NCBI GenBank assembly: GCA_048939465.1 | Contig: JBHLPL010000036.1 | Location: forward strand, 1 to 17,104 | Direction of reading: 5' to 3' | DNA from: Promethearchaeota archaeon | GTDB taxonomy: Archaea; Asgardarchaeota; Odinarchaeia; Odinarchaeales; JBHLKK01 | Length of the DNA: 17,104 nucleotides | Part shown: piece by piece, positions 1-17,104 of the stretch | Position numbering within the stretch: the first letter of the stretch is position 1 | How the letters are laid out: each line of letters opens with the position of its first letter | Program-made: the position numbers and the translations under genes | Notes under the pieces: model-generated | Databases searched by the model: none | The model's input: the letters and a program-made list of their open reading frames with translations, nothing else | What the model was told of the DNA's origin: nothing

Positions 1-848
1 ATGAACAGGCCCCTGACCATGACGCTAACAGGCTCGATGAGCAGAAGTATTCCTGCAATTGAGGCCCTAACATAACCCAGTCCCATGCTCAGTAGCCCAT
101 AAGGGATAATGGTCCCGAATATCCCCAGCATTGCCAGCAATGCCAGAGCTTCAAGAGAAAGGTCAAGAACTACACCTGAGACTCCCCCGTATCCAATGAA
201 TGATCCAACCAAAAACCAGATTAGTGACACCCACATCAGGCCAAAAAGGAATGAATAGAACATCGTTGTAGAGGGATGGTATTGTTTATTTGAACCTGAG
301 AGCCGTCCTACTATTACGTATACTGCGTAGAAGAATCCATTCGAAGCAGCCAAGACTATCCCTAACACGTTCAGCGAAGTTATTGTTCCGAGCATTTGCC
401 AAATACCGCTGACAATCGAGGCTCCGACGATGGAAAAAAGTACTGCCACAACCCGGATTGCACTAACAGTCTCGTTTAGAAACAGCCTGGCAAGAATCAC
501 TGCAAACATCGGTTGGAGGTAAGACAGAGTGACAGCTACTGCAACCGGAGTGCCTACGGCTATCGAGGATAGATACGCAATCATGGACAGAGAAACTCCA
601 AAAAGGCCGTTTAAAATGAAGATCTTGAGATCAGACTTACTGATTCTGCGTACTTTTGGCTTAGCAAGTAAGATCAGCCCAAAGAACAGAGTAGTAAGGA
701 AGGCTCTGGAGAAGGCTTGCTGAATTGATGGGACTCCCATGTCTCGAAGCAGACTTGAGAGCACCGCGGTGGACCCAAAAGATATACCACCCAGCAGAGT
801 ATAGACGTAACCATACAATGATTTTTCAGCGCTTTCTGTCGAGGACAA
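1..848 (-). CDS. EamA/DMT-family (drug/metabolite) transporter; 3' end runs off the left edge
   Basis: Not in the ORF track because it has no stop inside the window. Manual translation from TTG at 848 (GGTG upstream) stays open to position 3: LSSTESAEKSLYGYVYTLLGGISFGSTAVL...LSYLQPMFAVILARLFLNETVS...GTIIPYGLLSMGLGYVRASIAGILLLIEPVSVMV. It has many hydrophobic helices and two EamA-like repeats (QP..AVILARLFLNE; ASIAGILLLIEPV). Confidence 0.9.
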   Translation of the reverse strand, partial: MSSTESAEKSLYGYVYTLLGGISFGSTAVLSSLLRDMGVPSIQQAFSRAFLTTLFFGLILLAKPKVRRISKSDLKIFILNGLFGVSLSMIAYLSSIAVGTPVAVAVTLSYLQPMFAVILARLFLNETVSAIRVVAVLFSIVGASIVSGIWQMLGTITSLNVLGIVLAASNGFFYAVYVIVGRLSGSNKQYHPSTTMFYSFLFGLMWVSLIWFLVGSFIGYGGVSGVVLDLSLEALALLAMLGIFGTIIPYGLLSMGLGYVRASIAGILLLIEPVSVMVRGLF

Positions 849-920
849 TCTTCAACACCAAAGGGATCTTGCTTTCTCCTATTAAGAGCTGGGATCCAGA
901 GTGGGTCAAATCCCAGAACA

Positions 921-1760
921 CTAGGCAATTCTTAGATAATTCCTCAAGTCCAGTCTCTCGAGTCTCTCATTTATTTCGATTATCCCGTAAAAGCCTTTTC
1001 TGAATTCACCTACATTAAGAACATTCTCTGTGCGTCCTACTCCCTCATGAATGTGGCCACAGATCAGAGCCAGTGGTCTTGCTCTTTCGTAGACTTCTCT
1101 GATCGCTTTTGATCCTGCGTGACCTCGTTTGGTCAGGTCTCGCAACTCCAAAGGAGGCGCGTGAGTTATAATCACCTTCTTGTCGTATGATGAGACTTGC
1201 TCTAGCATCTCTAATAGCTCAGCAAGTGCATCTTCCTCATCAAATTCTGATTGAAATTCGAAGGGAGAAAGCTGCGCACCTCCGTAGCCCAGAAACACAA
1301 TATTGCCCTCTAGGTAGTAGTTCTTGTGAATGTTAACTATATTAGAGAACTTGGCAGCTTCCTCAGAAAAGATCTTGGGCGGATCATGATTTCCAGGTAT
1401 TACCAGTACTTTTCTTCCTTGCTCCTCAAAAACTTGGAATACCTCTTTCATCTGACTTCTGATTATCCTGTAAGTCTCAGGATTCTTCACCGTCATCTCA
1501 AGATAAGGGAATACGTTTGCTATGGATGACAGCCCGCCTGTCATGATCCCTCTTGCCTGATCGATGTCTTTTGCTCCTAATGCTTCGATGACTTCCTTTC
1601 CATATAATTGAATCAACGCACTTTCCTCACTGAGTTCGAAATCCATGACGTTTGAATAGTCTCCGGTTGAGGCTATTATGTCAGGAGATTCCTCTTCAAC
1701 CACATTATGCAGGTTTTGAAATCTTTTTGCATGTATATCTCCAATTATTATCGCTTTCAT
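921..1760 (-). CDS. Calcineurin-like metallophosphoesterase
   Basis: All five family motifs are present: GDIH, GDY, GNHD, THAPP, GHIHE. ATG at 1760 follows GGTGA; the track's GTG at 1769 is the alternative start. Confidence 0.9.
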   Translation of the reverse strand: MKAIIIGDIHAKRFQNLHNVVEEESPDIIASTGDYSNVMDFELSEESALIQLYGKEVIEALGAKDIDQARGIMTGGLSSIANVFPYLEMTVKNPETYRIIRSQMKEVFQVFEEQGRKVLVIPGNHDPPKIFSEEAAKFSNIVNIHKNYYLEGNIVFLGYGGAQLSPFEFQSEFDEEDALAELLEMLEQVSSYDKKVIITHAPPLELRDLTKRGHAGSKAIREVYERARPLALICGHIHEGVGRTENVLNVGEFRKGFYGIIEINERLERLDLRNYLRIA

Positions 1761-2090
1761 AAGGGTCACCCAGGACTGTTTGCTAGAAATAGGGAAAGTC
1801 TTAACTTAACAGTCTTGCGGAAGAGCAAGGGATATCTGGCAACAGAACTTCCTATCAGTGGGAGGGATGCAGCTCCTACCTGCCATAACAGATGCTGTAT
1901 CAGGTATGTGATTAGGGCTGGTTGACAAACAATCAAGGCCAATAATCAGAGTACCAAGTAGAGTTGGCATTCCTGTAAAGCAAAGACAAAAATAGCTGAA
2001 CTAACTAAACCATATGGCGAAGGAGTCAAAGGTACTACTCCTTGGTATGATGGCATCAATTCACATTTAGCTATTAAGAGGCGAAATACG

Positions 2091-2228
2091 TTGAAATGCG
2101 AGTCCTGTGGTCGGGAGATCAAAAAATACAAGAAGATTCCTCTGAAAGAAGATGAGGAGGAATCGATAGTCTGTATGGATTGCTATTATGCAATAATGAA
2201 GGAATGGATGGATCTAGTGGAAGACTGA
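2091..2228 (+). CDS. Small putative zinc-finger protein (45 aa)
   Basis: TTG start after AAGAGG gives MKCESCGREIKKYKKIPLKEDEEESIVCMDCYYAIMKEWMDLVED*, with two CxxC pairs. It is below the track's size cut-off. Confidence 0.6.
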   Translation: MKCESCGREIKKYKKIPLKEDEEESIVCMDCYYAIMKEWMDLVED

Positions 2229-2297
2229 AGGTTTCGATAAAGTCAGACTGGAGGAATATGACGTGTCGGCAGACGATAATTTGGAGGGAGTAGAAAT

Positions 2298-2594
2298 ATG
2301 GAAGAGGAAGAAACCGAAGAAACAGCAAAAGAAGTAGAAAAGGAAGTAGAAAGGGAAGCAGAAAAAGAAATGCCAAGAATAGCGATTGAAGTCATAAAAG
2401 GAATAATGAATCTGATAACGGGATTATCCGGAGAAGTCGAGACAGCCGGTGGAGAATGCGTCTTTGGTTGGCAGCGGCTACCTGGAGGAGAAGTTGAGTT
2501 TGTTGTAGAAGGACTTGAGCAGTCAATCTGTCTATTCAAGAAAAACACGGGAAAAAGCCCCACGAAATTGGACTGTCTCATATGCAGACTCTAA
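2298..2594 (+). CDS. Hypothetical protein, acidic N-terminus, C-terminal CxxC
   Basis: 98-aa ORF with GGAGG upstream of the ATG and a purine-rich coding-like composition. No family recognised. Confidence 0.55.
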   Translation: MEEEETEETAKEVEKEVEREAEKEMPRIAIEVIKGIMNLITGLSGEVETAGGECVFGWQRLPGGEVEFVVEGLEQSICLFKKNTGKSPTKLDCLICRL

Positions 2595-2697
2595 CGGTTT
2601 TCCATACTCGCACTGCAGAAAGAATTTTGCAGAACTGTTATGAATAAGTTCTCTCATAGATACTCAATGCCCCGTGACTCAGAGTTTTATCGAGGGG

Positions 2698-4278
2698 TTA
2701 TACTTCGACCGAAGGAGAAGGCAGTCTCTTATTCTCGTTATGCGATAGATTCAGAACTTTAACTATCAAATCTGATCTAACCTTTGACAATCCCTCATAA
2801 CGACCTTCATAGGCTGCTTTCTCGGCTCCAAGATCATAACAAGTTATCCCTTCTGTCGTTATGAGCAACCCCGGAACGCCAATCCTATCGAAGTCTTCAG
2901 CATGCTTCTCATAGAATTGTGTACAGCAACTCCCTACCCAAGCCAATTCTCCCATTTTCTTGAGTTTATTCAGCGTCTTCTCCAAATGCTCATAGCTTAC
3001 TATAGTCACAGGTCTGAAGCCGAGTTTCTCTGCATTCTCATAGATGGGTGTGAACTCACACAGACCACATTTAGTGCACTTCGGGTCATATCTTAAGTCA
3101 CATTCCAGGGGTTTGGCGCAATATGGCAGCAGCAAATACCTCGCAGTTTCCAGCACATATTCTGCAGGGGCCAAGACTTCTATAAGTTGATCTGCTTCAT
3201 CGGCTGATAATTCCAAGTCAAGTAACCGAACTTTTGACGCTGCTTCCATTATCGCCCTCGTTATATCTTTAACCGCCACTCCTGGTATATCCGCGTTAAG
3301 TGTATCAAATGCATTTTTCACGGCCTTATGGACATCTCGCTTTTCGATGGGCAATTGTTTGACTCTGCTTTCGATTTCATAAACAAGATTTTGTGGAAAA
3401 GCAAAGAAATCTCCAGTCAGATAAGTGGCATTAATTACGTTCTCATAGACGTTGACAGCAGCTCTGACAAGCCCTCCCGGCGCCTTTACGCTTGCGTGGA
3501 AAAAACCCCTCCTGGGAACTTTAACAAGATGTATCCACTCCTTTGAAGAAAAATGAGGTAGATTCGCTTCCAGGAGTTGAGTTTCATACGGTCTAAGACC
3601 TTCTGCTTTGAGAGAGATGCTGAAATAATCGCTGAATTCATCTGCAAAAGCATCCTTAATGATCTCAATATCCGGCAGATATCCTTTCTCTGATTTTACA
3701 GTGGTGATTCGCTCCTTCAGGGACCGAATCTCTTTATCCTGCAGTTTCTTGATGGGTATCCTCAAACATCTAAGCATCTCGGGGACGTCAAGATCCGTTA
3801 ATAGTGTTCCTTGAAACAAAAATGCGCCACCGAGTCTAGTTCCGCCGGTTCCGGAGATCTTACGACCACCAATCTCAATGTCATTTTTTGATCTGAACCT
3901 TGCCTTTAGGCCAAGTCTCTTAAGAGCTCTTACAGCGCCCTCACATATTGAAGCTGTGAGTTTTTCCATGCTCCCTGGAAATCTTTGATCCCATTTTGAG
4001 ATGATTTCCCACCCAAGATGAATCGGGGCGAAGTATATTGCACCTCCTCCTGTTAAACGGCGATTAATATCAACCCCGTTTTGCACACAGTAGTCTACTC
4101 GAACTTCTTGATCGATATCCTGGTGATAGCCTACTAGCACGCAGGGTTTTGAAAAACGTAGAAACCTAATAGTATTAGGTGCTCGTTCTTCAGAAACTGA
4201 AGTCAGGAGTACTTGGTCTAAAGCCATATTCTCAGCAGCACTTCTCAAACCCGTATCAATTAGTCTCCACTCTTCCAT
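2698..4278 (-). CDS. lplA: Lipoate-protein ligase (catalytic + C-terminal domains) fused to a Cys-rich DUF116-like domain
   Basis: LplA motifs: WRLIDTG..AAENMALD, RRLTGGGAIY, KNDI, RKISG (catalytic Lys), QGTLL. These are followed by a ligase C-terminal domain (KAPGGLVR...ITGDFF-like) and an extra ~140-aa tail with 8 Cys (PYCAKPLEC, CTKCGLC, GSCC, TCYD). Confidence 0.9.
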   Translation of the reverse strand: MEEWRLIDTGLRSAAENMALDQVLLTSVSEERAPNTIRFLRFSKPCVLVGYHQDIDQEVRVDYCVQNGVDINRRLTGGGAIYFAPIHLGWEIISKWDQRFPGSMEKLTASICEGAVRALKRLGLKARFRSKNDIEIGGRKISGTGGTRLGGAFLFQGTLLTDLDVPEMLRCLRIPIKKLQDKEIRSLKERITTVKSEKGYLPDIEIIKDAFADEFSDYFSISLKAEGLRPYETQLLEANLPHFSSKEWIHLVKVPRRGFFHASVKAPGGLVRAAVNVYENVINATYLTGDFFAFPQNLVYEIESRVKQLPIEKRDVHKAVKNAFDTLNADIPGVAVKDITRAIMEAASKVRLLDLELSADEADQLIEVLAPAEYVLETARYLLLPYCAKPLECDLRYDPKCTKCGLCEFTPIYENAEKLGFRPVTIVSYEHLEKTLNKLKKMGELAWVGSCCTQFYEKHAEDFDRIGVPGLLITTEGITCYDLGAEKAAYEGRYEGLSKVRSDLIVKVLNLSHNENKRLPSPSVEV

Positions 4279-4299
4279 TCCAAATCCCCGAACTGCTAA

Positions 4300-4324
4300 T
4301 GTTAATAAATCATTGCTTTAAAAC
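4300..4324. promoter_or_regulatory. Divergent archaeal promoter region between lplA and the flavoprotein
   Basis: 66-bp AT-rich intergenic region with TTTAAAAC (4317-4324, +) and TTTATTAA (about 4310-4303, -), each about 25-30 bp from a start codon. Confidence 0.45.
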
Positions 4325-4344
4325 AATTTCCTTGGTGCAATCAC

Positions 4345-5412
4345 TTGTATGATGTTGTCGTGGTAGGGTGTGGGCCTGCGGGGACGGTGGCCCTCCGACA
4401 ATGCGCAAGACTCAGACTGAAATCATTAGGGATTGAACAGTTCAGGATGCCTCGGCACAAGCCTTGTGCTGGGGTCATCTATCCCCGTGTCTTGGAGGAT
4501 TTCGAAGTCCCGAGGGAGGCAATAGCTGCCCCGCTCAGGGGCGTTAAGATGGTTTCTCCTAGCGGGAGCACTGCATTCATAAATTTCGCAGACGGTGGTG
4601 CAGTAATCCATCGAAATACATTCGATTACTTGCTAGCCACCAAAGCGAGAGAAGATGGGTCAGAAATTACCGATGGGATCAAGGTAGTTGGTGTAAATCT
4701 GCACGATGATCATTGCGAGCTTATTCTGAGGAACAGGGCTTCTGTTAAGTGTCGATACGTTATTGCTGCCGACGGAGTATATTCAACTGTGTGTCGTAAA
4801 CTTGGCAAACCTTGGGCCAAAGAAGACCTCGCACTGACTCTTCAGCTAACCTTAGCTGTCTCAAGAAAGGACAAGAAGAGCATCAACAATTATTTTGAGA
4901 CCTACTATGATAGTCGAAGAACCCCAGGGGGCTGGATGTGGGTCGTAGAAAGGGAAAAGGACGTCTTGGCGGGTCTTGGCCACGAGTTCAAGTATCGAAA
5001 GAAGGTGGGAAACCAGAATCAGGAATTGATCACCTTTCTCAGCCAGAGATTCAAAAGATTTGAGGTGCTGAAAAAGGAAACATATATGCTGCCATTCAAA
5101 GGTCCTCGTCTGAAGGAGGATCTGACACTGATGGATAGAATCTTGTTGACCGGAGATGCCGCCGGTTTTGTGAGAAGTGACACAGGAGAAGGTATTTATT
5201 ATGCTATGCATTCCGGATTAGCGGCGGCTGAGTCAATAGCGGATGTTATGGGTTCAGATGAGTCTTTGAAGGATATATATTTCAAGAAGCTGTGTGACCG
5301 CGGCCTGCACGTTCTCTACGTCACAACTGACCTCAAACATGCGCTTCTCGATAATGAATCCATGGAAAAATACATTAAAAGAATTAGGAAACTGACGGAA
5401 TTGTTCAAATAG
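4345..5412 (+). CDS. Geranylgeranyl-reductase-family FAD-dependent oxidoreductase (LipT-like candidate)
   Basis: Rossmann motif YDVVVVGCGPAG, KPCAG, IAADG, and GDAAGFV..TGEGIYYAMHSG. TTG start. Confidence 0.85.
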   Translation: MYDVVVVGCGPAGTVALRQCARLRLKSLGIEQFRMPRHKPCAGVIYPRVLEDFEVPREAIAAPLRGVKMVSPSGSTAFINFADGGAVIHRNTFDYLLATKAREDGSEITDGIKVVGVNLHDDHCELILRNRASVKCRYVIAADGVYSTVCRKLGKPWAKEDLALTLQLTLAVSRKDKKSINNYFETYYDSRRTPGGWMWVVEREKDVLAGLGHEFKYRKKVGNQNQELITFLSQRFKRFEVLKKETYMLPFKGPRLKEDLTLMDRILLTGDAAGFVRSDTGEGIYYAMHSGLAAAESIADVMGSDESLKDIYFKKLCDRGLHVLYVTTDLKHALLDNESMEKYIKRIRKLTELFK

Positions 5413-5452
5413 CAGATCCATTGACAGGATATCATGGCGAGCTTCAAAATTT

Positions 5453-5470
5453 TTAGAACATATGTTCTAA
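5453..5470. repeat. Perfect 18-bp palindrome TTAGAACATATGTTCTAA
   Basis: Read directly from the sequence. It lies between two convergent genes; near-identical copy at 6317-6334. Confidence 0.9.
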
Positions 5471-5553
5471 GTTGAACTATGGCTAACGCTCCCCGTGAGT
5501 TTTTCGAACTCCTATTTCCTATTGCTGAACCAAGGTTATGGAGACGAGAGCTT

Positions 5554-6174
5554 CTAATGATCCGCTGTTAATTCTTTCTCTCCAGTTGACTCTATAGGTT
5601 TCGCCACGAGGAGGCAAATCGCTCCCATTATTCCTACGATTGCTACAAGCAACAGCAGATAGCCGACAGCAAGATAAGAAAGAAACACAGGCAAGAATAA
5701 CCTAGCCGCCGATATGAATAATGCGAAGCCAGCAATGATGTAGATTAATCCTGTAAGACCCCAAGATCCTTTATTTTGTAGATATTCGCGATATTTTAGA
5801 AAAAAGGCACCGGTCAAGATTGCCGTTCCTCCAAAAGCGAGATGATCCATGGACAGCGCAATAAGCGATATCAACAGTATAGGGAATATAGGCAGAATGA
5901 AGTAAGCGATAAGGCCAACCAAAGAAGTAAGTATTCCAACTATCGAGGCAGTCAAGCCAACGCGTGAGCCTCCGAATCTGGCAATCAAGTCATTGTTGGC
6001 TGTTGTGAATACTGTTCCGAAGATTAGCAGAAACACGTAGGAGGCAAAGCTAAGCATGACATCTTCCAAGAATCCAATGCTTGCGGCGATCAAGTAGGAA
6101 AGTGACAGTAAAAGAGCCGAAATGAAGAACAAGATTTGACTGATAGCACCTCGACGAAATCCCCCTTCTGCCAT
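5554..6174 (-). CDS. Hypothetical polytopic membrane protein (~206 aa)
   Basis: About 6-7 hydrophobic segments. GGAGG precedes ATG 6174 (MAEGGFRR...), which is preferred over the track's start at 6222. Confidence 0.75.
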   Translation of the reverse strand: MAEGGFRRGAISQILFFISALLLSLSYLIAASIGFLEDVMLSFASYVFLLIFGTVFTTANNDLIARFGGSRVGLTASIVGILTSLVGLIAYFILPIFPILLISLIALSMDHLAFGGTAILTGAFFLKYREYLQNKGSWGLTGLIYIIAGFALFISAARLFLPVFLSYLAVGYLLLLVAIVGIMGAICLLVAKPIESTGEKELTADH

Positions 6175-6314
6175 TTTTCGGTTCTCCTCCTTACGCATAC
6201 GAAGGGTATGCTTTTGATGCAAGACTGCTCATAGTTATCAGGCCAACTTATACTTAAGACTTCTGAGGCAATTTTATGATCATAACGACAATAGGTTGGG
6301 TTTGTTGGCGAGAT

Positions 6315-6336
6315 CCTTAGAACATAAGTTCTAAGG
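6315..6336. repeat. 22-bp near-perfect palindrome CCTTAGAACATAAGTTCTAAGG
   Basis: Read directly. The core differs from 5453-5470 by one base. Confidence 0.9.
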
Positions 6337-6549
6337 GAACGCAGAGCCTGCCAGGCGATCCAGGATCTCTAAGAATCGAATCTCTAGAATCTTGTGCTCG
6401 ATTTCGAAGAACAATCAGCGCTGTTTTTCGATTTATAGTGTCCGAGAAGAGGAGTTTCCAGCATAAAGGAATGGCGTTCAATCATCTTTCAGACGCGCTC
6501 ACTGTTAGTCTTTTAGAGATAGGGCGGCTTCCAGATTCTTGTCGCCCTA

Positions 6550-6942
6550 TTAAAACGGCAAAAGATACCCAATAACCGTTACAATGATCCCTATGACTAT
6601 AGAGTAGGCCGATATTTGAAGAGCCCTCTTCCTGTCTTTTTGACGGGAATCCTCGCTTTCCACCTTGATGGTTCTTCCCACCTCTTCACCAACATTCTGA
6701 ACTGACAAAAGGGCAAAGTATACGCAAAAGCTCTTCCGCGCTTGTAGGAAGCCTAGCGCAGAAAATGTTGACGGGGCGATTATAATAAGACGCCAAAGCG
6801 GATTAAGATTTAGCAATACAAGTGAGGAGTATACAGCTACGGTCAAGACAAGACCAAACCATCCTAATATATTCCTTCTTCTGATTTCAGGGGCTCCGAT
6901 ATTGCAGACACCCGGATTGTATTCTCTTTCTTCACTATTCAT
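6550..6942 (-). CDS. Small hypothetical membrane protein (130 aa, ~3 TM)
   Basis: GAGGTGA upstream of the ATG. It has a YNPGVCNIG..EIRRR N-terminus and an FLQARKSFCV motif resembling a widespread uncharacterised family. Confidence 0.75.
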   Translation of the reverse strand: MNSEEREYNPGVCNIGAPEIRRRNILGWFGLVLTVAVYSSLVLLNLNPLWRLIIIAPSTFSALGFLQARKSFCVYFALLSVQNVGEEVGRTIKVESEDSRQKDRKRALQISAYSIVIGIIVTVIGYLLPF

Positions 6943-7083
6943 CTTTTCACCTCACTGGTGCCTATTCGCAGTACCTTAATACTCTCTATCAATGACGGAA
7001 TTCATTAAAAAGCATTTTACTTATGACTTATGCAGCCCCAGTGAGCGGTAAGTCAGATTCTTCAGAGAGAATAAAACGTGTTG

Positions 7084-7099
7084 ACCGCAAATTTAAAAA
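7084..7099 (+). promoter_or_regulatory. BRE + TATA box
   Basis: ACCGCAAA-TTTAAAAA, an archaeal-type BRE/TATA arrangement about 45 bp upstream of the ATG at 7144. Confidence 0.55.
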
Positions 7100-7143
7100 G
7101 CCCGGTATCCTAACGGAAATCAAAACGTCAGGAATGTAAGACA

Positions 7144-7284
7144 ATGGATAAGGATAAGAAGATCAAAATGAATTGCAATACAGACTGTCCTTATTTACGT
7201 CGATTATGTGTTTCTCTCCCGACAGCTGCCGAGACATGCTGCGGAGCAGAAGACGAGGCTCCCACATTCAAGGAAGACGACTAA
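7144..7284 (+). CDS. Small Cys-rich protein (46 aa)
   Basis: MDKDKKIKMNCNTDCPYLRRLCVSLPTAAETCCGAEDEAPTFKEDD*, with five Cys and its own BRE/TATA. It is below the track's cut-off. Confidence 0.55.
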   Translation: MDKDKKIKMNCNTDCPYLRRLCVSLPTAAETCCGAEDEAPTFKEDD

Positions 7285-7294
7285 TGTTCTAAGG
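7284..7294. repeat. Half site (ATGTTCTAAGG) of the palindromic motif
   Basis: 11-bp exact match to the reverse complement of the left arm of the 6315-6336 palindrome. It starts at the stop codon of the 46-aa ORF. Confidence 0.6.
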
Positions 7295-7338
7295 GATCGC
7301 GGGGTCCCCAGTATCTTATGGTCGTGAAATGCGTTCAG

Positions 7339-7419
7339 TTAGGTCTCTTCCAGAGCTATACCCAAATGAAGCAGAAGAATACCGATTATCGCAGCAACGA
7401 CGACATATGATCCAATCAT
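7339..7419 (-). CDS. 26-aa hydrophobic peptide coupled to the NuoI-B-D fusion (membrane anchor or NuoH remnant)
   Basis: The ATG overlaps the fusion's TGA (ATGA, 7419-7416). Translation: MIGSYVVVAAIIGILLLHLGIALEET*. Confidence 0.45.
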   Translation of the reverse strand: MIGSYVVVAAIIGILLLHLGIALEET

Positions 7420-9404
7420 CGGTCATGATCTGCCGGACAGTTATCCAAACTCCAGTAAATTACTGGAATGTCTGCCACGTATTTACCCCCCAGAACCTTC
7501 GGCATGGCAACAAGTATGCTGTCAAAAGTCGGGCCTCTGATTTTTACCCTATAGGGAGTTTTGTCTCCATTGCTTACTATGTGAAAGCATAGCTCCCCCC
7601 TTGCACTCTCAACACAATGAATTGCTTCCCCCTTAGGAAGGCGGGAAAACGGTGTGAACTTTTTGCCATTCCCCATTGTGCTTTCGGCTATTTCACCCTT
7701 TGGCATCTTTTCAAGAGCATTGTCAATTATCCTGAGACTTTCTTCCATTTCTTTTCGCCTACACAATGCCCTAGAATATGCGTCTCCCTTATCCAAACTT
7801 GCAACATCAAAATCCAGTTCGGTGAAGGCTTCGTAGGGCATGGTTTTCCTTATATCAAATTCAAAGGCCGAGGCCCTCGCATTTGGACCAGTTACATCTA
7901 GGTCTATGGCCATATCCCTGGGCAACTTCCCTATTTCCTTTGTCCTAGTTTTGAATGTTGGGTTATTAAAGCACAAATCATCGAAAAACTTGAGTTGTTT
8001 CTCCATATACTTCTTTACTTCCCCAAACTTCTCTTCGAAATCTGGGGGCATATCGCTCCTCACACCGCCCGGTATATTATAAATATGATATATTCTACTC
8101 TTAGTTAGTTTTTCCAATAGTAAGAGAATTTTCTCCCTTTCACCCCAAGTGATTTTTGTTACGGTGTCAAAACCTGCTGCCGAAGCTATCAGACCCAAGT
8201 TCAGTAAGTGGCTTTGTATTCTGCTCAGTTCACCGTGAACCACCCTAAGATACTTCGCTCTCCGTGGTACTTCAATCCCAGCCAGCTTGTCTAAAGCGCC
8301 TATGTAGGCTAATTCGTAACTTGCACCATCGAGCACGCATACACGTTGGACGAGCATAATATTTTGCCACCAAGTCCGGTACTCCATAAGTTTTTCAAAC
8401 CCTCTGTGGAGATAGCCCGGATTCGGTCTTACGCTCTTGATGGTTTCCCCGTCAAGCTTAAAATATACATTGAAGTTGCCTGAAGCTGGATGTTGAGATC
8501 CAAAGGGTATTGAGTACTCTCCTGGCTCTCTAGTTTCCCCTTGATATGGCGGAAGATCAAGAAAACCTTTTTCCTTATTTACCTTCTCTTCTTTGCCCAT
8601 ATATCCACCTTGAATAGCGTGGATAGCCATTAAGATTGCTAATCCTATCGGTTCTGGTCTGGGCGGACAGCCGGCTATCATTATGTCTACAGGTATGTAT
8701 CTTTCAAGGTCCTTTATGGTGTTATAGCTATCCCAGTAGGTTCCTCCATTGATCGGACAGCAACCCAGCGTCATTACGTATTTGGGACGGGGCATCTGTT
8801 GATAGATACGGATTATCCTTCTAAGGGTTTTTACTGTTACATAGCCGCCTATAAGCAACACATCGGAGTGTCTAGGTGAACCTTTGGCTAGCAGTCCAAA
8901 CCTTTCCATATCAAAACCACTGCTTACCCAAGGGACGGCTTCTATGAAGCAACAGCCAGTGAAGTAATTGTTGATCCATAAGCTACGTGAGATAGCCCAG
9001 TTCTTGATTCCCTTAATCTTAGGAGGTACTGGATGTTCAAGCTTTGGAGGCTCTGAAAGCTTTTCTGGCGGATAAACTAGCTCGTCCTTATTGTGAACGA
9101 CTAGAAACGGAAAATTCGAGAATGTGAGTGCCCCGCGGGAGCATATGTCAACACATAACCCGCAAAAGCAGCATTTACTGTAATCTATTTGGGGGTATAG
9201 TTTCTTCTCTCCGTTCTTTTTCCTTTCAACCATCTCGATGGCCAAGTTTGGACAAATCCTCTCGCAGAGCTTGCAGCCTATACACTCTTCCATGTCAAGA
9301 ATATGTCTCCCCCTGAAGCCTTCCGAAAGAGGCGTCTCAGGTGGGAAATTGAAGGTTATGGGCTTGTCCTTCAGCATTTTAAATTCTGCTTTGAAGAGGC
9401 TCAT
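7416..9404 (-). CDS. Triple fusion NuoI/MbxN + NuoB/MbxJ + NuoD/MbxL (complex I / sulfane reductase-like catalytic headpiece)
   Basis: N-terminal region: two ferredoxin-type motifs, CIGCKLCERICP and CCFCGLCVDIC. Middle: NuoB motifs TGCCFIE, FDMERFG, GCCPINGG, AGCPPRPE. C-terminal region: NuoD motifs GSQHP, GYLHRGFEKL, ELSRIQSHL, ESARGE, ending DNCPADHDR*. One uninterrupted 662-aa frame with GGTGA upstream. Confidence 0.92.
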   Translation of the reverse strand: MSLFKAEFKMLKDKPITFNFPPETPLSEGFRGRHILDMEECIGCKLCERICPNLAIEMVERKKNGEKKLYPQIDYSKCCFCGLCVDICSRGALTFSNFPFLVVHNKDELVYPPEKLSEPPKLEHPVPPKIKGIKNWAISRSLWINNYFTGCCFIEAVPWVSSGFDMERFGLLAKGSPRHSDVLLIGGYVTVKTLRRIIRIYQQMPRPKYVMTLGCCPINGGTYWDSYNTIKDLERYIPVDIMIAGCPPRPEPIGLAILMAIHAIQGGYMGKEEKVNKEKGFLDLPPYQGETREPGEYSIPFGSQHPASGNFNVYFKLDGETIKSVRPNPGYLHRGFEKLMEYRTWWQNIMLVQRVCVLDGASYELAYIGALDKLAGIEVPRRAKYLRVVHGELSRIQSHLLNLGLIASAAGFDTVTKITWGEREKILLLLEKLTKSRIYHIYNIPGGVRSDMPPDFEEKFGEVKKYMEKQLKFFDDLCFNNPTFKTRTKEIGKLPRDMAIDLDVTGPNARASAFEFDIRKTMPYEAFTELDFDVASLDKGDAYSRALCRRKEMEESLRIIDNALEKMPKGEIAESTMGNGKKFTPFSRLPKGEAIHCVESARGELCFHIVSNGDKTPYRVKIRGPTFDSILVAMPKVLGGKYVADIPVIYWSLDNCPADHDR

Positions 9405-9416
9405 AACTCATTTCAC

Positions 9417-9890
9417 CTACGGAGCACTTTCATAAGTCTCCTTCACGTATTTCTTCCAATCAAACTCCTTTCTAAAAGGTGGTGGACCGTCCCACTTCTC
9501 AAGAAACAGTGGTTTTAACATGGCATTTCCATCAAAAGTAATTCCAAACAGTTCCCAGATTTCCCGTTCATGCATGGCGCTGTTTTCCCACAGCGAAGAT
9601 AAGCTTCGAATCCTGGTTTCATCTCTTGGTATTCTTGCAGCAACTTTGGCGTACAAATTCTTCGTAGGATTGTGAACTATATAATATATCTCAAATTCCT
9701 TTTCCTCCAGCCAGTCAACGGCTGAAACTGTTAGAAGCCTTCTAAAGCCCTTGTTCTTTAAAAATTCTGCAACTCCGCTATAATTGACCTTAGATACCCT
9801 GATAAATAGGAATCTGCCCTTGATCTCGCATTCAGCATTAAAATGCGTTTCTAACTCTTTAGAGATTTCATGAGAAATGAAATCTTTCGT
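9417..9890 (-). CDS. nuoC: NuoC/MbxK-like subunit (start codon uncertain)
   Basis: The frame is open from 9893 to the TAG at 9417: PTKDFISHEISKELETHF...GFRRLLTVSAVDWLEEKEFEIYYIVH...SLWENSAMHEREIWELFGITFDGN..LKPLFL. These are classic NuoC motifs. The track shows only the last 79 aa because no in-frame ATG/GTG/TTG occurs earlier; ACG at 9890 follows a G6A tract. Confidence 0.85.
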   Translation of the reverse strand, partial: TKDFISHEISKELETHFNAECEIKGRFLFIRVSKVNYSGVAEFLKNKGFRRLLTVSAVDWLEEKEFEIYYIVHNPTKNLYAKVAARIPRDETRIRSLSSLWENSAMHEREIWELFGITFDGNAMLKPLFLEKWDGPPPFRKEFDWKKYVKETYESAP

Positions 9891-9933
9891 GGGCTATCCC
9901 CCCTGGCTAAGCTTTACCACAGAGATAGTTCTG

Positions 9934-9950
9934 AGTATTTAAGTTTTGCT
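9934..9950 (-). promoter_or_regulatory. BRE + TATA box of the nuoC / nuoI-B-D operon
   Basis: AGCAAAACTTAAATACT on the minus strand. The 12-mer AACTTAAATACT recurs exactly at 13480-13491. Confidence 0.55.
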
Positions 9951-10084
9951 AGTAGAGATTTTTCTGCCCTTATGTTAATGTAAGAAGCTATCGGCTGATC
10001 TCTCCCAGTAGGAGTTAGTACAAGCTTTGAGACAATAAAGTTAAAAATGAAAAGGCATGAGTATCTTCAGAAGGAGGGAAAAGA

Positions 10085-11200
10085 TTGGAGTCTCCTGACT
10101 ATGTGAGGCTTAGTAATGCAGCAGATATTACTTTGGGCTATAGTCAAGGGAGATTTTGGAAGAATGCCAAGTTATTCTGCATAAATGTTCTCCTTTATTT
10201 TGAGGATGGATGCAAAGCCAACTGTCTTTATTGCGGTCAGGGAAGAGACACCTCAAGCTCTGCAATATGCAAGTCACTGATCAGGGTTGAATGGCCTCTG
10301 AGGCCGTTGGATGAGAGCATAGAGAAGTTCAGAGAGAGATATGTGGGTTCTGGATCATTTCACAGACCGTACAGATTCTGCGTAAGCACAATAACGCATG
10401 CAAAAGCTGTTAAAGCCGAGATCGAGGTCGTTGAGAGAATTCAACGCGAGCTAAGAGTTCCGGTATCGGCTCTGATTTCGCCAACCATTTTCACAAGAGA
10501 AGCGATGGAACAACTAAGAGAAGCGGGAGCAGAACGAATAGGGATTGCAATCGACTGTGCCAACAAAGATTCATTCTTTGCACTGAGGGGAAAAGGAGCC
10601 CACGGGCCCCACAGATATGATAGATATCTTGAAGGAGTCAGAGAAGCGGTTGACATTTTTGGTCCGGGAAAGCCAGGCATTCATCTAATCGTAGGTCTAG
10701 GCGAGACGGAGGAAGAAGCTATTAATTTGATACGGAGTGTAGATGACATGGGCGCGGAGACTCACCTATTCTCATTCTATCCAGAGCCTGAAAGCCTGCT
10801 TTCGGAATGGAAAAGACCAGACATCGGTCAGTACAGACGCATTCAACTAGCAAGATACATCATAAATAACAGAATGGCAGATCCCGACTGCATGGAGTTC
10901 AACGAGCAGGGCCAGATAGTGGGATTCGGTCTAAGCGAGAGATTCCTGCGGAGAATCTGTGAGAATGGCGAGCCGTTCATGACCTCAGGATGCCCGGGAT
11001 GTAATCGTCCGTTCGCCAACGAAAGACCTGGTGAGGTCATCAGAAATTTCCCGTACCATTTATCTATAAAGGAATCAAAAACCGCATTCAAACAAGCACG
11101 GATATACGAAGAGCCAAAGAATACGTTCAAGCATTTAGAGAAATATGTGCAGGGAAAGACCAGAGAAAAAGCGAAGGAAATATCAGTTCTCAGTGCCTAG
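10085..11200 (+). CDS. lipS2: Radical SAM enzyme, LipS2-type archaeal lipoyl synthase subunit
   Basis: CKANCLYC (CX3CX2C), a biotin-synthase-like core, and C-terminal TSGCPGCNRP, matching the TxGCPxC(N/D)RP motif described for LipS2 homologs of Thermococcus kodakarensis. TTG start after GGAGG. Confidence 0.8.
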   Translation: MESPDYVRLSNAADITLGYSQGRFWKNAKLFCINVLLYFEDGCKANCLYCGQGRDTSSSAICKSLIRVEWPLRPLDESIEKFRERYVGSGSFHRPYRFCVSTITHAKAVKAEIEVVERIQRELRVPVSALISPTIFTREAMEQLREAGAERIGIAIDCANKDSFFALRGKGAHGPHRYDRYLEGVREAVDIFGPGKPGIHLIVGLGETEEEAINLIRSVDDMGAETHLFSFYPEPESLLSEWKRPDIGQYRRIQLARYIINNRMADPDCMEFNEQGQIVGFGLSERFLRRICENGEPFMTSGCPGCNRPFANERPGEVIRNFPYHLSIKESKTAFKQARIYEEPKNTFKHLEKYVQGKTREKAKEISVLSA

Positions 11201-11298
11201 AATTCTTGTGTTCACCGCTTCATGATGATTTTCGGGTATCTACGTATCTCAGAGTACATCCTTGTTTGGGTTTAATTGCTCTGTGGAGGGGAATATTG

Positions 11299-11625
11299 AT
11301 GAAATCATGTCCAAGATGTGGAAAAGAAGTGCAGAAGGATGCAAGCTACTGCGTTCATTGTGGAGCTTACCTTGAGAGCCTTTGGGAGGAAGAATATTCA
11401 GTCCCTTCAGATGGACTAATTGAGAGAATTAAGAAGCTTATTCATGAGGGAAACGTCAGAAGGATTGTGGTTAAGAACGAAGAAGGAAAAATCCTGATCG
11501 AAATACCGGTATCATTAGGAATAATAGGGGCAATTCTGGCCCCGTGGTTGGCAGCTCTCGGGGCAATTGCTGCAATAGCTTCAAAATGCACAATAGTTGT
11601 AGAAAGAAGGGGAAAAGAAGGCTAG
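11299..11625 (+). CDS. Zinc-ribbon + DUF4342-domain protein
   Basis: CPRCG...YCVHCG ribbon, then IKKLIHEGNVRRIVVK...EIPVSLG...LAPWLAALG...CTIVVER. GGAGGGG precedes ATG 11299, so the track's start at 11206 is probably too long. Confidence 0.8.
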   Translation: MKSCPRCGKEVQKDASYCVHCGAYLESLWEEEYSVPSDGLIERIKKLIHEGNVRRIVVKNEEGKILIEIPVSLGIIGAILAPWLAALGAIAAIASKCTIVVERRGKEG

Positions 11626-11642
11626 AGAAGCGCGGCAAGGGA

Positions 11643-12503
11643 CTACTCAAACTTGCTTTCAAAGTCTTTTGCAAATTTTGAATCCGAGTAAGCTTTTAAG
11701 CGTTCAGTGGTGGTTGAATAAATATCGATTACTTCTTCTTCGACCATGAGTGGATTCTCCGCTATCCGCGAGTCAATTTCACTCAGTCTCTTTATCAGGA
11801 TTCTTCTTTCCTCTGGGGGCATAACGCTGGGATCTGTCATGGCAGCTGCCCTAGTGTCAATCTTCGCATCCAGAAGGTATTTGAATGCCACAAATGGAAG
11901 TTCGTAGAATTTTCCAATAGCTCCCGTTCTCTCTGTAAATCCCTCAGGAGTAGCTGCTTTGAAGGATACTCTGACATACAGCTTGTCTGCAAAAGGCTTA
12001 AGCTGGTTAACATAATCCTTATCAGCACCAAAGAGAACACCATTCGTTTCCAAAATGAAAAGAGGATACTCTGAATCCATCACTCGTTCCAGAACGGAAA
12101 GCAAATGCTCTTTCCCAATCGTGGGCTCGCACCCTGACAATCTAAGCTTGTTGATCTTAAGATGCTTGAACCGCTCCCACCCGCGAGCAGTTATTCCTTC
12201 TTTGGCGGCCTTGAAAAGCCCTTCAGCCACTCCTTGTGGGGAATAGAATTCGCCAAATTTCTCAGGAAAATCTCTAGACCAGTTGCCCCAGCAGTAGATG
12301 CAACGCAGACAACAGCCTGCTGCGTAGCCAGTTGCGATTCCTCTGTAGACTGGGGCAGAATAAATGCCAGTGTACTTTCTTTCTAGTCCTTCCGGACCAG
12401 GTCTAGTCACAATCTTCTCGGTTTCTTTGGCCAATTCAAGTGGATTAAAAGGCTCCGAATCTGAGCTAAAAAGACGAGGATATTCTTTCATTCTTCTAGT
12501 CAA
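11643..12503 (-). CDS. Radical SAM protein of unknown function (archaeal predicted Fe-S oxidoreductase type)
   Basis: YRGIATGYAAGCCLRCIYCW (CX3CX2C), RLSGCEPT, ILETNG, VRVSFKA. No SPASM motif. The TTG overlaps the upstream stop; ATG 12491 is an alternative start. Confidence 0.85.
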   Translation of the reverse strand: MTRRMKEYPRLFSSDSEPFNPLELAKETEKIVTRPGPEGLERKYTGIYSAPVYRGIATGYAAGCCLRCIYCWGNWSRDFPEKFGEFYSPQGVAEGLFKAAKEGITARGWERFKHLKINKLRLSGCEPTIGKEHLLSVLERVMDSEYPLFILETNGVLFGADKDYVNQLKPFADKLYVRVSFKAATPEGFTERTGAIGKFYELPFVAFKYLLDAKIDTRAAAMTDPSVMPPEERRILIKRLSEIDSRIAENPLMVEEEVIDIYSTTTERLKAYSDSKFAKDFESKFE

Positions 12504-13282
12504 CTCACGTTTATGATTTTGATTTCGTTTAGATCAGCCACACCTAATCCTCTTGACTGAGCAAGCCTCAAATGATCTATCGATAGGGGATCATAGCCGA
12601 GCATGTTTGCTCCAACAGCGTCCGCAGCAACCAGATCCTTGGAAATTATGACTACTCCCACTTCCTTTGGCCTCGCTCGGAGTTCTCCTCCTGTTCCACC
12701 AACAATTCCGTCAATTATGGCTAAATCTGGTTTTATGTAGAAGTTTAGGTCTATAATGCTTTCACTGAGTCTTCGATGGAACCGCCCTTTTTTGAATACA
12801 GCACTGGTCTTATCTCCCAGAGTCGCGCCTAGCATATTCTTCAGGGAAAGGGTTACAGTAGTCAAGGAATGTGTTTTGAGAATTGGAACTGAGACTATGT
12901 AGGCATTTTCAAGAGTGATAGGAAACTCGAATTCCTTTACAAAAGAGGCTGACGGGTCTCTTCTGATTTCATACTTATCTTCATTAAGGTCTACGAGTTG
13001 TATGCCATACTCCTTCGCAATCTCAGAATAGCCTAACGCTTGATAAGCCTCCGAGGTTGTGCCCCATCCGGTGCCCTCAGCGATTATAACCTCAAACTCC
13101 TTATGAAAATACTTCACAATTGCTTCAATGGTCTGGCATGGTGTTGTTGTGGGGGGAGGTGAGCTGTTGATTAGGTTTGGTTTGAGGATGATTTTCTCTG
13201 GTTGGGGCTTCTCAAAATGCTTTAAGGCATTTGGTATCATTTTCTCAGGATTTTCTCCCTCTGCAATTATGACCCTAGACAA
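12500..13282 (-). CDS. DUF362-domain protein
   Basis: ILKPNL, IIAEG, VPILKTH, TLSLKNMLG, LAIIDG and DLVAADAV motifs typical of DUF362. Confidence 0.85.
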   Translation of the reverse strand: MSRVIIAEGENPEKMIPNALKHFEKPQPEKIILKPNLINSSPPPTTTPCQTIEAIVKYFHKEFEVIIAEGTGWGTTSEAYQALGYSEIAKEYGIQLVDLNEDKYEIRRDPSASFVKEFEFPITLENAYIVSVPILKTHSLTTVTLSLKNMLGATLGDKTSAVFKKGRFHRRLSESIIDLNFYIKPDLAIIDGIVGGTGGELRARPKEVGVVIISKDLVAADAVGANMLGYDPLSIDHLRLAQSRGLGVADLNEIKIINVS

Positions 13283-13283
13283 G

Positions 13284-13460
13284 AAAAAAACCCCAGCTAT
13301 CCTCTCATTGATTGAGTCATGATGTGAACTACTCCATCATTAGGATGGAGCTTCCTGTTTCATCCATCCCCCAGCGGGACACGTCTCTCAGGCTCCACGG
13401 ACAGTTCCTGCCCTGAAACCTTGTTTGCGAATTGGCGAGTGTTACGTCAGCTCAATTCCA
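13284..13460 (-). ncRNA. Candidate structured leader / small RNA
   Basis: Lies between a TATA box (13480-13491) and a T7 run (13290-13284). It contains several stems and no credible ORF; no RNA family recognised. Confidence 0.25.
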
Positions 13461-13479
13461 TATGGTTGTCTCAAAAACA

Positions 13480-13497
13480 AGTATTTAAGTTCCTCGC
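13480..13497 (-). promoter_or_regulatory. BRE + TATA box
   Basis: GCGAGGAACTTAAATACT on the minus strand, with the same core as 9934-9945. Confidence 0.5.
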
Positions 13498-13612
13498 AAA
13501 TCCTCTCCGCCTTTTCGGGCAGAGTCTCCTTGAAGGGATTCAGATGGACATCAGTCGATACGGCGCAGAAGTGTTGAAGATTGTTCTATAACGCCACGAA
13601 TACACATTGCGC

Positions 13613-13960
13613 CTAAAGACTTTTTCTTATATTGTCGAGTGTCTTCTTTGCAGAAGAATCCTTCAAGATTCCCCAAAGCCTGTCAAGTTTCGCACAGGCA
13701 TATTCGTCACAGTAAGCGCAGTTCACCACATCCCTCTCCATACAGCAACTCCTTACCTCGCAGGTTGAGCAGAAGCTAATTTGTCTTTTTCCGACTGCAA
13801 GACAGCCATCACAATTGATATCTTCAGGTTTCAGTACTTCTGTCTCTGACGACCAGGCTTTAGCAAGTTTCTTTTTTGCCTCATAATCGTTTTTCTGTGT
13901 GGCAATAAATCCGGGACACTCGGTGCAAGTAAGCCCACAGAAGGCAATCATTTTCTCCAA
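13613..13960 (-). CDS. DUF3795-domain Cys-rich protein
   Basis: AFCGLTCTECP, CDGC, CSTCEVRSCC, NCAYCDEYAC. TTG start after AGGAGG. Confidence 0.85.
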   Translation of the reverse strand: MEKMIAFCGLTCTECPGFIATQKNDYEAKKKLAKAWSSETEVLKPEDINCDGCLAVGKRQISFCSTCEVRSCCMERDVVNCAYCDEYACAKLDRLWGILKDSSAKKTLDNIRKSL

Positions 13961-14175
13961 GATTCCTACCTCCTTTTAATGAAGCATCTCTTTCTTCCTT
14001 CTAGCTTTTAAGCTTTGGAGACTCCAATATAAGTGACACAATTGAATATTAAATTACCTAGTTATTAAGAAGCCTCTCAATCCTACTGCCGTTCAAGCTA
14101 TCAGGATTATTTCTTCTTCTTAATTCAAAAAAGACAAACGCTTTTTTTGAAGCATGGTATATTGGGAATCTGATA

Positions 14176-14967
14176 CTAAAGAAGGCTCTTAACCAACCCT
14201 CCGTCAACTTGAATGGTTGTGCCAGTGACATAACTTGCTTTTTCTGAGGACAAGAAGACCACCAAATTGGCGATTTCCTCTGGCTGCGCGAGACGACCCA
14301 GTGGAATCTTTTGTTCCCAAGCTTCGTAGACTTCCTCTTCAGAGACACCATCTTCTATTGCTTTACTTCTGGCCAGCTCTCTTACCCTCTCCGTCAGCGT
14401 ATAACCGGGACCAACAACGTTAATCAGTATATTATCCTTGGCCATCTCATTTGATAAGCTCTTGGAGAGTCCCACAACGCCGGCGCGAACCGCATTGGAA
14501 AGAATTAGTCCATCGATCGGTTGCTTCACCGATACAGAAGTCATGTTTATTATTCTGCCCCACTTCTGCTTTTTCATATAGGGAATCACTGCTCTACAAA
14601 GATAAATTGTGCTCATAAGGTTTAGATCAACAGCCCTCTCCCAAGTCTCCTGAGGGATATCTTCAAAAATCCCAGTAGGAGGACCCCCTGAGTTGCTGAC
14701 GAGTATATCAATTCTGCCGAATTTCTCTGCTACACTTCGAACGAGTCTCTGAACATCTTCTTCTACCGTAACATCTACCCTGACAGCCAGAATTTCAACG
14801 CCTGTTTTTTCCCTTATCTCATCAGCTGTTGCTTTTAGAGCTTCTTCGCCTCTGGCACATATGGCTAATTTAGCGCCTTCTCGTGCAAGTGCCAGGGCTA
14901 TGGCCTTGCCAATCCCCTTGCTCGAAGCCGCAACGACAGCTACCTTACCATCAAGACCTAAATCCAA
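14176..14967 (-). CDS. Short-chain dehydrogenase/reductase (SDR)
   Basis: GKVAVVAASSKGIG, IDILVSNSG, INVVGPG, IPLGRLAQPEEIA..FLSS..ASYVTG..IQVDGG. TTG start after GGAGG. Confidence 0.92.
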   Translation of the reverse strand: MDLGLDGKVAVVAASSKGIGKAIALALAREGAKLAICARGEEALKATADEIREKTGVEILAVRVDVTVEEDVQRLVRSVAEKFGRIDILVSNSGGPPTGIFEDIPQETWERAVDLNLMSTIYLCRAVIPYMKKQKWGRIINMTSVSVKQPIDGLILSNAVRAGVVGLSKSLSNEMAKDNILINVVGPGYTLTERVRELARSKAIEDGVSEEEVYEAWEQKIPLGRLAQPEEIANLVVFLSSEKASYVTGTTIQVDGGLVKSLL

Positions 14968-15170
14968 TTCTCAACCTCCAGAACCGCTTCATAAGAGACT
15001 ATGCTTTGAAGGTCTTTCATTCATTGTTTTATACTTTTCTGTGGGCATTTGGTCATAGATGGCGAACACGCATGGGCTAAAGTGGTCTGGCCTAAGATGA
15101 AGGGTCGTAAATCTCGATCCTAAAAAGATATATATCCCATCCTGAATGTAGTACGGGGAGACGAGAGCAA

Positions 15171-15683
15171 GTGATAAAGGCGGTCTTCTTTGATTTAGGG
15201 GATACATTAATTTCCGAAGAAGTAGTGGAGAGAATGTCGCTGCGGGATGCAAAACTGGAGAAACTGCCGTACGTTGATCGTGTTCTGAATAAGCTAACGG
15301 AAAAATACAAGCTGGGGCTAATAACTAATACTACAACTTCCAGAGAAGAGGACGTAAGGTGTGCGTTACGTAGAATTGGCATAGAAAAATACTTCGATGT
15401 AGTCTTAACATCGGTTGATGCGAATTCAAGAAAACCGGATGAAAAAATCTTCCAAATAGCTCTTAGTGCCATTGGAGTTAATCCGGAAGAAGCTATTATG
15501 GTGGGCAACCGCATATCAAGTGATATTTTGGGTGGGAATGAAATGGGTATGAGGACGATCCTGTTTAGGTGGAATGAAAGATACCCCGAAAGAGTCAATT
15601 CGCCACAAGAAAGGCCAACTCGAATAATCAAATCGCTCAAGGATTTGCCAAAAGTTCTTGAGGGACTGGAAAGAGAATCTTAG
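15171..15683 (+). CDS. HAD-superfamily hydrolase
   Basis: AVFFDLGDTL, LITN, RKPDEKIF, MVGNRISSDILG. GTG start. Confidence 0.85.
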   Translation: MIKAVFFDLGDTLISEEVVERMSLRDAKLEKLPYVDRVLNKLTEKYKLGLITNTTTSREEDVRCALRRIGIEKYFDVVLTSVDANSRKPDEKIFQIALSAIGVNPEEAIMVGNRISSDILGGNEMGMRTILFRWNERYPERVNSPQERPTRIIKSLKDLPKVLEGLERES

Positions 15684-15704
15684 GCCTATGACGTTCTGAG
15701 AGGT

Positions 15705-16862
15705 TCACAATTTGCCGAAGAAATCGGTCAAACGATTGATTCCTTCCTCCAGATCCCTATCTGGTATAGCATAGCATATTCTGAAGTTGTATTCACCGCC
15801 AGCCCCAAATAACGTTCCTGGGGCCACAGCCACGCCTGCATCAAACAGCATTCTTTTGGAAAGGTCATCGGCACGGATTCCGAAACTCTTTGCGCTTGGG
15901 TAGATGTAGAATGCTCCTTCAGGAATCTGAAAACCAAGACCGCCTATCTTTTCGAGTCCTTCGACAATAGCATCTCTCTTCGCGCTGCTTTGTATGAGGA
16001 GGTTCTTGACGTAGGATTCAGCTTCTTTCAGAACATCTATACATGCTCTTTGGATGAAAGTCGGGGGCCCAGTTACACTGTGCTGTTGCACAATGTTCAT
16101 TGCATCTATTAGTTCTCTAGGTCCAGCAGCATATCCAATTCGCCATCCTGTCATCGCAAAGACTTTGGAAAAGCTGTCAACCACTAAGGTTCTATCTCTT
16201 GCACTCTTGATAGATGCTTGACTTATATGCTTCCTGCCCCCATAGATGTAAGCCCAGTCAACCTCATCGGATAGTATGAGAATCTCATGATCCTCTGTTA
16301 AGTCGCTTATTGCTCGAAGGCTTTGAACATCCAGAACTCCTCCAGTAGGATTATTAGGCGTATTAATGACGAGGACCTTTGTTTTGGAAGTTATTGCTCC
16401 TTTCAGTCTTTCCTCATCGACCAAGTAAGGTTCTTTGGCAAGTACCTCCTTGATTCTCTTACATCCAAAGAGGAGTGGGATGGCTTTGAAGCTACTCCAG
16501 TAAGGAGTCAAAAGGATGACTTCGTCTCTGGCCGAGAGCACGGAGGCAAAAAATGAGTATATTGCGAATTTCGCTCCTGGAGTAACAATTATCTCTTCGG
16601 GATCATAGTTCAAGTCTCTCGATTCTTTCAAGAACTTGGTGATAGCTTCCCTCAGTTCAAGAATGCCTCTCGTGGGGGCATAACGAAGATGTCCCTCTTC
16701 CAAGGCTTTAACGGTAGACCCTATAGCTGACGGGGGAGGATCAAAATAAGGCTCTGCTACATCAAATCTCACGACTTTGATCCCTTTTTGGATTTCCACC
16801 CTTGCGATGTCATCAGCAATCGCAACAGGCGATATCGGTATCGAGCTAAAGTCCTTGATCAT
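15705..16862 (-). CDS. PLP-dependent aminotransferase class I/II (aspartate-aminotransferase-like)
   Basis: YAPTRGILELREAI, INTPNNPTG, ILSDEV, SFSKVFAMTGWRIGY (PLP Lys), GAFYIYP, FRICY. Confidence 0.93.
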   Translation of the reverse strand: MIKDFSSIPISPVAIADDIARVEIQKGIKVVRFDVAEPYFDPPPSAIGSTVKALEEGHLRYAPTRGILELREAITKFLKESRDLNYDPEEIIVTPGAKFAIYSFFASVLSARDEVILLTPYWSSFKAIPLLFGCKRIKEVLAKEPYLVDEERLKGAITSKTKVLVINTPNNPTGGVLDVQSLRAISDLTEDHEILILSDEVDWAYIYGGRKHISQASIKSARDRTLVVDSFSKVFAMTGWRIGYAAGPRELIDAMNIVQQHSVTGPPTFIQRACIDVLKEAESYVKNLLIQSSAKRDAIVEGLEKIGGLGFQIPEGAFYIYPSAKSFGIRADDLSKRMLFDAGVAVAPGTLFGAGGEYNFRICYAIPDRDLEEGINRLTDFFGKL

Positions 16863-16871
16863 ATGGATACA

Positions 16872-16889
16872 CCCTTTGATGACAAAGGG
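16872..16889. promoter_or_regulatory. Perfect 7-bp hairpin just upstream of the aminotransferase start
   Basis: CCCTTTG-N4-CAAAGGG ends 10 nt before ATG 16862 and overlaps the AGGGTG SD-like sequence on the minus strand. Confidence 0.35.
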
Positions 16890-16982
16890 CTTGCCTGTAG
16901 AAAAAGGTTTTTCAAAAGAAAGGAAATCAGTGGTCCTCCATGAAGGTAGTCAATCAAAAGTTGAGAGACCACAAAGGCGGTC

Positions 16983-17104
16983 TTATAGACCTATCACAGA
17001 GCAGGCGGCCCTATAAGTCTCGAAGATTTCCTTTGCTGCCCTGACAATGGCCTTTTGCTCCTCCCGAACTAACATGTCCCACAGATCGAAGCCAAAGCTT
17101 CTAC
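16983..17104 (-). CDS. 3' end of an unidentified protein entering from the right edge
   Basis: Open frame ...RSFGFDLWDMLVREEQKAIVRAAKEIFETYRAACSVIGL* (TAA at 16985-16983). Too short to assign. Confidence 0.55.
   Translation of the reverse strand, partial: RSFGFDLWDMLVREEQKAIVRAAKEIFETYRAACSVIGL

Follow-up and report, generated by a model that had tools for sequence, protein, structure and literature searches.

A second, DUF116-bearing lipoate-assembly module and an independent nuoC-nuoIBD cassette at one locus of a Hodarchaeales archaeon

Results

The window, a stretch of 17,104 nucleotides from a Promethearchaeota archaeon (GCA_048939465.1, JBHLPL010000036.1:1-17104), comes from a Hodarchaeales Asgard MAG with a completeness of 91%. 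All genes named in the initial annotation were confirmed at their coordinates (Table 1): lipoate genes bracket nuoC and a NuoI-NuoB-NuoD fusion, and the radical SAM gene and the nuoC operon are transcribed away from each other, with 191 bp between them. A per-run Logan contig (SRR34261216) matched window positions 10459-5563 at 99.7% identity without gaps and, because this separate contig crosses both junctions of the nuoC-nuoIBD cassette, an assembly artefact is ruled out as the source of the arrangement. The gene of the 222-aa membrane protein is syntenic in G001, one of the two other species of the genus, and lies outside the lipoate module in other loci. The 130-aa membrane ORF is present in the Logan contig and absent from G001, where an ilvC-like gene stands.

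Table 1. Features of the locus, in window coordinates.
Feature	Position	Strand	Remarks
Lpl(AB)-DUF116 fusion ligase	2698..4278	-	526 aa; Pfam and NCBIfam profiles
LipT-like short GGR-family FAD flavoprotein	4345..5412	+	355 aa; divergent from ligase gene
Multi-pass membrane protein without family match	5554..6222	-	222 aa
Membrane ORF downstream of nuoIBD	6550..6942	-	130 aa
nuoC-nuoIBD cassette extent (indel against two congeneric genomes)	7281..10026	.	blastn synteny
NuoI-NuoB-NuoD fusion	7416..9404	-	662 aa
nuoC (Complex1_30kDa), first gene of the two-gene cassette	9417..9893	-	
LipS2b, divergent LipS2-family radical SAM sulfur-insertion enzyme	10085..11200	+	

Profile searches bear out the lipoate type of the ligase, with hits to LplA-B_cat (PF21948, 3e-44), Lip_prot_lig_C (PF10437), LplB (NF053749, 9.6e-13) and DUF116. 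A single chain joins an LplA catalytic domain to an accessory domain of the LplB type and, at about residues 352-526, to a DUF116 domain with eight cysteines; its AlphaFold model has a pLDDT of 91.5. The catalytic lysine K140 is invariant in 82 of 82 aligned fusions, as are C387, C393, C401, C404, C407, C451, C452 and C480. Sequence identity is 81% to the G001 orthologue, 61-64% to Thermoproteota ligases and 42-48% to those of other Asgard archaea. Only 254 representative clusters matched a profile of the ligase-type DUF116 subtype, mostly ligase fusions of 500-570 aa, and natural triple fusions of Lpl(AB), DUF116 and a LipT-like GGR protein also exist (P0158 and an 893-aa ORF in L098). None of the matches in a fold comparison of DUF116 points to a function, and no mention of DUF116 on the ligase was found in the literature searched on the lipoate assembly pathway. 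It is most likely that the eight-cysteine domain binds a metal or Fe-S centre.

The flavoprotein gene that adjoins the ligase encodes a GGR-like FAD oxidoreductase (superfamily TIGR02032, 194.9 bits; cut-off 158.8). In a quick tree of operon-linked proteins and Asgard GGR paralogues, with no experimentally named LipT among its members, it belongs to a group of 39 operon-linked, LipT-like proteins (SH-aLRT 95) apart from the ~400-aa Asgard GGR paralogues, which upholds its earlier assignment as LipT-like. The radical SAM protein scored best with LipS2 (NF053743, 223.9 bits), under the equivalog cut-off of 270, and shares 33% identity with the canonical LipS2 of the same genome (contig C135, 365 bits), from which it separates as a distinct clade; we call it LipS2b. 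Its assignment as LipS2-type stands nonetheless on the presence of all six cluster cysteines, C43, C47 and C50 (CX3CX2C), C99, C303 and C306, which are kept in at least 99% of 71 LipS2b proteins, align with canonical LipS2 and correspond to the T. kodakarensis LipS2 ligands C39/43/46, C85, C276 and C279 (PMC9585515). The initial annotation noted that LipS1 is not in the window; the genome does have one, as LipS1b is encoded on contig C128 (2192-3001; NF053742, 234.8 bits, cut-off 230), has the CX3CX2C motif and C...CC auxiliary ligands (cysteines 87/91/94, 294 and 341/342) and shares 43-48% identity with LipS1 proteins linked to the module described below. A canonical LipS1 was not found in the genus.

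The LipT-like protein, Lpl(AB)-DUF116, LipS1 and LipS2b form a four-gene module, hereafter system B, which we found at 89 loci in archaea and bacteria. Despite incomplete contigs, LipT-like genes lay within 7 kb at 70 of these loci, LipS2b at 69 and LipS1b at 62, and this joint recurrence agrees with the first reading that the ligase, the GGR-like protein and LipS2 belong together. The four genes are contiguous in the above order in the Asgard relatives G010, G011, G020 and G021 and share one locus in G028, G032 and G034; a short contig of G024 bears three. The window thus encodes every member but LipS1 of this second, paralogous set for lipoate assembly. The single cluster of the relatives is dispersed in the source genome, where lipS1b lies on C128, 4.7 kb separate lipS2b from the flavoprotein gene and the strands are mixed. 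System A, the canonical lipS2-lplA-lplB set on C135, consists of LipS2, LplA-large and LplB. Two full sets, with LipS1, LipS2 and ligase of each type, are present for instance in G003-G006, G034 and probably G024. In G011 and G021 LipS2b is the sole LipS2, and the housekeeping role in lipoyl synthesis can thus fall to system B. As the genus has only the b-type LipS1, systems A and B may share parts rather than be dedicated.

A GcvH/LbpA acceptor is indeed absent from the window, as first described, but two GCV_H genes occur elsewhere in the genome and are its only lipoyl acceptors found. GcvH1 adjoins GcvT and a pyridine-nucleotide disulfide oxidoreductase (Lpd-like), with GcvP on contig C150; GcvH2 is an orphan. 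Neither a Biotin_lipoyl domain nor a 2-oxoacid dehydrogenase E2 was found in the genome. In the tree GcvH2 separates from GcvH1 and shares a clade (99/98 support) with carriers from within system B loci. A GcvH-like carrier, in many cases of the GcvH2 clade and often with Hdr-like genes, is encoded at 21 module loci, and at 68 of the 89 no carrier gene lies within 7 kb. In other Asgard families GcvH2 neighbours Hdr-like CCG proteins, FAD oxidases or HdrB-linked group-4 hydrogenase operons, standing divergent beside the latter, at times with Lpl(AB) and HdrC/HdrB-like genes. In the source genome a FAD oxidase/HdrD-like pair lies 9.5 kb from GcvH2, and a different contig carries the hydrogenase operon that contains HdrB. 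GcvH2 of the source genome (G000) is devoid of cysteine, with a pI of 5.5 (GcvH1, pI 4.4; GcvH2 orthologues, pI 4.8-9.3), and it lacks the LbpA feature (bioRxiv 10.64898/2026.10.01.755906). Families that lack system B can have a GcvH2 orthologue too, beside plain Lpl(AB), so that the pairing of GcvH2 with system B is not exclusive. Because it groups with module-encoded carriers and adjoins Hdr-like, FAD oxidase and hydrogenase genes in other Asgard archaea, GcvH2 is the likely target of system B, as judged from phylogeny and gene context.

The NuoD part of the fusion passed the equivalog NF004739 (390 bits; cut-off 360) and the NuoB part NF005012 (163.6 bits; cut-off 116). Two 4Fe-4S motifs were read in the I part and N2-type cysteines in the B part, so that NuoD, NuoB and NuoI profiles occur together with the Fe-S ligands of the complex I Q-module. 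The D part contains neither of the NiFe ligand motifs RxCxxC and DxCxxCxx[HR]; group-4 [NiFe] large-subunit motifs are present in the C109 operons of the genome and in G012, and not in the cassette. The nuoC stop-to-stop frame of 158 aa is full length by alignment and 45-58% identical to NuoC of other cassettes; it has no in-frame ATG, GTG or TTG before codon 80, and its sequence is identical in the Logan contig. The cassette product is predicted to be a complex-I Q-module-like Fe-S protein. The initial annotation had seen an MBS-like headpiece, which we could not sustain: the best profiles, in a set that holds no MBS-specific model, were NuoD and FpoD, and no membrane or Mrp-type gene is adjacent.

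The syntenic site in both other species of the genus (G001 and G002) keeps the gene order and lacks the cassette. The blastn blocks shared with G001 cover window positions 2705-6336, 7174-7280 and 10027-13300, and the G002 alignment skips from 10027 to 7277. The I-B-D fusion is known elsewhere in at least 70 full-length clusters. The best NuoIBD matches are 75% identical (ENA protein P0001, and P0002, labelled Ca. Hecatellaceae) and include one labelled as a Bathyarchaeia-type lineage; named Asgard homologues reach 57-64%. Of 40 relatives, 38 yielded no I-B-D fusion; G031, the exception, is without LipS2b. No Nuo homologue was found at the 88 other module loci, no lipoate gene at six other nuoC-nuoIBD loci, where the neighbours were varied and unrelated, and no gene for a membrane anchor (NuoH-like), antiporter-like or Mrp subunit in the window or at those six loci. 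The region upstream of lipS2b is conserved with G001 regardless of the cassette. The nuoC-nuoIBD pair is an independent, self-contained two-gene cassette whose place among lipoate genes is incidental; it was probably gained horizontally, a direction of the indel that we infer.

Discussion

The initial annotation proposed that the lipoate-assembly genes and nuoC-nuoIBD make up one system, in which a headpiece resembling that of complex I or MBS receives sulfur or electrons from a lipoylated carrier. The bracketing of the cassette by lipoate genes, confirmed in a second assembly, the closely spaced divergent lipS2b-nuoC pair and the position of related GcvH2 genes beside complex-I-like group-4 hydrogenase operons in other Asgard archaea would fit such a system. 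The cassette, however, stands alone and occupies the lipoate site in one species only, and the proposed redox system is therefore not supported. Both congeners and all 88 other module loci do without the cassette, the six other cassette loci do without lipoate genes, and the sequence upstream of lipS2b is conserved independently of it; the recurrence of lipS2, lplA-DUF116 and GGR genes beside the fusion, on which the functional tie depended, was not observed. The cassette also lacks NiFe ligands and has neither membrane nor Mrp subunits close by, and is therefore unlike the operons adjacent to GcvH2. We regard the joint system as very improbable and as largely refuted by this non-conservation already. 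The idea of a lipoylated carrier working with complex-I-like machinery has separate support from those hydrogenase/HdrB operons, and not from the cassette.

What remains is the question of what system B serves. The account that we think probable is a system B lipoate module with GcvH2 as its chief target, next to an independent and incidental nuoC-nuoIBD cassette. Counting against it, the scattered genes, divergent flavoprotein and distant lipS2b leave co-regulation unsupported. System B might instead provide general lipoyl synthesis and ligation for the H protein of glycine cleavage, with the C135 set a partial or redundant remnant and no dedicated second pathway. This would suit a genome whose sole LipS1 is b-type and in which no 2-oxoacid dehydrogenase E2 was found, so that lipoate demand is small, as well as the lone LipS2b of G011 and G021 and the many module loci with no carrier gene close by. 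It is nevertheless unlikely in view of the relatives that keep two full sets, of the carriers with Hdr-like neighbours encoded at module loci and of published parallel ligases that discriminate GcvH from LbpA-type carriers (bioRxiv 10.64898/2026.10.01.755906). The low family score and divergence of LipS2b, together with a DUF116 of no known function, could also be taken to mean that LipS2b, the LipT-like protein and DUF116 act, by thiolation or another modification, on a target that is not an octanoyl-lysine carrier. We give this hardly any credence, as every member has an intact Lpl(AB) with its catalytic lysine fused to DUF116, the LipS2 and LipS1 ligands are all retained and the only recurrent small-protein neighbours are GcvH-like carriers.

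With GcvH2 as the chief target of system B, the pathway could run as follows. The Lpl(AB) part of the ligase would load a GcvH-type carrier with free octanoate (or lipoate), LipS2b would place sulfur at C8 and LipS1b, from C128, at C6, and the LipT-like flavoprotein would supply electrons, probably drawn from NAD(P)H. With the carrier docked, the proposed metal or Fe-S centre of DUF116 may pass these electrons on to the radical SAM enzymes; a less likely task would be the upkeep of their sacrificial cluster. System B would then chiefly serve GcvH2, which would offer Hdr-like CCG proteins a dithiol/disulfide bound to a protein. This leads us to speculate, tentatively, that the DUF116-type module matures a distinct GcvH2 whose lipoyl dithiol/disulfide is the missing protein-bound "heterodisulfide" for such CCG proteins, and that DUF116 is a new Fe-S relay making LipS1/LipS2 self-sufficient with LipT. 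If this were true, the CCG partners would be HdrB/HdrC-like proteins, HdrD-like proteins with FAD oxidase and HdrB-bearing membrane-bound group-4 hydrogenases, and the carrier role of GcvH2 would span non-methanogenic anaerobes among the Asgard archaea, Bathyarchaeia, Nitrososphaeria, Desulfobacterota and Chloroflexota. That the soluble NuoC-NuoIBD module also uses a GcvH2-like carrier is a weaker addition to this idea.

Several known systems offer a comparison. The cassette resembles the complex I Q-module (NuoB, C, D and I, with fused NuoCD and NuoBCD forms) in its NuoD match, its Fe-S ligands and the upstream nuoC, and differs in its I-B-D fusion order and in that no NuoH, A, J, K, L, M, N or Mrp genes adjoin it in seven cassette contexts. 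In Culexarchaeia, GcvH is found within HdrB-linked membrane-bound hydrogenase clusters (Ehe) (Kohtz 2022, PMC9723716). GcvH2 orthologues in several Asgard families likewise stand beside HdrB/HdrC-like CCG genes and group-4 [NiFe] hydrogenase/antiporter operons, and the proposed role, a protein-bound disulfide for Hdr, is the same, whereas no such operon adjoins GcvH2 in the source genome and the NuoIBD cassette of the window is of another kind. The T. kodakarensis-type LplA/LplB and LipS1/LipS2 set has its counterpart on C135 and shares its ligands with the divergent LipS2b, but the system B ligase is fused rather than split and carries DUF116. The closest parallel is the sLpl(AB)-LipS1/LipS2-LipT pathway (Cao 2018, PMC6067878; Jin 2020; Neti 2022, PMC9585515; Tanabe 2023, PMC10332631). 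Here the genes belong to an Asgard anaerobe and adjoin no sHdr-LbpA cluster, GcvH2 as candidate carrier is without the LbpA cysteine pair, the genes are dispersed in the source genome and the ligase ends in an eight-cysteine DUF116, a putative difference drawn from published descriptions. Common to both are the fused Lpl(AB), two BioB-like radical SAM proteins with the published ligands, the GGR-like FAD protein, the operon logic seen in relatives and a second lipoylation route alongside, as described for LbpA organisms. The module is a variant of this published pathway, with the DUF116 fusion as its putative distinguishing domain.

Results

The source genome (G000) is a MAG of 1.96 Mb, 91% complete, in which the window forms contig C71 (17.1 kb); a same-genus relative bears the label Candidatus Hodarchaeota. 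Profile and sequence checks located every gene that the initial annotation had named, and its gene calls were largely right. The order lipS2b, nuoC, nuoIBD, 130-aa ORF and membrane protein is not a binning or assembly artefact, because an independent Logan per-run contig spans window 10459-5563 with a gapless match of 99.7%. LipS2 is the sole strong family match of the radical SAM protein LipS2b (224 bits against a cut-off of 270), which retains the radical SAM motif as well as the three cysteines identified as auxiliary-cluster ligands in T. kodakarensis LipS2 (PMC9585515). Three genes downstream of lipS2b (11206-13282), retained in each of the three species of the genus, encode a Zn-ribbon-DUF4342 protein, a radical SAM protein of 286 aa and a DUF362 protein; in a Bathyarchaeota locus (L062), DUF362 likewise occurs, two ORFs downstream of the gene for the LipT-like protein. 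A LipS1 identity for the 286-aa protein (11643-12503) was considered and rejected, as the profile search gave no LipS1 match.

Genes of the lipoate module and of the nuo cassette in the window
Feature	Position	Strand	Remarks
Lpl(AB)-DUF116 ligase, 526 aa	2698-4278	-	LplA catalytic domain, LplB-type accessory domain, DUF116
GGR-superfamily (geranylgeranyl-reductase) protein, 355 aa	4345-5412	+	
NuoI-NuoB-NuoD fusion (nuoIBD), 662 aa	7416-9404	-	
nuoC	9417-9893	-	precedes nuoIBD
Radical SAM protein (LipS2b)	10085-11200	+	divergent from nuoC

Among 40 Asgard relatives searched, the full-length Lpl(AB)-DUF116 ligase, a GGR-like protein of about 350 aa and a LipS2b-type protein are co-located in 8 other genomes from 6 families, and in 3 further genomes the flavoprotein gene adjoins LipS2b, with the ligase about 30 kb off in two of the three. 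The gene separating ligase from LipS2b in those loci encodes a LipS1 (202-248 bits), distinct from the canonical LipS1 (257-289 bits) that accompanies the canonical lipS2-lplA-lplB in the same genomes. A ligase scan covering a single genome of each species yielded over 590 fusion-type matches, the best 80 of which come from archaea (Thor-, Hod- and Jordarchaeia, Bathyarchaeia, Thermoplasmata, Methanomethylicia and Nitrososphaeria) and bacteria (Chloroflexota, Thermodesulfobacteriota, Bacillota and Nitrospirota). Within 7 kb of the ligase, 89 loci held a LipT-like gene in 70 cases, LipS2b in 69 and LipS1b in 62, with many contigs ending early; the lipoate genes thus recur together. The proposed kinship of the window flavoprotein is likewise supported: in a quick tree it falls within a LipT-like group whose members are all operon-linked, away from the GGR paralogues of about 400 aa. 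The genus's ligase is 61-64% identical to proteins from MAGs labelled Thermoprotei and Methanomethylicia (L027, L028) versus 42-48% to those of other Asgard, and its flavoprotein (with the ligase, window 2698-5412) is also closest to proteins of these MAGs. This closeness suggests that the module as well as the cassette may have been laterally transferred.

The nuoC-nuoIBD cassette has a separate distribution. In a congeneric genome (G001), synteny with the window extends from the phosphoesterase gene through to the aminotransferase gene, 7281-10026 is missing, and an ilvC-like gene takes the place of the 130-aa ORF; the second congener (G002) shows the same jump. The I-B-D fusion was found in just one of the 40 relatives, G031, which has no LipS2b, and no Nuo homologue turned up in any of the 88 other module loci. 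Elsewhere the fusion forms at least 70 full-length clusters, the best of them 75% identical, including one labelled Ca. Hecatellaceae; for homologues with an Asgard name the identity is 57-64%, and a further homologue is from Anaerolineae. Six other contexts invariably hold nuoC plus nuoIBD surrounded by unrelated genes, and neither lipoate genes nor any called gene for a membrane subunit adjoin the pair. The absence of the cassette at this site in both congeners, its absence from the other module loci and the lack of lipoate genes beside the six other cassettes speak against the proposal that lipoylated carriers exchange sulfur or electrons with a complex-I-like module. The description of the headpiece as MBS-like was not upheld either, judged by profiles and neighbours alone: the headpiece scores best with NuoD and FpoD, and lacks the Mrp-type membrane genes that would accompany an MBS headpiece. 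The fusion has N2-type and NuoI-type Fe-S motifs, and a motif search found no nickel ligands. In base composition the cassette matches its flanks. No tRNA and no Rfam family was found in the window, and the cassette is therefore not sited at a tRNA. We read it as a putative laterally moving two-gene unit for a Q-module-like protein.

By alignment nuoC is full length, but an in-frame ATG, GTG or TTG comes no earlier than codon 80; the sole ATG close by (9869-9871) is shifted out of frame by one base, and the sequence is identical in the independent Logan contig. A non-canonical start (ATT or ATC) or recoding is possible. The only other nuoIBD copy among the Asgard relatives (L023; G031 C205 646-2658) is split by an in-frame TAA into 447 and 215 aa.

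At the junctions, a 15-nt direct repeat, GTTCTAAGGGA(A/T)CGC, occurs at 6328-6342 and 7286-7300, its sole two copies genome-wide, which coincide exactly with the synteny breakpoints bounding a 0.96-kb segment that contains the 130-aa ORF; of the two copies, the first belongs to a palindrome shared with G001. A 46-aa cysteine-rich ORF (7144-7284, + strand) lies in a stretch of 107-134 bp that is about 74% nucleotide-identical in both congeners; the conserved 107-bp piece (7174-7280) folds no better than shuffles (z = 0.83).

The DUF116 domain has 8 cysteines that are invariant in an alignment of 82 fusions, and its model (pLDDT 90) is a three-layer alpha/beta sandwich. Foldseek gave no match in the PDB at E <= 0.001, and a search of AFDB clusters yielded only other DUF116 or ligase fusions; the best VIA-align wide score was Z 6.5, against generic folds of the Rossmann, flavodoxin and HAD kinds. 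None of these comparisons pointed to a function. A literature search on 'DUF116' returned no relevant paper. The profile of this subtype matched 254 representative clusters among 1.84 billion, ligase fusions for the most part. Natural triple fusions Lpl(AB)-DUF116-GGR/LipT exist (P0158, and L098, an 893-aa ORF in a Sumerlaeota MAG), and in families without the module the ligases adjoining GcvH2, the second GcvH, carry no DUF116.

In the rest of G000, contig C135 carries a canonical LipS2 (365 bits) in one operon with LplA-large and LplB, and a genome-wide domain search found DUF116 in the window only. The LipS1 missing from the window was recovered on the short contig C128; it is the single copy, retains the C...CC ligands and shares 43-48% identity with the LipS1 proteins of module loci. 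Of the carriers sought, two GcvH genes were present, GcvH1 adjoining GcvT and a dihydrolipoamide-dehydrogenase-like gene (GcvP is on C150), and GcvH2 an orphan flanked by genes for arginyl-tRNA synthetase and V-ATPase; the reading of GcvH2 as an LbpA was rejected, as it lacks the cysteine pair that is a feature of LbpA. No Biotin_lipoyl domain and thus no E2 subunit was found in G000, giving a tally of 2 ligases, 2 LipS2, 1 LipS1 and 2 possible acceptors. On C56 (L146 2653-9922) stands a row of genes for HdrC-like, HdrB-like, polyferredoxin, HdrC-like, HdrB-like and HdrA-like proteins and an HdrA/MvhD fusion, with no carrier gene recognised among the unannotated flanking ORFs. Among the Asgard relatives, genus g1 has the canonical LipS2-LplA-LplB with no canonical LipS1 found, and family f19 (G031, G040) has LipS1 but no match to either type of LipS2; both patterns imply that the synthase pairs are mixed or incomplete.

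In a GcvH-family tree, GcvH2 and its Asgard orthologues form a clade (99/98), separate from GcvH1, with carriers from module loci of Bathyarchaeia, Nitrososphaeria, Nitrospirota and Desulfobacterota. A GcvH-like carrier is found in 21 of the 89 module loci, HdrD/HdrB-like CCG proteins in 19, HdrC-like proteins in 7 and an FAD-linked oxidase in 8. Across 49 Asgard neighbourhoods, GcvH2 adjoins an HdrD-like/FAD-oxidase pair in 13 of 14 cases in family f6, HdrC/HdrB-like genes in 3 of 3 in f15, and a divergent 'nuoABCDHI'-like operon in f7, f8 and f19; a plain Lpl(AB) occurs in f7 (G075), f8, f17, f19 and f22, and none of these four was found in f16. The operon's large subunit has both [NiFe] motifs in f8 (G012) and the C-terminal one in f7 (G011, an N-terminally short ORF), so that by their motifs the f7 and f8 operons look like group-4 hydrogenase operons. 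In G000 the distance from GcvH2 to an FAD oxidase/HdrD-like pair is 9.5 kb, and C109 (L109 1-12392) holds a tandem pair of group-4 [NiFe] hydrogenase-like operons. Each has the [NiFe] motifs, and one, with genes for an HdrB-like CCG subunit, a Fer4_11 protein and a subunit of antiporter-like type, resembles the Ehd/Ehe type. The same hydrogenase block lies about 7 kb from GcvH2 in an Asgard relative (G003).

Discussion

Had the lipoate and Nuo genes formed one redox system, it would have represented a novel type of energy module; the evidence is against it. NuoC-NuoIBD is a widespread stand-alone cassette. What remains is that two parallel lipoylation systems, one of them with its ligase fused to the eight-cysteine DUF116 domain, are kept in Hodarchaeales, close relatives of eukaryotes, and in many other anaerobes.

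GcvH2 is the likely target of the window's module (LipT-like flavoprotein, Lpl(AB)-DUF116 ligase, LipS1b and LipS2b), a pairing that we infer. The module could instead act as a general lipoyl synthase and ligase for glycine cleavage, and we keep this reading alive because G000 has one shared LipS1 and some lineages have LipS2b as their only LipS2; the grouping of GcvH2 with carriers from module loci, apart from GcvH1, is in line with GcvH2 as the target. The link of this second GcvH to Hdr-like and hydrogenase modules is a lead partly anticipated in print, since Kohtz et al. (PMC9723716) suggested that GcvH in HdrB-hydrogenase clusters carries an unknown disulfide. In several Asgard families the orphan GcvH2 neighbours Hdr-like and hydrogenase genes, which makes it directly testable which disulfide Hdr-like enzymes use outside methanogens.

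Taken together, the invariant cysteines, the fold model, the rarity of the subtype, the triple fusions and the GcvH2-adjacent ligases without DUF116 link this domain with the LipT/LipS step and not with recognition of the carrier. We prefer to see DUF116 as an electron relay; alternatively it may act in cluster or sulfur supply. The domain is a concrete candidate for the still-missing source of electrons or Fe-S for LipS1/LipS2. Compared with the published sLpl(AB)-LipS1/LipS2-LipT pathway (PMC10332631), the module of G000 is of the same type, a variant of a known pathway whose one unpublished feature is the DUF116 fusion.

Follow-up and report, generated by a model that had tools for sequence, protein, structure and literature searches.

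Which partner does the head of a membrane-bound oxidoreductase use when its genes are separated from any membrane arm? This question is raised by a contig of a Promethearchaeota archaeon (JBHLPL010000036.1, assembly GCA_048939465.1), of which 17,104 nt, here called the window, were analysed. The source MAG consists of 152 contigs and is 91% complete. In the window, a nuoC-like gene is followed by a gene in which NuoI, NuoB and NuoD are joined (Table 1). Among the remaining 15 ORFs there is no NuoH, antiporter or Mrp subunit, in agreement with the initial annotation of this DNA. Scans of the window for tRNAs and Rfam families gave no hits.

A peripheral head encoded by two genes

The I-B-D fusion claimed in the initial annotation is a single uninterrupted frame of 662 aa (7416–9404, minus strand), and its three domains are confirmed by both Pfam and NCBIfam. 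Pfam detects two Fer4 motifs (residues 35–92), Oxidored_q6/NuoB (165–257), a NiFeSe_Hases N-terminal match (334–401) and Complex1_49kDa/NuoD (411–662). The NCBIfam assignments are NuoI at 7–116, NuoB at 130–264 and NuoD at 298–662. The two Pro/Lys/Glu-rich stretches first read as linkers were found where they had been placed. Linker 1 is conserved in part (e.g., P113, L116 and P120), and the AF2 model shows it as ordered (pLDDT 83–94). In this model, the three domains are packed as one body (pLDDT 86, pTM 0.91).

The cysteines expected to hold the clusters are present. C41, C44, C47, C51, C78, C81, C84 and C88 of the I domain are invariant in 60 sequences. In the B domain, C151, C216 and C246 are invariant, and the position of C152 is occupied by Cys in 54 of the 70 family members. 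C356, D359, C656, D659 and H660 of the D domain are retained in 69–70 of the 70 family sequences. No hydrophobic segment was found in the fusion protein, where the 19-residue Kyte-Doolittle mean peaks at 1.32. The two genes encode a complete peripheral head, in which NuoC, I, B and D correspond to MbsK, MbsN, MbsJ and MbsL, and all but NuoC are fused.

The nuoC frame matches Pfam Complex1_30kDa at 3e-26. It aligns over its full length with the NuoC proteins of 154–185 aa encoded upstream of every fusion homologue. No ATG, GTG or TTG is present at its N-terminus until the TTG at 9656 (codon 80). The Met start of the homologues corresponds exactly to the position where the window has ACG, 7 nt past the run GGGGGG. 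Because it is one base from ATG, this ACG may be a consensus error or a weak start. It had been proposed that nuoC comes first under a promoter of its own. nuoC is indeed upstream of the fusion gene, and the promoter remains putative, the TATA-like TTAAATA recognized by eye being its sole sign.

Table 1. Features of the head locus and their positions in the window.
Feature	Position	Strand	Remarks
nuoC + I-B-D cassette, presence/absence polymorphism	7285..10000		Flanks collinear in G298 and G299
NuoD/MbsL-like domain + stop codon	7416..8513	(-)	Residues 298-662; Pfam Complex1_49kDa 2.5e-70; motifs RVC356VLD359G and SLDNC656PAD659H660DR
Linker 2, B to D	8514..8600	(-)	Residues 269-297; Lys/Glu/Pro-rich, variable; zero conserved columns; pLDDT 53-62
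NuoB/MbsJ-like domain, predicted to ligate the proximal [4Fe-4S] cluster	8601..9017	(-)	Residues 130-268; Pfam Oxidored_q6
Linker 1, I to B	9015..9107	(-)	Residues ~100-130; Pro/Lys/Glu-rich
NuoI/MbsN-like domain	9030..9404	(-)	Residues 1-125; two CxxCxxCxxxCP motifs; Pfam Fer4, NCBIfam NuoI; best solved match 6u8y_N
nuoC-like gene	9417..9890	(-)	~157 aa; probable first codon ACG 9890-9888; stop TAG 9419-9417; open frame 9417-9893
Putative archaeal promoter + ribosome-binding region	9898..9942	(-)	TTAAATA 9942-9936, GGGGGG 9903-9898; read by eye, consensus-level only

Distribution and genomic settings of the fusion

The I-B-D fusion recurs in 42 species genomes and is represented by about 70 protein clusters. 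Its carriers are Asgard archaea, Bathyarchaeia, MAGs labelled as Desulfurococcales and Thermoplasmata, and Anaerolineae. In the phylum of the window, 24 full-length copies are distributed in 23 of 400 genomes. The whole family falls into one cluster at 50% identity. Based on the phylogeny, the fusions constitute one clade (99% support), and its sister is an unfused clade with two Cys. The family is recognized by the order NuoI-NuoB-NuoD, nuoC directly upstream, and the sequence CVLDG ... YWSLD[NQ]CPADHDR; the window copy fits all of these. nuoC adjoins the fusion at every locus with a readable upstream side.

In the genome analysed here, the two genes are a horizontally acquired cassette of 2.7 kb without an arm of its own. 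The insertion is missing at the syntenic site of two members of the same genus (G298 and G299), where ~225 bp replace the cassette segment and the flanks show 70–78% nucleotide identity. The nearest relatives of the cassette are Hecatellales/Bathyarchaeia copies with 76% identity, within a clade of 100/100 support. The GC content of the cassette is the same as that of its flanks.

Other copies are linked to arms. In four Promethearchaeia genomes (G182, G192, G267 and G147), the operon is nuoA-H-J-K-L-N-C-IBD, with 4-nt overlaps among nuoN, nuoC and the fusion gene. Three of these genomes, 97–98% complete, have full calls and contain no NuoD besides the fusion and no NuoH besides that of the operon. 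In this Promethearchaeia arm family, NuoH is seen in only 4 of 135 genomes, and all four have this operon. The NuoH of these arms is 42–53% identical to the NuoH of NiFe complexes in G286, G290 and G292. In two thermophile MAGs (G405 and G406), the order is MrpF-G-MbhD-MnhB-NuoK-MnhE-MrpD-x-NuoH-NuoC-IBD. Here, a divergent NiFe head with a HycI protease lies on one side of a single Mrp-NuoH arm and the fused head on the other, and four heads are encoded in the genome vs. three NuoH. A further run, antiporter-C-IBD, adjoins an A-type ATPase operon (P0061). In these relatives, the head closes the operons of two kinds of NuoH-containing ion-translocating arm, the complex-I/Hfo type and the Mrp/MBH type. 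Each of the two main clades in the tree of fusions contains arm-linked copies; these are 59–66% identical and have the same invariant residues.

Most of the contexts checked (more than 12, with flanks of at least 8 kb) show no arm, and there the pair travels alone. The pair adjoins soluble FlpD-FdhA-FdhB in G116 and G307/G308, in two gene orders and two families. The sister clade contains orphan B-C-D-I and B-CD-I clusters on contigs of 60–200 kb, with no arm genes nearby. The family thus appears in three settings, namely complex-I-type arm operons, Mrp-type arm operons, and a lone mobile two-gene cassette, and therefore provides a natural test case for the interchangeability of heads and arms.

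NuoH genes are common in the carriers of the fusion, being present in 41 of the 42 species genomes. This co-occurrence is informative only in family f22, because outside Promethearchaeia nearly all genomes of the fusion-bearing families have NuoH. Every NuoH found in the genome of the window and in complete relatives has a NuoD of its own next to it. There are three NuoH in G307 (100% complete, 8 contigs) and one in G116, none of them unpaired. In the genome of the window, NuoA/H/J/K/L/M/N-type arm genes occur only alongside another head. Its resident arm genes are of the Hfo type and are dispersed over contigs C109, C49 and C10, with their own NiFe head present; both CD subunits on C109 carry the L1/L2 NiFe motifs. 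FdhA/FdhB orthologues were not found in this genome, where only MvhD-like genes in an Hdr cluster (C56) are present; a link to formate dehydrogenase is therefore lineage-specific.

Comparison with known complexes

The locus was at first described as MBS-like, and subunits of the Pyrococcus furiosus MBS (6U8Y) are the best solved matches for all three domains. The B domain matches 6u8y_J at 155.6 bits. The D domain matches 6u8y_L at 283 bits, followed by Nqo4 (237) and MbhL (191). It is ~39% identical to its MBS counterpart, and Foldseek superposes it on 6u8y_L with a TMt of 0.91 and an rmsd of 2.3. In both proteins, two of the four NiFe cysteines are retained, and the other two positions have an acidic residue. 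The motifs are RICVPE and DNCPPDIDR in MbsL, and RVCVLD and DNCPADHDR in the fusion, where C356 and C656 align with MbsL C85 and C385. Both are without the equivalents of Nqo4 H38 and Y87, and both share the small-subunit signature PINGG.YWD.YN and ferredoxin-type input via the 2x[4Fe-4S] subunit.

Unlike in MBS, the N, J and L parts are joined in a single polypeptide (order N-J-L), and K is separate. MbsJ has a shortened CxxC loop and a three-Cys cluster (C28, C93 and C123), whereas the window copy has the tandem TGC151C152FIE, with no MbsJ C25 equivalent. In 16 of the 70 family members, the tandem position is C-G, which leaves three Cys as in MbsJ. The 13-subunit mbs operon contains an Mrp-type Na+/H+ module and the anchor MbsM (NuoH). 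These are lacking in the window, whereas G405 and G406 have them, and there the fusion follows the Mrp-type arm as in mbs.

The head has the same four subunits, fold and N2 tandem-Cys motif as the Q-module of complex I (Thermus thermophilus Nqo4/5/6/9). Similar to complex I and Fpo-like complexes, the Promethearchaeia head closes a nuoA-H-J-K-L-N operon. Unlike complex I, the head keeps two hydrogenase cysteines; in the alignment to 2fug_4, G309/N310 and V357 are found at His38 and Tyr87, the residues of the quinone or methanophenazine pocket. The fusions known in complex I are C-D, B-C-D and B-D, not I-B-D. Complex I is thought to have arisen when a soluble hydrogenase-like module was joined to an Mrp-type antiporter, and MBH and MBS are seen as surviving intermediates. 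The family can be regarded as a widespread, undescribed intermediate that combines an MBS-like two-cysteine large subunit with a complex-I-like tandem-Cys N2 site in three fused subunits.

Hfo is the Fpo-like 11-subunit [NiFe] hydrogenase of Bathyarchaeia, belonging to group 4g (PMC7886697), and complex-I-like group 4 hydrogenases are also reported from Asgard archaea (PMC11291895). They are from the same phyla and have the same arm type as the fused head, and such complexes are the resident arms here. In Hfo heads, the L1/L2 NiFe motifs are intact and B, C, D and I are separate genes in cis, whereas the fused head shows neither feature. A [NiFe] hydrogenase (MBH, Ech or Hfo) was rejected as the identity of the fused head, in which RVCVLDGASY and DNCPADHDR replace L1 RxCGxCxxxH and L2 DPCxxCxxH/R.

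In the Chloroflexi "2M" complex I, the operon is split and nuoBCDI lies apart from the arm (PMC7117926). The head genes are away from the arm genes in both cases. The 2M arm, however, has no other head, whereas here each NuoH found has a head in cis, so the fused head is supernumerary. For the same reason, seen in complete genomes, the fusion is not simply half of a split operon. An I-B-D architecture that leaves C separate was unfamiliar to the initial annotation, and no published description of it, or of orphan heads of its clade, was found in the searchable full-text literature (subscription journals being outside the scope). No I-B-D fusion is mentioned in PMC7684303, PMC8165549, PMC7886697, PMC11291895, PMC9723677, PMC7117926 or bioRxiv 2024.07.04.601786. 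The annotation had also considered that the architecture might be common already and the genes part of a documented split operon. The former is true in metagenomes, and the architecture is not documented in searchable papers.

Possible roles of the fused head

Two readings had been offered at the outset, a soluble ferredoxin-linked oxidoreductase and a headpiece docking on an arm encoded elsewhere. Neither has been dropped, and docking is now better supported by the arm co-operons, the co-occurrence with NuoH and the conservation of the predicted contacts. We lean modestly towards an MBS-like head that receives electrons from ferredoxin and binds in trans to a NuoH arm already present in the cell. 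To judge from the homologous MBS, MBH, photosynthetic NDH-1 and Fpo-like complexes, electrons would pass from reduced ferredoxin, or in some lineages possibly from a formate dehydrogenase/MvhD module, to the two [4Fe-4S] clusters carried by the I domain. They would then reach the proximal cluster of the B domain and a pocket at the B/D interface without a NiFe site or the quinone His/Tyr. The best guess for the acceptor is sulfane sulfur or polysulfide, as in MBS. The resident partner would be the Hfo-type set over C109, C49 and C10, on which the fused head could serve as an alternative that changes what the pump reduces.

Residues 130–662 of the fusion were folded with the NuoH of the same genome and judged by a mark that 58 of 80 solved complexes reach, as do 2 of 110 mismatched pairs. 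The score was 0.80, compared with 0.00 for the best control, and it is to be read as likeness, not as binding, because like complexes are solved. At least 96% of contacts are shared between runs, and the partner has a pLDDT of at least 81. Conservation was observed in 62 sequences outside the arm-linked clade of Promethearchaeia, for which most checked contexts stand alone. The 57 residues predicted to contact NuoH are as conserved as the protein average (top-residue frequency 0.75 vs. 0.74). Among them, W136, S141, D165, E167, R168, G170, D181, H305, E320, G411, N481 and R487 are invariant. The β1-β2 loop, FGPQHPASGNF, is highly conserved in stand-alone copies.

Docking in the genome of the window would require competition with a cis-encoded head, because each NuoH lies beside its own NuoD. 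To our knowledge, there is no precedent for such competition. Several observations count against docking. The co-occurrence outside Promethearchaeia has little weight, as NuoH is common in the carrier lineages; the nuoC of the window is without a canonical start codon; and the MAG is incomplete.

It can be speculated, more tentatively than docking itself, that C+IBD is a portable cassette indifferent to the kind of arm. It would spread among archaeal phyla and into Chloroflexota, dock on any resident NuoH pump of the Hfo/complex-I or Mrp/MBH type, and compete with the resident NiFe hydrogenase head. If this is the case, one arm has two heads, and the terminal reaction of the pump is switchable from proton reduction to another acceptor. 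The locus of G405 and G406 would then be the cis version of the same arrangement.

As the main alternative, NuoC and the I-B-D protein could be a cytoplasmic enzyme that uses electrons from ferredoxin (or formate/MvhD) to reduce a soluble acceptor such as polysulfide or a disulfide. Such an enzyme would act without a membrane partner and pump no ions, and the fusion would stabilize the module where an anchor is missing. This is rather unlikely, even though the two-gene cassette moves and persists alone, FlpD/MvhD-FdhA-FdhB lies directly beside the pair in some lineages, and orphan clusters occur in the sister clade. These three observations also speak against docking, as does the MBS cytoplasmic subcomplex, which was purified from the soluble fraction, is active in vitro and reduces dimethyltrisulfide (PMC7684303). 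The absence of unpaired NuoH from G307, G116 and the genome of the window, and of hydrophobic segments from the protein, would likewise be expected of a soluble enzyme. However, close copies sit in the arm operons of two lineages, and every good-quality genome with the fusion also has NuoH. The predicted NuoH contacts and the β1-β2 loop are conserved in stand-alone copies. Between arm-linked and stand-alone copies, 38 clade-specific positions were found, mainly in linker 2, with no hydrophobic-to-polar pattern, an outcome that is not informative by itself; no clade-specific loss of a hydrophobic patch was seen.

It is improbable that the cassette of the window is a recent import, unused or decaying, with the start codon of nuoC lost. 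The ACG in place of the Met of all homologues, the absence of the cassette from two congeners and its foreign-looking, Hecatellales-like source are consistent with such a fate. However, neither frame is interrupted, none of the 8+3 cluster cysteines is missing, and the C/D/C/D/H signature is preserved. The SD-like GGGGGG is correctly spaced before the ACG, which may itself be a consensus error or a weak start. The GC content also equals that of the flanks.

That three separate genes were joined by an assembly artefact or a frameshift is ruled out, with next to no likelihood left: beyond the origin of the window in a fragmented MAG nothing was found in its favour, and ~70 clusters from independent assemblies (NCBI, ENA, JGI and Logan), on contigs of up to 964 kb, match 100% of the query length at 55–75% identity with the same uninterrupted architecture, which answers the doubt first raised about the junctions.

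The fusion family is unnamed, and databases annotate it only as "NuoD". Metabolic reconstructions of Asgard archaea and Bathyarchaeia are affected, since the gene is counted as complex I. The fusion product is a single chain of 75 kDa, which together with NuoC could be a convenient minimal head for biochemistry.

Architecture and ligands of the I-B-D fusion

The initial annotation described one 662-aa frame in the order NuoI-NuoB-NuoD, with Pro/Lys/Glu-rich linkers and no NuoH or antiporter gene in the window. Pfam and NCBIfam modules agree with this order, and linkers of this composition are found at the same sites. ORF annotation likewise finds no NuoH, antiporter-like or Mrp subunit among the remaining window ORFs, which encode an EamA transporter, a metallophosphoesterase, a lipoate ligase-DUF116 fusion, a flavoprotein, two radical-SAM proteins, DUF362, DUF3795, SDR and HAD hydrolase proteins, an aminotransferase and small membrane proteins without family. 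In the 526-aa DUF116 fusion (2698–4278, minus strand), the LplA-B catalytic and C-terminal domains of a lipoate-protein ligase are linked to the DUF116 domain.

Features of the nuoC and I-B-D gene pair and of its formate dehydrogenase-like neighbours in other genomes
Feature	Location	Strand or molecule	Remark
I-B-D fusion	7416-9404	-	single 662-aa frame
NuoI-type 2x[4Fe-4S] module	residues ~7-116	fusion	Pfam and NCBIfam
Linker 1, Pro/Lys/Glu-rich	residues ~100-130	fusion	joins I and B modules
NuoB module	residues 130-264	fusion	Pfam and NCBIfam
Linker 2, Pro/Lys/Glu-rich	residues 269-297	fusion	joins B and D modules
NuoD module	residues 298-662	fusion	Pfam and NCBIfam
nuoC-like frame	9417-9893	-	Complex1_30kDa, 3e-26
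FlpD/MvhD and Fdh neighbours	L043 5130-11358 (G116); L044 10268-16536 (G307); L049 (G308)		directly adjoining nuoC-IBD

The nuoC frame ends 12 bases upstream of the fusion gene. No hydrophobic segment is seen in the fusion protein. In an AlphaFold2 model based on a 60-sequence alignment, its three domains are packed as one body (pLDDT 86, pTM 0.91); linker 1 is ordered, while linker 2 and the beta1-beta2 loop (303–307) are uncertain.

In sequence comparisons with solved structures, all three domains match the sulfane sulfur reductase MBS of P. furiosus (6U8Y) best. The D domain scores 283 bits with MbsL, versus 237 with T. thermophilus Nqo4 and 191 with MbhL; the B domain scores 155.6 bits with MbsJ and the I domain 80.5 bits with MbsN. 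The best fold match of the D domain is also 6u8y_L (TMt 0.91, rmsd 2.3). The D domain has RVC356VLD359G and SLDNC656PAD659H660DR in place of the NiFe motifs, each of which retains its first cysteine and has Asp as the second. MbsL shows a like pattern (RICVPE, DNCPPDIDR). The NiFe site is absent from the D domain, and the alignment reveals no equivalents of the quinone ligands Nqo4 His38 and Tyr87. C356, D359, C656, D659 and H660 are retained in 69–70 of 70 family members. In the sole exception, P0020, C356 is Asn and C656 is Ala, both cysteines having gone together.

The B domain contains the tandem C151-C152, as does NuoB of complex I. MbsJ has instead a CxxC loop, so that three Cys ligate its proximal cluster (PMC7684303). 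C151, C216 and C246 are invariant in the family. C152 is replaced by Gly in 16 of 70 relatives, implying an MBS-like three-Cys cluster in those copies. In the I domain, none of the eight Cys varies. The co-occurrence of MBS-like and complex-I-like features makes the head, the peripheral module of NuoC and the fusion, a hybrid. Judged by its ligands, it is neither a hydrogenase nor a quinone reductase. It falls outside MBS proper by the tandem-Cys N2, the fused subunits and the lack of an Mrp arm here, outside complex I by the lack of quinone ligands and the two retained cysteines, and outside group 4 hydrogenases by the absence of NiFe motifs. The head would function in the manner of the peripheral arms found in MBS and complex I.

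Spread and genomic settings of the pair

A search across 5.8 billion proteins yielded about 70 full-length I-B-D clusters. They match over 100% of the query at 55–75% identity, and each has all three Pfam domains under the database name "NuoD" only. The fusion is real and conserved. Clustering at 50% identity leaves a single library representative for the entire family (916 bits), and the next matches, at 326 bits, are B-C-D, B-D or C-D fusions or plain NuoD. The representative search also contained P0225 (937 aa), a NuoD homologue whose sequence is split by an intein bearing a LAGLIDADG endonuclease domain.

In a scan of one genome per species, with taxa taken from MAG labels, the fusion is seen on the Thermoproteota side (Bathyarchaeia, Hecatellales, Desulfurococcales), in Asgard archaea (Baldr-, Njord-, Odin-, Hermod-, Borr-, Jord-, Heimdall- and Promethearchaeota), and in Thermoplasmata and Anaerolineae/Chloroflexota. 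In the phylum of the window it is present in 23 of 400 genomes and 13 of 85 genera. nuoC lies immediately 5' of the fusion at every locus with a readable upstream side. The sister clade consists of 46 unfused NuoD, mostly from Bathyarchaeia, sharing the signature R[IV]C[IV]LD ... SLDPCPAD[MV]DR; it includes full membrane operons as well as orphan B-C-D-I or B-CD-I clusters. One Jordarchaeum-labelled MAG (G118:C205:682-2655) has a fusion frame that is full length at 61% identity except for one in-frame TAA, which could reflect a sequencing error, a pseudogene or recoding.

Two kinds of membrane arm are found in cis. In three Promethearchaeia genomes (G182, G192 and G267; 97–98% complete), the operon nuoA-H-J-K-L-N-C-IBD supplies a complex-I-type arm. 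4-nt overlaps join nuoN, nuoC and the fusion gene, and the genome has no other NuoD or NuoH. The same operon in G147 is cut by the contig end within the I domain. These four are the only genomes with NuoH among 135 of their family (f22). The arm NuoH is 42–53% identical to that of G286, G290 and G292. The arm of G286 has the order B-C-D-I-A-H-J-K-L-N with a D subunit retaining the NiFe L2 motif; in G292, A-H-(J)-K-L-N is divergent to nuoB-nuoC. From this likeness, the Promethearchaeia operon appears to be a complex of this kind whose head was exchanged. In a further Promethearchaeota MAG, antiporter-C-IBD adjoins an A-type ATPase operon.

The second kind is an Mrp-type arm on one strand, MrpF-MrpG-MbhD-MnhB-NuoK-MnhE-MrpD-(115 aa)-NuoH-NuoC-IBD, in G405 and G406. 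A divergent NiFe head, B-C-D-polyferredoxin-HycI with motifs RICGIC and DPCFAC, adjoins it. At these loci (L152, G405:C7 6083–18214; L153, G406:C9) the NiFe head is back to back with the arm and has no NuoH of its own. G405 contains four NuoD-type heads versus three NuoH, two of the heads flanking this one Mrp-type arm. In the fusion tree, arm-linked copies occur in both major clades.

FlpD(MvhD)-FdhA-FdhB is located upstream of the pair in G307 and G308 and downstream in G116, which suggests a formate-fed version of the head. This trio, with a molybdopterin formate-dehydrogenase-like alpha and an FrhB/FdhB-like subunit, is seen in two gene orders and two families. In all other contexts with at least 8 kb of flank, the pair is alone; the window, Hecatellales-like Bathyarchaeia and Anaerolineae are among these. 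In Anaerolineae MAGs (L073 7434–8458; L074 6716–7719) the genes after the pair encode a CbiA/CooC-like ATPase and CooT, nickel chaperones of CODH, and the pair lies amid the metal-homeostasis genes Zip, DtxR-like and FeoAB. This setting might point to a metal at the Cys2Asp2His site, or be coincidental.

Literature open to searching gave no account of the I-B-D fusion or of orphan heads from this clade. Chloroflexi are known to have split nuo operons, but their arm has no other head (PMC7117926). The family bears on the modular evolution of complex I and on the annotation of energy metabolism in Asgard archaea and Bathyarchaeia.

Origin of the cassette

In two genomes of the same genus, G298 and G299, the flanks are collinear (70–78% nucleotide identity), and about 225 bp stand in place of window positions ~7285–10000. 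The replaced segment is exactly nuoC, the fusion gene and its upstream region. No fusion is found elsewhere in G298 (78% complete) or G299 (82% complete) at E<=1e-100. The window's copy clusters with Hecatellales and Bathyarchaeia copies (76% identity, 100/100 support), and other Asgard copies (58–71% identity) fall outside this clade. Absence in congeners and this kinship are most simply explained by a recent horizontal gain of the cassette. Its GC content does not depart from the surroundings. A 38-aa Cys-rich ORF without family assignment, MNCNTDCPYLRRLCVSLPTAAETCCGAEDEAPTFKEDD (7168–7284, plus strand), stops exactly at the left edge of the insertion; in both congeners it is conserved as a protein, with synonymous substitutions.

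Possible docking of the head, and the start of nuoC

We lean, with modest confidence, towards docking of the window's head on a NuoH-containing membrane arm. Docking is supported by the operons that encode arm and head together, which occur in two lineages and involve two arm types. NuoH is present in 41 of 42 fusion-bearing species genomes, the exception being a 0.6-Mb MAG. Arm-linked and stand-alone copies share the same beta1-beta2 loop, FGPQHPASGNF, and the same active-site motifs. Residues 130–662 folded with the 357-aa NuoH of the same genome score 0.80 versus 0.00 for the best control; of 80 solved complexes, 58 attain the mark for this score, as do 2 of 110 mismatched pairs. Agreement of contacts between runs is at least 96%, with partner pLDDT of at least 81. 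Because complex I, MBH and MBS are already solved, this pass shows likeness to them, not binding by the window's copy. With the arm-linked clade of Promethearchaeia set aside, 62 sequences remain, and most of their checked contexts stand alone. In these sequences the 57 predicted NuoH-contact residues have a top-residue frequency of 0.75 versus 0.74 for the whole protein, core included. Many of the contact residues are invariant, and this conservation exceeds what we would expect for a free surface.

The initial annotation had considered an arm encoded elsewhere. NuoH and arm genes are indeed present in the window's genome (152 contigs, 91% complete), but each NuoH already has its own head. 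Both NuoH are on C109, beside their own NuoB, NuoI and C-D fusion with intact NiFe motifs (ERTCGIC/DPCFSC; ERVCGIC/DPCIAC); a second, small group-4 NiFe hydrogenase cluster on C109 adjoins the first. J-K-N are on C49 and L-M on C10, and this 91% complete MAG yielded no second arm gene set. With the complex-I-type arm genes distributed among three or more loci (A-B-CD-H-I, J-K-N, L-M), gene adjacency is a weak guide in this genome.

A free-standing soluble enzyme with no membrane partner is possible, though less likely. The pair is mobile and self-contained, in some genomes it adjoins genes for soluble Fdh/MvhD proteins, and the sister clade holds orphan heads. As in the window's genome, each NuoH found in G307 (100% complete) and G116 already has a cis head. 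The cytoplasmic subcomplex of MBS is soluble and active in vitro (PMC7684303). In either case, sulfane sulfur might be guessed, by analogy, as the electron acceptor.

That the cassette is unused or decaying in the window's genome is improbable. The stop-to-stop frame of nuoC opens with CCC ACG AAA GAT, and the Met of all homologues aligns exactly with ACG at 9890–9888. No ATG, GTG or TTG start is present at the N-terminus (9888–9903 region, minus strand), and the sole ATG close by (9871) lies in another frame, which stops after six codons. Possible explanations of the ACG are weak non-canonical initiation, a single-base error in the consensus (ATG to ACG) and loss of the start codon. The ACG is preceded, at a distance of 7 nt, by a GGGGGG run, and TTAAATA is located further upstream at 9942–9936.

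Follow-up and report, generated by a model that had tools for sequence, protein, structure and literature searches.

A fused NuoI-NuoB-NuoD protein in an Odinarchaeales genome and its relation to the MBS/Mbx-like, hydrogenase-related complexes

The 17,104-nucleotide stretch of Promethearchaeota (Odinarchaeales) DNA analyzed here, which we call the window, encodes in one open reading frame three joined subunits of an electron-transfer head of the complex-I/hydrogenase type, with neither a NiFe site nor a quinone site. This 662-residue protein (7416..9404, minus strand) and the product of the NuoC-like gene upstream would together supply all four subunits of the peripheral arm in a respiratory complex of the MBS/Mbx type ('Ehr', hydrogenase-related), from just two genes. 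By MBS (formerly Mbx) we mean the membrane-bound sulfane sulfur reductase from Pyrococcus furiosus (PDB 6U8Y). The likeliest role of the module, as we infer it, is that of a ferredoxin-driven, probably soluble, MBS-like reductase. We lean toward this explanation when it is judged as a whole, that is, when the architecture, the branch, the relic motif, the labile tandem cysteine and the proposed mechanism are taken together.

Architecture of the fusion and its partner gene

Translation of the frame gives the order NuoI-NuoB-NuoD (MbsN-MbsJ-MbsL-like), which is recognized by Pfam (Fer4, Oxidored_q6, Complex1_49kDa) and by the NuoI, NuoB and NuoD models of NCBIfam; about 70 full-length relatives are 55-75% identical to it. 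The N-terminal NuoI/MbsN-like domain (residues 1-125; 9030..9404) has eight invariant cysteines (C41, 44, 47, 51, 78, 81, 84 and 88) for two [4Fe-4S] clusters, and its best solved match is 6u8y_N (MbsN). A preliminary description of this DNA had placed the feature at 7416-8970, a span that takes in the NuoB and NuoD parts and leaves out this first domain, the frame extending to 9404. There follow a NuoB/MbsJ-like domain (residues 126-270; 8595..9029), in which C151, C216 and C246 are invariant and C152 is variable; a linker (residues 271-295; 8520..8594) that is variable and gapped in the alignment and falls below a pLDDT of 50 at residues 278-286 of an AlphaFold2 model; and a NuoD/MbsL-like domain (residues 296-662; 7419..8519), all on the minus strand. 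The model as a whole has a pLDDT of 81.9 and a pTM of 0.87, and its NuoD part adopts the NuoD/MbsL fold, with a Foldseek target TM-score of 0.90 to 6u8y_L. The best solved matches of the three parts are all MBS subunits (MbsL, 283 bits; MbsJ, 156 bits; MbsN, 80 bits). For the D part, 6u8y_L outscores Nqo4 (237 bits) and MbhL (191 bits), and the kinship with MbsL proposed earlier holds, MbsL being the closest solved relative.

Upstream of the fusion, on the same strand, lies a NuoC/MbsK-like open frame (9417..9893; 158 codons after an in-frame TAG; Pfam PF00329, 93 bits). It is 46-58% identical to the NuoC-like gene found directly upstream of the fusion in relatives, where such a gene occupies this position at all 22 loci that have upstream sequence. 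The frame offers no ATG, GTG or TTG over 79 codons and so lacks a canonical start codon. NuoC and NuoD are a textbook binding pair.

Cysteine motifs and phylogenetic position

Translation and codon positions confirm the three motifs given in the preliminary description: RVCVLD, a terminal DNCPADHDR and TGCCFIE. The first relic NiFe site, C356-V-L-D359 (8328..8339, minus strand; Cys356 is TGC at 8339-8337 and Asp359 is GAT at 8330-8328), lies in QRVCVLDGASYE and reads RVCVLDGASYE. The second, C656-P-A-D659 (7428..7439, minus strand; Cys656 is TGT at 7439-7437 and Asp659 is GAT at 7430-7428), sits in SLDNCPADHDR and runs through H660-D661-R662 directly into a TGA stop at 7418-7416; as had been stated, there is no C-terminal maturation extension. 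The pattern is kept across 69 fused relatives and is not due to chance: among these cluster representatives of the same fusion, CxxD occurs at the first site in 65 and at the second in 66, P657-A658-D659-H660-D661-R662 is invariant in a 28-sequence alignment, and C356, D359, C656, D659 and H660 are nearly invariant in the family, both relic cysteines having been lost together in the one exception, P0020.

We read CxxD/CxxD as the relic pattern of the MBS/Mbx branch, the first cysteine of each CxxC being kept and the second replaced by an acidic residue, as in MbsL, whose aligned sites RICVPE and DNCPPDIDR (CxxE/CxxD) correspond to RVCVLD and DNCPADHDR of the fusion. Vestigial cysteines at these positions have been published for Mbx, Mbx-like and Fpo subunits (PMC4758237). 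When the fusion is compared with the group 4 ligand patterns (RxCGxCxxxH and DPCxxCxx[HR]), two of the four cysteines remain, whereas two genuine group 4 large subunits encoded on another contig of this genome (C109) keep CxxC at both sites and carry C-terminal tails; the view that the protein is not a hydrogenase is upheld. NuoD/Nqo4 binds the quinone head group through His38, in an HPxxHG loop, and Tyr87, in RLDY. In the fusion the beta1-beta2 loop reads QHPASGNF and has no His38, and Val357 occupies the Tyr87 position in an alignment to Nqo4. Because two of the four NiFe cysteines and both His38 and Tyr87 are missing, we predict that the fusion is neither a hydrogenase nor a quinone reductase.

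The conservation of these residues could also be explained if the two cysteines, the two aspartates and His660 bound a mononuclear or otherwise unusual metal center, a real catalytic site with perhaps some residual H2 chemistry, an explanation that we consider very improbable. The near-invariance of the five residues and the joint disappearance of both cysteines in P0020 would fit such a center, as would the CooC- and CooT-like nickel chaperone genes that lie directly downstream of the fusion in two Anaerolineales species. However, the same two cysteines are dispensable in MBS (PMC7684303), their counterparts in Mbx, Mbx-like and Fpo subunits are described as vestigial, the linkage to CooC and CooT is seen in one lineage only, and the protein has no maturation tail. 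CooC/CooT were also considered as a general partner of the fusion and rejected, being present only in Anaerolineales. Under the relic reading that we prefer, the two cysteines may nevertheless serve a role beyond the MBS analogy, since they are near-invariant in the fusion and were lost together in P0020 even though MBS can dispense with them; a substrate or metal site absent from MBS could lie at the Cys/Asp/His cluster that the fused family conserves.

The tandem pair Cys151-Cys152 (8949..8954, minus strand; codons TGT TGC; YFTGCCFIEA) had been regarded as a NuoB-type trait, and in NuoB/Nqo6 of complex I a conserved Cys-Cys pair does ligate cluster N2; comparison within the fused family does not clearly support that reading. 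C151, C216 and C246 align with C28, C93 and C123 of MbsJ, and C152 aligns with G29; the three invariant cysteines are predicted to correspond to the three cluster ligands of MbsJ. Among the 69 fused relatives the pair is CC in 53 and CG in 16, and the CG state is scattered over at least four places in the family tree, which implies four or more changes at the second position; CG is also the state of the sister clade. We suggest that the tandem reflects a labile Gly/Cys position beside three invariant ligands and carries no complex-I character. The proximal cluster of MBS is held by three cysteine ligands (PMC7684303), its CxxCG loop being shortened and one iron left open; in the corresponding loop here, Cys152 is an additional cysteine beside a ligand, at a position where the CG relatives have the glycine of MbsJ, and it could act as a fourth cluster ligand.

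Trees of the D and B parts agree with this assessment. The fused proteins group together with a support of 100, and their sisters are unfused (A-type) CxxD/CxxD complexes with a single-Cys 'TACG' small subunit; the pair is sister to the MBS-type and Cys-less complexes, all within one clade and apart from the Nuo-like CC proteins. In the B tree the fusion nests among CG-type clades, and the starred branches that separate it from the Nuo-like CC proteins have values of 97 and 98. An AU test rejects the union of the fusion with the Nuo-like clade for the D part (p = 0.012) and does not formally reject it for the short B part (p = 0.057). The MBS-type clade (CVP[DE]P / CPP[DE], CTGCG small subunit), recognized by motif and by HMMER score against 6U8Y in trees built without named P. 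furiosus, Thermus or Methanosarcina references, does not include the fusion, although a union with it is not rejected (p = 0.28). The contig scan relied on patterns built on GYLHRGFE, which missed the Thermococcales MbsL (GFLHRGFE) and canonical NuoD, and a TIGR01962 search for a canonical NuoD outgroup among 151 genomes of the phylum returned nothing above the cut-off. By its own standard the earlier proposal is partly refuted: the motif pattern occurs in clades already known, although the fusion clade stands beside MBS, not inside it.

These placements bear on the earlier proposal that the protein is a hybrid, an evolutionary intermediate between MBS and complex I in which an MBS-like large subunit is joined to a NuoB-type tandem-Cys small subunit. 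We consider this quite improbable. One might cite for it the CC of this protein and of most relatives, a PRK06075 NuoD score of 390 (cut-off, 360), the presence of the fusion within a Nuo-type A-H-J-K-L-N operon in three relatives, and the B-part AU test. Yet the B part itself is cut off from the Nuo-like CC proteins, the D part rejects the grouping, CG recurs within the family and characterizes its sister clade, the TIGR01962 score of 309 bits is below the cut-off of 459, and the quinone ligands are absent. With a CxxE/CxxD pattern in MbsL, CxxD/CxxD in the unfused sisters, a tandem CC that is not fixed, and trees that put the protein beside MBS-like clades, the hybrid reading is not borne out.

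The two-gene cassette and its genomic context

Taken alone, the cysteine signature reveals nothing new, since MBS/Mbx-like, hydrogenase-related proteins are a known branch and the signature assigns the fusion to it; what is unusual is the genomic context. The NuoC-like gene and the fusion make up a cassette that was gained or lost here as a 2.7-kb unit. Comparison by blastn and blastp with a congener (G001:C13, locus L189) delimits an indel of approximately 2.7 kb (7285..10026, without strand), and at the syntenic site approximately 222 bp replace the cassette between flanks that are about 78% nucleotide-identical. We did not find the cassette in the six other genomes of the class, and the borders of the indel showed neither direct repeats nor genes of mobile elements. 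The fusion has a patchy distribution over Asgard archaea, Bathyarchaeia, Thermoplasmata and Anaerolineae, and the cassette is apparently accessory and gained by horizontal transfer.

The NuoH-like membrane anchor MbsM, missing here, helps to form the substrate chamber of MBS. Anchoring of the MBS type (MbsM plus an Mrp-type arm) is absent from this genome and occurs in one relative, L018; at 12 loci there are no membrane genes within approximately 9 kb of the fusion. Just two NuoH genes are present in this genome, and they belong to genuine hydrogenase operons. Neither a NuoH near the cassette nor an unpaired NuoH was found in the assembly, which is 91% complete; because of that incompleteness, an unassembled NuoH is conceivable. 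No NuoH could be assigned to the cassette here or in four of five other genomes checked, and in G307 (100% complete), G122, G292 and G089 every NuoH lies beside its own unfused NuoD. The family can be membrane-bound, since in four relatives the fusion is the last gene of a full membrane operon, of Nuo type in L017, L091 and L092 and of Mrp type in L018. A 26-residue hydrophobic peptide overlapping the stop codon (7338-7418) was considered as an anchor and rejected; no equivalent open reading frame follows the fusion in 12 relatives.

Could the two gene products instead attach, as a peripheral arm, to a membrane arm whose genes lie elsewhere, either in an unassembled NuoH operon or shared with the hydrogenase operons, and so take part in ion pumping? 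The complete membrane operons of the four relatives, the unfinished state of the assembly, loose antiporter-like clusters on two other contigs (C10 and C49), and the conservation of the membrane-facing loop all point that way, and the beta1-beta2 loop is equally conserved in orphan members. We nonetheless think this arrangement unlikely, given that a third NuoH was not found in this genome, that each NuoH of the four genomes named above is adjacent to a NuoD of its own, and that no membrane genes travel with the two-gene cassette. The module probably works without a membrane arm in this genome and hence would not pump ions.

Proposed function and comparison with known systems

In the mechanism that we favor, reduced ferredoxin would dock on the NuoI part, electrons would run through three [4Fe-4S] clusters, two of them in the NuoI part and the proximal one in the NuoB part, and reduction of an acceptor would take place at the proximal cluster or next to it. 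By analogy with MBS, we tentatively put forward sulfane sulfur or polysulfide as the leading candidate for that acceptor. The module might instead have no substrate of its own and act as an electron-transfer connector that serves a soluble dehydrogenase, for example FdhAB-FlpD ('FDH-Ehr'-type). Assemblies of this kind have been proposed before (PMC6349859), and FlpD, FdhA and FdhB genes adjoin NuoC and the fusion in three genomes, which represent two families and show two gene orders; but Fdh genes are absent beside the cassette here and at 12 other loci, and the best FdhA-like matches in this genome are 24-26% identical and lie on other contigs, so we regard a connector role as very improbable.

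Returning to a reductase, we speculate that NuoC and NuoI-B-D together make a 'plug-and-play' redox head that stands alone and spreads horizontally. In most carriers it would be a soluble reductase dependent on ferredoxin, in effect an MBS that naturally lacks the membrane part, and elsewhere it would be plugged into Nuo-type arms, Mrp-type arms or FdhAB-FlpD. Should this be true, it would be a living example of the modular exchange thought to have assembled complex-I-like enzymes. What matters is the packaging: two genes encode a whole peripheral arm, a membrane anchor for the fusion is lacking in most carriers, and other carriers join it to either of two kinds of membrane arm or to formate dehydrogenase. 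If the module functions by itself, catalysis at the proximal iron-sulfur cluster could be studied in a small model that can be expressed, and Asgard metabolism would have a ferredoxin sink that is at present misannotated as 'NADH-quinone oxidoreductase subunit D'. A full-text literature search, incomplete in coverage and thus short of showing absence, yielded no description of an I-B-D fusion.

The fusion fits the class definition quoted in PMC6349859, with group-4-like large and small subunits that lack NiFe ligands; the Mrp/antiporter-like membrane partner of that class is absent at this locus and at 12 other loci. The group 4 [NiFe]-hydrogenases, represented by the two C109 operons and by MbhL (PDB 6CFW), share the fold and the subunit set, but have CxxC at both sites (RTCGICNATH / DPCFSCSDR), C-terminal extensions and CxxC-type small subunits, none of which the fusion has. 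The archaeal Fpo/Nuo-like complexes (Asgard loci L175-L188 and Thermoplasmata locus L171) share the tandem CC and vestigial cysteines at both large-subunit sites (RLCY... and D[PL]C..., in keeping with PMC4758237), but they form a separate clade and retain the quinone/phenazine-type ligands, HPxxHG (His38) and the Tyr of RLCY. Closer still are the unfused Mbx-like/Ehr complexes of Bathyarchaeia, Chloroflexota, Bacillota, Hadarchaeota and others (operon J-K-L-N-A-B-C-D-(I)-H; loci L093, L094 and L102-L107), the nearest relatives of both the B and the D parts, with approximately 50% identity in D and the same CxxD/CxxD pattern (RICILDP / DPCPADMDR). They differ in being encoded by separate genes, always with NuoH and antiporter-like genes, in a TACG small subunit with one cysteine and a glycine, and in a C-terminal CPADMDR without the histidine.

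MBS itself shares with the fusion the same two cysteines with acidic replacements, three aligned cysteines that are predicted to ligate the proximal cluster, the lack of quinone ligands, and a large subunit that ends in ...DR with no tail. The differences are that three subunits are fused here; that this genome provides neither an MbsM anchor nor an Mrp-type arm; that Cys25 of MbsJ is absent and an extra cysteine adjoins a ligand cysteine; that the first site reads VLDG where MbsL has VPEP; and that the fusion and its unfused sisters form a separate clade, sister to the MBS-type and Cys-less types together. A soluble MBS subcomplex reduces polysulfide in vitro (PMC7684303), and the fusion with its NuoC partner would be the natural counterpart of this active, soluble MbsJKLN assembly.

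Architecture of the fused gene

The minus-strand open reading frame at 7416-9404 translates to 662 residues, and translation and codon positions show the motifs and coordinates of the preliminary description to be exact; the range it gave leaves out the initial 145 residues. Since the protein has Pfam matches to a 2x[4Fe-4S] ferredoxin domain (aa 35-92), Oxidored_q6 (aa 165-257) and Complex1_49kDa (aa 411-662), and matches the NCBIfam models NuoI, NuoB and NuoD in that order, it is a NuoI-NuoB-NuoD fusion (parts I, B and D). Its AlphaFold2 model is confident (pLDDT 81.9, pTM 0.87). Eight Cys of the I part and C151, C216 and C246 of the B part are invariant in an alignment of 28 relatives, and these residues suffice for three [4Fe-4S] clusters. 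The tandem Cys151-Cys152 (8954-8949, minus strand) lies in YFTGCCFIEA. A second tandem Cys, LGCCPIN (aa 215-216; 8757-8762, minus strand), reads GNCP in most relatives, only Cys216 being invariant. In the D part, the first relic NiFe site consists of Cys356 (TGC, 8339-8337, minus strand) and Asp359, inside QRVCVLDGASYE; the second, of Cys656 (TGT, 7439-7437, minus strand) and Asp659 in SLDNCPADHDR, is followed at once by the TGA stop.

A NuoC-like open frame (9417-9893, minus strand) lies directly upstream and completes the cassette. Its 158 open codons follow an in-frame TAG (9896-9894) and contain no ATG, GTG or TTG among the first 79; an in-frame GTG stands 8 codons ahead of the TAG (9417-9920, minus strand). 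Relatives have a Met start at the aligned position, so this copy either uses a non-canonical start codon or has one that is mutated or mis-sequenced. At the other end, a 26-codon hydrophobic ORF, MIGSYVVVAAIIGILLLHLGIALEET (7338-7418, minus strand), overlaps the fusion's stop codon via ATGA; no counterpart was found downstream of the fusion in 12 relatives.

Relic sites and phylogenetic placement

The preliminary judgment that the protein is not a hydrogenase holds: it keeps just two of the four Cys that ligate NiFe, whereas the two genuine group 4 large subunits on contig C109 of the same genome read RTCGICNATH/DPCFSCSDR and RVCGICSQPH/DPCIACTCR, and each of those hydrogenases comes with a C-terminal tail, a NuoH gene and a small subunit of the CxxC type. 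The fusion likewise lacks the quinone ligands known from Nqo4, the beta1-beta2 loop being QHPASGNF rather than HPSTHG and Val357 aligning with Tyr87. Judged by these residues, the fusion is neither a hydrogenase nor a quinone reductase. The C109 genes form two tandem group 4 [NiFe]-hydrogenase operons (1623-12207) with NuoC-D fused large subunits of 579 and 577 aa; the second operon's small subunit, SGSCNCCDIE, holds CxxC and tandem CC together.

The same motifs had been read as a hybrid, perhaps intermediate between MBS and complex I. Among 69 fused relatives, CxxD occurs at the first large-subunit site in 65 and at the second in 66, and the small subunit has CC in 53 and CG in 16, the CG members falling in at least four separate places in the family tree; the tandem position, on these alignments, is plainly labile. 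CxxD/CxxD with CC and without quinone ligands was confined to the fused family in an 80-locus sample. Degli Esposti (2015) had reported that NuoD homologs of Mbx, Mbx-like and Fpo complexes carry vestigial Cys at their NiFe positions (PMC4758237). Our sample agrees: unfused relatives at ~50% identity read RICILDP/DPCPADMDR, MBS-type proteins of bacteria and DHVE2 read RICVP[DE]P/CPP[DE], and those Asgard and Thermoplasmata Nuo/Fpo-like subunits that retain both His38 and the Tyr have RLCY/D[PL]C and accompany tandem-CC small subunits. The hybrid or intermediate reading is unsupported, given that these motifs make up an already known relic pattern and that the tandem Cys varies within the family. 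One fused relative, P0020 (671 aa), is the sole family member without the relic Cys, both having gone together (RINVLDG, DNAPADHDR), which hints that the two act as a pair.

Nor do separate phylogenies of the two parts favor an intermediate. Trees of D (364 columns) and B (145 columns), built with FastTree and quick IQ-TREE searches (LG+G4) and rooted on hydrogenases, give the same picture, with groups named from motifs and P. furiosus, Thermus and Methanosarcina sequences left out: Nuo-like proteins form a separate clade, and the fusion clade (support 100 in the D tree) has the unfused A-type complexes as its sister group (support 87 in D, 92 in B), the pair grouping with MBS-type and Cys-less types. 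Constraining the fusion to join the Nuo-like proteins costs 50 lnL units for D (p-AU 0.012) and 37 for B (p-AU 0.057); joining it to MBS is not rejected (p = 0.28 and 0.27). Unfused sister complexes at L093 and L094 adjoin GltD-like flavoproteins (Fer4_20 + Pyr_redox_2), one of which, at L093, is fused to NuoC (610 aa); the arrangement matches published 'mbx-like' operons, where a GltD-like subunit replaces NuoI.

An accessory cassette and its neighbors

Of 400 genomes of the window's phylum, 23 carry the fusion, and the six further genomes of the class are all without it; the closest relatives of the fusion are Hecatellales proteins (73-75% identity). In a congener (G001, contig C13), syntenic on both sides at ~78% nucleotide identity, positions 7285-10026, exactly the 2.7-kb cassette, correspond to ~222 bp (L189, 7598-7819), a clean indel with neither repeats nor mobility genes visible at its borders. 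Since the congener lacks it at a syntenic site, the cassette appears to be an accessory unit of two genes that moves without membrane genes and was probably gained by horizontal transfer.

The NuoC-like gene precedes the fusion at all loci with upstream sequence, and at 12 loci no membrane-related genes lie within ~9 kb. In four genomes (G307, 100% complete; G122; G292; G089) each NuoH gene is adjacent to an unfused NuoD of its own, which leaves the fusion there without NuoH; a fifth (G108) has one NuoH (C71) and one unfused NuoD (C74) on different contigs. The two NuoH genes of the window's genome (91% complete) are both within hydrogenase operons. FlpD (MvhD-like), FdhA and FdhB directly adjoin the pair in three Asgard genomes (L008/L085, L086, L081) that belong to two families and show two gene orders; in those lineages the assembly may be soluble and linked to formate. 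The pair also closes a Nuo-type A-H-J-x-K-L-N operon in three genomes (L017, L091, L092) and, on one metagenomic contig (L018), an Mrp/MBS-type operon (MrpF-G-MbhD-MnhB-K-MnhE-antiporter-x-NuoH); in both kinds of membrane operon, all of them complete, the gene of the fused head comes last. At three Anaerolineales loci (L011, L096, L101) the fusion gene is followed by a CooC-like ATPase, CooT (nickel chaperone family) and DUF1638, an arrangement seen at no archaeal locus, with Fe-dependent repressor, FeoB, ZIP and CbiQ genes nearby.

The preliminary observation is real; the interest lies in the fused, anchor-less, mobile cassette, of which a literature search found no published description.

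Comparison with MBS

Among solved structures, the best match of each part is P. furiosus MBS: D scores 283 bits with MbsL against 237 with Nqo4 and 191 with MbhL, B 156 with MbsJ against 132 with NdhK and 94 with Nqo6, and I 80 with MbsN. MbsL is also the structure on which the modeled D part superposes most closely (target TM-score 0.90, 39% identity). MbsL carries RICVPE and SLDNCPPDIDR (CxxE/CxxD) and retains, as C85 and C385, the two Cys found in the fusion; in MbsJ (FCTGCGGIE), ligands C28, C93 and C123 align with C151, C216 and C246, and Gly29 with C152. The fusion's Cys signature, so aligned, is that of the MBS/Mbx branch. C85 and C385 are dispensable in MBS (PMC7684303), and the analogy leaves unexplained the near-invariance of C356, D359, C656, D659 and H660 and the joint Cys loss in P0020.

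The protein has three cluster-binding motifs in series with predicted MBS-like ligation, lacks NiFe and quinone ligands, and has no assigned anchor. As in MBS and NDH, ferredoxin would donate electrons at the NuoI part, and an acceptor, at best guess polysulfide by analogy with MBS, would take up the electrons at the proximal cluster or close to it; in the window's genome the module would be soluble. In MBS itself, the three-Cys proximal cluster is the proposed catalytic site, and the soluble MbsJKLN subcomplex is active (PMC7684303).
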